Position numbers and translations under genes: made by a program
In this document: piece by piece, positions 1 to 64,000 of the stretch
Layout of the letters: the number at the start of each line of letters is the position of its first letter
Position numbering within the stretch: the stretch's first letter is position 1
Notes under the pieces: generated by a model
Database searches by the model: none
Told to the model about the DNA's origin: nothing
What the model saw: the letters and a program-made list of their open reading frames with translations, nothing else
Assembly: GCA_030054035.1 (NCBI GenBank)
Contig: JASGCS010000001.1
Location: 342,280 to 406,279 of the forward strand
Direction of reading: 5' to 3'
DNA length: 64,000 nucleotides
Source: Candidatus Methylacidiphilales bacterium
GTDB taxonomy: Bacteria > Pseudomonadota > Gammaproteobacteria > JASGCS01

Positions 1-655
1 GCTGACTTGATTGTATGCATACTTTAATTTCATGAGTTAAATAACTTTCTCTATCAATAAAACGCACATTATTGACTGCTACTAATGGCAGTGAATTAAT
101 TTTAGCTAGACTTGCTAATTGAGAATGTATATAGGTTGAGCAAGAAGCGTTAAGTGGCGGAAATCCAATAGACATATTATCGCCAACAATACTAGTTATT
201 CTTGAAATATCATCAGAGTCAATATCTAAATAAATAGCTTGTGGTGAAATATTTATTGAAAATGGATCTGCTAATGGATTATAAATTAAAAATAACCCGG
301 AATGATTGTCAAGTAAGTCTTCAATTGGTATTTGTTTGTATAAATTATCAGATCGAGTATAAGCATTTGTTAGTAGCGAGCAAAGATTTTGATAGCCGTC
401 ACGATTCATAACTAGGGCAGTAATACAAAAAGTTTTTTCTTTTATACCTTTACATATCAAATCACAACCAATAATTGGATATATGCCTTGTTCTTTAGAA
501 ATTTTACAAAATTGGACCGAACCAAACAGATTCATAGTATCTGTGAGGGCAACCGCGCCTTGATGTAACTCTTTTGCCCGTTTTATTAATGTGCCTATTT
601 TTATAATACCGTCGGATTTAGTGTACTCGCTATGAACATTTAGGTGCGCAAACAT
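1..655 (-). CDS. dnaE: DNA polymerase III alpha subunit, N-terminal PHP domain (partial, runs off window edge)
   Basis: Own translation of minus strand from ATG at 655..653: MFAHLNVHSEYTKSDGIIKIGTLIKRAKELHQGAVALTDTMNLFGSVQFCKISKEQGIYPIIGCD..., the typical DnaE N-terminus; lies just past rnhB as in the lpxB-rnhB-dnaE block. Not in the ORF track because it is truncated by the window edge. Confidence 0.8.
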   Translation of the reverse strand, partial: MFAHLNVHSEYTKSDGIIKIGTLIKRAKELHQGAVALTDTMNLFGSVQFCKISKEQGIYPIIGCDLICKGIKEKTFCITALVMNRDGYQNLCSLLTNAYTRSDNLYKQIPIEDLLDNHSGLFLIYNPLADPFSINISPQAIYLDIDSDDISRITSIVGDNMSIGFPPLNASCSTYIHSQLASLAKINSLPLVAVNNVRFIDRESYLTHEIKVCIQSSQ

Positions 656-658
656 TAT

Positions 659-1213
659 TTAACGTTCGCTTCTAAATGTCACTCTATGATATTTAGATAT
701 TCCATATTTAGATATCATTTCTTTATGTTTTTTAGTTGGATAACCTTTGTGAAGATGGAAGTGATATCTTGGTTCAAAGTAGCTAAGCTTTGACATCACT
801 CTATCTCTGTATACTTTTGCGACAATAGAAGCTGCAGATACAGCAGGTTCTAGCATATCCCCTCGAATCAGTGGAATAATATTTCTATTTTCAGGAAGCG
901 GGGAAAAAATCCCATCAACATAAACTTTAATTCCGGATTGATAAACAAGTTGGATAGATTTTCTCATTGCCAGTAAACTAGCTTGCAAAATATTTATTTT
1001 ATCGATTATCTTGGGTGAGATTTCAATAACTGACCAGGAAATTGCGTTTTCTAATATTTGATTAAAGTAATAAATTCTTTTCGTTGGGCTAAGCGCTTTA
1101 GAGTCTTTAATCTTTTCAAAAATTTTTGGATATGGAAAAGGCAACACAACTGATGATGCTACCACTGGTCCCGCTAGACACCCTCTACCCACTTCATCGC
1201 ACCCACAAATCAT
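659..1213 (-). CDS. rnhB: Ribonuclease HII
   Basis: 184 aa; GCDEVGRGCLAGPVV active-site region, DSK, YPT motifs; sits between lpxA and dnaE. Confidence 0.9.
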   Translation of the reverse strand: MICGCDEVGRGCLAGPVVASSVVLPFPYPKIFEKIKDSKALSPTKRIYYFNQILENAISWSVIEISPKIIDKINILQASLLAMRKSIQLVYQSGIKVYVDGIFSPLPENRNIIPLIRGDMLEPAVSAASIVAKVYRDRVMSKLSYFEPRYHFHLHKGYPTKKHKEMISKYGISKYHRVTFRSER

Positions 1214-1229
1214 ACAATATTAGATTGCT

Positions 1230-2039
1230 TTAAACAATATCTTCAGTTCTTCTTGTCTGAAAAGTAACTACACCTTGTTTCGATGCCACAACAAAATCAA
1301 CTAACTGCTTAACTTGATCGTAAGAATTATATAAATCTACCAAGTCACTATGCGCGACTCTAACCGCCAGCGGTTGATTGGAGAGTATAATTCTCGAAGC
1401 TTTTTTTATTGCTTGAATCAATTCTGGTTGAAAATTTTTTCTCATCATTCCAACTTTATTGATACCGATTGCTTTAGCTGGCATCCCAGCAATTTTAGAG
1501 TACGGAGCAATATTTTTTCTAATTATAGATCCAAAACCAACAAAACAGTAAGATCCAATTGTTATAAATTGATGAAAAATGCTAAAAGCACCTATGACGG
1601 CAAAATTACAAATAGTGCAGTGTCCAGCAAAACCGACATTATTGGCAAATATATTTCCATTTCCAACTACACAATCATGGGCAATATGGACGCCAGCCAT
1701 TAATAAGTTATTATCGCCAATAATTGTTCTATCTGACGTTATTCCAGTCGCTCTATGAATAGTTACATTCTCACGAATAACATTGCCAGAACCAATAATC
1801 AGGTATGTGTTTTGATTTTTATATTTAAGATCTTGAGGATCGCCACCTATTGTTGAAAAAGGATGAAAACAATTGTTCTCTCTAATAATAGTACCTGGAT
1901 TAATCACCACATGAGAAAGCAGTTTTGTGTTGTTACCAATTTGAACATTCCTACCCACATAACAATGCGGACCAATAAAAACCTTCTCGCCTAATTCGGC
2001 TTTTGGGTGTATTTCAGCAGTTGGATGAATAAATCCCAT
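1230..2039 (-). CDS. lpxA: Acyl-ACP--UDP-N-acetylglucosamine O-acyltransferase
   Basis: 269 aa; left-handed beta-helix hexapeptide repeats, IHPTA start; position after fabZ. Confidence 0.9.
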   Translation of the reverse strand: MGFIHPTAEIHPKAELGEKVFIGPHCYVGRNVQIGNNTKLLSHVVINPGTIIRENNCFHPFSTIGGDPQDLKYKNQNTYLIIGSGNVIRENVTIHRATGITSDRTIIGDNNLLMAGVHIAHDCVVGNGNIFANNVGFAGHCTICNFAVIGAFSIFHQFITIGSYCFVGFGSIIRKNIAPYSKIAGMPAKAIGINKVGMMRKNFQPELIQAIKKASRIILSNQPLAVRVAHSDLVDLYNSYDQVKQLVDFVVASKQGVVTFQTRRTEDIV

Positions 2040-2040
2040 T

Positions 2041-2499
2041 TTATCTAACCGTACATAATAAATTACCTTCTGCAGTTAGTAAGTCATTTACATAGACTTT
2101 TGCAAAAAATAAAAATGGAGGCTTATGTCGCTTACCTTGTAACGTGACCTCAAAAAACATTACATCACCAGGCCTAACTAATCTTCTATACTTTAAATCA
2201 TCGACCTTTAAGAGTAAAAATTCATTGCTTGAAATTGTGTCCCATGACATAGCTGCTAACAAGGCAGAAGATTGCGCCATGGCCTCCATAATATAAGCGC
2301 CAGGATAAATTGGAAAACCTGGATAATGCCCTTGAAGTACCGGATCACTAAAACTAATATTTTTTTGAGTTACAATTTTTTCACTAGCTATAAACTCAAC
2401 TACCCTATCAATTAACAAAAAAGGATAACGATGTGGTAGGTATTTCACTATTTTTTCAATGCCAAGTATTTCATTGGTTGTATCAAATCTAGAGCTCAT
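2041..2499 (-). CDS. fabZ: 3-hydroxyacyl-ACP dehydratase
   Basis: 152 aa hot-dog fold protein (LPHRYPFLLIDRV, GHYPGFPIYPG); between lpxD and lpxA. Confidence 0.9.
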   Translation of the reverse strand: MSSRFDTTNEILGIEKIVKYLPHRYPFLLIDRVVEFIASEKIVTQKNISFSDPVLQGHYPGFPIYPGAYIMEAMAQSSALLAAMSWDTISSNEFLLLKVDDLKYRRLVRPGDVMFFEVTLQGKRHKPPFLFFAKVYVNDLLTAEGNLLCTVR

Positions 2500-2509
2500 A
2501 GTAGTTACA

Positions 2510-3508
2510 TTATAATTCTTTTACATCTTTAGAAAAAGCTTTAATAATTGAAATAAAAACTCTCTGCCATTGTCGATAGGGTAAAGCAGGGATATGAGCA
2601 CCGTACACTCCTGGCACACGGATACTTCTCGACACAACACTACCGAATAAAACAGTGACATGGGAACAAATTTGTAAATGGTCAGCAACAATCACTCTCC
2701 CCCCCAAAGTACAGTAATCACCAAGTTTTGAACTTCCTGCAACTGCTGAATAAGCGGCTAAAATTGTGTGCTCACCTACTTCGACATTATGCGCAATATG
2801 CACATGTGCATCAAATTTAACACCTTTTTTAATTACAGTGTTTTCATAAGTGCCACGATTAATAGACGAATAACTTCCTATACTACATCCAGAATCAATT
2901 TTCACAGATCCAAAGTGGGGAACTTTTAGCCACTTAGACCCATCAAACTTAAAGCCAAACCCATCAAGTCCAATAGCAGCATGAGAAAATATTTCAATAT
3001 CATCTTCAAGTATTGAGTTAGCAATCACTACAAATGGATGTATTAAACAATTTTTTCCTATACATACATTATCACCAATCCAAGATGAAGCGTAGATTAA
3101 AGTAGAATCACCGATAACAACGTTATTACCTATAAAAACACCTTGGTCTATAAAAACATTGTTTCCGATTATTGCACTTGGAGAAATGATGGCTGAAGGA
3201 TGGATACCAGACTTTGTTAATTTTGGTAGAAACAGGTTTGATATTTTGATAAAATCAATTACAGGATTTTCACTTATCAAGACCGGTTTTATAAAGCTAT
3301 AGTATTTTAATTCCTTAGGAATAAGGATTGCGGCAACTTTTGAATTTTGGGCTAGTGAATAAAATTTCTCATGCTCAATATATCCAAGTGCGTTCTTTTT
3401 TTCACTGGTTAAACTTGTCACTGATTCAATAATTACTGAATCTGTATTATTACCTTTTAGCTCTAGGTTGCATATTCGAGCTAATTCATTCAAAGTATAG
3501 CTTTGCAT
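2510..3508 (-). CDS. lpxD: UDP-3-O-acylglucosamine N-acyltransferase
   Basis: 332 aa hexapeptide-repeat protein; position immediately downstream of bamA. Confidence 0.85.
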   Translation of the reverse strand: MQSYTLNELARICNLELKGNNTDSVIIESVTSLTSEKKNALGYIEHEKFYSLAQNSKVAAILIPKELKYYSFIKPVLISENPVIDFIKISNLFLPKLTKSGIHPSAIISPSAIIGNNVFIDQGVFIGNNVVIGDSTLIYASSWIGDNVCIGKNCLIHPFVVIANSILEDDIEIFSHAAIGLDGFGFKFDGSKWLKVPHFGSVKIDSGCSIGSYSSINRGTYENTVIKKGVKFDAHVHIAHNVEVGEHTILAAYSAVAGSSKLGDYCTLGGRVIVADHLQICSHVTVLFGSVVSRSIRVPGVYGAHIPALPYRQWQRVFISIIKAFSKDVKEL

Positions 3509-3541
3509 TGATTTTAGTATACAATAGAAAAATAATACTGA

Positions 3542-5899
3542 TTAAAATCCTGACCCAATGGAAAATTGAAATTCTTGGATATTTGCTTTATCTTCTGGGT
3601 AATTTTTTAACGGTTTAGCGTAACTAAATAACAGAGGTCCGATTGGCGTTACCCATACCATTCCAATACCAATATCGTATCTTAAAGTGGCAAAATTAAA
3701 TGTAGAGTATTTTGAAGATAAATTTCCAGCATCGATAAACGCAACAATTCGTAAAGGGTTTTCACTTGGGGGAGCGTTACCAATCGCAGGTTTTTTAGGA
3801 TCAAAGTAAATTTCTAATGAGCTATATAGTGAAAAATCACCTCCAATTGAGTTACCAAAAACATCTTTTGGACCTAATCCATATGGTTCATAGGCTCTTA
3901 GATTTGAAATACCACCCAAATATTCCTTATCAAAAATTGGAAGTTCATCTAATTTTTCACCGTACTGATTTCTTTTAATATTTGAGTAAAGCAATCCTTG
4001 AGTAACAGAATGTTTTGTTAACAAAACAATTCTTTCACCTAACGGCTGGTAATACTTAAAATCTAAAGAATGTTTCAAGTACGAAGGATTGGTGTTTGAA
4101 TGATAAAGCGAAAAATTATAACTGAATTGAGAACCAATGTCTGGAAATAAAGTCCTGTTTCTAGTATCATGTGAATACGATAACCCTAGCGTTAAATATT
4201 TATACGTATTGCCATACGTGAGTACATAATTACTAAATTGGTCTGAAGTTGATCCAGCCGCTGATAACTTTTGATCTTTATAGCCAGGCAGCACGGTAAA
4301 ACTTGAATATTCAGTTATTGGGATGCTCCATCCAAAATTGAAAACCGAACTTCCTAAAAGGTATGGGACGATTGTAGAAACTGTGCTTGAGTATTTTGCC
4401 ACATTAATTTTAGATGTTGAGATTGAAGTAATAAAATCAATTCCGTCTTCAGTGAAATATGAAATTCTATAAGATGCGCTAGCTTGCTGCTGGACTTGGC
4501 TAAACCCCAATGATAATGAAATCGAGTCACCTGTATTAACAAAATTATCCCGCGATAAAGAAAAATTTAAATTTAATCTATTTGCCTGTGAGTATCCAAC
4601 CTGAAAAGAGAAATTTCCAGACTGTCTCTCTTGAACAGTAAATGTAACATCCACGAGATGAGAAATACCTGGTACTTTATCTAGAGTATATGAAACCTCA
4701 GAGAGATAGGTTAACCGTTGTAATCGTTCTTTTGATCTTTCAAGCAAGCTTTTGGAATAAGGCGCACCTTCAAACTGTCTCATTTCCCTACGCAATACAG
4801 AATCAATAACAGAATTATTATTAGCAAAAGTAATTCTTCTAACAATTATTTTACTTCCAGGATTTACTATAATTTTTAACCGGACAGATTTACTACTCTC
4901 ATCTAAAATGCTTGTGTATTTTGTTTCTGAGTAAGCGAATCCCATATCAGAAAGTAAAGAATTTATTGCATTAGTGCTTAATGTTAGTAGTCGTTGTGAA
5001 AAATATGTTTTATTTTTAATATATATAAACCTATGCAAATCATTTATTGAAAACTCAGACGATTCATAGTTAATTAAAATAGCATCAACTGATTCCACCG
5101 TATATCGATCACCCTCAAAGAGAGTAATAGAAATTTCAAGCCCGTCCCGCTCCGGAGTAAGAGTTACAATGGTTGATTTTATTTTAAAACGCAGGAAACC
5201 ATTATCAAGATACCATGATTTTAGAGCTTCAATATCACCTTCAAGCTTTCTCTTTGAGTATCGATTATTTTTATTTGCAGGATCAAGAATATCAGCAACT
5301 TGTAAAGAGAATAACTCGAGTAAATTAGATTTTGTATAATTTTTATTCCCGATTATGTTAATCCTCTTAATGATGGCAGGATCCCCTTCTGTTATTTGTA
5401 TAATAATTTTTTTACCACCTTGGCCAATATCTGTTATCTCTAAGTCAACTTTTGCATTGTATCTTCCTTCGTTGTAGTAAGCTTTTTTGATTTCTTTACC
5501 AATTACTTCAAGAATACTTTTATTGAATATTTCACCCTTAGCAATTTGGGCATTTTTTAGATTTTCTTCTAGAATTTTAGTCTCTATGAGACTATTGCCC
5601 TTTATTTCAACACCAACTATTGTAGGTCTTTCTTGAAGTTCAATATAAAGAATGGAGTTTTCATGTTTAATAATAATATCTTCAAAATACTTAAGCGAAT
5701 ATAGTTTTTGAATTAAAGAACCTAAAGATTGCTTATTAATAACACCTCTTTTTGGTAAACCAACCAAAGTCTCTAAATAAGAGGTCGGAATTCTAACGTT
5801 CCCTCTATAAACAATTGAGTTATATTCAAAACTCTCAGCATTTGAAAATGCTGGATTTAGCACACATATTAGGGAAATAGTTAAAAAAATTAAACGCAT
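3542..5899 (-). CDS. bamA: Outer membrane protein assembly factor BamA
   Basis: 785 aa, signal peptide, POTRA-like N-terminal region, C-terminal beta-barrel ending in aromatic residue (…IGSGF); synteny dxr-cdsA-uppS upstream. Confidence 0.9.
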   Translation of the reverse strand: MRLIFLTISLICVLNPAFSNAESFEYNSIVYRGNVRIPTSYLETLVGLPKRGVINKQSLGSLIQKLYSLKYFEDIIIKHENSILYIELQERPTIVGVEIKGNSLIETKILEENLKNAQIAKGEIFNKSILEVIGKEIKKAYYNEGRYNAKVDLEITDIGQGGKKIIIQITEGDPAIIKRINIIGNKNYTKSNLLELFSLQVADILDPANKNNRYSKRKLEGDIEALKSWYLDNGFLRFKIKSTIVTLTPERDGLEISITLFEGDRYTVESVDAILINYESSEFSINDLHRFIYIKNKTYFSQRLLTLSTNAINSLLSDMGFAYSETKYTSILDESSKSVRLKIIVNPGSKIIVRRITFANNNSVIDSVLRREMRQFEGAPYSKSLLERSKERLQRLTYLSEVSYTLDKVPGISHLVDVTFTVQERQSGNFSFQVGYSQANRLNLNFSLSRDNFVNTGDSISLSLGFSQVQQQASASYRISYFTEDGIDFITSISTSKINVAKYSSTVSTIVPYLLGSSVFNFGWSIPITEYSSFTVLPGYKDQKLSAAGSTSDQFSNYVLTYGNTYKYLTLGLSYSHDTRNRTLFPDIGSQFSYNFSLYHSNTNPSYLKHSLDFKYYQPLGERIVLLTKHSVTQGLLYSNIKRNQYGEKLDELPIFDKEYLGGISNLRAYEPYGLGPKDVFGNSIGGDFSLYSSLEIYFDPKKPAIGNAPPSENPLRIVAFIDAGNLSSKYSTFNFATLRYDIGIGMVWVTPIGPLLFSYAKPLKNYPEDKANIQEFQFSIGSGF

Positions 5900-5902
5900 A
5901 TT

Positions 5903-7099
5903 TTATCTTACTTTTTTTACAACTTCTTCGGTTTTAGCAAGGGTTTCTTTATAAAGTTCGATCAAATCTATAAAACTTGTTACTGATTTATTGGTATCAG
6001 TTACTACCCTTTCGATGATTGGAATGATTGCATTGAATGGTATTTTACCACTTAAAAATGAATCAACAGCAATCTCATTGGCTGCAGTTAACGCGACAGT
6101 TGAACAATCACCATTTGCAAGAGCCAGATAGCAAAGTGTGATAGATGGAAATCTAATTTGATCCACTTCTTCAAAACACATAGAGTTTAACACTTCAACG
6201 GTGATGCTTTTTTTATCTGAATTATTTAATCGTGTTTCAAATATTCCATAGGCTATAGGTATTTTCATGGTTGGATAATACATGTTAATCAATACACTTC
6301 CATCAACAAAAGATACAAATCCATGCACCAGACTTTGCCTGTGGATTAAAGTCTTTATTTGATTTGGTTTCAAAGTAAATAAACGGCAACACTCAATTAT
6401 TTCAAGGCCTTTATTTATTAAGGTGGCTGAATCGATAGATATTTTTTTACCCATTTTCCATGTAGGATGATTTAAAGCATCTGCTATTTTTACATGCTCA
6501 AGTTCTGATTTTGATAACGAAACAAAAGGGCCACCACTTGCTGTAATGGTAACTGTCTCAATTTCAGGGGAGCTCTTTAAACAGCTTCTCCATAGAGCAT
6601 TGTTAATACATTGATAAATAGCATGTGGTTCACTGTCAAGTGGTGTTATTCTTGCTTTTCCAAGTCTAACTGCATCAATAAAATAACTCCCACCAACAAC
6701 TAATGACTCTTTATTTGCAATCAATAGATGTTTGCCTCTAAGCGCTAACTGGTAATATAATTGAAGAAAATCAATCCCACTGGTAGCGCAAATAATATGA
6801 GTTACATGACTAGCGGAACATATATCTAGTATTTCAGATTGTTGGGTAACTATCTGACAAGTTAAATTTAGTTGTTTAATCAATTGCTTGCAAGGCTCTA
6901 CTGAATTTTGATGTGTGACAGCTAAATATTTTGGAGCTACCTTGGTTAACAAATGGCTTAAAGCATTCCAATTTTTATGTACTGACAAAAGTTCAATTGA
7001 ACATTTTCTTGTTTGATTGGCTAGAACTACTTCAATTGTTTGCACGCCAATAGATCCGCTTGCGCCTAAAATGGAAATACATAACTCAGTTTGTGTCAT
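5903..7099 (-). CDS. dxr: 1-deoxy-D-xylulose 5-phosphate reductoisomerase
   Basis: 398 aa; ILGASGSIG NADPH-binding N-terminus; synteny. Confidence 0.9.
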   Translation of the reverse strand: MTQTELCISILGASGSIGVQTIEVVLANQTRKCSIELLSVHKNWNALSHLLTKVAPKYLAVTHQNSVEPCKQLIKQLNLTCQIVTQQSEILDICSASHVTHIICATSGIDFLQLYYQLALRGKHLLIANKESLVVGGSYFIDAVRLGKARITPLDSEPHAIYQCINNALWRSCLKSSPEIETVTITASGGPFVSLSKSELEHVKIADALNHPTWKMGKKISIDSATLINKGLEIIECCRLFTLKPNQIKTLIHRQSLVHGFVSFVDGSVLINMYYPTMKIPIAYGIFETRLNNSDKKSITVEVLNSMCFEEVDQIRFPSITLCYLALANGDCSTVALTAANEIAVDSFLSGKIPFNAIIPIIERVVTDTNKSVTSFIDLIELYKETLAKTEEVVKKVR

Positions 7100-7111
7100 A
7101 TTGTAATTGGG

Positions 7112-7753
7112 TCAGATAAAAAAATAGAAGTAAAGTGGAGCAACAATAATTAGACTATCAAATCTATCTAAAAAACCTCCATGACCATAAAATAATTTTC
7201 CGCTATCTTTTACATTTGCCATCCTTTTTAATAAACTTTCTAATAAATCTGCTACAACAGCAATAATTGCCAAAAATAAAACTTTAAACATAACAACATA
7301 AGAAAAAGCAACATTATTTAGAGACATTAAAATTATAGTAACTAACACAACTGTACTTACGATACCAATTATTGCTCCTTCGACTGTTTTACCAGGACTA
7401 ATAAACGGTGCCAACTTTCGACGACCAAGGCTTTTTCCTCCTAGGTAACTCATCACATCACAACAAATTGTTAAGGCAAAAAGACCAAGTGCTTGTTTTA
7501 TATTACCAAGTAATAATATTCCGATACAGAATACCGACAAGGTGATCCATGAATATATAAAAAATAATAAAAATAATTTACTTTGTATCTGCATATTATT
7601 TTTTATTACAAGTGCGCTTACCTCAAATAAAAGTATAAAGAGTACGGTTAATAAAAATAATCCAGTTAATAACGTAGATTTAAAGTAGATAATTAAAAGA
7701 AAAATAAAAGTGAAGACTGCTGCACCTATGATTCGCTTTGCTAACTCGCTCAT
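7112..7753 (-). CDS. cdsA: Phosphatidate cytidylyltransferase
   Basis: Multi-pass membrane protein with C-terminal CdsA signature (GKSLGRRKLAP…SPGKTVEG…DSGKLFYGHGGFLDRFDS). The track ORF runs to 7870; I place the start at the internal Met at 7753, just past the uppS stop. Confidence 0.8.
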   Translation of the reverse strand: MSELAKRIIGAAVFTFIFLLIIYFKSTLLTGLFLLTVLFILLFEVSALVIKNNMQIQSKLFLLFFIYSWITLSVFCIGILLLGNIKQALGLFALTICCDVMSYLGGKSLGRRKLAPFISPGKTVEGAIIGIVSTVVLVTIILMSLNNVAFSYVVMFKVLFLAIIAVVADLLESLLKRMANVKDSGKLFYGHGGFLDRFDSLIIVAPLYFYFFI

Positions 7754-7760
7754 AATTGAA

Positions 7761-8432
7761 TTATAATATTTTGCCAAAAGTTCTTGTTTGCTTGCTATAC
7801 CATTGAATTGCTTTAGTAAATTCAATTTCATTAAATTCAGGCCACAATATATCTGTGAAATATAACTCACTATAGGCTAACTGCCATAATAAAAAATTAC
7901 TAACTCGTTTTGAACCTCCTGTTCTAATTAATAAATCTATATCTGGAATAGCGGAAGAAGGTAATAATTTTCTTATTTCTAACTCTGAGGGATTTATAAA
8001 TTTTTCATTTGTCGCACGCAAGATAGCTTGAGAGATATCCCAACGGCCACTATAATTAAATGCAATGGTTAAATCTAAATTGGTACCATTGCTGGTAATT
8101 TGGACAACCTTACTTAGTTCAGATTGATCTAGGTCGCTTAGTATTGATAGGTCACCTATAAACTTAATTTTAATACCTTGAGCTACTAATTGAGGTATTT
8201 CTTGAGCTATAGTATCAACAAGTAATTTACAAATTGCCAATACTTCGGGATGTGGACGTTGGTTATTTTCTATACTAAATGCAAATAACGTTAGATGTTT
8301 AATTTTTACACTAATTGCAGTAGAAATTACAGAGCGAACAACTAAAACTCCTTGGACATGTCCTTCACTTCTAAGTAACGAATTATGTTGTGCCCATCTT
8401 CCGTTACCATCCATTATAATCGCTACATGCAA
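7761..8432 (-). CDS. uppS: Undecaprenyl diphosphate synthase
   Basis: 223 aa; HVAIIMDGNGRWA cis-prenyltransferase motif; synteny. Confidence 0.9.
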   Translation of the reverse strand: MHVAIIMDGNGRWAQHNSLLRSEGHVQGVLVVRSVISTAISVKIKHLTLFAFSIENNQRPHPEVLAICKLLVDTIAQEIPQLVAQGIKIKFIGDLSILSDLDQSELSKVVQITSNGTNLDLTIAFNYSGRWDISQAILRATNEKFINPSELEIRKLLPSSAIPDIDLLIRTGGSKRVSNFLLWQLAYSELYFTDILWPEFNEIEFTKAIQWYSKQTRTFGKIL

Positions 8433-8454
8433 AATATTGCTCGCAGATTGAAAG

Positions 8455-9012
8455 CTAAAAAGTAGTTAGTTCTTTAACTTTATGCTGAAGTTTGGAATCA
8501 ATTTCAGCTATTTGTTGATCTAGGATTTTTTGTATTTTATTTTCGATATTTCTTACATCGTCCTGACTTAGAACCTTCTCTTTCTCAGATTGTTTTACAA
8601 TCTCCAAGACGTCTCTTCTAACTGTTCGGAGTTGCACTTTAAATTGTTCAGCAATAGATTTTGCAGATTTCACGAATTCTTTTCTCCTCTCTTCAGTCAA
8701 AGGAGGGTTTGTCATTCTAATTTGATCTCCTATAACTGCAGGAGTAATTCCAATTTTTTGATCAACTATACTTCGTTCTATTGCTGATAAATTTTGTCGA
8801 TCAAATGGAACAATCACAACAGTTTTTCCCTCTTCAACATGCATCTTGCAAATTGACTTTAGTGGAACCTTGGTGCCATAGATTAAAACCATAATCCCAT
8901 CATATAACGATGCGCTAGCTCTACCCGTTCTTATTTTAAGTAATTCTTGCTCATATTGTGTTAGAACCTTTTTCATTGATTGCAACGCATTTGTTTCAAA
9001 TTGCTGGCTCAT
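8455..9012 (-). CDS. frr: Ribosome recycling factor
   Basis: 185 aa; LLKIRTGRASASL motif region; the true start may be the internal Met at 8976 because the track start overlaps pyrH. Confidence 0.85.
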   Translation of the reverse strand: MSQQFETNALQSMKKVLTQYEQELLKIRTGRASASLYDGIMVLIYGTKVPLKSICKMHVEEGKTVVIVPFDRQNLSAIERSIVDQKIGITPAVIGDQIRMTNPPLTEERRKEFVKSAKSIAEQFKVQLRTVRRDVLEIVKQSEKEKVLSQDDVRNIENKIQKILDQQIAEIDSKLQHKVKELTTF

Positions 9013-9742
9013 TAAAATCTCCTATTAGAGTCCCAAAATTTTTGTTGAACACTGCTTGGTAAATATGGTTTGGAAAATGAATATTAAAAACTTTTACAGG
9101 TATTTTATAATCTCTACACATAACAACAGCTGTAGAATCAAGAGCAGAAAGTTTATGCTCTATTACATAGTCGTAACTTACTTTTGAAAATATTTTTGCA
9201 TTTTTATTAATTTTAGGATCTGCAGAGTAAACACCATCAACATTTGTTGCTTTCAGCATGATATCAGCCTGAAGTTCTATTGCTCTCAGACTTGCAGCAG
9301 AATCAGTAGTAAAAAAAGGATTCCCCGTGCCAGCAGCACAAATAACGATCTCGCCATTTGCTAAACATCGTAAAGCGTGACGTTGAGAATAAGTGTCACA
9401 CATTTCATGAATTCCGATGGAAGATAAAACTCGAGAGGGGATTGAAATTTTCTTAAATGACTCATCTAGTGCCAATGCATTTATTACTGTTGCTAACATT
9501 CCCATTTGATCGGCAATAACTCTTGAAATACCAATTGTAGATAACTGTACTCCTCTAAAAATATTTCCACCACCTATCACTACTATTACTTCGATATTGT
9601 TTTCTCGCAAAATCGAAACCTCTTTAGCAATACTAGTTAGTTTGTGCGCATCAATACCAAATGAAAGTCCTCCTAAAAGGGACTCACCACTGATTTTTAA
9701 TACCACCCGCTTATATAAATCGTTGACTTGGGTAGAAGTCAT
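8996..9742 (-). CDS. pyrH: UMP kinase
   Basis: 248 aa; KRVVLKISGE and GGGNIFRG motifs. Confidence 0.9.
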   Translation of the reverse strand: MTSTQVNDLYKRVVLKISGESLLGGLSFGIDAHKLTSIAKEVSILRENNIEVIVVIGGGNIFRGVQLSTIGISRVIADQMGMLATVINALALDESFKKISIPSRVLSSIGIHEMCDTYSQRHALRCLANGEIVICAAGTGNPFFTTDSAASLRAIELQADIMLKATNVDGVYSADPKINKNAKIFSKVSYDYVIEHKLSALDSTAVVMCRDYKIPVKVFNIHFPNHIYQAVFNKNFGTLIGDFNEPAI

Positions 9743-9751
9743 ATTCGCATA

Positions 9752-10639
9752 TTAGTTTGTACTAAATGACTTGACTTGATTAGCTACTTCTGTAGCAAAG
9801 TCCAAAACCTCTTTCTCAATACCTTCACCCACTTGCATTCTGTAAAAAGAATCAAGAGTTGCATTTTGGGCAAGTAAATATTTTTGAACCGAATTTTGGG
9901 GATCCTTAATATAAGGTTGGGAGAGCAAGCTAATTTCAGAAACCCATTTTGAGACTTTTCCTTCAACAATTTTTTCTACAACATGAGGTGGTTTATTGCT
10001 ACCAGCCATCTGCTCAATTGCAATATTTTTTTCATTTTCAATAACTTCTTTTGGCACGTCTGCGCTAGAAACGAATAATGGGTTTGTGGCAACAACTTGT
10101 AGAGCTAATTCGTGCGCAACTGCTTCAGTTCCAGATTTTAAAATCACTATTGATCCAATTTTTGATCCGTGGACGTAGGTATCAACAATTCCTCGTTTAT
10201 CAACTAAAACAAATCTCCTAATAATAATATTCTCACCTATTGTTGCAATTAATGAAGTTCTTTTTTGCTCAATAGTTTCTGGCGAATTTTCAGAATAGGG
10301 TAACGCAAGTAAATCTGAAAGATCGCATGGTTTGTGCTTAAGAATTAACTTAGCGACATGCGAACAAAATAGCAAAAATTCATCAAGTTTTGCAACAGAT
10401 TCTGTTTCACAATTGCAATCCACCATTACAATTTGTGAGTCACTAGAGCTAATTTCAATTCTACCTTCTGAGGCAATTCTGCTAGATTTTTTTTCGGCAC
10501 TTGCTTGCCCTTTTTTTCTAAGGAACTCTATAGCTAGTTCAATATTTCCATCGCACTCAGTGAGTGCTTGCTTACAGTTCATAATCCCAGATCCAGTAAT
10601 CTGTCGTAACTGTTTAACCTGCTCACTTCGTATTTCCAT
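9752..10639 (-). CDS. tsf: Elongation factor Ts
   Basis: 295 aa; N-terminal VKQLRQITGSGIMNCKQAL UBA-like motif; follows rpsB. Confidence 0.9.
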   Translation of the reverse strand: MEIRSEQVKQLRQITGSGIMNCKQALTECDGNIELAIEFLRKKGQASAEKKSSRIASEGRIEISSSDSQIVMVDCNCETESVAKLDEFLLFCSHVAKLILKHKPCDLSDLLALPYSENSPETIEQKRTSLIATIGENIIIRRFVLVDKRGIVDTYVHGSKIGSIVILKSGTEAVAHELALQVVATNPLFVSSADVPKEVIENEKNIAIEQMAGSNKPPHVVEKIVEGKVSKWVSEISLLSQPYIKDPQNSVQKYLLAQNATLDSFYRMQVGEGIEKEVLDFATEVANQVKSFSTN

Positions 10640-10640
10640 T

Positions 10641-11369
10641 TTATTGTACTATTTTTGACTCTTCTTGAGCAATGGTGTTTTGAACACGGTCATTTTTAGC
10701 CTGTAAAATAGTATCGACAATAATCTGGACATACAGTTCGATTGATCGTAAAGAATCGTCATTACCTGGAATAACATAGTCCACACCTTTTGGATGGTTA
10801 TTTGTATCTACAATTCCAACAACTGGTATGCCTAACTTTACCGCTTCGCTAACTGCAATATTCTCATGCGCAACATCAATTACAAAGACCATGCTAGGTA
10901 ACTTTTCTATACCACTAATACCACCTAAACCTTTTCTAAGTTTATCTCTTGTTCTTGTGAGTACTAATAATTCTTTTTTAGAGATTTTTTGGATAAAATT
11001 AATGTCTTGAATTTTTTCTTCTATATTTTTTAACTTTGAAATTGATTTTGAGACAGTGTGAAAGTTTGTCAGCATGCCACCTAACCATCGTTCTGAAACA
11101 TATGGCATTTCGCATTTTTTTGCACCATTTTCAATAGAAACTCTCGCTGCATGTTTAGTGCCTACGAAAAGTATGGTTCCAAACGCTAAAGCCTCTTGAT
11201 AAATTGCCTTGTTTGCTAACTCAAATGAGGATTTAGTTTTATCTAAATCTATAATATGAATCTTATTTCGAGATCCATAAATAAAATTTGCATTTTTAGG
11301 ATTCCACTGACTGGTTCTATGGCCATAATGAACACCAGCGTCAAAAAGTTCTTTAATTGATAATTCCAT
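10641..11369 (-). CDS. rpsB: 30S ribosomal protein S2
   Basis: 242 aa; LFDAGVHYGHRTSQWNPK start; divergent from map. Confidence 0.9.
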   Translation of the reverse strand: MELSIKELFDAGVHYGHRTSQWNPKNANFIYGSRNKIHIIDLDKTKSSFELANKAIYQEALAFGTILFVGTKHAARVSIENGAKKCEMPYVSERWLGGMLTNFHTVSKSISKLKNIEEKIQDINFIQKISKKELLVLTRTRDKLRKGLGGISGIEKLPSMVFVIDVAHENIAVSEAVKLGIPVVGIVDTNNHPKGVDYVIPGNDDSLRSIELYVQIIVDTILQAKNDRVQNTIAQEESKIVQ

Positions 11370-11411
11370 ATTTGAGAGATTTTTTCCTTGGTTATTATAC
11401 AGTAAAATGAC

Positions 11412-12188
11412 TTGGAAATGAATAACTACATTAAAAACAAGGAAGAAATTGCTTGCATGAGAAGAGTAGGTAAAATGGCAGCTCAGACATTAGAAATGAT
11501 TGGGCAGTATGTAATAGAGGGTGTTAGCACTAATGAACTAAATGACAGATGTCATGACTACATAACAAAAACACTACATGCTATACCGGCACCTTTAAAC
11601 TATAAGGGCTTTCCAAAATCTATTTGCACTTCCATAAATGAAGAAGTGTGCCATGGCATTCCGTCAGAAAAAAAATTGGCCAATGGAGATATTGTAAATT
11701 TAGATGTAACGGTAATCTTTGAAGGTTTCCATGGAGATACAAGTAAAATGTTCACAGTAGGGACTCCAACTAAAAAATCAAAAAAACTAATCGAAGATAC
11801 ATACAAGGCTCTTTGGCTAGGAATAAAAAAAGCTAAACATGGAGCCAGAATAGGTGATATTGGAGATGTAATATCAAGGTACGCAGCTTCTCAAGGATTA
11901 TCAGTAGTTCAGGAATATTGTGGACATGGTATTGGGAGAAAATTCCATGAATATCCAAATGTCTTACACTTTGGCAATGCGGGAGAAGGGGAAATGCTCT
12001 ATGAAGGCATGACAATTACAATAGAGCCAATGTTAAATATTGGCAAAAGAAATGTTATGGTACTTGAAGACGACTGGACAGTGGTTACCAAAGATGGGAC
12101 ACTATCTGCACAATGGGAACATACAATTCTAATTACAAAATCTAAAGCTGAAGTATTAACACTACGTAATGATGAATGTCTCAACTGA
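11412..12188 (+). CDS. map: Methionine aminopeptidase type I
   Basis: 258 aa; metal-ligand motifs (VCHGIP, DIVNLDV, HGIGR, EPM) recognisable. Confidence 0.9.
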   Translation: MEMNNYIKNKEEIACMRRVGKMAAQTLEMIGQYVIEGVSTNELNDRCHDYITKTLHAIPAPLNYKGFPKSICTSINEEVCHGIPSEKKLANGDIVNLDVTVIFEGFHGDTSKMFTVGTPTKKSKKLIEDTYKALWLGIKKAKHGARIGDIGDVISRYAASQGLSVVQEYCGHGIGRKFHEYPNVLHFGNAGEGEMLYEGMTITIEPMLNIGKRNVMVLEDDWTVVTKDGTLSAQWEHTILITKSKAEVLTLRNDECLN

Positions 12189-13317
12189 AATAATTAGTCA
12201 TCTTACGCAACTAATAAAATTATCATCAATCACGCCTGATGACGCAGGCTGTCAACAATACATTGCAGATCAACTTACGAAAAGCGGATACACCTATATT
12301 GATGTTTCTAAAAATGCCGTTACAAACACTTTGTTTTTCAAAGATAAAAATAAACCATTGCTATTATTTGTTGGGCATACTGATGTTGTTCCACCAGGCC
12401 CACTCGAACTTTGGAATTGCGATCCATTCACTCTAACTATTAATGATGATACGCTGTACGGGAGAGGGGTTGCAGATATGAAGGGGAGCGTATCTGTTAT
12501 GATTAAAATTCTCCAACAATTCAATGATTCTGATAAAAATATTGCGTTATTACTTACCAGCGACGAAGAAGGGGATGCAATAGATGGGGTACGTTTTGCG
12601 ATTTCATCATTACTTACTCAGGGGTTTACTATAGAGCTTGCTATTGTTGGAGAGCCGACTGCGAGTTTATCGAGTGGAGATACAATTAAAATTGGAAGAA
12701 GGGGATCTATTAACTCAACAATCATTGTTAAAGGTAAACCTGGCCATGTTGCTTACCCAGATTTAACAATAAATCCAATAATTCTATCAGTAAAGCCATT
12801 GCAGGCTTTATGTGAAATAGTGTTTGATCTTCCTTGTGAGTCTTTTGATTTAACACAACTTCAATGTACTTCAGTGTATGCAGGAAATAAAGGCTTAAGA
12901 AATGTTATACCTGCAACTGCAACAATAGAATTTAATATTAGGTTTTCGCCAGCATATACTGAAGTACAAATTAAGGAAATAATTTCAAGGCATCTTCAAC
13001 CATTTCAAGACATACTTACCACATCATGGACTAGAGCAAGTCTTCCGTATCTAACAACTAACAAAAAAGCCATCTCATTAATTTCTTCAGCAGTTAAAAG
13101 TGTAACTAAAAAAGATCCGATTTTGAGTACTAGTGGCGGTACATCTGATGGTAGATTTCTATCACATGAATTAATTCCTGTAATTGAACTAGGTCCTCCA
13201 AATGCAACAATACACAAACCCAATGAGCAAATACTATTGCGCGATTTAGAATCTTTATATACGTGTTACTACCAAATTGTACAAGCTTATTTTCCAGACT
13301 GCACTAAGGTACCTTGA
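12169..13317 (+). CDS. dapE: Succinyl-diaminopimelate desuccinylase
   Basis: 382 aa M20 peptidase; SITPDDAGCQ and GHTDVVPPGP motifs typical of DapE. Confidence 0.85.
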   Translation: MMNVSTEIISHLTQLIKLSSITPDDAGCQQYIADQLTKSGYTYIDVSKNAVTNTLFFKDKNKPLLLFVGHTDVVPPGPLELWNCDPFTLTINDDTLYGRGVADMKGSVSVMIKILQQFNDSDKNIALLLTSDEEGDAIDGVRFAISSLLTQGFTIELAIVGEPTASLSSGDTIKIGRRGSINSTIIVKGKPGHVAYPDLTINPIILSVKPLQALCEIVFDLPCESFDLTQLQCTSVYAGNKGLRNVIPATATIEFNIRFSPAYTEVQIKEIISRHLQPFQDILTTSWTRASLPYLTTNKKAISLISSAVKSVTKKDPILSTSGGTSDGRFLSHELIPVIELGPPNATIHKPNEQILLRDLESLYTCYYQIVQAYFPDCTKVP

Positions 13318-14768
13318 CCAGTAATAGTAATTACGCGATCACATAACGCAGCCACTATTTTTGGATCATGGGTTATGACAAAATAACTAAGCCTATTTTC
13401 TTTTCTAATTTCTTGTAACAATGAAACTATAGCAAATCCAGCAAAACTATCTAGCGCGCTAGTTGGTTCGTCGAGTATGATAAGGTCCGGATTAGTTAGT
13501 AAGGCACGTGCAATTGCGACTCTTTGTTTTTGCCCACCAGATAGTTCACTTGGGTAACGCGTAATCAGATGCAAAGATAATTCTACCTGTTGAAATATTT
13601 TCGATATTTGATTTTCAATTTCTCTTTCTGAAACTTTAATGGGCTTTTGTTCCAAAGCTTCAAATAAAGATTGATATACTGTTCTTTTAGGGGATAAGTA
13701 AGCATGAGGGTCTTGAAATACGGCTTGAGTAATCATCCGCTCAGATTTTTTATTTTCTGCTCTGCTAATAGACCCCCGGTACTTACAAAGTTCAAGAAGA
13801 CACATAGCAATAGTTGTTTTTCCACTTCCAGATGGACCAACGCACCCTAAAGACTCCCCCCGATAAATTTCAAAAGCAATATCAGTAATTATGTTATGTT
13901 TTGATTTACTAAATAGGCTGTTGTTTGATTTTTTAGTTACAGTTAAATCTGAAACTGTAACTAAAGTCTCGGTACAATCAAATTGTAATTTTGTTTTTTG
14001 TATTGTAAAATCATTTACTGATTTTATTAATTTTTTGGTGTATTGATGTTTAGGATACTGCATAATATCTTTTGGATTAGTTACCTCTACAATTGATCCG
14101 TTATATAAGACCATAGTTTTATCGGCGCAATAATTAGCTAACATGATGTCATGTGTGACAAATATAATTGAAATATTATTTGTCTCACGAAGTTTTTGTA
14201 ATAATTCAATAAATATTTTTTGATTTTCAGAATCTAAAGCGCTAGTTGGTTCATCGGCGAGTAAAAGTAAAGGTTTAGTATGTAATGCGATTGCTATTGC
14301 AACTCGCTGTCTTTCACCTCCAGAAAGCTGATGGGGGTAACTCTGTAATACTCGCTTAGGATTTTTCAAACCAACGGTAAGTAATAAATGAATTAACTCT
14401 TCATGAGTGGCTTTTAAAGGAGATACTTCAGTGAGTTGAGACTGAATCTTCATCAATGGACTTAAACTACTTAAAGGCTCTTGGCCAATTAAATTTATTA
14501 CTTTCCCACGTAACGACTGCAATCGATTTACCGTTGGCGATAAAAATATTTCCTGCTTAATTGCAATCTCACCGATCATGCTCATAGAAGAAGGGATAAG
14601 TCCGAGTAAAGACCGTAATAAAATGGATTTACCTGAGCCAGATTCACCAATAACAGATACCCATTCCTGAGACTGTAATTCAAACGCAATATTTTGTAGA
14701 ATCGGGATTTTGGATTGTTCTACCACCACATTAAGATTTTTAATATTAATTAGATTGTTGTGAGTCAT
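13287..14768 (-). CDS. ABC transporter ATP-binding protein with duplicated ABC domains (YejF-like)
   Basis: Two Walker A motifs (GESGSGKS, GPSGSGKT) and two LSGG signatures (LSGGERQR, LSGGQKQR) in one polypeptide. The start is set at the Met at 14768 rather than the track start at 14807. Confidence 0.8.
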   Translation of the reverse strand: MTHNNLINIKNLNVVVEQSKIPILQNIAFELQSQEWVSVIGESGSGKSILLRSLLGLIPSSMSMIGEIAIKQEIFLSPTVNRLQSLRGKVINLIGQEPLSSLSPLMKIQSQLTEVSPLKATHEELIHLLLTVGLKNPKRVLQSYPHQLSGGERQRVAIAIALHTKPLLLLADEPTSALDSENQKIFIELLQKLRETNNISIIFVTHDIMLANYCADKTMVLYNGSIVEVTNPKDIMQYPKHQYTKKLIKSVNDFTIQKTKLQFDCTETLVTVSDLTVTKKSNNSLFSKSKHNIITDIAFEIYRGESLGCVGPSGSGKTTIAMCLLELCKYRGSISRAENKKSERMITQAVFQDPHAYLSPKRTVYQSLFEALEQKPIKVSEREIENQISKIFQQVELSLHLITRYPSELSGGQKQRVAIARALLTNPDLIILDEPTSALDSFAGFAIVSLLQEIRKENRLSYFVITHDPKIVAALCDRVITITGQGTLVQSGK

Positions 14769-15762
14769 CTTTAAATACATCCCGAATTCCTTCACCAATA
14801 AACACAAATGAAACTAAAAAAATTAATAACACAGTAAACGACGTTGCGCTTAACCACCAAGCATCTATATGCCCTCTGGCTTGATTTAACAACTCACCTA
14901 GACTTGGGTACGAATCACCCACCCCCAAACCCAGAAAATCTAAACTGGTAAGTGCCAATAAAGTTGCTCCAAGCCTAAATGGGAAGAGAGTAATTATAGG
15001 AATCAAAGTATTTGGAAGTATATGTCTCATTATGATTTTGATATGACTAAGACCTAAAGATTTGGCTGCAAGTACATATTCTTTTTGTTTAATTCTTAGA
15101 AACTCTGCTCTGGCATAATCATTAAAACTAATCCAAGAAAAAAGGGAAAGAATTATAAATAAAATCAATAATGATGAATCAAATAATGTGGACGCTAACA
15201 ACAATATATACAGCTCTGGAAGCGCAGACCACACTTCAATGCATCTCTGAATAATTAGATCATACTTACCTCCTGCGTATCCTTGTACAGCACCTAAGAA
15301 TACCCCGATAAGCGCTGATACTATAGTAACTGCTAATGCAAATAATATGTTTAATCTCACACCATATAAAATTCTCGCAAGCACATCCCTCCCTCGATCA
15401 TCAGTTCCAAGAAAGTTTATACTTGATGGTGGTGATGGGAAAGGATTATTATTTAAATTATTTACTGAATTATAAGAAAATTTAATTGGAGGATATATCA
15501 CCCAGTTGCCATTTTGTTGCCAAAGTGACTTTACCTGCTCACTTTGATAATCGATTTCTTTATAATTCAATAAAAACGTACTTGGTTCATAATGAATATA
15601 AACTGGAAAAAATAGAGAGCCTTGATAATAGACTACAATAGGTTTATCATTGCATAGTAATTCGGAAAGTAAACTAAAAAATAATAGTAGTAAAACAATA
15701 ATACTGGCGCCGAGAGCGTATTTATTCTTTCTAAATTTCTGAAATAAATTTTTCCGATCCAT
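14746..15762 (-). CDS. Peptide ABC transporter permease (YejE/OppC-like)
   Basis: 338 aa polytopic membrane protein with long N-terminal periplasmic region; ABC permease EAA-like loop; operon context. Confidence 0.75.
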   Translation of the reverse strand: MDRKNLFQKFRKNKYALGASIIVLLLLFFSLLSELLCNDKPIVVYYQGSLFFPVYIHYEPSTFLLNYKEIDYQSEQVKSLWQQNGNWVIYPPIKFSYNSVNNLNNNPFPSPPSSINFLGTDDRGRDVLARILYGVRLNILFALAVTIVSALIGVFLGAVQGYAGGKYDLIIQRCIEVWSALPELYILLLASTLFDSSLLILFIILSLFSWISFNDYARAEFLRIKQKEYVLAAKSLGLSHIKIIMRHILPNTLIPIITLFPFRLGATLLALTSLDFLGLGVGDSYPSLGELLNQARGHIDAWWLSATSFTVLLIFLVSFVFIGEGIRDVFKDDSQQSN

Positions 15763-15763
15763 T

Positions 15764-16822
15764 TTATTTGTGACTATTAAAATTTATTCTTGGATCGACT
15801 ATTATATACAGAATATCGGTAATAAGCTTTCCCACTAATGCAACGATAGAAAAAAGAAAGATGAGTGCAAGTAGTATGGGATAATCTCTATTAATGGCTG
15901 CCTCATAACCCAACAACCCTAACCCATCAAGTGAGAATATTATTTCAATGAGTAAATTACCAGAAAAAAATGCAAATAAAAATTGAGTTGGAAAACCAGT
16001 TAAAATCGGAATAGATGCATTTGGAAGTAAATGTCTATAAAATACTTTAGACTCTGTTAAACCTTTTGCTCTTGCAATTAAAACATATTGTTTTTCAACT
16101 TCATCTAAAATTGAATTTTTAGTTAACAAAGAAATAAAAGCAAAGCCCGATAACGACAAACATACAATAGGAAGAAAGATATGCCAAAGATAGTCAAGGA
16201 GCTTACCTATCATGGTTAACTCTTCCCAGTTATCTGATGTGATTCCTCTTAAAGGAAATAACGGTAGCGCTCCCCCTCCTCCAAATAACGCAATAAGAGC
16301 AATCGCTAGAATAAATCCCGGAACTGAATACATGATAAGCAATAAAGTTGTGCTAGCGTTGTCGAACACAGATCCAGCACGAATTGCTTTAGAAATTCCT
16401 AAAGGGATTGCAAATAAATAGGTAAGTAAGAAAGTCCACACACCCAAACTAATTGAGACAGGTAGCTTCGTAAGAATCACAGAAGCGACAGAACCCTGTT
16501 GATAATAAGATACTCCAAAATCAAATAAAATTAAATTTTTTACCGTTGCTGCGTAGCGAGTTAATAAAGGTTGATCAAATCCATATATTTTTTTAATGGC
16601 TTCAACTTGTTCTTCACTTATAGTTTGGTATTCAATAACTTTATTTTTAGAAGTTAGTGCGGTAGAAACTTCGCCTGTGGCGTTCAACTTTTGCATTGCT
16701 AGATAATGTTCGACAGGGCCGCCTGGAACAAATTGTATTATCAAAAATGTTATGGATATTACTCCAAACAAAGTTGGAATCATTAATAAAATACGAATTA
16801 CCACATACTTAATTAGTGTCAT
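15764..16822 (-). CDS. Peptide ABC transporter permease (YejB/OppB-like)
   Basis: 352 aa membrane protein; operon context between the binding protein and the second permease. Confidence 0.75.
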   Translation of the reverse strand: MTLIKYVVIRILLMIPTLFGVISITFLIIQFVPGGPVEHYLAMQKLNATGEVSTALTSKNKVIEYQTISEEQVEAIKKIYGFDQPLLTRYAATVKNLILFDFGVSYYQQGSVASVILTKLPVSISLGVWTFLLTYLFAIPLGISKAIRAGSVFDNASTTLLLIMYSVPGFILAIALIALFGGGGALPLFPLRGITSDNWEELTMIGKLLDYLWHIFLPIVCLSLSGFAFISLLTKNSILDEVEKQYVLIARAKGLTESKVFYRHLLPNASIPILTGFPTQFLFAFFSGNLLIEIIFSLDGLGLLGYEAAINRDYPILLALIFLFSIVALVGKLITDILYIIVDPRINFNSHK

Positions 16823-18546
16823 TTCTCAATCCACCAAGTTGTAAGCATCCATTCTAACGCATTATAATATTTAGGTAACACACTAGGATGTTTAAGTGAA
16901 CTGGAATAGGCAACCCGATGATAATTTAAATACCAGTTGGGTACAACCAACCATTGACTCATAAGCACACGATCAAGTAAATTTGTAGATTTTAGAAGTG
17001 CCGAAGAATTATTCGACCTAACCACAATATCGATTAATCTGTCTACAGTCGTATTGCTTATACCGGTATAATTATCCTGACCTTCAATATTTACAGATTT
17101 GGAGTGAAAATAGTTATACAACTCATTACCCGGTCGCTCGCCAGATGGAAAAGTAACTACAAGCATATCATAGTCAAATTTATTTATTTTTTGCTGATAG
17201 AGAGCAAAATCATAAACTTTATATCGAAGCGTTACACCAATAAGTGATAAATAATACGCATAACGGTGAAGTATTCTCTCAAAACCACCTTGCACAAGTG
17301 GTAATTCAATATTCATGCTTTTTACTCCTGCATCTTCCATTAGTCGTAAAGATTCTTTGAGTCTGTTTTCAAAATCTGAAGAAAGTATTTTTTCATAATA
17401 CGCAGAATCATACAATACTTCATTGCCAAATTCATTTTTTATTGATTCTGGGATTTGAATATTTGATTTTGCACCAAATATACTGTTACTAAAATAACTA
17501 GCAGATCTAACATACTGATTATAAAAAAGATGTCGATTTGCCCATTCAAAATCAAATAACAACGCAATTGCTTTTCGGACATTTTTATTTTGAAATTTTA
17601 ATTTTCGTAAATTAAAACTAAACCCTTGCATGCCTGCATTGTTATCATAATGGAACTCTCTAGCAACTAACGAACTTGTGATAAATCCTCCTCGATTATA
17701 TGCGGTAGCCCATCTTTTTGAATTAGATTCACTTATCCAATCAATATCGCCAGATTGTAAGGCTTGTAACGCAATGGTTGGGTCCTTAAAATACTTGAAT
17801 GTAATTTTAGAGAAATTAAACATGCCGTTCCTAACTAGCAATGATCGAGCCCAATAGTTCTCGTTTCTTTTATAAACAATAAATTTACCAAATTGATACT
17901 TATCGACAAGATACGCACCTGAACTAATTGGTTGTTTGTTTGATAATGTGCTCACTACTCCATCAGCAATCCATTGCTTAGAAAAAATAGGTATAGTAGT
18001 CGCTATGATGAATGGTAATTCGGGATTTTTATTACGAAGTATAAATTCGACCGTATGCAAAGCATTTGATTGCACAGCCAAAATATCTTTATAATAATTA
18101 ATGTACCTAGGATGTGATCCTGAAGAGACTAAAATTTTATATGATGCAACCACGTCGTCAGCAGTAATTCTAGAACCATCGCTAAAAGTTGCGTTAGGAT
18201 TAAGTGTAAAAACAACTTTTTTTTCATCTTCACTTATTGAGACAGACTTAGCAATCAGGCCATAAGCTACTAAAGGCTCATCCATGCTTTGAGAAAACAA
18301 GGTATCATAAAGCAAGTAATCAGAAGCCATCGCGCCTTGGTTCTTTAATGCAAACGGGTATAAGCTATCAAAATATCCAATTGCTGGAAGAGAGACTGCG
18401 CCAATAGTATTAATATTCTTTTGAACATAAGAAAATTTTGTATCATTTAATTGGTATTTTGGCGTGCTACTTATTGCTATAAAATAATTAGCAAGTGCAC
18501 TTTGCCAACATACGAAAAGATAGCATAAAAATAATAAATTCTTCAT
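16819..18546 (-). CDS. Periplasmic substrate-binding protein, family 5 (YejA/OppA-like)
   Basis: 575 aa with signal peptide; size and operon position typical of cluster C / family 5 solute-binding proteins. Confidence 0.7.
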   Translation of the reverse strand: MKNLLFLCYLFVCWQSALANYFIAISSTPKYQLNDTKFSYVQKNINTIGAVSLPAIGYFDSLYPFALKNQGAMASDYLLYDTLFSQSMDEPLVAYGLIAKSVSISEDEKKVVFTLNPNATFSDGSRITADDVVASYKILVSSGSHPRYINYYKDILAVQSNALHTVEFILRNKNPELPFIIATTIPIFSKQWIADGVVSTLSNKQPISSGAYLVDKYQFGKFIVYKRNENYWARSLLVRNGMFNFSKITFKYFKDPTIALQALQSGDIDWISESNSKRWATAYNRGGFITSSLVAREFHYDNNAGMQGFSFNLRKLKFQNKNVRKAIALLFDFEWANRHLFYNQYVRSASYFSNSIFGAKSNIQIPESIKNEFGNEVLYDSAYYEKILSSDFENRLKESLRLMEDAGVKSMNIELPLVQGGFERILHRYAYYLSLIGVTLRYKVYDFALYQQKINKFDYDMLVVTFPSGERPGNELYNYFHSKSVNIEGQDNYTGISNTTVDRLIDIVVRSNNSSALLKSTNLLDRVLMSQWLVVPNWYLNYHRVAYSSSLKHPSVLPKYYNALEWMLTTWWIEK

Positions 18547-18570
18547 AATTTATTGGGTATAATAAACATT

Positions 18571-19392
18571 ATGTTACATGATAAAGTAATCGTTATCACA
18601 GGTGTTGCAAATCAAAGATCAATTGCCTACGGAGTAGCTCATGCATGCGCTAGACATGGCGCCACACTTATCGTTGTTATTCAAAGTGAAAGATTCAAAT
18701 CAAGGGCTGAAGAATTAATTCTTCAGTGCGGTAAATATCACAATAAAAAACATACAATTTTTATTTGTGACGCTGCTTATGACGATCAATTACAACAATT
18801 AAGTCTTGACATTGCAAGTATTACAGAACGTATTGATGTATTTGTCCATTCTATCGCATTTGCTAATAGAGATGAAATAAAAGGGGCATTTCATGATGTC
18901 ACAACTAGAAGTGGTTTTCTTCTCGCGCATGATATCAGTTCATACACACTTGTAGCATTTTCAAAATTCTTATTACCCCTATTAAAGAAATCTCAATCAG
19001 CAAGTATAATTACAATGACATACTATGGATCTGAAAAAGTTATACCTAACTACAATGTTATGGGCGTGGCCAAAGCTTCACTTGAGGCTTGCGTTCGATA
19101 TCTTGCAGCATCACTTGGTAGTGATGGGGTACGAGTAAATGCCCTCTCACCAGGTCCAATACAAACATTAGCGGCTTCAGGCATTACCGGACTTAGCAAA
19201 ATGATTCAAGCAACAAAAGAAAACTCACCGTTAAAAAAATCACTTACTATTGAAGATGTCGGTAATGTTGCCGTATTTCTAGCCTCCGATCTTTCTCAAG
19301 CAATTAGTGGTGAAATAATTCATGTTGATAATGGATCGCATTGCATGGGAATCAACATCAAAAATGATGACAATAGATCAGATATTAGTTAG
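18571..19392 (+). CDS. fabI: Enoyl-ACP reductase (NADH)
   Basis: Near-colinear to FabI: ITGVANQRSIAYG, HSIAFA, catalytic Tyr-x6-Lys region NYNVMGVAKASLEA, GVRVNALSPGPIQTLAA. The start is set at the ATG at 18571; the track ORF begins at a TTG at 18553. Confidence 0.85.
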   Translation: MLHDKVIVITGVANQRSIAYGVAHACARHGATLIVVIQSERFKSRAEELILQCGKYHNKKHTIFICDAAYDDQLQQLSLDIASITERIDVFVHSIAFANRDEIKGAFHDVTTRSGFLLAHDISSYTLVAFSKFLLPLLKKSQSASIITMTYYGSEKVIPNYNVMGVAKASLEACVRYLAASLGSDGVRVNALSPGPIQTLAASGITGLSKMIQATKENSPLKKSLTIEDVGNVAVFLASDLSQAISGEIIHVDNGSHCMGINIKNDDNRSDIS

Positions 19393-21394
19393 TATTTAAC
19401 AATTTTTCATACTCGGGCTTTAAAACTACCTCCGCGTTATCACGCAAATAATTCCCAAGGGAATCAATACCAACACTTTGAATTAAGTTTTCAAAAACAG
19501 TTATAGATTGTAAGGTGAAAGCAATCTCAGTCTCATCCTTGGTAGGATCTTTTTTATTTCTCAATTTTTCTAAATAATCTTTAGGGTTTTTAATCGTAAA
19601 AATATCTGAAACCCATTGTTCACTTGGCAGACTTATATCATGGTAGTTATAAATCAAAACATCACCTTGTGGTAGGGCAAATTTATAATACTTTGATTTA
19701 TCTCCTTTGGCATTAAGTTGGTAAAGTACATTAAAAAAATCATCTGGTAATTGTAATTGAGGATTGAGTCGATACACAGCAATATCACCAATTTTAATAA
19801 TATTACTACTTAGTATATTTTCAATAATTTTAATTTCTACAGATGGTTGATTTATTTTACTCAGCTTTTCGTCTGCAAGTTTAGATGCGGCTAAAGTAGC
19901 TTTTTCATATTTCCAAGCGACAATTACTTCATTTTTAACCATATCTAATTTAGGAATATACGACGGTGAATAATTATTTATTTGATAAACCATTACCGAA
20001 TCATCAGATAAGGTTACAATTTCACTCATGCCTTGAGGGTTCGTTTTTGCTAAATTAAAAGCCTGTTTTCTTAAAATGTTGTTAGTGAAATGACCGTCCC
20101 CTTTGCTGTAATCCATAGAATTAGTTTTTAATAGATTGCCATTAAATGAAGATGCGATGATTTCTAGATTTTGAGATGTCTTTTGTAGCATTTTTTGTAA
20201 TAAATCTAATTTTTCAGCATAGATATTGCTTTTCCGTTCATCAATCAAAGATAATAAAATTTGTTGTCTCATTTCATCTAGTGGAGCTACTTGCCCATTT
20301 TTAATATTTTCTAAATAAATTAAATGATAACCAAATTGCGACTTTATCACATTACTTATTGGATTTTGTAAAGTTAAAGAGAAAAGTGATTTTTCAAAAT
20401 CAGGATCTGTGTCGCCTTTACCAAGCCAACCAAGATCGCCGCCCATATTTTTAGTTGCGATATCTTCAGATATAGTAGCTGCTATTTTGTTAAATTCAGC
20501 TAACGAATTAGTATTCTTTTTTATGGATTGTAATTTATTAATAACTTCCTCTTCGTTTTTCTCGCTTTTAGGTAAGGTTAATAAAATATGAGCTGCTTTT
20601 CGTTTTTGCACAAGTTCTTGATTGGCAAAATTTATTTTATAAAATTCTTTGATTTCTTCTTCGCTGGGCATTTGAACATTTTTTGTAAGTTCGTCTTTAT
20701 TTAGCACCACATACTTAACATCAAGCGATTCTTTTGTTTTAAATTTTTCAGAATATTTTAAATAGTAATCTTGCAATTCTTTTTCAGAAGGTTCGACATC
20801 AGCAATTAAATTTTTTGCAGAAATAAAGTATAAGGTTGTGTTTCTTTTTTCATTTAATAATTTAATTAAATGTTTAATTTCCCAATTGTTTGGTAATTCT
20901 GATTTGGTTAAAGTTTTTGTAATTTGTTCTTTTTTTATTAAATTTTTATATCGGTTAACAAAAGATTCAATCGTTAGCCCACTTTCAATAATAAAACTGT
21001 TAAATTTTGCATAATCAAATTTTCCATCTGTTTGAAAGTTAGGTATTTTCTCAACTGACTCTTTTAAGTATTCATCGGTAATGTTCATATTAAATTTATC
21101 TGCGGCAAACTCAAATAATAATTTATCCATTAACCCTGCCAACGCTAAGGACTCAAGTTTTTTAGGGTCTTGTAATTCATCAGGAATTTTACCTTGATTG
21201 TTTGAAATAACTTGGGACAATATTTCAGACTGGGTTTCTTTTAAATCAGATAAAGTGATTTTTTTGCCGTTTATTTTTCCAATAATACCCTCTTGAAAGT
21301 TATAGTCAAAATAACCATAAACCCCCCAAAAAGTAAAAGGAATTAATACTATTGTAATTACAAAAATTGAGAAAAATTTTTTCCAGCGTTCCAT
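19385..21394 (-). CDS. ppiD: Periplasmic chaperone / parvulin-type peptidyl-prolyl isomerase PpiD
   Basis: 669 aa, N-terminal membrane anchor, central parvulin-like segment (GGDLGW…FGYHLIYL). Confidence 0.75.
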   Translation of the reverse strand: MERWKKFFSIFVITIVLIPFTFWGVYGYFDYNFQEGIIGKINGKKITLSDLKETQSEILSQVISNNQGKIPDELQDPKKLESLALAGLMDKLLFEFAADKFNMNITDEYLKESVEKIPNFQTDGKFDYAKFNSFIIESGLTIESFVNRYKNLIKKEQITKTLTKSELPNNWEIKHLIKLLNEKRNTTLYFISAKNLIADVEPSEKELQDYYLKYSEKFKTKESLDVKYVVLNKDELTKNVQMPSEEEIKEFYKINFANQELVQKRKAAHILLTLPKSEKNEEEVINKLQSIKKNTNSLAEFNKIAATISEDIATKNMGGDLGWLGKGDTDPDFEKSLFSLTLQNPISNVIKSQFGYHLIYLENIKNGQVAPLDEMRQQILLSLIDERKSNIYAEKLDLLQKMLQKTSQNLEIIASSFNGNLLKTNSMDYSKGDGHFTNNILRKQAFNLAKTNPQGMSEIVTLSDDSVMVYQINNYSPSYIPKLDMVKNEVIVAWKYEKATLAASKLADEKLSKINQPSVEIKIIENILSSNIIKIGDIAVYRLNPQLQLPDDFFNVLYQLNAKGDKSKYYKFALPQGDVLIYNYHDISLPSEQWVSDIFTIKNPKDYLEKLRNKKDPTKDETEIAFTLQSITVFENLIQSVGIDSLGNYLRDNAEVVLKPEYEKLLNTN

Positions 21395-21425
21395 AGTGAT
21401 TTATATTTTACATTAAAATAATCAA

Positions 21426-22057
21426 GTGAATAATCAAATTATAGCTAATACAATCATTGAAGGGAACTACGCCCCTCTCATCAAAGACAATGTAGACACT
21501 GATCAAATTATACCATCTTCGGAAATGAAACTACCCTCTAAACGAGGTCTAGGTATAGGTTTATTTGCAAATCAAAGATACAACAACACTATCACACGTG
21601 ATCCAAATCCCCTTTTTATCCTTAATCAACCTAATTTTCAAGAAATAACTATTTTGGTGTCAGGGTTGAATTTTGGTTGCGGCTCATCAAGGGAGCATGC
21701 AGTATGGGCATTAAAATTTATTTTTCCAAAAACAGTGCTTATTATCTGAAGATCAATGTCTATGGAGATTCTATTTTTACCTACTGTATTGCAAATCTCA
21801 TTCTCCCAATCATTGTTTCGAAAGATGTCGTTTTGCTGTTTTCTGAAAATACAGTAGGTAAAAATAGAATCTCCATAGACATTGATCTTCAGATAATAAG
21901 CACTGTTTTTGGAAAAATAAATTTTAATATAGAAAAAGAAGTGAAAAATAAATTTATTCTGGGTGAAGATTCGATATCAAGTCTCCTCAATAATTTTACA
22001 AGCACCATTGATGAGCATGAAAGAAAAAATAAAATAACTAAACCTTGGTTATTCTAA
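21426..22057 (+). pseudogene. leuD: 3-isopropylmalate dehydratase small subunit, frameshifted
   Basis: ORF 21426..21749 carries the LeuD N-terminal part (DNVDTDQIIP…NFGCGSSREHAVWAL); ORF 21677..22057 in another frame continues with LeuD middle and C-terminus (GIKIY…, ISIDIDLQ…, ILGEDSISSLL…DEHER…KPW). The frame switches around 21705-21720. No leuC adjacent. Confidence 0.7.
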
Positions 22058-22067
22058 TTTCAAGATG

Positions 22068-22144
22068 TGGCGGAGTGGACGGGGCTCGAACCCGCGACCC
22101 CCGGCGTGACAGGCCGGTATTCTAACCAACTGAACTACCACTCC
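22068..22144 (-). tRNA. tRNA-Asp (anticodon GUC)
   Basis: Reverse complement GGAGTGGTAGTTCAGTTGGTTAGAATACCGGCCTGTCACGCCGGGGGTCGCGGGTTCGAGCCCCGTCCACTCCGCCA; cloverleaf and anticodon loop CTGTCAC read by eye. Confidence 0.9.
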
Positions 22145-22148
22145 ATCT

Positions 22149-22223
22149 TGGTGGGTACTGTGGGATTCGAACCTACGACCCCCGCCTTGTAAGGGCGATG
22201 CTCTACCGCTGAGCTAAGCACCC
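22149..22223 (-). tRNA. tRNA-Val (anticodon UAC)
   Basis: Reverse complement GGGTGCTTAGCTCAGCGGTAGAGCATCGCCCTTACAAGGCGGGGGTCGTAGGTTCGAATCCCACAGTACCCACCA; close to enterobacterial tRNA-Val(UAC). Confidence 0.85.
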
Positions 22224-22258
22224 AATATTGGTTTTTAGTTTAGGTATTATATGCGATT

Positions 22259-24682
22259 TTATTGACTTGTATGGAGATTAGAAAAGGTAGAATTTTCATT
22301 TCTATAGTCAGCAGCCTTATTTGTAAGTATCTTGATTTTTTTACCTTCAGTATTAAACAAATGGATAAAAGAGTCCTCGAACCATTGAAGCGGAATAATA
22401 TCAAGTCCTGATTTTATATCATCTGGAATATCTTCAAGCTGATGGGCGTTTTCCGCAGGAATAAGAACTTTTTTAATCTTTGCCCGTTGCGCAGCAAGTA
22501 GCTTTTCACGTAATCCACCTATAGGCAAAATTGATCCTCGTAAAGTTACTTCACCTGTCATAGCCACATCTGAGTATACAGGAATATTTAAAACTGCAGA
22601 GAAAAGCGCAACAGTCATCCCTAAGCCAGCTGATGGACCATCTTTTGGAATTGCACCCTCTGGTACATGGACATGGAAATCATGTTCATTAAAATAATGC
22701 AGTGGGATAGTCTTATCAAAATCATGGATATGTCTTTTAATTATTGTGAGGGCGGTATCTATGGATTCTTTCATAACATTTCCTAATGAACCGGTATATC
22801 GAGTACCACCTCTGCCAAATATTGTTGTCGCTTCAATATGAAGAATATCACCGCCAAACTCCGTCCATGCTAAGCCTGTGACTTGACCAATAATTGAATT
22901 TGGTTTATCAAATTGATACCTATATTTTCTAACACCTAAATATTTTTTAACATCTGATTTTAATAATGTTTTTTTAATTTTATCTTTAAGTTCATCACGC
23001 AAAGATACATCGTTCTGGTGTTCAAAAACATGCTTCCTAGAAATTTTGGCAATTGATCGTTCTAATTGTCGAACACCTGATTCCCTCGTGTAGAACTGTA
23101 TAATCTCATATATGACCTCTTGATGAAGCTCTAGTTCGTTAGCTTGAATTCCATGTAGTTTTTGCTGCTTTGGAATTAAATGGTTATTTGCGATATGAAA
23201 TTTTTCGTGGTCACTATATCCATACAAGTGAATAATCTCCAAACGATCAAGTAGTGGCTTTGGCATATCAAGAGTGTTTGCGGTAGTGATAAAAAGTACT
23301 TCGGAAAGATCGAAAGAAACCTCAGTATAATGATCTACAAACTGTGAATTTTGTTCTGGATCCAACACTTCAAGCAATGCAGATGCTGGATCTCCTCTAA
23401 AATCACTTCCCATCTTATCAATTTCATCAATAAGTATAACTGGATTTTTTACTTTTACTTTTATTAAATTTTGAATAATTCTTCCTGGCATTGAACCTAT
23501 ATAAGTTCTTCTGTGCCCTCGAATTTCTGACTCGTCTCTAACGCCTCCTACCGAAAACTTGATAAATTCCCTGTTTGTTGCCAGTGCGATCGACCTAGCA
23601 AGAGATGTTTTTCCAACTCCTGGAGGACCAACAAAGCATAATATGGATCCTGCAGTTTTATTAGTCCGTTTTTGAACAGCGAGATATTCAAGCACTCTGG
23701 TTTTTAATTCAACTAATGCATAATGCTCACTGTCTAAAATTCTTTTTGCTTTATTCAAATCATTCGATAACTTAGATCTTAATTGCCATGGAAGTTGAAT
23801 AAGATGATGGAGGTACGTCTTTACGACTGAGGCTTCTGGGGACGAGGCTGAAAATGTTTTAAGTCGAGCTAATTCTTTCCTTGCTTTGTCTGACGCTTCT
23901 ACTGACATTTTAGAATCAATAATTTGTTGTTCCAAATCTGTAAAATCTTTACTTTCTTGATACTCATCACTTAGCTCTTTTTGCAATGCCCTAATTTGCT
24001 CATGAATAAAATAATCTTTTTGATTTTTTTCAATTTGGCTAAATATTTTATGTTTAATTTTTTGATCTAAAAGCAATGAGTCGACAGTATTTTTTAATAA
24101 ATCTAATATCATTTCGTACTGCTCTTGAATTGTTTCTATTGAAAGTAGCTCTTGCTTTTGCGAAACATCAACATCAAGTTTAGCTGACACTGTGTTAAGT
24201 AAAACCTCATCGCTATCAATAGACTCCAGCTGGGTTATCAATTGATCATTATTAGCATTTGGAATAATTGTCAATAGATTTTGTAAACTTATTAACAACT
24301 CTCCTCTTTGTGCATCAGTCAGAATTGATCCTGAATCGTGGTGTTTAAATTGACGAGCATTAACATTAAGATAACCAAAATCATACAAATCCTCAATTAG
24401 CATTCTATAATGCCCTTCCAATGTCACTCGATAAGTACCTGTTCCAGACTTAATTACTTTAATTATTGTAGCTAACACACCAACGACATAAATTTCTTCA
24501 AATTGTGGTAACTCAGTTTCTGGATCGGTCTGAAGGCTTACAATTATTGGTCTGTTATCACGCTGTGACTCAAAAATTGATTTTACCGACCTTTCTCTGC
24601 CAACAATTATATCTATAGTTGTATTTGGGAAAAGCACAACGTCTCGCAAGGGTAAATACGGAATATGCAAATAATCAGACAT
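22259..24682 (-). CDS. lon: ATP-dependent protease Lon
   Basis: 807 aa; Walker A GPPGVGKTS, C-terminal protease domain with catalytic Ser (PKDGPSAG); follows clpX. Confidence 0.9.
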   Translation of the reverse strand: MSDYLHIPYLPLRDVVLFPNTTIDIIVGRERSVKSIFESQRDNRPIIVSLQTDPETELPQFEEIYVVGVLATIIKVIKSGTGTYRVTLEGHYRMLIEDLYDFGYLNVNARQFKHHDSGSILTDAQRGELLISLQNLLTIIPNANNDQLITQLESIDSDEVLLNTVSAKLDVDVSQKQELLSIETIQEQYEMILDLLKNTVDSLLLDQKIKHKIFSQIEKNQKDYFIHEQIRALQKELSDEYQESKDFTDLEQQIIDSKMSVEASDKARKELARLKTFSASSPEASVVKTYLHHLIQLPWQLRSKLSNDLNKAKRILDSEHYALVELKTRVLEYLAVQKRTNKTAGSILCFVGPPGVGKTSLARSIALATNREFIKFSVGGVRDESEIRGHRRTYIGSMPGRIIQNLIKVKVKNPVILIDEIDKMGSDFRGDPASALLEVLDPEQNSQFVDHYTEVSFDLSEVLFITTANTLDMPKPLLDRLEIIHLYGYSDHEKFHIANNHLIPKQQKLHGIQANELELHQEVIYEIIQFYTRESGVRQLERSIAKISRKHVFEHQNDVSLRDELKDKIKKTLLKSDVKKYLGVRKYRYQFDKPNSIIGQVTGLAWTEFGGDILHIEATTIFGRGGTRYTGSLGNVMKESIDTALTIIKRHIHDFDKTIPLHYFNEHDFHVHVPEGAIPKDGPSAGLGMTVALFSAVLNIPVYSDVAMTGEVTLRGSILPIGGLREKLLAAQRAKIKKVLIPAENAHQLEDIPDDIKSGLDIIPLQWFEDSFIHLFNTEGKKIKILTNKAADYRNENSTFSNLHTSQ

Positions 24683-24694
24683 TAAATTACTAAT

Positions 24695-26014
24695 TTAAAC
24701 TGCTTTTTTTTCGATTTCATAAATTGAATTATCTTGTTTAAACTCACTATAAAATTGTTGCGGTTTGATTTCATCATGAATACAAAGAGGTTTGATTTCT
24801 TCTAAAACGCATTTTTCATCCACTACAATTTTTGTAGTGCCTTTATCATGTGGAAGATCGTACATTGTATCAAGTAAAATTTTCTCAACTATAGATCGTA
24901 GCCCTCTTGCTCCAGTGCTATTAATAAGGGCTTTTCTAGCAATTGCTATAAGAGCAGACTCTGAAAAATCTAATGTAACGCCATCCATAGAAAATAATTT
25001 TTTAAATTGTCTTACGATAGAATTTTTTGGTTCAATTAGTATTTTTACAAGTGTTGATTCATCAAGCTCATCCAACACAGCAACGACTGGAAGCCTGCCT
25101 ACAAACTCAGGAATTAGGCCATATTTAATTAAGTCATCAGATTGTACATCTTTCATAAAATATATATCTTTATCTGGCATATCAGTATTGTTACTTGTGT
25201 CGTTCGAAATAAATCCAATTCCACTCTTTGAACTTCTCTGCTTGATAATTTTTTCTAAACCAGAAAAAGCTCCGCCACAAATAAATAAAATGTTTTTAGT
25301 ATCAATCTGAATAAACTCTTGATGCGGGTGTTTTCTCCCGCCTTGGGGTGGCACAGAAGACACAGTACCTTCAATTAATTTGAGCAATGCTTGCTGAACC
25401 CCTTCGCCTGAAACATCCCTTGTAATTGATGGATTATCAGATTTTCTAGCAATTTTATCTATTTCATCAATATACACTATGCCTTTTTGTGCCTTCAGTA
25501 CATCGCCATTTGAATTTTGTAAAAGTCGCTGGAGAATATTTTCGACATCTTCACCAACATATCCGGCTTCGGTGAGCGTAGTTGCATCAGCAATCGCAAA
25601 AGGCACATTTAATCTTTTTGCCAATGTTTCAGCTAATAAAGTTTTTCCGGATCCGGTTGGGCCAATAAGTAAAATATTACTTTTACCCAACTCGACATCT
25701 TGTGTGTCCTTGTCGGTTTGATGGTAAAGTCTCTTATAATGATTATAAACACAAACTGCTAAAACACGTTTAGCAAAATCTTGTCCAATAACATAAAGAT
25801 CTAAATACTCTTTTACATCTTTTGGCAAAAAACTTTCAAAGGAAGTGGAGGTGTCTTTACTATTATTAAGCTCTTCGGAAAGTATTTCAGTGCACATAAC
25901 AATACACTCATCACAAATATAAACTTGCGGGCCAGAAATTAGTTTTTTAACCTCTCTTTGAGATTTTCTACAAAACGAGCAAACAAAATGTGTTGATTTA
26001 TTATCAGAATCCAT
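24695..26014 (-). CDS. clpX: ATP-dependent Clp protease ATP-binding subunit ClpX
   Basis: 439 aa; N-terminal zinc-binding CSFC…CDEC, Walker A GPTGSGKT. Confidence 0.9.
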
Positions 26015-26019
26015 ATAGA

Positions 26020-26643
26020 TTATACCGAACCTGCGTCGCCAGAAGCAACTCTAGTGCTCAAAACCTTATCGACAATACCATACGCACAAGCCTCAGTACT
26101 GTTAAGAAAATAATCTCTGTCAGTATCTTGTTCAATTTTTTGAAGAGGTTGTTCAGTATGCTCAGCCAATATAGTATTCAGCACAGCTTTTATTTTAATA
26201 ATTTCTTGGGCATGAATACTAATATCAGAAGCTTGGCCTTGAAAGCCTCCCAAGGGTTGATGGATCATTATTCTGGAATTGGGTAAAGCAAATCTTTTCC
26301 CTTTTTTACCTGACGCTAAAAGCAAAGCTCCCATACTTGCAGCCTGACCAATACATAGTGTGCTGATATCAGGTGAAATAAATTTCATAGTATCATATAT
26401 ACACATACCCGCAGACACCGATCCACCTGGAGAGTTTATATAGAGATAGATATCTTTTTTTGGATTTTCTGATTCCAAAAAAAGCATCTGGGCTACAACT
26501 ACATTCGCAACATAATCATCAATAGGCCCTACTAAAAAAATTAAACGCTCACGTAACAATCTAGAGTAGATATCAAATGCCCTTTCACCTCGTGAGGATT
26601 GCTCTACGACAATTGGAACATACTGTGAAAAAGTTTTATTCAT
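26020..26643 (-). CDS. clpP: ATP-dependent Clp protease proteolytic subunit
   Basis: 207 aa; catalytic Ser region GQAASMGA, His region IMIHQPLGG. Confidence 0.9.
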
Positions 26644-27686
26644 TTATTATTAGTATCTATGAGATCACTTAATTTAACTGGTTTACTGACTATCTTAACT
26701 CTATTAAATATATGGTCTACAAATTCTATTTCAAGGGCAATAGTAAAAAAGTAATTTCTCCAATAATCATTCTGCACTAATTGCCTTATGGCTTTTTCAG
26801 GATCTTGGGTGCTTTGTGCAGTTTGAGATATTAATTTTTTAATAACTTCTTGTTTTGGAATGATGTTAAAATTATTTACTATATGTTTCAAAATCCAGTC
26901 TGACTTTAATCGTTTCTCAATTAAAGTTTTAGTAAAGGAATCCAGTTCAACATGCTTATCACATGGCTCTTCGGCTTTATGAGTATGACCTGCTTTTTCA
27001 TGTAATTCATGTCCTAAACGACGCTCTTCAGTTGTTATTGCTTTAGCTAAGATTGAAGGAGGTAGTGAAAATTGAAATTCGTTAAGTAAAGCTTCAAGAA
27101 TTGATTCTTTATTTTTCTGAAACAATTTAAATTCGACTTCTTGGAGTAACGTTTGCTTAATTGCTAAATCAAATTTTTGCTCGGCGTCATCACCAATAAA
27201 GCCCAATTTTTCAAATGCTATTTGACTTTGATCATTACCATGTTCTTTAATAACTTTTTCTTTCATTGAAGTAAAATCGCTTTGATTTATTGAGTACTCA
27301 AACTTGGTAATTTCTAAGCTTTCTAATGAAAGTAAATTAATTTCGGGTGAAAGTTCATAAAAATAATCTATGCTTAAAATTTTATTTTTTATATCTAGTT
27401 TTGGATTATACATCGGCTGAGTTGCAAGAACAATGTTTTTATTTGAAGCCAAATAATCGCTCCAACATCGTAAGGAAATATCTTTAATTGCTTGATCTTG
27501 TAAGGTTTCGGTATATTTCTTTAGTAATATTTCATCTGGAACTTTACCTTTTCTAAAACCATCAATCGCAACTGTTTGTTTCAAATGGACTAGCTGTTTT
27601 TGCATAGATTTATCAAACTCTTCCCAAGAAACAGAAAATACTACTTCTCTCTCTAGTTGCGATATTTCTTTAACTTCATAACTCAT
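26640..27686 (-). CDS. tig: Trigger factor, apparently lacking the central PPIase domain
   Basis: N-terminal ribosome-binding signature GFRKGKVP present; 348 aa versus about 430 aa in typical bacteria; tig-clpP-clpX-lon synteny. Confidence 0.8.
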
Positions 27687-27699
27687 ATTATTTCCTAGT

Positions 27700-27784
<85 letters not shown>

Positions 27785-27796
27785 TTTAATTCAAAC

Positions 27797-27872
<76 letters not shown>

Positions 27873-27903
27873 ACTTTTTTTTATTTTACCCCTAATTATA
27901 GAA

Positions 27904-27980
27904 TGGGGTGAGCGATGGGGCTCGAACCCACGACCACTGGATCCACAATCCAGAGCTCTACCGACTGAGCTACGCTCACC
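27904..27980 (-). tRNA. tRNA-His (anticodon GUG) with G-1
   Basis: Reverse complement GGTGAGCGTAGCTCAGTCGGTAGAGCTCTGGATTGTGGATCCAGTGGTCGTGGGTTCGAGCCCCATCGCTCACCCCA; extra 5' G typical of tRNA-His. Confidence 0.85.
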
Positions 27981-27995
27981 ATTGTATCAATAGTA

Positions 27996-28071
27996 TGGCG
28001 CGCCCGGCAGGAATCGAACCTGCAACCACCGGCTTAGAAGGCAGGTGCTCTATCCGTTGAGCTACGGACGC
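27996..28071 (-). tRNA. tRNA-Arg (anticodon UCU)
   Basis: Reverse complement GCGTCCGTAGCTCAACGGATAGAGCACCTGCCTTCTAAGCCGGTGGTTGCAGGTTCGATTCCTGCCGGGCGCGCCA; resembles argU-type tRNA. Confidence 0.8.
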
Positions 28072-28079
28072 ATGTATTA

Positions 28080-28156
28080 TGGTCGGGGCAGAGAGATTCG
28101 AACTCCCGACCCTCTGCTCCCAAAGCAGATGCGCTACCAGACTGCGCTATGCCCCG
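28080..28156 (-). tRNA. tRNA-Pro (anticodon UGG)
   Basis: Reverse complement CGGGGCATAGCGCAGTCTGGTAGCGCATCTGCTTTGGGAGCAGAGGGTCGGGAGTTCGAATCTCTCTGCCCCGACCA. Confidence 0.85.
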
Positions 28157-28182
28157 AGTATAATATCGTACGATATTATACT

Positions 28183-29082
28183 ATGCCTAAAAATAAATCA
28201 ATTGATAGCATTATGCTTGATGGAAATTTTTGTTCAGAGCAGATTCTAAAGGAACTACGCACTTGGATTAAACAATTACTTTTAAATGGCATTAGATTGC
28301 CATCTTTAACTGTGTTTCTAATTGGTGATAATGACGCGAGTAAAATTTATGTGCAGAAAAAAATACAAGCTTGCAACTCATTAGGTATTCAATGTAATTT
28401 AAAACAATTTTCAAATAATATTAAAATTGAAGAAATATTATCAGAAATTGATTATTGCAACACTGACCAAAACACTGATGGAATACTTGTACAATTACCT
28501 TTGCCAAGCCACTTATCCACACTTGAAATCTGTTCACGAATTTCTCCCTCTAAAGATATAGATGGTTTTAACCCTCAAAATGTTGGGAGGTTGGCATTAC
28601 GATCTCCGCAGTTAAGACCCTGTACCCCCAAAGGAGTGATGGCACTTTTAGATTTCTATAAAATTTCACCTGAATCAAAACATGCAGTAGTGGTTGGAGT
28701 ATCAAATCTAGTTGGAAGACCGCTTGCTTTGGAGCTTTTATTAAAGGGCGCTACAGTTACTTGCTGCCATAGATTAACCAATAAGTTAGAAGAGCATGTC
28801 AAAAAGGCTGATTTGCTTTGCGTTGCAACTGGCAAAAGAAATATTATTGATTGTGAGTGGATTCCAAGGCAATGCACAGTAATAGATATTGGCATAAATA
28901 GAGATAGTAGCGGTAAAATTGTTGGCGATCTTGATCAAGAGAAATTGGTAGGAAATGTATACGCATACACACCTGTACCTGGAGGGATTGGGCCAATGAC
29001 GGTAACAATGGTGTTAGTAAACACACTCGAGGCACATAGCACACACCTAAATTTACAGTTTATATCTCCAACTAGTACCTAA
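28183..29082 (+). CDS. folD: Bifunctional methylenetetrahydrofolate dehydrogenase / methenyl-THF cyclohydrolase
   Basis: FolD motifs (DGILVQLPLP, DVDGFNPQNVGRL, PCTPKG, VGRPLALELL, TPVPGGIGPMTV). Start set at the ATG at 28183; the track extension to 28045 overlaps two tRNA genes. Confidence 0.85.
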   Translation: MPKNKSIDSIMLDGNFCSEQILKELRTWIKQLLLNGIRLPSLTVFLIGDNDASKIYVQKKIQACNSLGIQCNLKQFSNNIKIEEILSEIDYCNTDQNTDGILVQLPLPSHLSTLEICSRISPSKDIDGFNPQNVGRLALRSPQLRPCTPKGVMALLDFYKISPESKHAVVVGVSNLVGRPLALELLLKGATVTCCHRLTNKLEEHVKKADLLCVATGKRNIIDCEWIPRQCTVIDIGINRDSSGKIVGDLDQEKLVGNVYAYTPVPGGIGPMTVTMVLVNTLEAHSTHLNLQFISPTST

Positions 29083-30432
29083 GGGACCATCTTCAAGTAT
29101 CACACCTTGCTCTAGTAAGTCATTTCTAATAATGTCAGAATTTTTGTAGTCGCCATTAGTTCTATATATATTTCTTTTTGCTACTAATTCTTCAATATTA
29201 GCTTTTGAAATGTTAGATTTTATCGTAGTTTCACTAAATAATCCAAGATAAGAACAAAGAATTTTCAAAACAATTGAGAGATGATTAGCAATTTTTAATC
29301 TATTTTTAGATTTATTTGTATGTATTTCATGTGCTAGCAAATGAAGAATTTGTAACGCTTCTGGGGTATTAAAATCATTTAATAAATGGTTTATAAATTC
29401 TTTATAAAATTCATTGTCTGTAATGTCTAATGAGTTTATTTCTACATCTACATGTAATGCTGTTTGAATTTTAGTTAGTTTTTCTACTGCTTGTGAAAGT
29501 GACTTATGATGATAGTTTATGGGACTTCTGTAATGTGTGGATAACATAAAATACCTTAATGTATCTGCGCTATACAATTTTCTAAATTGCTTAATTAATA
29601 AGGTATTACCTAGTGATTTACTCATTTTTTTATTATCATAATTAACAAAACCAACATGGAGCCAATGTGATGCAAATGTTTTATTTGTTATTGATTCAGT
29701 TTGAGCAATCTCGTTTTCATGGTGTGGAAAAATTAAATCATTACCGCCGCCATGAATATCAATTTGCTCTCCTAGACAAGTTCTAGCCATAGCGCTACAT
29801 TCAATATGCCACCCAGGCCTACCTACTCCAAAAGGTGATTGGTAGCCATAATCAGATGTGTCTACTATTTTCCATAGAGCAAAATCTTCGGGGTGTTTTT
29901 TATTTTCATCGTTTAGGACTCGGACGCCTGAAAACATATCTTCAATACTTCGCTTTGATAATTTTCCATAATCTTTAAAAGCACTAACAGAAAAATAAAT
30001 ATCGCCCTTGGTTGTAGCGTAAGCAACTTTCTTATCGAGAAGAATTTGAATGCACTCAAACATATTTATTAAATATCGAGTAGCAAGTGGTTCTTGAGTT
30101 GGTCTTAACAATCCCAGAGAGTCATAATCCGAATGCATGGAAGCAATATATTGATTTGCAATATCAGCAGGATTGCATTTTCTTTCCTTGGCTTTATTTA
30201 TGATTTTATCATCGACATCAGTTATATTTCGTACATAAACTACAGATAAATTCAATGTTACAAGAAATCTAACTAAAGAATCGAATATCGTAGCAACTCG
30301 AGCATGCCCAATATGACAATCATCATATACGGTAACACCGCAAACATACATTTTGATTACATTATCTTCTAACGGTATTAAAGGTTTTTTTAAAGCTCTA
30401 AGACTATCGTATAATAGGAGTTTATTAACCAT
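29053..30432 (-). CDS. cysS: Cysteine--tRNA ligase
   Basis: 459 aa class I aaRS; HIGH-type motif (CHIGHAR), KMSKS motif, MYVCGVTVYD N-terminal region. Confidence 0.9.
   Translation of the reverse strand: MVNKLLLYDSLRALKKPLIPLEDNVIKMYVCGVTVYDDCHIGHARVATIFDSLVRFLVTLNLSVVYVRNITDVDDKIINKAKERKCNPADIANQYIASMHSDYDSLGLLRPTQEPLATRYLINMFECIQILLDKKVAYATTKGDIYFSVSAFKDYGKLSKRSIEDMFSGVRVLNDENKKHPEDFALWKIVDTSDYGYQSPFGVGRPGWHIECSAMARTCLGEQIDIHGGGNDLIFPHHENEIAQTESITNKTFASHWLHVGFVNYDNKKMSKSLGNTLLIKQFRKLYSADTLRYFMLSTHYRSPINYHHKSLSQAVEKLTKIQTALHVDVEINSLDITDNEFYKEFINHLLNDFNTPEALQILHLLAHEIHTNKSKNRLKIANHLSIVLKILCSYLGLFSETTIKSNISKANIEELVAKRNIYRTNGDYKNSDIIRNDLLEQGVILEDGPLGTSWRYKL
30416..30420 (+). promoter_or_regulatory. 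Shine-Dalgarno sequence (AGGAG) for lpxH, embedded in cysS codons
   Basis: AGGAG lies 10 nt upstream of the lpxH ATG at 30431 and inside the first codons of cysS on the opposite strand. Confidence 0.5.
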
Positions 30433-31162
30433 GAAATATCACTATTTTATTTCTGATATACACTTAACTACCAAAGATACAAATTTATTAAAATCATTTC
30501 ATTCATTCTTAGACAATATTTTAGCCGATTCCGCATCTCTCTATATTTTAGGTGATCTTTTTAATTACTGGATAAGTGAAGAGGAAATACCAGCAGAATT
30601 TATCGATATTTTTGAACACTTAAAAAAATGCGTTGATCAAAATGTGCCGGTTTATTTTATAGTAGGAAATAGGGATTTTTTGATTTCGAATACTTTTTTA
30701 AAACGCTTCGGAATTATACTACTTGCAGATCCTTCAATTATAACCATACAAAATAATATGACCCGCACCATTTGCCTGACACATGGTGATAGTCTTTGCA
30801 CCAACGATGTAAGTTATCAAGTCTTCAAATCCATCTTACGTTCACGCATTGTTCGTAAAGGTATACAAGCGCTCAATCATAAACAAAAACTATACTTAGC
30901 TACATTTCTTAGATTTTTAAGTACCGTAAGCTACAAAATAAAAAAGGGTTTGACAAACTATGATGTAAGTGAATCAGCTATTCTTAAGCTACATAGAAAT
31001 TATAAATTTGATTTATTAATACATGGACATATTCATAAACCCGGAGTTCACTTACTTACTATCGACGATACTTCTGTCACAAGAATAGTGTTAGGTGATT
31101 GGGGGAATTGTTTCAATGTGGTAAAAATGTCAGTAAGTTTTGTAGACCGGCTCACTTGGTAA
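30431..31162 (+). CDS. lpxH: UDP-2,3-diacylglucosamine hydrolase
   Basis: N-terminus FISDIHL (metallophosphatase motif I) and LYILGDLFNYW align with LpxH. ATG at 30431 is preceded by AGGAG at 30416..30420; the upstream track extension would overlap cysS. Confidence 0.8.
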   Translation: MKYHYFISDIHLTTKDTNLLKSFHSFLDNILADSASLYILGDLFNYWISEEEIPAEFIDIFEHLKKCVDQNVPVYFIVGNRDFLISNTFLKRFGIILLADPSIITIQNNMTRTICLTHGDSLCTNDVSYQVFKSILRSRIVRKGIQALNHKQKLYLATFLRFLSTVSYKIKKGLTNYDVSESAILKLHRNYKFDLLIHGHIHKPGVHLLTIDDTSVTRIVLGDWGNCFNVVKMSVSFVDRLTW

Positions 31163-31168
31163 TTATAA

Positions 31169-31894
31169 TTAAATCAAGATAGTATGTGGAACATATGTTT
31201 TGAATGTTTTAAAATAATTTATATTAAATTGCTGTTTGAATATATTATTTACTAATATTCTGAGGTTTCTAATATCAATATCGCTTAAAATTTCTAATGA
31301 ATTATTAGATATTGCTAATATACAATGACCCGACACACCCATATCAACTTTTTCATTATGTAACACTGTAAACCCAACTCCATGTTTCCACATATACCGT
31401 TTTGAACAATCGATTTCTTCTTGCTTAATACTATCTACAATACCGTATCCAGTATATTTTAGTGCTTGTAGTTCAAAATATAAAATATGGTATTGTTTGA
31501 TATCAGATTGACTACTGGAACAAGTATTAATTAACGCTTTATACAACTCAAAAAGCGGTCTGTGGGCATCAAATACTTTTAGAATTTTTTTTAAAAGCTC
31601 GTTAATATAAAATAATTGATAAAAATACTTATAGGTTACCAAAGAATAAGTTCTTCTTGAGTGCCCAACTTCCTCCCAGGAAAAACAGTTTTTGATATCA
31701 GACATACCAGACCACGATAATTCATAATTAGTAAACAATTGTAACGCCGGGCGTTTTGATTTTTTTCTAGCGCCTTTGGCAACTATCGTTACTCTTCCAT
31801 GATTTAGTGTAAATAAATCAACAAGAATACTTGTTTCTCTAAATGATTGCATAGATAAAACATATGATGATTGATTAATTTCAACTCTTTTCAT
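31169..31894 (-). CDS. recO: DNA repair protein RecO
   Basis: 241 aa; position downstream of era as in rnc-era-recO; N-terminal OB-fold-like region. Confidence 0.75.
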   Translation of the reverse strand: MKRVEINQSSYVLSMQSFRETSILVDLFTLNHGRVTIVAKGARKKSKRPALQLFTNYELSWSGMSDIKNCFSWEEVGHSRRTYSLVTYKYFYQLFYINELLKKILKVFDAHRPLFELYKALINTCSSSQSDIKQYHILYFELQALKYTGYGIVDSIKQEEIDCSKRYMWKHGVGFTVLHNEKVDMGVSGHCILAISNNSLEILSDIDIRNLRILVNNIFKQQFNINYFKTFKTYVPHTILI

Positions 31895-32720
31895 ATATCA
31901 CTTTTAAAGATAGGTGAATTTTTAATTCAAATAGTAGTATCAATCTTTTCCGAATAGATATACCTAATCTTTTAATAGTGGCACCATTGCTACCAACCAG
32001 TATTGGTAAATGGCTTTTTTTATTGGTCACAAGCAAAATAGATATATTTATAGACTTATCTGATTGGTCCAATTTTATAATTCGATAGTTGAGCGTGTAG
32101 GGTATTTCTTGATGAATATGTACTAACAATTGTTCACGAAGCACTGAATGGATAATAGATTGCTTGTTAGAAATCTCTGAATCATATAAATAAGGATGAT
32201 CATAAACTTCTTCGGTGAATTGATCAGTCAGAGATAATATTTTTTTTTTATAACTTATTTTTTTAGTGCTAAAAGGAACAATATGTTTAATAAAAGAAAT
32301 ATTAGAACAATAGTCATTTATATATTGCAATGGGTCAATTTTAGTTAGTACATCAATTTTATTCATAATAATTAAACTAGGAATTTTTTTACTATTTATT
32401 TTTAAGAGAATCTGTATATCTTCTTGAGAATAATGTTTGCTATCAACCATATACCATATAACAGAAATATTTTTAGAGAGTGAGAGCAATTCGTTGAATG
32501 TTTTTTGATTTTTATTATACGATTCTATTCCTGGTGTGTCAATTACAACTAACTGTGTATTCGCAATTGTGGTAATTCCGAATTGAACTACATTCGTTGT
32601 GTTAATTTTATGAGTAACTCCCGCATACGGCTTTGCCGATACCATATTGAATAGAGATGATTTACCAACATTTGTTTTGCCGATTATAGCAACTGAGCCA
32701 AAATACTTTTTAGAAATCAT
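31881..32720 (-). CDS. era: GTPase Era
   Basis: G1 GKTNVGKSS, G3 DTPG, G4 NKID; C-terminal KH-like region; rnc-era synteny. Confidence 0.85.
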   Translation of the reverse strand: MISKKYFGSVAIIGKTNVGKSSLFNMVSAKPYAGVTHKINTTNVVQFGITTIANTQLVVIDTPGIESYNKNQKTFNELLSLSKNISVIWYMVDSKHYSQEDIQILLKINSKKIPSLIIMNKIDVLTKIDPLQYINDYCSNISFIKHIVPFSTKKISYKKKILSLTDQFTEEVYDHPYLYDSEISNKQSIIHSVLREQLLVHIHQEIPYTLNYRIIKLDQSDKSINISILLVTNKKSHLPILVGSNGATIKRLGISIRKRLILLFELKIHLSLKVIYEKS

Positions 32721-32729
32721 GTGCGCAAT

Positions 32730-33383
32730 CTAGCAATTTAATTGAGTGATCATTAAAGACGCAGCCATTTCTTCAGCTTGTCTGACCCTACTTCCCGTTC
32801 CAGTGGTTTCAATCTTTTTACTTTGAACATACGCAACGCAATTAATTGTAAACATTCCATCGGTCGATTTCCCAATTACACTATATATTGGTAGTTTTTC
32901 ATGCTTAGCTTGAAGAATTTCCTGCAAAGTAGATTTATGAGACTTAATATGCAAAAGGTTGGCATCTTTCATGCATAATTTTAGAACGCAGTTTCTAGTA
33001 ACATGATAACCGCCATCAATATAAATTGCGGCAAATAAAGCTTCCACTACATCCGCTAAAGATTTTTTCATATGATCTAATTGTTGCAAATTCACAGAGT
33101 TTCCACAAATTATAATTTTGTCTATCAGTAGATAATAGGCTATATTAGTTAAATTACTGTTGGAAATAATCGCGTCACGCTTGACAGACAATTCCCCAAC
33201 TGTCAATTCTTGATAATTTGAGTATAAGTATTCGGTAACAATCTGGTACAGTAGAGAGTCACCTAAAAATTCAAGTTTCTCATTATGAACACTCTCTGAA
33301 CTTGGATGGGTTATTGCAACAATTAATAATTCTTTATTAACAAAATAATATCCTAGTTTTTCAGAAAATTCTGATTCTAGCAT
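32730..33383 (-). CDS. rnc: Ribonuclease III
   Basis: 217 aa; RNase III signature region NEKLEFLGDSLL; C-terminal dsRBD. Confidence 0.9.
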   Translation of the reverse strand: MLESEFSEKLGYYFVNKELLIVAITHPSSESVHNEKLEFLGDSLLYQIVTEYLYSNYQELTVGELSVKRDAIISNSNLTNIAYYLLIDKIIICGNSVNLQQLDHMKKSLADVVEALFAAIYIDGGYHVTRNCVLKLCMKDANLLHIKSHKSTLQEILQAKHEKLPIYSVIGKSTDGMFTINCVAYVQSKKIETTGTGSRVRQAEEMAASLMITQLNC

Positions 33384-33388
33384 TTTAT

Positions 33389-33772
33389 TTAAGGAGCTGG
33401 TAAATAAGCTTCCTTTAAAAGTCTTACATAAAACCCATAACCAGAAACTATCTCTTCTTCAGCGAAGAATGTAACAATAATTGTTGCATCACGTGAACCT
33501 TCTTTTCTAATAATTTTTATTGTAGACTTGTCAACATTCTTAATATCATTTTCAGAAAGTTTCTTTTCTAGTTCAAATCTAATCGATTCAGAGGAAAGAC
33601 CTCGTATTTCTGGTAAATTAACAAAATCGTTTACTACTTTTTCTACAGTTTTATACTCTATATAATAGGGAACTAATTTAATCCCCAATGTTAAAATAAA
33701 ACCCAGGGCAGGTATTCCAAATAACCAAAGAAAAATTCCTTTTTGCCTGCTAACAATTGTGCTTAATGTCAT
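33389..33772 (-). CDS. Small membrane-anchored protein of the conserved lepB-rnc spacer gene family (DUF4845-like)
   Basis: 127 aa, one N-terminal TM helix; occupies the lepB-rnc position where many non-enteric gammaproteobacteria carry a conserved hypothetical gene. Confidence 0.55.
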   Translation of the reverse strand: MTLSTIVSRQKGIFLWLFGIPALGFILTLGIKLVPYYIEYKTVEKVVNDFVNLPEIRGLSSESIRFELEKKLSENDIKNVDKSTIKIIRKEGSRDATIIVTFFAEEEIVSGYGFYVRLLKEAYLPAP

Positions 33773-34524
33773 TAGTTTATCACTCCTATTCTACTTAAAA
33801 CTTCTTTACCAAAATGCATCCAAATCACAATAGCTTCACCAACCACATTTCTCTCTGGCACGAGACCCCAACAACGACTATCATAACTATTATCTCGATT
33901 ATCACCCATCACAAAATATTTTCCATTCGGGACTATCCACTCACCTTCATCACAGCTATTTCTTGCATGTTCTATATTGTATATTTTATATTCTCTTGAG
34001 GGTAAACGCTCAATATATTCAATAGTATCAACACCACTGATTTGTTGCGCGGTTATTTTAACATACTCTTTGATATATTGAGTAGAATTAACAATAAGCT
34101 GCTTATCTACATACCGAACAGTATCACCTGGCAATCCCACAACTCTTTTAATATAGTGTTTAGTTGGATCAACTGGGAAATAAAAAACCACCACATCACC
34201 ATGTTTAATCTTTGAATGTTTTATGAGTGGGTAATTAAAGATTGGTAACTGCACACTATAAGATAATTTATTCACCAAAATAAAATCATTTTTAATAAGA
34301 GTAGGCATCATTGACGCGGAAGGGATTTTAAATGGCTCAAACATCGAGCCACGTAAAAGCACTACTAAAAGTAAAATCCAAACGATGCTTTTATTAAATT
34401 CGTATATTTTTGAAATATACGAATTACTAATCGGCAACAATTTTCCTTTAATTAATAGTTGTATCATACCCACTATTAAAAAAGCAATAAAAAGCCAAAA
34501 TGTAAAATCAATAAAATAAATCAT
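33772..34524 (-). CDS. lepB: Signal peptidase I
   Basis: 250 aa; catalytic Ser region [10 protein letters not shown], conserved [11 protein letters not shown] box; follows lepA. Confidence 0.9.
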
Positions 34525-36317
34525 TTTGAATATTTTAATATTGATAAAAACGCTTCTTGCGGTATATCAACTCTACCAAATGTTTTCATTCTTTTTTTTC
34601 CTTCCTTTTGTTTTTCTAGTAATTTTCTCTTTCGACTAACATCTCCACCATAACATTTTGCAATGACATTTTTTCTAAGTGCACTAATTGAACTTCTAGC
34701 TATTATTGATCCACCCACAGCTGATTGAATAGCAATTGGGATCATTTGCCTAGGGATTAGTTCTTTTAAGCGTTCAACTATAGTTCTTGAATATTTATCT
34801 AATCTATCTTTATGGATAATGGTAGAAAGGGCGTCAACTTTTTCTCCATTCAACAATATATCAAGTTTCATCACTGAACATACTCTGTACTCTAAGAAAT
34901 CATAATCATATGACGCAAAACCCCTAGAAACTGATTTAAGTTCATTAAAAAAATGCATTATAACTTCTGATAACGGCATCTCAAACTCCAAAGAAACCTG
35001 ACTACCAAAATGGTTTTGTTTAATTAATTTTGCTCTTCTATCCATACATAATTGCATTACTGGTCCAACATAAAGTTGCGGAACTATGATTTTTGCAAGA
35101 ATAAAAGGTTCCCTGATTTCTTTAATTTCATTAGGCGAAGGAAGCTCGCTTGGATTATGGATACGAACTACTACCCCATCCTTTTTAAGAACCTCATACA
35201 CAACGGTTGGGGCAGTTGTTATTAAATCATGATTGTACTCACGTTCGAGGCGTTCTTGTATTATTTCCATATGTAACAAACCTAAAAACCCACAACGAAA
35301 TCCCAATCCTAATGCAGTGGAATTTTCTGGTTCAAAATATAACGAGGAGTCATTAAGGCCTAGCTTTAAAAGGGAATCTCTAAAACGATCATAATCATCT
35401 GTATCAATTGGATATAACCCTGCAAATACCCTAGGCTGAATTTTTCTAAACCCTTCAATAGGATTTGAAACTGAATCCTGTTCGTCTAAAATAGTATCTC
35501 CCACCGGAGCTGCGTGTATGTCTCTTATGCCAGCAATAATAATCCCCACCTCACCCTCAGTTAATTCTTCTAAATCAATTTTTTTAGGGGTAAAACAACC
35601 AATCTTTTCTACTACAAAAATATTTTTATTTGAATATATCTTAATTTTTTGTTTTTTCTTTATTGAGCCTGAAAATATCCTAACCAATGAGACGACGCCA
35701 ACATAGTTATCAAACCAAGAGTCAATAATGAGCGCTTGTAGTTTTGTAGTTGCATGTTTTTTTGGATGTGGTACGGCAATAAGCACTCTTTCTAATAAAT
35801 CTCTAACTCCTTGACCTGTTTTAGCACTCACTCTAATAGCATTTTTAGCTTCTATTCCAATTAAATTTTCAATTTGATTTATTGTCATTTCGCAGTCTGC
35901 AGAAGCTACATCAATTTTATTTATGACTGGAATAACTTCAATATGTTGAGCGAGAGCGGTGTAGCAATTAGCGATACTTTGTGCTTCAACGCCTTGTGTT
36001 GCGTCAACAACGAGCAACGCGCCCTCACAGGCTGAAAGTGACCTAGACACTTCGTATGAGAAATCAACATGACCAGGAGTGTCAATCAGATTAAATGTGA
36101 AAACTTGATTCGCAATAGATGTGTATGATAAACGAACACATTGAGACTTTATCGTAATCCCTCTTTCACGCTCAATTGAAAGAGTATCTAACATCTGATT
36201 TTGTGCAACGCCATGGTCTAAAGCACCACAAATCTCAATAAATCTATCAGCCAATGTTGATTTCCCATGATCGACATGGGCAATTATTGAGAAGTTTCTT
36301 ATCGTCTCGATTGGCAA
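34521..36317 (-). CDS. lepA: Elongation factor 4 (LepA)
   Basis: 598 aa; [18 protein letters not shown]1 motif, DTPGHVDF; lepA-lepB synteny. Confidence 0.9.
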
Positions 36318-36330
36318 TTGTACCTACACA

Positions 36331-37695
36331 CTAAGGCGATTTTATCGGAATAAACATAGTGCTCGTCCCACGTTTAATAAAGAACGGAACTTGGGTGCCA
36401 CTAGGAATTCCACGAATAGCAATTTGACAATCATCCACTGATTTAATGTCCTTTGATTTTATCCTTAAGATTAAATCACCAACTTGTATTCCAGAATTTA
36501 CTGCAGGACCACTTTTAGTTATTTTTGCAACCTGAACACCCGTTTTTTCTTGCGTATTTTCAACTGTCATTCCATAAAAAGTGAACGTATTTGAACTTAA
36601 CTGATCGTCAGGGTCTCCCGCATCATTGGTTTTAGAAATTTTAGAATTCTTGAGAGGAGATAAAGTTGCTGATATTTTTATTATTTTTCTATTTCTTAAA
36701 AGCTCTATCTCGATAGGAAAATTGACAGGTGTCGCGCCTACTATTGGCGGTAAATCTGAAGACTGCACTATTTCGTTATTGTTAAATTTCAATATTACAT
36801 CTCCTGATTTTATACCTGCTTTTTCTGCTGGAGAATCAGAGACCACTTCCGCAACTAATGCTCCTGATGGTTTTTTTAAACCAAAACTATCGGCTAATTG
36901 TTTGGTAACTGTTTGTATTGAGACTCCTAACCATCCACGAATGATCTTTTTATTAGCCCTTAATTCAGTTACGATAGTTTTAACTGTGTCTATTGGAATT
37001 GCAAAAGAAAGCCCAATATATGTTCCAGTTTTGCTTACAATCATTGAATTTACCCCTACCACCTCTCCTTTTAAATTAATAAGAGGTCCACCTGAATTAC
37101 CAGGGTTAGTAGGCACATCAGTTTGAATAAATGGCGTATAAATTTCATTTGCTAAACTTCTTGAAATTGCACTTACAATTCCTTTTGTTACGGTATGATC
37201 AAAACCAAATGGTGAGCCGATTGCCACGACCCATTCACCGACTTTTAAATCGGTTGAGTTTCCAAGTTTTGCAAATGGTAGATTAGTTGCTTCAATTTTG
37301 AGTAGTGCAATATCACTTACTTCATCACTGCCAATTACTTTAGCTGTATAAGTGCTGATGTCAGAAAGACTGACTTCTATTTCATCTGCGTCTTTAATAA
37401 CATGATGGTTGGTAATTATATAACCATTTTTATCATAGATAAAACCAGAGCCAAATGATGTGCTTGGCGAGGAACTTTGGGGATCGCCAAAAAATCTCTT
37501 TAACAATTCATCTGGATCATTTCCTTTGCTCTCATCTTTATTTTTAGCTTGTGTTTCGGGGGCATTTTTCTTTGATGTAATATGAACAACATATTTAACA
37601 CTGTTTTTTGCTAAGTCAGTAAAATCTGGTAAGGTATCTGCAAATGTTAACCCACTACAAAAAAATAAAATAACAACTAGTCGAACAAATTTCAT
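36331..37695 (-). CDS. Periplasmic serine endoprotease DegP/MucD family with two PDZ domains
   Basis: Catalytic triad contexts TNHHVI, DIALLKI, GNSGGPL; two PDZ-like regions; upstream of lepA as mucD is in pseudomonads. Start set at the Met at 37695 (signal peptide MKFVRLVVILFF…). Confidence 0.8.
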   Translation of the reverse strand: MKFVRLVVILFFCSGLTFADTLPDFTDLAKNSVKYVVHITSKKNAPETQAKNKDESKGNDPDELLKRFFGDPQSSSPSTSFGSGFIYDKNGYIITNHHVIKDADEIEVSLSDISTYTAKVIGSDEVSDIALLKIEATNLPFAKLGNSTDLKVGEWVVAIGSPFGFDHTVTKGIVSAISRSLANEIYTPFIQTDVPTNPGNSGGPLINLKGEVVGVNSMIVSKTGTYIGLSFAIPIDTVKTIVTELRANKKIIRGWLGVSIQTVTKQLADSFGLKKPSGALVAEVVSDSPAEKAGIKSGDVILKFNNNEIVQSSDLPPIVGATPVNFPIEIELLRNRKIIKISATLSPLKNSKISKTNDAGDPDDQLSSNTFTFYGMTVENTQEKTGVQVAKITKSGPAVNSGIQVGDLILRIKSKDIKSVDDCQIAIRGIPSGTQVPFFIKRGTSTMFIPIKSP

Positions 37696-37734
37696 AATAT
37701 ACACCTCAATAAATTTTATACATGTTATTATATC

Positions 37735-38592
37735 ATGGACACCATGCACAGCAAACCTTTGTGGTATTCATCGAATGAATCTCTTTTAGATAGCGAAGTT
37801 CACTATCCAATAGTAATTGAAGTGGCTAAAAATTCTTCGATTAAATATCGACAATTAAAATTTCCGTCTAACTACTTATTTTTACCAATACAACAATTAA
37901 TGAATACAAGATATGACCGAAATGGGTATTTATGCACTATTGAAGAATTTCAAAATGCATTTGGGGAACTTCTAAAAATAAGTAATGGGTATTTTTTCAT
38001 CTGTGGAAATGATGACTACATATCAAGTTCACGCTGTATCTGGACAATGCACGCCTTCGGAATATACCACTGTTCAATTTGGAATGGCACTATCGAAAAT
38101 TGCATTGCATATATCGAATCAGGTTTATTAAACAATAAATTTAGCAAGCCAATTATCACTAATCAAGCATTGCCAGTTTCCATAAATAATACCGTAATAG
38201 CTGATGCAAATTTCATAGTTTCACAAACTAACAATCCTTCGTATAAAATTCTTGATGTTAGAACAATAGAAGAATTTACTGGTGAGGAGAGAAAAAACTG
38301 CACACGAGGCGGACATATTCCAAACGCAATTCACTTACCTCATCTCTATTTTTATAGTGAAACAGACTCACGTGAGCTCAGGCCAGTAAATAATATATTA
38401 GATAAGTTAGTTTCGCTAGGTATAAATAAAGACAGTAAAGTTATTTGCTATTGCCACACCCACATGAGATCTTCTTTTGTATACTGCGTACTCAAATACT
38501 CTGGATTTCAACATGTTCTTGGATATCCAGGCGCATTTAATGATTGGGAATTAAATCATACCCGATCTGTAATTACCGGTTTTCAAAAATAA
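37735..38592 (+). CDS. Tandem-rhodanese sulfurtransferase (thiosulfate/3-mercaptopyruvate sulfurtransferase-like)
   Basis: Two rhodanese-like halves; second half carries a candidate catalytic Cys in the loop [10 protein letters not shown] followed by the expected helix. Confidence 0.65.
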
Positions 38593-39124
38593 TACTTTTA
38601 TAGTACTTGATCTCTTTTATAGAATCTTTAATATCGTCCAATGCTCTATGCGCTGATTTTTTTTTATCCCGCTTCATCGCTCGATCTGGCAACCATCGAT
38701 TAACTAATATTTTTAGTGTGCTGACATCTAAGTTCCTGTAATGAAAAAACTGTTCTAAATTTGGCATTAATCTTGCCATAAATCTTCTATCCTGGCATAT
38801 AGAATTACCACACATTGGCGATTCGCCTGGATAGCAATACTTGCTTAAAAATTTAATAGTTATCTGTTCAGCCATTTCTACGGTAATTGAACTACCAAGC
38901 ACGTCTTTAATTAGACCAGATTTTCCATGGTGCAACCTATTCCAATTATCCATTGAGTCCAACACATTGATTGGTTGATGGATCGTAAAATGGGGGCCGA
39001 TTACCAACTCCTCAATATTTTTATCAGTTACAATTGTAGCAATTTCAAGTATTAAATCTGTGTCTGGATTTAGTCCAGTCATTTCTAAATCAACCCAAAT
39101 TAGATTATCTTTACTAATCAGCAT
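38573..39124 (-). CDS. orn: Oligoribonuclease
   Basis: 183 aa DEDDh exonuclease; [11 protein letters not shown] motif; HRALDD near C-terminus. Confidence 0.85.
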
Positions 39125-39142
39125 GGTAATTTTACATTCTTA

Positions 39143-39487
39143 TTATCCAGGCGGCCAAGATAGTTTTCTACCAGCAAGTACATGCAAATGAATATGGCCT
39201 ACGGTTTGTCCAGCGTCTTCATTACAGTTCATTACCAATCGGTAGCCTGAATTTGCATACCCTTTTTTACTTACAATTTCTTTAGCGCGAAATATCATTA
39301 AACCTATTAGATAAGCTTCATTTTCATTAATCTCATTAATTGTCTTTATTTGTTTTTTTGGTACTACTAAAAAGTGACAAGGGGCGTGAGGCGCAATGTC
39401 TTCAAAAGCAATTAATTCTTCATCCTCATAAAGTATTGTTGCCGGAATTTCTCTTGAAATAATTTTTATAAACAAATCTTCTATCAT
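39143..39487 (-). CDS. HIT-family nucleotide hydrolase (HinT-like)
   Basis: 114 aa; histidine triad HIHLHVL. Confidence 0.8.
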   Translation of the reverse strand: MIEDLFIKIISREIPATILYEDEELIAFEDIAPHAPCHFLVVPKKQIKTINEINENEAYLIGLMIFRAKEIVSKKGYANSGYRLVMNCNEDAGQTVGHIHLHVLAGRKLSWPPG

Positions 39488-39492
39488 TTTAT

Positions 39493-40092
39493 TTAATTCA
39501 GTTCTTTTCGCTCCATTAAAGCACAGGCCAAAGTAGTACTATCTACATATTCTAGCTCACTACCCGCAGGTAATCCATGGCTAATTCTAGTTATTTTTAT
39601 TTTCAGATCACTGGTTAACTCTTTTATGTAATTTGCCGTGGCTGAACCCTCTACAGTTGCATTTGTTGCGATAATCATTTCTTTCACCCCCCCCTGCAAT
39701 ACTCGAGAGCGTAGAAGTGGCATACCTAACTCATAGGCGCCAATACCATCTAAAGGTGATAAATGACCCATTAACACAAAATATAAGCCATTAAATAGAC
39801 CGATTTGTTCTATTAATAGCACATCGATTGGGTTTTCCACAATACATAGTATAGATTTGTCGCGTTTAGACTGAGAACAAATTACACACACTTCGGAAGT
39901 TGTAAAATTTCTACAAGAAGAGCAGCATGAGATTGAATCCATGGCGAATTCAATAGCTTTAGCTAGGCTTTTTCCACCAGGTCGATTTTTTTGAAGCAGG
40001 TGGTAAGACATTCTAACAGCAGACTTATGGCCAATGCCAGGAAGCATTGTAAAAGCAACTATTAGATCCTCAAGCACAGAATCACTTTTCAT
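39493..40092 (-). CDS. recR: Recombination protein RecR
   Basis: 199 aa; C4 zinc finger (CxxC…CxxC), Toprim region; follows dnaX. Confidence 0.9.
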   Translation of the reverse strand: MKSDSVLEDLIVAFTMLPGIGHKSAVRMSYHLLQKNRPGGKSLAKAIEFAMDSISCCSSCRNFTTSEVCVICSQSKRDKSILCIVENPIDVLLIEQIGLFNGLYFVLMGHLSPLDGIGAYELGMPLLRSRVLQGGVKEMIIATNATVEGSATANYIKELTSDLKIKITRISHGLPAGSELEYVDSTTLACALMERKELN

Positions 40093-40093
40093 A

Positions 40094-41302
40094 CTATTTG
40101 AATCTCTTTTGATGCTCTGTAATAGTTACTGTTGATAATGATGCTATTTGCTCAACAACAGGATGTGAGTTATTAGTAATTTTTGAATGTGTTGTAAATG
40201 GGCTAGAATTAGAATACTCTTTTGCACCCCAACTTTTATTTACTAATGCTATTCGTAGTATAGAGTTTATAACGGCAGATTTTCCATTTGGATAATACGA
40301 ATAATTTTTTCTTGTGTCAAGTACAATTTGCATAAACACTTGTAATAAATGTGGCTGCAATTTTTGAAGCATCTCAGCAATTAAATAATGAGTATTATTT
40401 GTTTGATTAGAATAAGGCGCTAACGATGCTTGTTGCAATTCTTGAATTATAGTATCAAGTATCTGCAAAGGTTCACCGGAATAAGTGTCAATCATTTTAA
40501 TAGCTGATTCAAAATCACTTTTGGAATCATTTACTACAAATTGAAAAAACAATTGCACTAACGATTGAGATGAAGGGCCTAAGATAGTTTTAACAGACTC
40601 TAAAGTAATTCCAGTATCTGAAGCAAATAAAGCTGTTTCCAAAATATTTAGAGAATCTCTAATGCTTCCATTTGCAGCCTCAGCAATTGCAATAAGAGAT
40701 TCATTAGTATAATCAATTTTTTCATTCTGTAAAACCTTCGAAAGAACTGAAACGATCATATCAATTGGAACTGGTCTGAAATGAAATAGTAGGCATCTCG
40801 ACCTAATAGTTTCAGGTATCATTTCTAACTCAGTTGTGGCAAAAATAAAAACTAGATATGGCGGAGGCTCTTCTAGAGTTTTTAGTAGAGCATTAAAACT
40901 ATGTTTTGTTAGCATATGAACTTCGTCTAATAAAATTATTTTTTTTCTACTTATTGACGGTGGATAAATTGCAGTTTCCAGTAACTCTCTAGTTTCTTCG
41001 ACCTTGGAGTGTGAAGCAGCGTCTAATTCAATAAAATCGATATAAGAATTTTCATCACAAGAAATACAATTTCTGCACTTTAAACAAGGTGTAGGTGTGA
41101 TCCCATTTTCACAATTTAAACTTTTTACCAATATTCTTGCGAGGCTAGTTTTTCCAACTCCTCTAGTGCCTGAGAATAAATACGCATGGTGAACTTTTTC
41201 TACTTCAAGCGATTTGGAAATAGGGATAACAATGTGCTCTTGCCCGACCATATCAGTCATAATCTTTGGTCTATATGTTCTTGCAAGCGCAATGTGATTC
41301 AT
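40094..41302 (-). CDS. dnaX: DNA polymerase III subunit gamma/tau, gamma-length only
   Basis: 402 aa; Walker A GTRGVGKTS, zinc module CLKCRNCISC, SRC motif; ends directly before recR with no tau-specific C-terminal domains. Confidence 0.85.
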   Translation of the reverse strand: MNHIALARTYRPKIMTDMVGQEHIVIPISKSLEVEKVHHAYLFSGTRGVGKTSLARILVKSLNCENGITPTPCLKCRNCISCDENSYIDFIELDAASHSKVEETRELLETAIYPPSISRKKIILLDEVHMLTKHSFNALLKTLEEPPPYLVFIFATTELEMIPETIRSRCLLFHFRPVPIDMIVSVLSKVLQNEKIDYTNESLIAIAEAANGSIRDSLNILETALFASDTGITLESVKTILGPSSQSLVQLFFQFVVNDSKSDFESAIKMIDTYSGEPLQILDTIIQELQQASLAPYSNQTNNTHYLIAEMLQKLQPHLLQVFMQIVLDTRKNYSYYPNGKSAVINSILRIALVNKSWGAKEYSNSSPFTTHSKITNNSHPVVEQIASLSTVTITEHQKRFK

Positions 41303-43596
41303 AGTTTTTCTTGTGATGATTCAATTTTTGATTGAATGTATTTCGTAATATTAAAAATACTTCTCGAGGAAACAGTGTTGGTAAGTATGTGTGCAGGATA
41401 CGCACATCCAGCCAATATTGAGGCTATAACATCTTGATTTGCAGATGTGGCTTTAAGTAGTCTAAATGAGATACTTGCAGAATCCATGTCAGGCATAATA
41501 AGCAAATTAGCATTTTCATGCATCAACTTATTGTTAGCAAGTAACTCACTTCTAATTGAATAATGCAACGCAGCATCGGGCATCATTTCTCCATCAATTG
41601 CTATTGTGGGATATTTTTTTTGTAAAATATTTACGGCATCGCTCATTTTCACCGCTTGAGGTAGATTAGAGCTTCCAAAACTTGAATGCGATAATAAAGC
41701 AATTTTAGGCATCAACTTAAATTGACGCACCACATCAATTGATAACTCAGTTATTTCTACTAATTCTTGCACAGTTGGTTGAACTGTAACTTGAGTATCG
41801 GCAATAAAAATTGTCTGGTCTTTAAGAAACGCAACACTGACTGAACAATAATTTTTTATACCATTTTCTTTTCCTAGTATTTGATCAATATAAAAGAGAT
41901 GGTCTTTGAACGCTCCAGTGGTACCACACACTAAAGCATCACCTTCACCCTTTTTAAGTAAAAGTGAGCCAATTACAGTTTGATTGGTTAGTAGTAATTT
42001 TCTTGCATTTGGGATTGATACTCCTTTTCTCCCAGCAATTTCATGATAACTTTCCCAATATTCTCTATACCGTGGATCATCTTGCGGATCAACTATCTGA
42101 AAATCTTTATCGACTTGTATTCGGAGATTAAGTCTATTAATATACTGTTCAATAACAGTTTTTCTTCCAACAAGAATAGGGAACGATATTTTATTTTCAA
42201 TTGTTGACTGTGCGGCACGTAACACTCTGTGGTCTTCACCTTCAGAAAAGATAACCTTAATTAATTTTGCGCTTTTTTTTGTTCTTAGCCCTAAAGCACT
42301 CCAAGAAGTTCTGGTCACAATTCGTTCAAGTGATAACCGGTACTGTTCAATATCCACAATTGGTTTTGTAGCCACACCATCTTTCATTGCGGCTAAAGCA
42401 ACCGCAGGGGCAATTTCCATCACTAGTCTAGAATCAAAAGGCTTAGGTAAAATATAGTCTCTTCCAAACACCATTTCATTTCCACCATACGCCCCAGCTA
42501 TAAATTCATCTACTTCTCTAGTGGCTAATTGTGCAATAGCTTTTGCACACGCAATTTTCATTCCATGAGTAATTTTAAGTGCACCTACGTCTAAAGCTCC
42601 ACGAAAAAGGAAAGGAAAGCAAAGCACATTGTTTACTTGATTTGGAAAATCAGATCTACCTGTAGCGCAAAGTGCGTCTGGTCGCACTGCAATTACATCA
42701 TTTGGGTTAATTTCTGGAATAGGGTTTGCCAAACAAAACAATATTGGATTGGGAGCCATGGTTTTTACCATTTCTTGAGTGCAAATATTACCCACTGATA
42801 ATCCAAGAAAAACATCACAACCATTAATAGCTTCAGATAACGTTCTTAATGATGTTTGCAAAGCAAACTGTTCTTTATGAGGAGGTGTAATTTTTGCATC
42901 TCTGCCTTTGTAAATAACCCCAAACTCATCGCACGCAATTATATTTTCCTTTAAGACCCCAACAGACTTGAACATATTTAAACATGAAGTACCTGCTGCA
43001 CCTATCCCCACCGCACACACTTTTACTTTTTGCGGATCTTTTTGAACAACACTCAATGCGTTAAGAAATGCCGCGACCACTACAATTGCTGTGCCATGTT
43101 GATCATCATGAAAAACTGGAATATTCATTCTTTCTTGCAATATTCTTTCTATGTCAAAACATTCAGGGGATTTTATATCCTCTAAATTTATTCCACCAAA
43201 TGTTGGCTCTAATGAAGACACAATATCACAAAACGCTTCAACAGAAGTTTGTTTTATTTCTAGATCAAAAACATTAATATCTGCAAATTTTTTAAAAAGC
43301 ACTGCCTTACCTTCCATTACTGGTTTTGCAGCATATGGTCCGATATCACCCAATCCTAACACTGCTGTACCATTTGTGATCACACCAACAAGATTACTTC
43401 TAGAAGTATACGTATTTATTAATGTTTGATCTTTTGATATTTCAATACATGGCTCAGCAACACCAGGTGAATATGCTAACGATAAATCATGACTAGTATG
43501 CATTGACTTTGTTGGACAAATTTCAAGCTTACCAGCTGGGAACGAAGAGTGGTACTCTAATGCTTGTTTTTTAAATATTTTCTTTGCATCATCCAT
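41299..43596 (-). CDS. maeB: NADP-dependent malic enzyme with C-terminal phosphotransacetylase-like domain
   Basis: 765 aa; N-terminal malic enzyme region (YSPGVAEPC…), C-terminal PTA-like half. Confidence 0.8.
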   Translation of the reverse strand: MDDAKKIFKKQALEYHSSFPAGKLEICPTKSMHTSHDLSLAYSPGVAEPCIEISKDQTLINTYTSRSNLVGVITNGTAVLGLGDIGPYAAKPVMEGKAVLFKKFADINVFDLEIKQTSVEAFCDIVSSLEPTFGGINLEDIKSPECFDIERILQERMNIPVFHDDQHGTAIVVVAAFLNALSVVQKDPQKVKVCAVGIGAAGTSCLNMFKSVGVLKENIIACDEFGVIYKGRDAKITPPHKEQFALQTSLRTLSEAINGCDVFLGLSVGNICTQEMVKTMAPNPILFCLANPIPEINPNDVIAVRPDALCATGRSDFPNQVNNVLCFPFLFRGALDVGALKITHGMKIACAKAIAQLATREVDEFIAGAYGGNEMVFGRDYILPKPFDSRLVMEIAPAVALAAMKDGVATKPIVDIEQYRLSLERIVTRTSWSALGLRTKKSAKLIKVIFSEGEDHRVLRAAQSTIENKISFPILVGRKTVIEQYINRLNLRIQVDKDFQIVDPQDDPRYREYWESYHEIAGRKGVSIPNARKLLLTNQTVIGSLLLKKGEGDALVCGTTGAFKDHLFYIDQILGKENGIKNYCSVSVAFLKDQTIFIADTQVTVQPTVQELVEITELSIDVVRQFKLMPKIALLSHSSFGSSNLPQAVKMSDAVNILQKKYPTIAIDGEMMPDAALHYSIRSELLANNKLMHENANLLIMPDMDSASISFRLLKATSANQDVIASILAGCAYPAHILTNTVSSRSIFNITKYIQSKIESSQEKL

Positions 43597-43598
43597 AG

Positions 43599-44345
43599 TT
43601 AATTTTCCAATTTAAGTCTATCTTTTAATTCTTCTGGAGTTAGGAATCCTCCGATAACACTTCCATTTCCAGTTATTATCATAGGGGTTCCAGATAACTG
43701 AATTTCCCTTCCTAAAGTCTCAGACTTTAGCAAGAAATCATTTTTACAAGAGATGACCGGAATAGTATTATTGTTAATTAAATTATCAAAAATAACATTT
43801 CTTTCTGATTTAGTAACGCATAATATATTGGACATATGCTGTGCTGAATTTGAGTTTGCACCCTCTCTTGAAAATAAAATATAATTTACCGTTATTCCTA
43901 AGGCAACCACTGATGATATTTGCTTATGGAATTTCTTACAGTAACCACAAGTATAGTCAGTAAAAATAAAAACCCGTTGTTTATTCTCGGGCGGGCCGTA
44001 TTGTAGCATATTCTCAAACCCAAATGAACTTAGTTTTTGAATAACTGATTTTTGTATTTGTTTAGAGATTAGTTTCGTTTTTTTTTCTAGGTCATACATT
44101 TCACCTACAATCAAGTACCGAGAGGTAGAATCTATATAAAATTGTTGAGTTCCAATAGTTACTTCGAACAATTTAGTTACTGGGGTCTTTGAAACAATAA
44201 TACCATCGAGATCATTTTTTGAATACATCCCTTCAAATATTGTTTTAATTTTTTTTATATCTGGAAGTGGGTTAACTTCACTATAGGAAAGGTGTGTGTA
44301 AAATAACAACATAGTCAGAAGAGGCGCAAGTAAATTATGATTCAT
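43599..44345 (-). CDS. dsbC: Thiol:disulfide interchange protein DsbC/DsbG family
   Basis: 248 aa with signal peptide; CGYC thioredoxin-fold active site; adjacent to xerD as in xerD-dsbC operons. Confidence 0.8.
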   Translation of the reverse strand: MNHNLLAPLLTMLLFYTHLSYSEVNPLPDIKKIKTIFEGMYSKNDLDGIIVSKTPVTKLFEVTIGTQQFYIDSTSRYLIVGEMYDLEKKTKLISKQIQKSVIQKLSSFGFENMLQYGPPENKQRVFIFTDYTCGYCKKFHKQISSVVALGITVNYILFSREGANSNSAQHMSNILCVTKSERNVIFDNLINNNTIPVISCKNDFLLKSETLGREIQLSGTPMIITGNGSVIGGFLTPEELKDRLKLEN

Positions 44346-44348
44346 GCG

Positions 44349-45221
44349 CTATCCTCTTGGATGATGTTTAGAGTGAAAATCAACTAGTTTATTTTTTGCT
44401 ACATGTAAATACTTTTGAGTTGTTGCAATTGACGCGTGGCCAAGTAACAACTGCAATGACCTAATGTCAGCGCCATTATTGAGCATATGAGTTGCGAAGG
44501 CATGTCTTAGACTATGAGGTGAGCATTTCTTTTCTAAATGAATTTGCTTTCCTAAGGAATGTATGAGCGACCACACATACTGACGAGACAGTAATGTGCC
44601 ATTTTTTTTTGCTGGAAACAAATAATCAGATACACTAGAATTCTTGGATAAGTTCTCACTCAAGTAATTGGTAATTATTTTTTGAGCGATATCACTCAAG
44701 GGAACAGCTCGCTCCTTCCCGCCTTTGCCGACAACTCTAATTATACCTTCTTGTAATTTTATTTGACTTATTCGTAGCGATATCACTTCTGATACTCTTA
44801 AACCACAACCATAAAGAAGTTCTAAAATAATTAGTTCTTGCCCACTATAATTACTTTTAACTTTTTCAATTAAATTAAACATAGAACGCACTTCATTTAC
44901 AGATAAAGTAATTGGTAATGTTTGGCTGTTTTTTTTGGCAATCTGTATCGACACTTCTTTACTAGCTATATCGGGATACTGTTTAGACTTCCAAGAAATA
45001 AATGAAACAAAAGTAGTTCTTTTTCTATGTTGCGAACTTATAGAGTACTGTTTAAGATATGAACTGATGCGATCGGTACTATATACTACTTCAGATTTTG
45101 CAAATTTCGAGTTGTGCCATTGATGATATACTTTTAGGTCAGATAAATATGACGCAACGGTATTTTTAGCTAATCCTTTTGTTAGCAACAAGTACCTTGT
45201 GTATGATTCAATATTTAACAT
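44349..45221 (-). CDS. xerD: Tyrosine recombinase XerD
   Basis: 290 aa; C-terminal catalytic region HSLRHAFATHML…LLGHASIATTQKYLHV; chromosomal xerD-dsbC context. Confidence 0.85.
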   Translation of the reverse strand: MLNIESYTRYLLLTKGLAKNTVASYLSDLKVYHQWHNSKFAKSEVVYSTDRISSYLKQYSISSQHRKRTTFVSFISWKSKQYPDIASKEVSIQIAKKNSQTLPITLSVNEVRSMFNLIEKVKSNYSGQELIILELLYGCGLRVSEVISLRISQIKLQEGIIRVVGKGGKERAVPLSDIAQKIITNYLSENLSKNSSVSDYLFPAKKNGTLLSRQYVWSLIHSLGKQIHLEKKCSPHSLRHAFATHMLNNGADIRSLQLLLGHASIATTQKYLHVAKNKLVDFHSKHHPRG

Positions 45222-46342
45222 TGTGTCGATTTATTATACCAATTTTTTAATGTGTAAAAAATTAGTGTTATATAAATCAAATAAAATAAAAGGTAGAGAG
45301 ATATTGAAGTGAAAGATTGGATGATAATATTCTGGGTTAAAAGTATTATGAATAAAGAAAAAAATATTATTGCGATAGACCTTTTAATCTTATAACTATT
45401 GGCTCTAGACTTTGGGATTCGTAAGATACTTAAAAGCGCAAGACATGAAAAAGTAACTATAGCAATAAGATTTGAGAACCTTGATATAATTTCAACGATT
45501 AGATCGTAAGGTATTACTTGGTTTCGATATTGAATAAAAGAATACCACACCAAGGTTCTTACCGATAACCCATGATGTGGTAAAGTTAGCATTTTTATAC
45601 TTCGATACTCAATAAAATTAGTTTCTTGTACTAATTCTTTTTCAATCTTACGATATGATAGCTCCTTTGGTATGTGTTCTTGTACTCTATATAACTCCCA
45701 TATTTTTTTCTCATAATTATATTTTGCATTTTTAATTAAGACTACTTTTTGCAATTCTCCATTATTTGATACAAATATTTGCATAACGCTAGATAACAGT
45801 TGAGGGTTTCCATATTGCTCAAACAACAATACACCGTATGGAGTTTTAAACCAATATTGATTTTGTTTTTCAAAATAATTTTTTGACTTAATTTTATTTT
45901 TCAATTCATCTAAGTAACGATAAGAACTAGGTATTAGTAATTCAGTGCACAATAAAGAAATAAGTACCATAATCAGAGAAAATAACATTGTAATTTTTAG
46001 AAATAAACTTACTTTCATAGATAATGAAATGCAGGCAACGTATTCGTTTGATTTTATTTTCTGATACATTGTAAAAAGTACTCCGACAGCACAAGACAGA
46101 GGTAATAGGAGCACAAAATAATAGCTGAAACCTTGGGTGATTGTTAGTGCTATGCTATCAATTAACGGAATTTCATCAATTCTAAATTCCCTAAAAGTGT
46201 TAATCATTCTAAATATGCCGAAAATAAATACCATCACAAGACTAAATAGCAGAGAGTTGAGAATAATATTTTTAATAATTAAGTGAGTGATTGTCGGTGG
46301 CATTTTTAATAATGTATACAGTCTCTTCATTGTAGATTCCAT
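45215..46342 (-). CDS. lptG: LPS export ABC permease LptG
   Basis: 375 aa polytopic membrane protein; paired with lptF and divergent from pepA as in gammaproteobacteria. Confidence 0.75.
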   Translation of the reverse strand: MESTMKRLYTLLKMPPTITHLIIKNIILNSLLFSLVMVFIFGIFRMINTFREFRIDEIPLIDSIALTITQGFSYYFVLLLPLSCAVGVLFTMYQKIKSNEYVACISLSMKVSLFLKITMLFSLIMVLISLLCTELLIPSSYRYLDELKNKIKSKNYFEKQNQYWFKTPYGVLLFEQYGNPQLLSSVMQIFVSNNGELQKVVLIKNAKYNYEKKIWELYRVQEHIPKELSYRKIEKELVQETNFIEYRSIKMLTLPHHGLSVRTLVWYSFIQYRNQVIPYDLIVEIISRFSNLIAIVTFSCLALLSILRIPKSRANSYKIKRSIAIIFFSLFIILLTQNIIIQSFTSISLYLLFYLIYITLIFYTLKNWYNKSTQC

Positions 46343-47379
46343 TTTCTTTTAAACATAACCACCATGAATAAGATTGTTGCACTTATCCACGAAATCAATG
46401 TGTAAGGTTCTATACCATTTATTGATACTATATCTAAATTTGCATATATCGATCTCGTTATAAAATATAAAAAAATAATTGGGATTGCCTTAAATCCAGT
46501 TCGATTGCCTAAAGTTTTTACCGAAAGTATTATTACAATTATTGGAAATAAAAGTAACTGGATTATCCCAACGCATCTTTCATACATAATGTTTAATTTT
46601 TCATTAATTGGCAATTTAAATAATTCTGATGTTGGATAATAGACATTTTTATTACTATTAAATATTAACTTTGGCGTGATTGTTTGCGATTTAGATTTAT
46701 ATTTTGTATAAATTATTATTTCAGGTTTATCGTACTGTAAAAATAATTGACTTCCGTTATTAAAAACAAGCTCTGGTGTATTATGAGTTGTACTTATTGC
46801 TAATTTTTCTGTGACATCGACGAAAACACCTTTTTTGTTTGTTTTAAATAAAATTGTAGGGTAAAAATAATTCGTACTATTAATAGTGTTACTTGATCCT
46901 AAAAATAGAATAATATCATTTCCAAAAGATGAAAAGCTACGTTCTTTTAGATCTGATATTTTATTTTTTACATACAGAGATGAAAAAAGCACATCCCGCT
47001 CATAAAATACACGAGGCACTACAAAATTAACCATGACAAACGCAATCACAGCAATTGGAAAAATAATTGAGTATACCAATTTAATTAGTTTATCAAAACC
47101 AAAACCAAGCGAGCAAAGTGCGATTAACTCTCTATTATTAATCATTGAATAAATAAAATACAACGTAGCAAAAAAAGCAGTGGCAGGTAAGATTGTTTGA
47201 ACTACATCAGGAAAAATACTATAGAACATAGCTTGAAATAAAATTTCTAACTTCATATTTGTAATAGAAAATTTAGAATTTAATGACAGCGCATGTATAA
47301 ACACATATATTGCTATAAACATAGCAAAGATAAGCATAAACACACGGATAAATTTTATTCTAATAAATTCAAGTGCCAT
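46327..47379 (-). CDS. lptF: LPS export ABC permease LptF
   Basis: 350 aa polytopic membrane protein; synteny with lptG and pepA. Confidence 0.75.
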   Translation of the reverse strand: MALEFIRIKFIRVFMLIFAMFIAIYVFIHALSLNSKFSITNMKLEILFQAMFYSIFPDVVQTILPATAFFATLYFIYSMINNRELIALCSLGFGFDKLIKLVYSIIFPIAVIAFVMVNFVVPRVFYERDVLFSSLYVKNKISDLKERSFSSFGNDIILFLGSSNTINSTNYFYPTILFKTNKKGVFVDVTEKLAISTTHNTPELVFNNGSQLFLQYDKPEIIIYTKYKSKSQTITPKLIFNSNKNVYYPTSELFKLPINEKLNIMYERCVGIIQLLLFPIIVIILSVKTLGNRTGFKAIPIIFLYFITRSIYANLDIVSINGIEPYTLISWISATILFMVVMFKRKWNLQ

Positions 47380-47428
47380 TCGTTATACTATATTATGACA
47401 AAGTAAGATAAAATAAATGAACTAAACG

Positions 47429-48955
47429 ATGGTACATTCATTTTCAACAAAAATACCGGCAATTTATGTCGGTATTAATCGTAGTTTTCCCGCCAATGGT
47501 TGTCTAGTTGCGCTTATTAGAGAAGATGCGATTATTGATGAAAAAAGTTACGACTACAATACAAGGCAATGTATTAAGACTACATTACATATGGGCGATA
47601 TGCCAAAGGGATTCGCCATAACTCATACTACCCCACTCTTAATACCTAGAAATATCAAGCAGAAAAGGATTGTGATGGTGCAATTAACAAAACAATCTAT
47701 TTCAAGCTATTTTAAACTTATTGATCTAAGTCATAAAATCGCAAAAGCAATTATTAATACAAATGCAAAACATGTGATTTTGAATTCTGGAATTATTTTA
47801 CAGGAATATAACAAATATTCTTTAGATAAAAATGAAAATGAAATTCAAGAATCCGATGTGATTTCAATATTTTTAAGAGAATTGCTTCTTCAACAACTTT
47901 TTTCTAAAAATAAATCAATAGAATCGATAAATTTTATTGTAAGTGCTATAAAAAAAGAACATTCCTCAGTAATTGCAAACACTGTAGCAATTTCAAGAGC
48001 AATGCATTGGTCAATTGAATTATCAAATTTACCAAGCAATAAATGCACCCCAAAAATCCTTGCCCAAGAAGCTAAAAAGATATGCTCTCAATTCACTAAT
48101 CTAACGTTAACTATCCATAGTACAAACTCTATAAATAAATTGAACATGGGAGGTGTATTGGCGATATCAAAAGGTTCTGTGAATGCTCCATATTTTATTG
48201 AAGTGTCTTACAAACCAAAAAAATCAACCTCTAAAAAACCCATTGTATTAGTTGGAAAAGGAGTTACATTTGACAGTGGTGGAATTTCATTAAAGCCTTC
48301 TAAACAAATGGACGAAATGAAATATGACATGTGTGGCGCCTCTACAACGCTTGCTACAATCTTTGCATGTGCATACGCTAAATTACCTATACATGTACAG
48401 GTACTAGTTCCAGTTGTTGAAAATATGCCAAGTGGCTCCAGTATAAAACCTGGAGACGTAATCACAACACATTCTGGTAAAACAATTGAAATACTAAACA
48501 CCGACGCTGAGGGGAGAGTAATTCTTGCGGATATGCTTAGTTACGCTGAAAATTTTAAACCAAGATTTCTCATTGATGTTGCTACTTTAACTGGAGCATG
48601 TATAACTGCGCTAGGTAGAGATTTTTGTGCGGTAATCAGTAATCAGCAAGAATTAGCCGATACGCTAATTCAATCCGGACGAAAAGCATTTGATTGCTGC
48701 TGGCAATTACCACTTCATGAGCCTTATCGTGAATCATTGCACAGTAACTTTGCTTCTATTGCAAATATTGGAAATGGCGAGGCTGGAACAATTATTGGTG
48801 CAGTATTTTTAAAAGATTTTGTCAATCCTAAAACTCCTTGGGCACATCTTGATATCGCTAGTGTTGCATGGAAATCTGGTATAACAAAGAGCGCTACTGG
48901 TAGACCTATTCCATTACTTTATGCCTTTATACAATCCAAACTTGATTACAACTAA
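47429..48955 (+). CDS. pepA: Leucyl aminopeptidase (M17)
   Basis: 508 aa; M17 signature NTDAEGRVILAD and metal-ligand region VGKGVTFDSGG. Confidence 0.9.
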   Translation: MVHSFSTKIPAIYVGINRSFPANGCLVALIREDAIIDEKSYDYNTRQCIKTTLHMGDMPKGFAITHTTPLLIPRNIKQKRIVMVQLTKQSISSYFKLIDLSHKIAKAIINTNAKHVILNSGIILQEYNKYSLDKNENEIQESDVISIFLRELLLQQLFSKNKSIESINFIVSAIKKEHSSVIANTVAISRAMHWSIELSNLPSNKCTPKILAQEAKKICSQFTNLTLTIHSTNSINKLNMGGVLAISKGSVNAPYFIEVSYKPKKSTSKKPIVLVGKGVTFDSGGISLKPSKQMDEMKYDMCGASTTLATIFACAYAKLPIHVQVLVPVVENMPSGSSIKPGDVITTHSGKTIEILNTDAEGRVILADMLSYAENFKPRFLIDVATLTGACITALGRDFCAVISNQQELADTLIQSGRKAFDCCWQLPLHEPYRESLHSNFASIANIGNGEAGTIIGAVFLKDFVNPKTPWAHLDIASVAWKSGITKSATGRPIPLLYAFIQSKLDYN

Positions 48956-49391
48956 ATTTTTATTTTATAAAGACACTGACAAAAATAAAATGTTAGAAAA
49001 ACAATTGTGTGAGTACTGTGCTCAATCTATCAAACAACCCAGTGCGCTACTGTACATACTTTGCCATGAACTTGATTTTTCTTATGTTAGTAACATGTTG
49101 TATACAACAAAACAGATAAGTTTACTTGTGCATGAAAAAGAACATCACGAGGACGTGAATCTAGTGAAGATAATAATTGGAAATGGCTCGACACTTCATA
49201 ATTCTAATTACTCTCAAATAATTTTGTATGTTTCAAATAATTCAAATTATTTACCAATAACCATTCCCAACTCATTGACTGAGATAAGATTATTTGCAAA
49301 ATTAGAAGAGAGACAAAAACAAGTATCCAAACTTTATTTCGATTATTTTAAATCATGTTTAATTAAAATTAATTCGTACACCTTTGACTAA
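48921..49391 (+). CDS. holC: DNA polymerase III chi subunit (probable)
   Basis: About 150 aa, loosely colinear with HolC (FLFYKD…QLCEYCAQ…LLYILCHE…) and in the pepA-holC-valS position; the real start may be the TTG at 48942. Confidence 0.5.
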   Translation: MPLYNPNLITTKFLFYKDTDKNKMLEKQLCEYCAQSIKQPSALLYILCHELDFSYVSNMLYTTKQISLLVHEKEHHEDVNLVKIIIGNGSTLHNSNYSQIILYVSNNSNYLPITIPNSLTEIRLFAKLEERQKQVSKLYFDYFKSCLIKINSYTFD

Positions 49392-49397
49392 TACAGT

Positions 49398-49589
49398 ATG
49401 AAAGAAGAATCCCCAATCATTCCAACGCTTCATAAAACCATAAAAAAAACAATAGCTAATTCTCCATACATATCGGAAAAAGAATTATATGAGATTGTTC
49501 ATCCGATTCTTGAAAAGTATATTAAACAAATTACCAAGGAAATAGTTCAAAACGTTTTAAGTATATATAAAAAACAAAATGAAAGATAA
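49398..49589 (+). CDS. Hypothetical small protein (63 aa)
   Basis: ATG-initiated ORF filling the holC-valS gap; Lys/Glu-rich, predicted helical; its stop overlaps the valS start by 11 nt. No recognisable family. Confidence 0.3.
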   Translation: MKEESPIIPTLHKTIKKTIANSPYISEKELYEIVHPILEKYIKQITKEIVQNVLSIYKKQNER

Positions 49590-52344
49590 ATATTATCCTG
49601 GCAATAAATTTGAAAATATAGACTATCAAAATTGCTTGGATAAGGGTTATTTTAAACCCACTCAATCTGGATCGCCATATACTATCTCGCTCCCTCCACC
49701 TAATGTTACAGGCTCGCTGCACATGGGCCATGCATTTCAAGCTACATTAATTGATTTTTTAATTCGATTTCATAGAATGAAGGGTTTTTCTTGTCTCTGG
49801 CAACCAGGGATAGATCACGCGGGCATCGCTACGCAATTAGTTGTAGAAAGATCTTTAGCAAAAACAAACCAATTTAAACAGGACTTCAGTAGAGATAATT
49901 TTATAAATGAAGTTTGGAAATGGAAAAATCAATCTGGTAATATAATTATTGATCAGTTAAAACAATTACTGGTTACCGCTGATTGGTCGAGAAATTGTTT
50001 TACAATGGACGAGTCATATAACCACGCTGTGTTAGTCGCATTTAAAGAACTGTATGAAGATAATTTAATTTACAGAGGGGAGCGATTAGTTAACTGGGAC
50101 ACTTCTTTACAAACTGCTATTTCTGATTTAGAGGTAATTCATCAACAAGAATTATCTTGGCTTTATTTTATTAATTACCCAATTATTGGAAGTAATAAAA
50201 TGGTTACTATTGCGACCACTAGACCTGAAACTTTATTTGGCGATGTGGCACTTGCCTTTCACCCAGATGATGAAAGGTATAAACATTTACAAAACACATT
50301 TGTCCAACTTCCGCTTACTAATAAACAAATTCCCATAATTTCAGACACCAGTATAGATCCAATATTTGGAACTGGATTAGTTAAAATCACACCTGCTCAT
50401 GATACAAATGACTTCGAAATTGGCAAGAGACACTCGTTACCATTAAATACTATTTTTAATTTGGATGGTACGTTAAAATCTAACACACACAAGGCAATTG
50501 CAGGTATGAAAATACTGCAAGCTAGGACTATCGTGGTTGGATTACTTGAAGCTGAAAACTTAGTAGAAAAAAAAATCGAACATACAATTAGCGTTCCTAG
50601 AGGTGACAGGAGTGGAGTAATAATAGAACCAATGTTAACAAAACAATGGTATATTGACTTAACTTCACAATATGGCAAGGAAAAATTAGTTACACCTGCA
50701 CGAAATGCAATTTTAAATTCAAGCATTTCAGTAATCCCAAAAGATTGGAAATCCACTTATTTACAATGGATTGACTCTATACAGGATTGGTGCATTAGTA
50801 GGCAGATTTGGTGGGGACATCAAATCCCTATCTGGTATGACAAAGATGGCAATCACTATTGTGGGACAGAAGAAAAAGAGGTTAGGAACAAGCATGGTCT
50901 ACATGATTCAATTTCTTTATCTAAAGATCCAGATGTTCTTGATACTTGGTTTTCATCTGCATTATGGCCACTTGCGACTCAAGGTTGGCCAAAGTCAACA
51001 CCTGATTTAAGTCGATATCCAAATACCGTACTGGTAACTGGATTTGATATTTTATTTTTCTGGGTTATTAGAATGGTATTATTTGGTGTTTATTTTGGAA
51101 AAACTGTACCATTTAAGGCTATCTATATGCACGGATTAGTCAGGGATGCTCAGGGAAACAAAATGTCAAAATCTAAAGGAAATGTAATTGACCCATTAGA
51201 TCTAGTCTCGGGTATTTCACTAGAAGCATTGGTTGAAAAGCGATCCAATAGCGTAATTCAAGATAGACAAAAAAAAATAATTCGTGAGAGCACTATAAAG
51301 CAATTCCCTAATGGTATTGAAGGATATGGGGTGGATGCTCTACGGTTTAGTTTCGCTAGTATGTCAAATAGTGGAAGAGATATAAGATTTGATTTGAAAA
51401 GAATAGAGGGGTATAGAAATTTTTGTAATAAATTGTTTAATGCTGGTAAATTTATCTTTCCTTATAATACTTGCCAAAACACACTAAGCAATGACGCTCT
51501 TTTCAATAATAAAGATATAAGAGTTGTTTGGATAATGGGAAAATTTAAGAACATGCTTGGACAATATCATATTGCAATGGATGAGTACCGTTTTGACAAT
51601 GCCACCAACGCTATGTATCATTTTGTTTGGGATGATTATTGCAATTGGTATCTTGAATGGGTAAAAAATGATATATCAAATAATATCGCAATACAACAAA
51701 CCACAGTGGCGCTCTACCATGAGATTTTGAAATGTTTATCGCCAATTATCCCTGGTATTACATCATATATTTGGAAAGAGTTTAATAGCAGTAACTCAGA
51801 TTGCATGATGCAATCTATTAAAAATCCAGAGCAATTCAGTCACGATCAAAGTGTTGAGGAATTTATGGAACATATTCAACGTGTTATTATTCAGATTAGA
51901 TATTTAAGAGAGTTATTAGCGATCCCACCAACAAACCAAACAACAATAACTCTTTATAATACAGCCGAACTTATGAACACACAACTACAAAAACATAGAT
52001 CTTTGCTAGATTCTAGACTTAAAAATACTAAGATCCAGTTAATTAGTAATATACATGAATTTTCTGAAGTTTCAAAAACCATTCCGATGAGAATAGAAAA
52101 CACAACTTGTTATTTACACTACCAAGCCACCAATCAAGAAATTAGTATTTTAATTCAAGATATCACCAGGAAGACAATCATTTCAGAAAATACCATAAAT
52201 AAATTTAATGCGATGTTGAATTCTGAACAATTTATAAGCAAAGCACCTGAATCAGTAATTACCGAGTATCGAGAAAATCTAATTAAAGAAGCAGAAAAAG
52301 TAAATGCCTATAATTCAATCTTAAACTGTCTAAAAGTAAATTGA
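49579..52344 (+). CDS. valS: Valine--tRNA ligase
   Basis: 921 aa class I aaRS; PPPNVTGSLHMGH (HIGH) and KMSKSKGN (KMSKS) motifs. Confidence 0.95.
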   Translation: MKDKYYPGNKFENIDYQNCLDKGYFKPTQSGSPYTISLPPPNVTGSLHMGHAFQATLIDFLIRFHRMKGFSCLWQPGIDHAGIATQLVVERSLAKTNQFKQDFSRDNFINEVWKWKNQSGNIIIDQLKQLLVTADWSRNCFTMDESYNHAVLVAFKELYEDNLIYRGERLVNWDTSLQTAISDLEVIHQQELSWLYFINYPIIGSNKMVTIATTRPETLFGDVALAFHPDDERYKHLQNTFVQLPLTNKQIPIISDTSIDPIFGTGLVKITPAHDTNDFEIGKRHSLPLNTIFNLDGTLKSNTHKAIAGMKILQARTIVVGLLEAENLVEKKIEHTISVPRGDRSGVIIEPMLTKQWYIDLTSQYGKEKLVTPARNAILNSSISVIPKDWKSTYLQWIDSIQDWCISRQIWWGHQIPIWYDKDGNHYCGTEEKEVRNKHGLHDSISLSKDPDVLDTWFSSALWPLATQGWPKSTPDLSRYPNTVLVTGFDILFFWVIRMVLFGVYFGKTVPFKAIYMHGLVRDAQGNKMSKSKGNVIDPLDLVSGISLEALVEKRSNSVIQDRQKKIIRESTIKQFPNGIEGYGVDALRFSFASMSNSGRDIRFDLKRIEGYRNFCNKLFNAGKFIFPYNTCQNTLSNDALFNNKDIRVVWIMGKFKNMLGQYHIAMDEYRFDNATNAMYHFVWDDYCNWYLEWVKNDISNNIAIQQTTVALYHEILKCLSPIIPGITSYIWKEFNSSNSDCMMQSIKNPEQFSHDQSVEEFMEHIQRVIIQIRYLRELLAIPPTNQTTITLYNTAELMNTQLQKHRSLLDSRLKNTKIQLISNIHEFSEVSKTIPMRIENTTCYLHYQATNQEISILIQDITRKTIISENTINKFNAMLNSEQFISKAPESVITEYRENLIKEAEKVNAYNSILNCLKVN

Positions 52345-52350
52345 ATTATA

Positions 52351-52436
52351 TGGTGCCGAAGGACGGACTCGAACCGTCACAGCTTACGCCACTACCACCT
52401 CAAGGTAGCGTGTCTACCAAATTCCACCACTTCGGC
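52351..52436 (-). tRNA. tRNA-Leu (anticodon GAG), type II
   Basis: Reverse complement GCCGAAGTGGTGGAATTTGGTAGACACGCTACCTTGAGGTGGTAGTGGCGTAAGCTGTGACGGTTCGAGTCCGTCCTTCGGCACCA; adjacent to secG as leuU is in E. coli. Confidence 0.85.
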
Positions 52437-52462
52437 AAAAGTATTATTATTTCTATAGTCTA

Positions 52463-52804
52463 TTAATTGTTACTAGGTTTATCAGAAATATTTGGAACTG
52501 TGGCCGGTTGCTGAGGGTTGGGCTTATCAGTATTGGAATTTATAATTTTTTCAAAATTAGACTGCTCTTTAGTTTTATTGGTTGACAAATAAGATAATGT
52601 AATACTAGTGATAAAAAAAAGAAATACAATCCCATAGGTGAGTTTCTGTAAAAAACTAGTAGCCCCCCTAGGCCCAAAAATAGTACCCGAAGTGCCGGAT
52701 CCAAATGCAGCACCAATAGAAGAGCCTTTTCCTCTTTGAATTACTACTAAACCTATTAGAATTAGTGCAAGTAGCACATGAACAACCATAATTAATGACA
52801 ACAT
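52463..52804 (-). CDS. secG: Preprotein translocase subunit SecG
   Basis: 113 aa; two TM helices and Gly-rich loop (GSSIGAAFGSGTSGTIFG). Confidence 0.85.
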   Translation of the reverse strand: MLSLIMVVHVLLALILIGLVVIQRGKGSSIGAAFGSGTSGTIFGPRGATSFLQKLTYGIVFLFFITSITLSYLSTNKTKEQSNFEKIINSNTDKPNPQQPATVPNISDKPSNN

Positions 52805-53547
52805 TAGAAACTCCTTTTATCTCTCGATGTATACGACACTATCAATTTATTAAATGATTCAATTTTCAATGATGCACCTCCAACGAGCACCCCTTGAATC
52901 TCTCTTATAGAAAGTGTTGTTGAAATGGTGTCTTCATTTACTGAACCACCGTATAGTATTTTATCATGTATTATATTTTTGTTTCTAAATAAAACCATGC
53001 AGCTTTTAATCATATCAGTTATTGAGATTATATATTCGGAGGTTGGAATTAAACCAGTCCCAATTGACCATATCGGTTCATAGGCAACAATGATTGGAGC
53101 ACAAATAGGGTCTAATGTTGATAATAGAGAGGTAAGTTGAGATCGCACTACTGAATTTCCTTTTTCCAATTTGTAATCCGCAATCGACTCACCAACACAA
53201 ATAATAGGTGTAATTGAAAAAGATAAAAGAAGCTTTATTTTACTTGCAAAGTGTTCCACTGTCTCTTTGAATAACTCTCTTCTTTCTGAATGACCTACAA
53301 TACAATATGATACATTGGCTTTTTTAAGCATTTCTGCGCCAATTTCTCCTGTATATGAACCATTAGGAAAGGGACTAACATTCTGAGCACCAAGAAAATA
53401 ACCATGGGGTAATTTTAATTCTGATAACAAATGGTACGGTGGACAAACAACGATTGCATGATCTGTTTTTTTAATTTTTAGATATTCTGCACAAAGCGAA
53501 CTATCTCCATTTTGTTTCCAGTTAGCAACAATTAGATAAGATTTCAT
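52804..53547 (-). CDS. tpiA: Triosephosphate isomerase
   Basis: 247 aa; ANWKQNG N-terminus, catalytic VGHSERR, AYEPIWSIGTG. Confidence 0.9.
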   Translation of the reverse strand: MKSYLIVANWKQNGDSSLCAEYLKIKKTDHAIVVCPPYHLLSELKLPHGYFLGAQNVSPFPNGSYTGEIGAEMLKKANVSYCIVGHSERRELFKETVEHFASKIKLLLSFSITPIICVGESIADYKLEKGNSVVRSQLTSLLSTLDPICAPIIVAYEPIWSIGTGLIPTSEYIISITDMIKSCMVLFRNKNIIHDKILYGGSVNEDTISTTLSIREIQGVLVGGASLKIESFNKLIVSYTSRDKRSF

Positions 53548-54884
53548 AATTTAATTTTTTCAAGTATATCATTTACAATTTTTTCATTTAAACTGTTTGA
53601 TTCTGATTCCACAAAGACGCGAAGTAAGTTTTCAGTACCCGATTTTCTAACAATTACTCTTTGATAATTTTTAGTATCAGAATTTAATTGCTGAATAAAT
53701 TGTTTAAACTGGCTACTATTTAAAATATTTTCAACTTGATCAATTGAATTAATTGTTATATTAGTGGACAAATTCGGAAGAGAGTTATAGTCCTCTAATA
53801 ACTCTGAGATGGTCTTATTAGAAAATTTAATTGCCTCGAGAACTTTTAATGCTGATAATAACCCATCGCCAGTGTTAGCAAACTCTCTAAAAATAATATG
53901 TCCAGAAGGCTCGCCACCAAGTTGCCAATTATTGGACTTTAATAATTCGTATACATGTTTATCACCAACTGAACTTCTTGTAAACTCAATGCCATATTTT
54001 GATAATGCAATTGGTAATGCTCCATTTGATAATTCTGTTCCTACAATTCCATCTATTGGTAAATTTCTAATTTTCATACTTTTTGCAATTAAATAAAGTA
54101 TTTTATCTCCATTATAAATTTCATTATTAGCTACAACAACCAGTCTGTCACCATCACCGTCCAAACAAATACCTAAATCAGCTTTTGTCTTGAGTACCAT
54201 TTCCTTTATTTGATTTGGATGTGTAGAGCCGCAATTACTATTTATGTTTAACCCATCAGGACCACAGTTAATCGATATTACTTCTGCGCCTAATTGTCTA
54301 AGCAAACTAGGACCGACAAAATAACCAGCTCCATTTGCACCATCGAATACAATTTTCATTTTTTCAAGGTCTAAATCATGTTTAACGCATGATATAAGAT
54401 ATCGAATGTAGTGATTTGCTGCGTCAGTAAGCCTTTGGGCTTTTCCCAATTTATGAGATTGTACACAATACATTGGCTCAGTTTCAAGAGTTTCTAATAT
54501 GCTTTCAATTTCTAACTCATTTACCTGAGTTAATTTTTCACCTGATGAATTAAATATCTTTAACCCATTGTACTCATAGGTATTATGAGATGCACTAATC
54601 ACAAAAGCACCTGCGGCATCATGTCTTGTAACTAAACTCGCAATTGCGGGAGTAGGTAATGGTCCGGTTAAAATGATCCCAACTCCAGCAGCGCTTAAAC
54701 CAGCTTCTAATGCAGATTCTATCATATAGCCAGATATGCGAGTGTCTTTACCTACAATTATTGGTCCACGTTTTTGCTCATAAAGTACTTTACCAACTGC
54801 ATATCCTAAATTAAGGATAAAACGGGGGTTTAGCAATGCTTCACCGATTATCCCCCTGATACCATCTGTTCCAAATACTTTCAT
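53544..54884 (-). CDS. glmM: Phosphoglucosamine mutase
   Basis: 446 aa; FGTDGIRG start, active-site Ser region SASHNTY. Confidence 0.9.
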   Translation of the reverse strand: MKVFGTDGIRGIIGEALLNPRFILNLGYAVGKVLYEQKRGPIIVGKDTRISGYMIESALEAGLSAAGVGIILTGPLPTPAIASLVTRHDAAGAFVISASHNTYEYNGLKIFNSSGEKLTQVNELEIESILETLETEPMYCVQSHKLGKAQRLTDAANHYIRYLISCVKHDLDLEKMKIVFDGANGAGYFVGPSLLRQLGAEVISINCGPDGLNINSNCGSTHPNQIKEMVLKTKADLGICLDGDGDRLVVVANNEIYNGDKILYLIAKSMKIRNLPIDGIVGTELSNGALPIALSKYGIEFTRSSVGDKHVYELLKSNNWQLGGEPSGHIIFREFANTGDGLLSALKVLEAIKFSNKTISELLEDYNSLPNLSTNITINSIDQVENILNSSQFKQFIQQLNSDTKNYQRVIVRKSGTENLLRVFVESESNSLNEKIVNDILEKIKL

Positions 54885-54892
54885 TTTTCTTA

Positions 54893-55762
54893 TTATAACT
54901 GTTGATTACTTTTATTAAACCACATTTTATATTCTTCTATAGCAGTTATCCAACGTTTAGTTACACCAACATCATGGGTTCTAAAAATTCCAGCTCCCTG
55001 AGCTAAGGAGACTTGAGTAAGTAACAAAGTAGAAGGTAATCTGTGGGCAATTGGATCGTTATTAGATAATTGAAGTAAAGTTTTATTTAGCGATTTCCTC
55101 GATAGCCCAATACAGATCGGTAGATCAAAGCTCATCAGCTCATTAATATTAGTTATAATTTGCATATTATGATCAAATGTTTTACCAAAACCAATTCCTG
55201 GATCAATAATGATTTGATTTCTTGAAACGCCTGCCTCTTCTAGCTTCTGAATTGTATGGGTGAAATAACTCTTAATCACATTTATTACATGACCAGAATA
55301 TTGAGGATTATATTGCATAGATATTGGCGTGCCTTGCATATGAGAAACTATTAAATGAAGTTTTGTTTGTTTTGCAAAATTGATAGACTCTAAATTTGCA
55401 AATCCACTAACATCGTTAATAATATCAGCACCAAGTTCTTGTGCTATTTTCATTATTTCTGGTTTCTGAGTATCAATTGAAATTATTGCTTGCGTTTTTT
55501 TTCTTAAAATATTGAGCACAGGCTCAATTCTCGCCCGTTCTTCTTCAGTGCTTATTGATTTTGCACCAGGTCGAGTTGATTCTCCACCTATATCAATAAT
55601 TGAAGCCCCCTCTTCAATTAATTCAAGCGCATAACTGACTGCCATATCAACTGTCTTAACCACCCCATTTTCAGAAAAAGAATCAGGGGTACAATTTACC
55701 ACACCCATAATGGTAGGTAATGTGAGTTGGGTGCCTTTTAAAAATTTAAGTAATGTTACCAA
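54893..55762 (-). CDS. folP: Dihydropteroate synthase
   Basis: 289 aa; pterin-binding motifs (IMGVVNCTPDSFS, IIDIGGESTRPG); ftsH-folP-glmM synteny. Confidence 0.9.
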   Translation of the reverse strand: MVTLLKFLKGTQLTLPTIMGVVNCTPDSFSENGVVKTVDMAVSYALELIEEGASIIDIGGESTRPGAKSISTEEERARIEPVLNILRKKTQAIISIDTQKPEIMKIAQELGADIINDVSGFANLESINFAKQTKLHLIVSHMQGTPISMQYNPQYSGHVINVIKSYFTHTIQKLEEAGVSRNQIIIDPGIGFGKTFDHNMQIITNINELMSFDLPICIGLSRKSLNKTLLQLSNNDPIAHRLPSTLLLTQVSLAQGAGIFRTHDVGVTKRWITAIEEYKMWFNKSNQQL

Positions 55763-55773
55763 TAGAGAATTAT

Positions 55774-57669
55774 CTATGGTGATTGAGTAATTGTATCTTG
55801 TATTGTATTACTTTGAGAACCGCTAGATTTTTGATTAGTATTATCATCATCCCAAGATTGAGGTGGAGTAGGTTTTTTACCTTCCATAATTTCATGTATT
55901 TGAGATTGATCAATAGTTTCATATTGAATAAGCGCTTGTGCCATTTCATTTAGGATATCAATGTGTTTTTCTACTATCCCCTTTGCTCGTTTATAATTAG
56001 TATCAATTATTAATTTGATTTCATTGTCAATCTGATTAGCAGTTGCGTCTGAATTTAATTTTGGCTGAGATTTAGAATACCCAAGATACATTTCACCTTG
56101 TTCTTCAGAAAAAGCAAGTGGGCCTAAGCTTGATAAGCCCCACTTAGTTACCATATTTCGAGCAATTTCAGTAGCTCGCTCTATATCATTCTGTGCGCCA
56201 GTAGTAACACACTCTTTACCAAATATCAACTCCTCTGCTATTCTCCCTCCAAATAAACTTGAAATTTGACTTTCCAACCTTCTTTTAGAAACACTTAGTC
56301 TATCATCCTCAGGTAAAAACATGGTAATCCCTAACGCACGACCTCGCGGAATAATTGAAACTTTATATACTGGATCATGATCTGGAACTTGTAATCCTAC
56401 TATTGCATGACCTGCTTCATGATAAGCGATAAGTTTTTTTTGTTCATCTGTCATAACCATAGATTTTCTTTCTACGCCCATCATGATTTTATCTTTAGCT
56501 TTTTCTAAATCTTTCATTTCTACATGTGGTTTATTTTCTCTTGCCGCAATAAGCGCAGCTTCATTAACAAGATTCGCAAGATCAGCACCTGAAAACCCAG
56601 GAGTGCCTCTTGCGATTATTTTTGTAGAGACTGTGTTAGATTTTTTAAGTTTTTTTACATGTACATTAAGAATCTGTTCCCTTCCTTTAATATCTGGAAG
56701 TGGGACAACCACTTGACGATCAAATCTTCCAGGTCGTAATAAAGCTGGATCAAGAACATCAGGCCTATTGGTAGCCGCTATCACGATAAGGCCAAAATGC
56801 TCTTCGAAACCATCCATTTCTACCAACAATTGATTTAGCGTTTGCTCTCTTTCATCATGCCCCCCTCCCAAGCCAGATCCTCTATGTCTACCAACTGCGT
56901 CGATTTCATCAATAAAAATAATGCAAGGGGAAACTTTTTTAGCTTGCTCAAACATATCCCGAACTCTAGAAGCGCCAATTCCAACAAACATTTCAACAAA
57001 GTCAGATCCAGAAATAGAAAAAAATGGGACCTTTGCTTCACCAGAAATGGCTTTTGCTAAAAGGGTTTTTCCAGTGCCAGGATGCCCGACAAGTAAAACA
57101 CCTTTTGGGATTTTACCACCCAACGTTTGAAATTTTTTGGGGTTCTTTAAAAAATCAACTATTTCACTTAACTCGGCTTTTGCCTCATCAATACCTGCAA
57201 CATCATTAAAAGTTATTGATATTTTTTCATGGTTAAGCATTTTAGCTCGACTTTTTCCAAAAGAAAACATTCCACCTTTTCCACCACCCCCACCACTCAT
57301 TTGTCTCATAAAATAAATCCAAATAGCGATCCACAAGATAACTGGAATTGAATTAAGTAACAACTGCATTAAAATCGATGGTTTTTCAGGAGGCACTCCA
57401 ATTACATCAACCTTATTATCAAGCAATTCTCCAATCATAGAACGATTGTCAGATTCTGGAGAATATGTTTTAAATTGATTACCATTTATGAATTTACCCT
57501 GAATATCTCTATTACTAATTTGCACTTGAGCAATATTTCCTGATTTCACTTCGCTAATAAACTGAGAATAAGTTAATTCTGATAATTGATCTTTCTGAAC
57601 TGGCAAATAATTCCTAAAAGTAAATGTAAGAATTGCAATGATAACACCCCAAAATATTATATTTTTCAT
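55774..57669 (-). CDS. ftsH: ATP-dependent zinc metalloprotease FtsH
   Basis: 631 aa; Walker [17 protein letters not shown] region, zinc-binding HEAGHA. Confidence 0.95.
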
Positions 57670-57678
57670 ATCCTCATT

Positions 57679-58311
57679 TTACTCCTTTTTTAAAAATCCA
57701 ACACACACATAATATCGTTCTTTACTTTCTTTGCGACTCGAATCAGGCTTACAAGGTTTTACTTGTTTAAACAAAGACTTTAATAAAGTAAAATTCTGAG
57801 TTGAGTTTTCAGAATCAAATATCTTAATAATCAAATAACCATTTTTTATTAAGCAACAAGAAGTTATAAAGAGCACCTCTTTGATTAATGTGTCAAATCT
57901 TAAATTATCATATTCTTGAATTCCACTAATATTTGGTGACGCGTCGCAAAGTACCACATCAAATAATTTATTGCTCCGAACATTGTTAATTTCCGCCAAA
58001 CACTCATCTGAACCAAAGTTTCCATTTATAACAACATGGTTGCTGTTTAATTTTTTCATTGGTAATAAGTCTACACTTACGAGGGTTCCCGTTACAATTT
58101 TTTTCAAGACAAAACAACTCCATCCGCCAGGTGCTGCACCTAAATCCAAGACATGGGAATTGGGTTTTATAAACATATGGGTATTATTTAAATCTTCTAA
58201 CTTAAAATACGCTCTTGAGACCAGCCCTTGTTGTTGAGCCTTCTTAACGTAGTGATCGCTTTGTTGTCTTTGTTTCCATCGACTTGAACTTGATTTTGAA
58301 GAAACTGCCAT
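57679..58311 (-). CDS. rlmE: 23S rRNA (uridine-2'-O)-methyltransferase RlmE (FtsJ)
   Basis: 210 aa; SAM-binding VLDLGAAPGGWS; upstream of ftsH. Confidence 0.9.
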   Translation of the reverse strand: MAVSSKSSSSRWKQRQQSDHYVKKAQQQGLVSRAYFKLEDLNNTHMFIKPNSHVLDLGAAPGGWSCFVLKKIVTGTLVSVDLLPMKKLNSNHVVINGNFGSDECLAEINNVRSNKLFDVVLCDASPNISGIQEYDNLRFDTLIKEVLFITSCCLIKNGYLIIKIFDSENSTQNFTLLKSLFKQVKPCKPDSSRKESKERYYVCVGFLKKE

Positions 58312-58322
58312 AGTTATACAAA

Positions 58323-58790
58323 TTATGGAACTCTTTCAATAGCCACAATTTCCAAAATTGAGTCTATAAAAGTGATCTCATCTCCAATTTTCCTACCTAT
58401 TAACAATCTTGCAAAAGGTGAAACGATAGAAATAAAATTTTTTGATATGTCAGCTTCGACATCTCCCACTATCTTATAGCTCTTACTCTCGTTATTTTTT
58501 TTATTTTTTAGTGTAACAGTTGTTCCAAATACAATCTTGCCGTTATCTGGAATTAAACTAATATCAATTATTTGCGCACTCGATAAAATTGATTCTAGTT
58601 CATTAATTCTCCCCTCTATAAAGGATTGTTTTTCTCTAGCCGCGTGATATTCAGCATTTTCTTTAAGATCTCCCATCGCACGAGCTTCCGCTATTGCCAT
58701 ACTGATTTTCGGACGGTCGGTTGTGATTAATTTAGCAAGTTCTTCCCTGAGAATTGCACAACCTATTTTCGTTATTGGTTTGCGTTCCAT
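58323..58790 (-). CDS. greA: Transcription elongation factor GreA
   Basis: 155 aa; N-terminal coiled-coil with acidic tip region ([16 protein letters not shown]), C-terminal FKBP-like domain. Confidence 0.9.
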
Positions 58791-58815
58791 GTATTAATTA
58801 TATTCTATATTATAG

Positions 58816-61800
58816 TTATAGTTTTCTTGGTTTACAAGTGTCACTGACTGATAAGGCTCGGCATGTAGCATACGATCCAGGAATAGTAGTCGTGATAGGA
58901 ATATGTAGCAATAATGCTCTCCTTCTTATGGTGAAAGAATCAGCAATAGATTGTCTGCCTTCCGTAGTATTAATAATCAGGTCAATTACTCCAGAATCAA
59001 GCAATTCCAAAATATGCGGTGAGCCTTGACTCACCTTGTTAATTTCTATACAAGGAATTCCAGCTTCATTAATTATTTGAAAAGTGCCTTTAGTTGCATA
59101 AATTATATAATTATTGGCATGTAACAATTTAGCTAATGGCACACAGTGAGATTTAGTGCTATTACTAAGACTGATAAACGCATTCCCTGATTTTTTTAAT
59201 TTTACACCTGCAGCAAGTTGGGCAAGTGCAAACGCCTCTTCAAAGGTTTCTCCACGACCCATCACTTCTCCCGTTGATTTCATTTCAGGACCTAATAAAA
59301 TATCGGAGGAGTTAAATTTAATAAATGGAAATATAGATTCTTTAACGCAGTACAATTTCTGCTGGGAAACCCCGTCAATAATTGATGTAAGGTCCTTTAG
59401 CTTTTTTCCTCCCATAATAAAAGATGCGTATTTAGCCAGTGGGTGTCCCGTACTCTTTGAGACAAAAGGTATAGATCGAGAAGCTCTGGGGTTTACCTCT
59501 AATAAATAGATTTGAGAATCTTTTAAAGCAAACTGAATATTTACAAGTCCAATCGCTTTAATTGAACGAGCTATCAAAGTAGCTTGATTGCGTAACTCTT
59601 GTTGTGTTTCAATAGGTAAAGAAAATGGAGGTATGGAACAAGCAGAATCTCCAGAATGCACACCAGCACTTTCAATATGCTGCATTATTGCAGGAATAAA
59701 AACCTCTTCCCCATCAGTAACTAAATCAATATCTATTTCGATAGCGTCTGAAAGAAATCTATCTAAAAGTAAAGGTTTGTCTGAAGCTATTCTAAAAGCA
59801 TTTCTAGCAAAAATTTCCAAGTCTTCGATACTATAAGCAATTTCCATTGCTCTACCACCTAAGACATATGATGGTCTTACCAACAAAGGAAAGCCAACAA
59901 TCTCTGATCCTTTTAGCGCTTCTTCTATTGTGACAGCAGTAGTATTTACAGGTTGAAGTAACCCTATCGAGTTTATTAATTTTTGAAACAACTTCCTGTC
60001 TTCGCACATATCAATTGTTTCACTGCCTGAACCTAGAATAGAGATTCCGTGATCAGCTAACTGTTGTACTAGTTTTAGAGGAGTCTGCCCGCCAAATTGG
60101 ACGACTATTCCTAATGGATTCTCTAAACAAACCAAAGAATAAATATGTTCAAAACTAATTGGCTCAAAATATAATGCATTTGATAAATCATAATCCGTTG
60201 AAACAGTCTCTGGATTACAATTTACCATAATTGTATAATAACCAAGTTGTTTAAAGGCCATTAATGCATGGACACAACAATAATCAAATTCAATTCCTTG
60301 TCCAATTCTATTTGGACCACATCCAAGTATTATTACTTTAGGTTGATTTATTTTAAACTGCAACTCGTTCTTTCCAAAATATGAAGAATAACAATAATTT
60401 GTTTCAGTATCAAATTCAGCCGCACAGGTATCAATTCGCTTATAAACGGGAATTATTTCAAATTTAACTCGTAGCTCTCTGATTATTGAAGGTGAAGTAT
60501 TCAACAGTGTCGCTATTCGCGTATCGGTTAATCCAGATTGCTTAGCCTTGGAAAGCAAATCTTGAGTAATTTCCGATAGAGCACAAGCTGATAGTTTAAT
60601 TTCTAAATCTATTACATCTTTAATATTTCTTAGAAACCAAGGGTCTATAGAAGTTAGTGAGTAAATGGTTTCAAGATCAATCCCTCTCCTGATCGACTCA
60701 GCTAAATACCATAATCTTTGCGATGATGGTCTGCTAATTTTTTCAAATAATACTTCATTTGAAACGATTTCATTTTGTTCGATAGGGCTTTGCAACCCAT
60801 CTCTATCTATTTCTAAACTTGTAATTGCTTTAAGTAATGATTCATTAAAAGTTGTGCCAATTGCCATCACTTCACCAACTGATTTCATTTGTGTACCCAA
60901 CTCATCAGCAGTGTTAGAAAATTTTTCAAAATTAAACCTTGGTATTTTTGTAACGACATAATCAATAGTTGGCTCAAAAGAAGCGGGTATCTCACCAATG
61001 GTAAGATTGTTTTTTATTTCAATTAAACTATATCCCACTGCCAATTTAGCGGCAATTCGTGCTATAGGATAGCCTGTTGCTTTTGAAGCTAGCGCAGATG
61101 ATCTCGAAACTCTGGGATTCATTTCAATTACGAACTGTTCGCCTGTTTTCGGTTGGACGGCAAACTGAACATTAGAACCACCTGACTCAATACCAATTTT
61201 TTTCATTATCTCTATCGTTGAGGTTCTCATTAGTTGATATTCTTTATCTGTTAAAGTTTGGATAGGAGCAACAGTAATTGAGTCTCCAGTATGAGTTCCC
61301 ATAGGATCAAAATTTTCTATTGAACATACTATAATGCAATTATTTTCTTTATCACGGATTGCTTCAAGTTCAAATTCCTTATAGCCAATCATTGATTGTT
61401 CAATGAGCACTTGTTTTGTTTGAGATAAAAATAAACCATGCTTTACAATTTCAAGTAATTGTTGCTGATTAAATGCTATACCACCTCCAGAACCTCCTAA
61501 TGTATATGATGGTCTAATGATTATTGGGTAACTAAATTCCTTAGAAAAATCTAATGCTTCCTTCACAGAATTGACGATTCTTGACTCAGGACAACGAAGT
61601 CCTAATTCACTCATCGCTTGCTTAAATAAATTTCTATCTTCAGCCATTTTTATGGACTGAGATTTAACCCCAATCATCTCAATCTGTAAATCATTAAGAA
61701 TTCCTTCCTCATCTAATTTCAACGCAAGATTAAGGGCAGTTTGACCACCCATGGTAGGGAGCAATGCGTCTGGTTTTTCAATTTCTAATATTTTTTTTAC

Positions 61801-62019
61801 GTGATTAAAATCTAGGGGTTCTAAATAAATACTATCAGTAGTAGTGAGATCTGTCATTATTGTGGCAGGATTAGAGTTAATTAAAGAAACCTTAAAACCA
61901 TCTTCCTTGAGTGCTCTGCAAGCTTGGACGCCTGAATAATCAAACTCTGCGGCTTGTCCTATAACAATTGGTCCAGAACCAATTATTAGAATGTGATTAA
62001 TATCATTTCGTCTTGGCAT
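58816..62019 (-). CDS. carB: Carbamoyl-phosphate synthase large subunit
   Basis: Duplicated ATP-grasp halves; [22 protein letters not shown]-terminus. Start set at Met 62019; the track start is 62028. Confidence 0.95.
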
Positions 62020-63097
62020 TTTTGTCAATTAAACTCTTAAATTCATTAAAAATATATTTAAAATCATGGGGGCCTGGATTGGCTTCAGGGTGACCTTGGA
62101 TAGCTATTAAAGGGGCTGTAGCTGAAACAAATCCTTGCAATGAGCCATCAAACAAAGATCTGTGAGTTGCAATTAGCGATGATGTGAGGGTTGTCTCCAG
62201 AATCTCAAAACTATGATTTTGACTCGAAATTACACTTTGGTGAGTTCTTAAATCTAAAATTGGATGGTTAATACCGTGATGTCCATATTTCATTTTTTTT
62301 GATTTAGCTCCTAATGCAAGTGCAATAATCTGAAAACCCAAACAAATTCCAAGCAAGGGTAATTTATGCGAGACACAATAATGCACTATAGGATGAACAT
62401 AGTTACATGGTTCTGGGTCCCCGGGTCCGTTTGATAAAACTACCCCAACTGGATCATTGCTAAGCAATTCATCTAATGTTGTTTTTGCAGGAAAACAAAC
62501 TACTTTGAATCCGAGAGTTGCTAAAAAATGTAATATTGATTTTTTGACCCCCAAATCTATAACAGCAATAATTTTTTTATTCGTAGACTCAGGGTTAAAA
62601 TAATATTTTTCCTTAGTTGTTACTTGAGAAGCTAAATCTAAACCTGATAATCCTTTATAATTCCTTAACGCATCATACGCGTCGTCTAAATCAGAATTAG
62701 TACGACAGTCCAAGCAAGCTCTTAAAGAACCATGAGTTTTAATTAATTTAACTAAAAATCTGGTATCTACGCCTTCTACAGCTGGAATGGAATTCTTGAT
62801 AAGAAAAGAGGATAGGCTCGTTAAACATCTCCAACTACTAGGTTGATATGTGTACTTGTGTACCAACAAGCCGCTATTATGAATTATATTTGATTCATTA
62901 TCTTCTAAATTAATACCTGTATTACCAATATGGGGATAAGAAAATACAATGAACTGGCCCTTATATGATGGGTCAGTGCAAACCTCTTGATACCCGCTCA
63001 TAGCTGTATTAAACACTAATTCACCTAGAGCCATCACGGGAGCACCAAAGCTGATGCACTCTATGATAATATTCTGATCAATGATTAATTTTGCCAT
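62003..63097 (-). CDS. carA: Carbamoyl-phosphate synthase small subunit (glutamine amidotransferase)
   Basis: GATase class I catalytic triad context (GICLGFQ, HPE); N-terminus aligns from Met 63097 (MAKLIIDQ…[13 protein letters not shown]); track start is 63118. Confidence 0.9.
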
Positions 63098-63899
63098 TGT
63101 ATTGTGGGTAAAACTCATCTATCCAGTTTAATATTTGTTTGCAATTTTCGAATCTATCATCTGGATTTTTAGCTATACATAATTGCAGAAAATTATCAAA
63201 CGGTGATTGGACATCTATAAATTTGTCATCACTATTAATGAGCTTAGTTTTTAATACTTCTTCTATTGTAAGATCGTTAAATAATTTTTTACCGGTAAAT
63301 ATTTCATAAAAGACGCAACCCAAACTATATATATCAGTACGCTCGTCATAACATTGCAATAAAGCTATCTGTTCAGGGGCAAGATAACTAGGAGTTCCAA
63401 TAACAGTACCTGGTTTGGAACGTAGTTTTATATTATCTCTTTCAATTGAAATTCCAAAGTCAAACAAACAAAGTGATCCATCTTCACGCAAGCCAATATT
63501 TGTTGGATTTAAATCTAAGTGTAAAATACCCCTTTCATGAATGTAATTTAATGCCGTGACAAGTTGGATCAAATAAATAATTGGATCATACTTAACCTGA
63601 TTAAAATGTAAGAAATTTTTCAGATCCCCTTTTGCTAGATACTCTGTAACCAAAAATATAACGCTTTTAGTCACTCCATAATCATACAGCTTTACTATAT
63701 TGCTGTGTTCTAGTAAAATCAACATTTGGACTTCATGAAACAAACGACCCTGATCATTTCTAGTATTAGGTAATTCATCTCTCTCAACACATTTAATTGC
63801 AATTTGAAGTGAGTCTGAATTTCTAGTGCCTAGAAAAATATTTCCATGTGAACGATTGGGCAGTAGTCCAGATGTGGTGTAACCAGGTATCTTTAACAT
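63078..63899 (-). CDS. Eukaryotic-like (Hanks-type) Ser/Thr protein kinase, kinase domain only, atypical catalytic loop
   Basis: 273 aa; subdomains in order: IAIKC (II Lys), HEVQ (alphaC Glu), HLDLNPTN (catalytic loop), DFG, GTPSYLAPE, DIYSLGCVFYEI; no TM, PASTA or FHA modules. Confidence 0.7.
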   Translation of the reverse strand: MLKIPGYTTSGLLPNRSHGNIFLGTRNSDSLQIAIKCVERDELPNTRNDQGRLFHEVQMLILLEHSNIVKLYDYGVTKSVIFLVTEYLAKGDLKNFLHFNQVKYDPIIYLIQLVTALNYIHERGILHLDLNPTNIGLREDGSLCLFDFGISIERDNIKLRSKPGTVIGTPSYLAPEQIALLQCYDERTDIYSLGCVFYEIFTGKKLFNDLTIEEVLKTKLINSDDKFIDVQSPFDNFLQLCIAKNPDDRFENCKQILNWIDEFYPQYNGKINH

Positions 63900-64000
63900 T
63901 TATTTAACGATATTTTACCATTGTTGCGTTACACATAATGAATACCATTCTTTTTTACTTCCGCCAAAATGTTTTGTAAGTAGCGTCGCAGCTTTTGAAG

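Follow-up and report, generated by a model that had tools for sequence, protein, structure and literature searches.

Gene order around the kinase

The stretch of DNA analysed here (64 kb, hereafter the window) carries a gene for a small protein kinase on its minus strand, between rsmI and the carbamoyl-phosphate synthase genes carA and carB. The features of this locus, in the direction in which the genes are read, are as follows.

63915..64000, minus strand: 3′ end of rsmI (TP_methylase), truncated by the window end (L082 gene table and sequence)
63078..63899, minus strand: kinase ORF, 273 aa, ATG start to TGA stop, a single ePK/Hanks-type kinase domain
63078..63118, minus strand: stretch where the end of the kinase ORF runs into the beginning of carA, 41 nt from ATG 63118 or 20 nt from ATG 63097
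62003..63097, minus strand: carA, carbamoyl-phosphate synthase small subunit (CPSase_sm_chain and GATase), immediately downstream of the kinase
58816..62028, minus strand: carB, large subunit, an ORF in the same tightly packed gene string that overlaps the carA stop

The rsmI gene ends in a TAA 15 nt before the kinase ATG. At the other end of the gene, the length of the overlap depends on the start assigned to carA: the longest carA ORF (ATG 63118) gives 41 nt and the ATG at 63097 gives 20 nt. The second start is favoured by the ortholog alignments, in which the CarA alignments begin at residue 3-8, and the 20-nt overlap that it produces is identical to the one in the orthologous loci L083 and L084. 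The kinase overlaps carA by 20-41 nt in three of the four genomes that carry it, which bears out the placement given in an earlier sequence-only reading of this DNA, namely directly upstream of carA and across its start. A kinase-carA fusion or frameshift was ruled out, since carA has its own ATG in a different frame at all loci.

The kinase-carA overlap suggests that the two genes are translationally coupled. A sequence scan found no terminator-like site between the kinase, carA and carB, and the promoter/terminator scan returned no promoter-like matches above chance at the kinase locus. From the spacing and the lack of terminator-like sites, we infer that the kinase is co-transcribed with carAB.

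The same gene order recurs throughout the family. All four members sit between rsmI and a carA-carB-greA-rlmE-ftsH block, and outgroup genomes contain the carA-to-ftsH block without the kinase. The surrounding sequence is a compact stretch of housekeeping genes at 33% GC, in agreement with the compact genome context that the earlier reading had described, and no partner phosphatase or FHA protein is encoded within the 64-kb window. The low-GC genome also has signs of reduction, such as overlapping genes and a trigger factor that lacks the PPIase domain.

Domain content and catalytic motifs

In a Pfam profile search, the protein scored 149.8 bits with PF00069 (Pkinase; cutoff 31.7, E=1.3e-43), residues 17-258 of the 273 being aligned to profile positions 11-259 of 263, and no second domain was found. 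Its predicted structure has the bilobal kinase fold, to which PknB fits as well as eukaryotic kinases do; the best sequence matches in the PDB are the eukaryotic kinases ULK1, PLK4 and Aurora. We found no transmembrane segment (maximum Kyte-Doolittle 19-residue mean, 1.0) and no signal peptide-like segment in the sequence, and neither the predicted model nor sequence comparison revealed N- or C-terminal extensions on the kinase core. The protein ends ~10 residues past the core, its ortholog P0004 ends ~3 residues past the last core helix (αI), and the tails are not conserved in the family. The product is thus the minimal, bare Hanks-type kinase without sensor, transmembrane or PASTA segments that had been proposed, and, judging from its sequence, it is most likely cytoplasmic.

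The profile comparison suggested in the earlier reading likewise placed the protein with the protein kinases. The Kdo and Kinase-like profiles scored 12.7 bits (cutoff 21.3) and 15.5 bits (cutoff 25), the Bud32 and UbiB models 28 bits (cutoff 125) and 12.6 bits (cutoff 488), and there was no APH or RIO match. ABC1 gave a partial match of 28 bits over 74 of 244 profile positions, which is not specific because two canonical relatives of the kinase, P0316 and P0317, give the same. Membership in the RIO, Bud32, ABC1-UbiB, Kdo-WaaP or APH families was rejected, as the best profile match lies with none of them.

The motifs of the kinase domain are positioned as follows.

63837..63866, minus strand: degenerate Gly-rich loop, residues 12-21 (LLPNRSHGNI), with GxGxxG replaced (alignments with orthologs and canonical relatives)
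63792..63803, minus strand: subdomain II IAIK with the β3 Lys K36, kept and invariant (ortholog and relative alignments)
63732..63734, minus strand: αC Glu E56, kept and invariant (ortholog and relative alignments)
63498..63521, minus strand: catalytic loop H127-L-D129-L-N131-P-T-N134 (DNA read directly; aligned to ULK1 HRDLKPQN)
63372..63461, minus strand: activation segment, D147-F-G to A-P-E176, full length at 30 residues (ULK1 and ortholog alignments)
63153..63155, minus strand: subdomain XI Arg R249 in NPDDRF, invariant (ortholog and relative alignments)

Most of the residues that define an ePK are in place, specifically the β3 Lys, αC Glu, catalytic Asp, Mg-binding Asn, DFG Asp, APE and subdomain XI Arg. 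K36, E56, H127, D129, N134, D147-F-G, T169, A-P-E176, D189 and R249 are invariant in all four family members. In the activation segment, R160-S-[KR]-P-G-[TS]165 is conserved across the family; T165 aligns with ULK1 T180, T169 is the conserved GT of Ser/Thr kinases, and the structure model has a pLDDT of 78-79 across residues 151-170.

Three elements that handle phosphate are absent together, namely the Gly-rich loop, the HRD Arg and the catalytic-loop Lys. In place of the LGxGGxxxV of its relatives, the protein has LLPNRSHGNIF at the Gly-rich loop site, within a predicted β1-loop-β2 hairpin (strands at residues 7-12 and 20-26 of the structure model). The orthologs have LPDCDYD, LPQKYNN or LPRKNNK there and also lack GxGxxG, while L13-P14 is invariant across the family. 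In the catalytic loop, the HRD Arg is replaced by Leu128 and the Lys by Asn131, with the catalytic Asp and Mg-binding Asn kept, so that HRDxKxxN is lost. Both substitutions are invariant, and all four members have HLD[LI]NP[TA]N.

These departures, which the sequence-only reading had noted as a non-canonical catalytic loop and a non-consensus Gly-rich loop, hold in alignments with ULK1, orthologs and relatives as well as in the DNA itself. The reverse complement of 63498..63521 is CAC TTA GAT TTA AAT CCA ACA AAT (HLDLNPTN), and on the same strand 63453..63461 gives GAC TTT GGA (DFG). A phmmer alignment to ULK1 sets HLDLNPTNI opposite HRDLKPQNI, DFG opposite DFG and GTPSYLAPE opposite GSPMYMAPE. 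Since the motifs are in register in this alignment, the motif reading is not a misalignment. The earlier reading had also allowed that orthologs at this locus might carry a canonical HRDLKPEN; the orthologs beside carA instead keep the non-canonical loop.

Family, conservation and nearest relatives

About 15 billion proteins include three orthologs, at 40-53% identity. The kinase belongs to a four-member orphan family that is confined to one uncultured, deep-branching gammaproteobacterial lineage. The best domain outside the family scored 152 bits, compared with 468 within it, when the hits of an exhaustive HMM search were re-scored per domain; summed domain scores had put giant multi-kinase proteins on top. 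Among 275 related domains, ~18% were non-RK and only ~2% had Asn in place of the catalytic-loop Lys. A scan of GTDB genomes with the family alignment gave at least 80 loci, and the matches listed were all at or below 35% identity, with no kinase beside carA or rsmI among them. Scanning JGI metagenome DNA for the pattern ILHLD[LI]NP[TA]N[IV]G produced no match, and the sole match to HLD[LI]NP[TA]N[IV]G, antisense to an NRPS gene, was rejected as a chance match. We found no mention of the sample or protein accessions in the literature.

The conservation of the kinase is comparable to that of its housekeeping neighbours. Its pairwise identity of 39-52% exceeds that of RsmI (31-46%), LpoA (30-40%), RlmE (38%) and FolP (40%) and lies just below that of CarA (48-54%), in a comparison of four sequences only. 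This similarity indicates purifying selection at the housekeeping level, gauged against neighbouring genes because synonymous sites are saturated at 39-52% protein identity. The kinase gene has the GC and GC3 content of its neighbours, whether the genome is at 33, 37 or 49% GC. A decaying pseudogene was ruled out, given an ORF that is intact and conserved in four genomes. The genomes that carry the kinase and carAB in this order have diverged to 73% FtsH identity.

The nearest canonical sequence relatives are two short gammaproteobacterial kinases, P0316 and P0317, from the metagenome-assembled genome GCA_040905025.1. They are nearly bare domains that share an N-terminal M-I-I-P-G-Y with the kinase and are 28-31% identical to it over ~95% of its length (values that depend on the alignment). 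In contrast to the kinase, they have a canonical GKGG Gly-loop and HRD[VI]KPAN, and they do not lie beside carA or rsmI. P0317 also has a C-terminal hydrophobic anchor, which is absent from the kinase here. Both score 171-172 bits against the family profile, compared with 468-475 bits for members. The bacterial eSTKs PknB of M. tuberculosis (PDB 1mru) and PknB/Stk1 of S. aureus (4eqm) differ further, as the kinase has no transmembrane helix, PASTA or sensor part, no GxGxxG, Leu for the HRD Arg and Asn for the catalytic-loop Lys. The PknB/Stk1 PASTA equivalog model (NF033483) matched the kinase part only, at 137 bits against a cutoff of 450, which places the protein outside that family.

With Leu128 at the HRD Arg position in all four members, the protein is a non-RD kinase. 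Residue 152, which we take to correspond to PKA K189, the usual helper in binding the activation-loop phosphate, is I, F, H or L in the family and is never basic. Known non-RD kinases normally retain the catalytic-loop Lys and the Gly-rich loop; the kinase shares with them the loss of the HRD Arg but lacks these two elements as well. An identical HLDLNP.N catalytic loop occurs in a betaproteobacterial kinase-HDOD protein (L021, 5974..7788; HLDLNPNN), which is probably an independent occurrence. That protein has 604 aa and a C-terminal HDOD domain, is 30% identical to the kinase, has a GRGTQG loop and DFD for DFG, and is encoded in an unrelated context in a 67% GC genome. Altogether, we read the protein as a non-RD kinase that descends from bacterial kinases; it is a variant, if an unusual one, within a well-known class of enzymes and no new kind of system.

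Possible roles of the kinase

The reading that we lean towards, and hold to be somewhat probable as a whole, is that of a real, selectively maintained, soluble, single-domain Hanks-type kinase that is vertically inherited, transfers phosphate, works inside the cell and is tied to carAB. In the course of events that we envisage, an ancestor of the lineage would have acquired an ordinary gammaproteobacterial Ser/Thr kinase, or relocated one of its own, into the rsmI-carA slot. There it would have lost any C-terminal anchor and had its Gly-rich loop replaced; HLD for HRD and Asn for the catalytic-loop Lys would have become fixed, and the gene would have been inherited vertically ever since. It would be transcribed with rsmI-carA-carB and translationally coupled to carA.

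From the invariance of the Lys36-Glu56 pair, Asp129, Asn134, DFG, APE, the αF Asp and Arg249, we infer that the product binds ATP/Mg and passes phosphate to protein Ser/Thr. It would work as a non-RD kinase that does not depend on docking of an activation-loop phosphate, and reduced or altered phosphate handling is probable; the motif pattern points to an enzyme that still binds ATP and is probably weakly or atypically active. Such a kinase would probably stay inside the bacterium and have a regulatory housekeeping role there, with its expression linked to that of carAB; a functional link to CarAB itself is speculative. If it is active, it would show that a Hanks-type kinase can dispense with all three of the missing phosphate-handling elements, which are usually treated as near-essential, and at 273 soluble residues it would make a very small study model for such catalysis.

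A pseudokinase that binds ATP but is catalytically dead or nearly so is a possible but clearly less probable reading. Such a protein would have been kept for what it binds and not for phosphotransfer, either as a scaffold or by acting allosterically on a partner such as CarA/CarB or RsmI. Catalysis could be very weak or absent, since the three missing phosphate-handling elements are not offset by a conserved basic residue: the family alignment shows no such residue in the Gly-loop region, where P0002 has none at all. The invariance of K36, E56, D129, N134 and D147 at 39-52% identity, which a pure scaffold would not need, and the intact activation segment and P+1 loop (GT..YLAPE) argue against it. 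By sequence, a pseudokinase is a protein in which at least one of the β3 Lys, HRD Asp and DFG Asp is absent (PMC12599244). All three are present and invariant here, so that the possibility raised in the sequence-only reading stands as a matter of activity and falls by the usual definition. The bacterial ActPs1-3, GLW, CP1, DYD and DLHK families resemble this kinase in that they combine a degraded nucleotide-handling motif with the STK fold, and CP1 and DLHK, like it, are cytosolic without a transmembrane region; however, these families lack at least one of K/D/D and are mostly multidomain (PMC12599244), whereas the kinase here keeps all three in a bare domain. An inactive protein would represent a type of bacterial pseudokinase that the standard K/D/D sequence rule would miss.

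We consider it unlikely that the protein is an effector exported into eukaryotic host cells through type IV or type III secretion, as with CstK and LegK, although the sequence-only reading had leaned that way. A soluble kinase domain that stands alone, encoded in a compact low-GC genome with reduction signs, would suit an effector, as would best PDB matches that are eukaryotic, and the conserved R-x-[KR]-x-x-[ST] around T165 resembles a basophilic host-kinase site. Nevertheless, inheritance of the gene is vertical, among housekeeping genes in four diverged genomes; its GC and GC3 are native, and it bears no signature of horizontal transfer. Its nearest relatives are bacterial, and PknB matches its fold no less well than eukaryotic kinases do. 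There is no disordered terminal extension that could hold a T3SS or Dot/Icm signal (least of all in P0004), no secretion gene was found within the 64-kb window or at related loci, and the LegK1 model (NF043056) scored 32 bits against a cutoff of 550. CstK of Coxiella burnetii (CBU_0175) is a Dot/Icm-translocated minimal kinase of 246 aa, the sole kinase in its genome (10.1101/611707). Like the kinase here, it is a small, soluble, gammaproteobacterial Hanks-type protein without a transmembrane domain, but it is described as having GLG where DFG is expected, together with an unusually short activation loop (10.1101/611707), compared with DFG and a 30-residue segment in our protein. No CstK-like match appeared in homolog searches with the kinase, and its resemblance to CstK and LegK1 goes no further than the common fold.

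A little less likely still is a dedicated partner of CarA/CarB, which would phosphorylate the synthase or bind it stoichiometrically and thereby control the supply of pyrimidine and arginine precursors. The kinase would then be translated in step with CarA from the overlapping reading frame, and its catalytic centre would have to work without the Gly-rich loop, HRD Arg and catalytic-loop Lys. In that case eukaryotic CAD, with its regulation by phosphorylation, would have a bacterial counterpart, and the fixed overlapping position before carAB is a hint of kinase control over bacterial carbamoyl-phosphate synthesis.

It is very improbable that the kinase serves in anti-phage defence like PD-T4-6, Stk2 or MAD6, which would mean that it phosphorylates many targets on infection. 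PD-T4-6, too, consists of one kinase gene, of about 300 aa, and the PADLOC profiles mad6 (183 bits) and PD-T4-6 (164 bits) match nearly the whole protein. These are generic kinase models, however, and the NCBIfam MAD6 equivalog (NF047741) scored 107 bits against a cutoff of 460. In four diverged genomes the gene keeps its place in an operon-like row of housekeeping genes and not in a variable island, and no defence genes adjoin it.

We give equally little credence to a repurposed ATPase or small-molecule kinase of the RIO, Bud32, ABC1/UbiB or APH-like kind, which might act on a metabolite from the pyrimidine or arginine pathway. The HxDxxxxN loops of these families also lack the Lys, and the HxDxNPxN loop of the kinase matches this Lys-less Brenner-type motif; weak partial ABC1, Bud32 and Kdo matches cover the catalytic loop, and the gene adjoins carAB. 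These partial matches score at or below the cutoffs, however, and are given by canonical relatives as well, and the ePK parts that deal with protein substrates are intact, namely the GT..APE P+1 loop, the αF Asp and the subdomain XI Arg, which pairs with the APE Glu.

Whether its product is active or not, the gene marks a gammaproteobacterial lineage that is still undescribed and for which the NCBI label Methylacidiphilales looks wrong.

Domain identity and catalytic motifs

The kinase gene reads as a complete frame in the window, and its product matches the Pfam protein kinase domain over residues 17-258 (149.8 bits against a cutoff of 31.7, E=1.3e-43), and the protein thus consists almost entirely of a kinase domain. 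Hydropathy and profile searches found neither a hydrophobic segment nor an extra domain, in agreement with the minimal, bare kinase proposed in the sequence-only reading. Control profiles for non-protein-kinase families gave weak or absent matches: Kdo reached 12.7 bits (cutoff 21.3), APH and RIO did not match in the profile search, and a partial ABC1 match is given equally by canonical relatives. By score, fold, and seven of 10 canonical features, the protein belongs to the Hanks/ePK superfamily; the three features that it fails are the Gly-loop, the HRD Arg, and the catalytic Lys. The positions used below are as follows.

63078..63899, minus strand: kinase open reading frame, 273 codons, start ATG, stop TGA
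63498..63521, minus strand: catalytic loop HLDLNPTN, codons read directly
63453..63461, minus strand: DFG motif, codons read directly

A phmmer alignment to solved structures places the ULK1 segments HRDLKPQNI, DFG, and GSPMYMAPE opposite HLDLNPTNI, DFG, and GTPSYLAPE of the kinase. Together with the direct codon reading, this shows that the motifs had been assigned correctly, with no misalignment. The Gly-rich loop is likewise non-consensus as first read, with LLPNRSHGNIF in place of the LGxGGxxxV of relatives.

The core is intact (Lys-Glu pair, catalytic Asp, Mg-binding Asn, and DFG), the activation segment has its full length, and the ePK-specific substrate-binding apparatus is present, namely, GT..APE, the alphaF Asp, and the subdomain XI Arg, which pairs with the APE Glu. 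In all four family members, K36, E56, H127, D129, N134, DFG, T169, APE, D189, and R249 are invariant, Leu128 and Asn131 are kept, and GxGxxG is missing, with L13-P14 invariant in that region. The unusual loop is a fixed, maintained character of the family. Four cysteines (C144, C195, C241, and C253) are also invariant in the family, for which a redox or metal role is possible; C195, in SLGC, does not vary in the 15 sequences of alignment A4 either, and C144 (directly before DFG), C241, and C253 are family-specific.

Family, locus, and ancestry

Among 5.8 billion clusters, a word-indexed search picked out one identical protein (NCBI MDI9347267.1, whose source MAG is labelled Methylacidiphilales) and three relatives, which are 53, 49, and 40% identical; the next protein is at ~30%. 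In a profile search of the same clusters, the four members scored 468-475 bits and the next protein 172 bits. HMMER run exhaustively over 1.84 billion representatives gave no further member (best outside domain 152 bits after local per-domain re-scoring), DNA-pattern scans of JGI metagenomes gave no true match to the catalytic-loop peptide, and none of the matches listed in the GTDB scan exceeds 35% identity to the family. Altogether, these searches leave a family of four known members. Ranked by whole-protein score, that exhaustive search is headed by giant proteins (P0168-P0177; 1,500-7,165 aa) with 4-10 kinase domains in tandem, and several of them have HCDIKP or HLDIKP loops.

All four genomes carry the kinase at the same locus, 8-22 nt downstream of rsmI and followed by carA-carB-greA-rlmE-ftsH-folP-glmM, and all retain the non-canonical loop, not the canonical HRDLKPEN that the sequence-only reading had named as contrary evidence. 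Three of the loci extend far enough to show the divergent lpoA-yraN-diaA genes upstream of rsmI. The kinase stop is inside carA in three of the four genomes, with a 63-nt spacer in the fourth. The overlap with the start of carA noted earlier holds, being 41 nt for the longest carA frame or 20 nt from the ATG at 63097, the start favoured by ortholog alignments and the one that gives the same overlap as in the related loci L083 and L084.

In the two outgroup genomes nearest by FtsH (69% identity), the block carA-carB-greA-yhbY-rlmE-ftsH is present; an LTD-domain gene and glnS lie upstream of carA, and both the kinase and rsmI are absent there. Among the 80 GTDB kinase loci listed, none has carA or rsmI adjoining the kinase gene, and neither is adjacent in the closest canonical relative. 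Therefore, the arrangement is lineage-specific. The outgroup yhbY, on the opposite strand between greA and rlmE, is missing there in the window (57679..58790, minus strand) and in the related locus L001.

To set the kinase against its neighbours, pairwise protein identities were computed among the four genomes.

Pairwise identity among the four genomes
LpoA: 30-40%
RsmI: 31-46%
YraN: 36-41%
RlmE: 38%
Kinase: 39-52%
FolP: 40%
CarA: 48-54%
GreA: 60%
CarB: 61-69%
FtsH: 73%

By these values, the kinase changes at a pace typical of a housekeeping enzyme. In the genomes with 33, 37, and 49% GC alike, both its GC and its GC3 stay close to those of the adjoining genes, which speaks against a recent arrival by horizontal transfer. 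Among canonical kinases, the nearest relatives are short gammaproteobacterial proteins that have the M-I-I-P-G-Y start in common with the family and carry a normal GKGG loop and HRD[VI]KPAN; one also has a C-terminal membrane anchor. This relationship suggests that a bacterial kinase lost its anchor and had its active site remodelled, rather than that a eukaryotic gene was captured.

Proposed working and alternative readings

We propose that the kinase keeps ATP/Mg binding and would phosphorylate protein Ser/Thr. By its motifs it is a non-RD kinase, and it would be expected to behave as one, since the Arg that would dock an activation-loop phosphate is missing and the beta9 position lacks a basic residue. 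Phosphate handling is probably altered or slow, because neither the Gly-loop clamp nor the gamma-phosphate Lys is present and the family's Gly-loop region holds no conserved basic substitute. T/S165, within a conserved R-S-[KR]-P-G-[TS] motif and aligned with ULK1 T180, could be an autophosphorylation site.

The main rival, an ATP-binding pseudokinase or scaffold, is possible but rather unlikely. The conserved triple loss (Gly-loop, HRD Arg, and catalytic-loop Lys) would fit it, as would the rarity of K-to-N loops (~2% of 275 related domains, often with HRD Arg loss too), but all catalytic residues are invariant, which argues for chemistry. The described bacterial pseudokinase families (ActPs1-3, GLW, CP1, DYD, and DLHK) each lack at least one of the beta3 Lys, HRD Asp, and DFG Asp (PMC12599244), whereas our kinase retains all three and so falls outside both these families and that definition.

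The earlier suggestion of a secreted effector found no positive evidence and is doubtful: synteny with housekeeping genes, native GC composition, missing terminal extensions, and differences from the effector kinases LegK1 and CstK all run contrary to it. The active kinase that we favour would instead be cytoplasmic, given the lack of signal peptide, TM segment, or terminal extensions, and the spacing and overlap suggest co-expression with carAB. A sequence scan found no terminator-like site between kinase, carA, and carB, and promoter-like matches are at chance level. Any functional link to CarAB is purely speculative, and we give little credence to a dedicated CarAB regulator with an unorthodox catalytic centre. 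A defence kinase, to which only generic PADLOC matches point, is contradicted by the fixed housekeeping context and is very improbable; equally so is an ATPase or small-molecule kinase, which the Lys-less HxDxxxxN loop might suggest but the intact protein-substrate apparatus opposes.

The kinase is not a PASTA kinase, a homolog of LegK or CstK, or an equivalog of MAD6. Its HLDLNP.N loop recurs in an otherwise unrelated betaproteobacterial protein, so the loop change alone is not unique. That protein (locus L021, MAG Ga0077526, 5974..7788, plus strand; 604 aa, N-terminal kinase and C-terminal HDOD domain) has HLDLNPNN, DFD for DFG, and a normal Gly-rich loop, and its R-to-L and K-to-N change is a probable independent case. 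Another non-RD, Lys-to-Asn kinase joins a cNMP-binding domain to a kinase with HQDINPRN (Nitrospirota MAG061, locus L073, 1376..2911, plus strand), with a Metallophos phosphatase gene directly after it. Our kinase stands out for its conserved motif combination on a bare domain, for belonging to a very small orphan family, and for its fixed, overlapping place in front of carAB.

Source organism and other window genes

The annotated window genes are all housekeeping genes in gammaproteobacterial order, at a uniform 33% GC. FtsH is 73-79% identical to that of three relatives and ~69% identical to that of Gammaproteobacteria such as Thiotrichales, Sedimenticola, and Competibacteraceae. This similarity and the orders lpoA-yraN-diaA / rsmI and secG-tpiA-glmM-folP-ftsH-rlmE-greA-carBA place the source organism, as far as the sequence tells, in an undescribed, deep-branching lineage of Gammaproteobacteria, and the MAG's Methylacidiphilales (Verrucomicrobiota) label probably stems from a binning or labelling error. 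One relative has a 1.82 Mb contig carrying a cytochrome bc1 operon.

Signs of streamlining, in line with the compact, eroded genome described earlier, are overlapping genes and a trigger factor without a PPIase domain. Specifically, the 348-aa trigger factor (26640..27686, minus strand) has Trigger_N at residues 1-142 and Trigger_C at 176-326, with no space between them for the central FKBP-type domain; a streamlined genome seems to have lost this domain. DnaX (40094..41302, minus strand; 402 aa, DNA_pol3_delta2 plus lid) is of gamma length, apparently without the C-terminal tau domains, and rseP is not at its usual place between bamA and dxr (3542..7099). Two tRNA clusters lie on the minus strand, with five genes at 27703..28156 and two at 22071..22223. 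The longest folD frame (28045..29082, plus strand) overlaps the last tRNA of the former, and translation of folD probably starts further in, around residue 58, at the beginning of its Pfam match.
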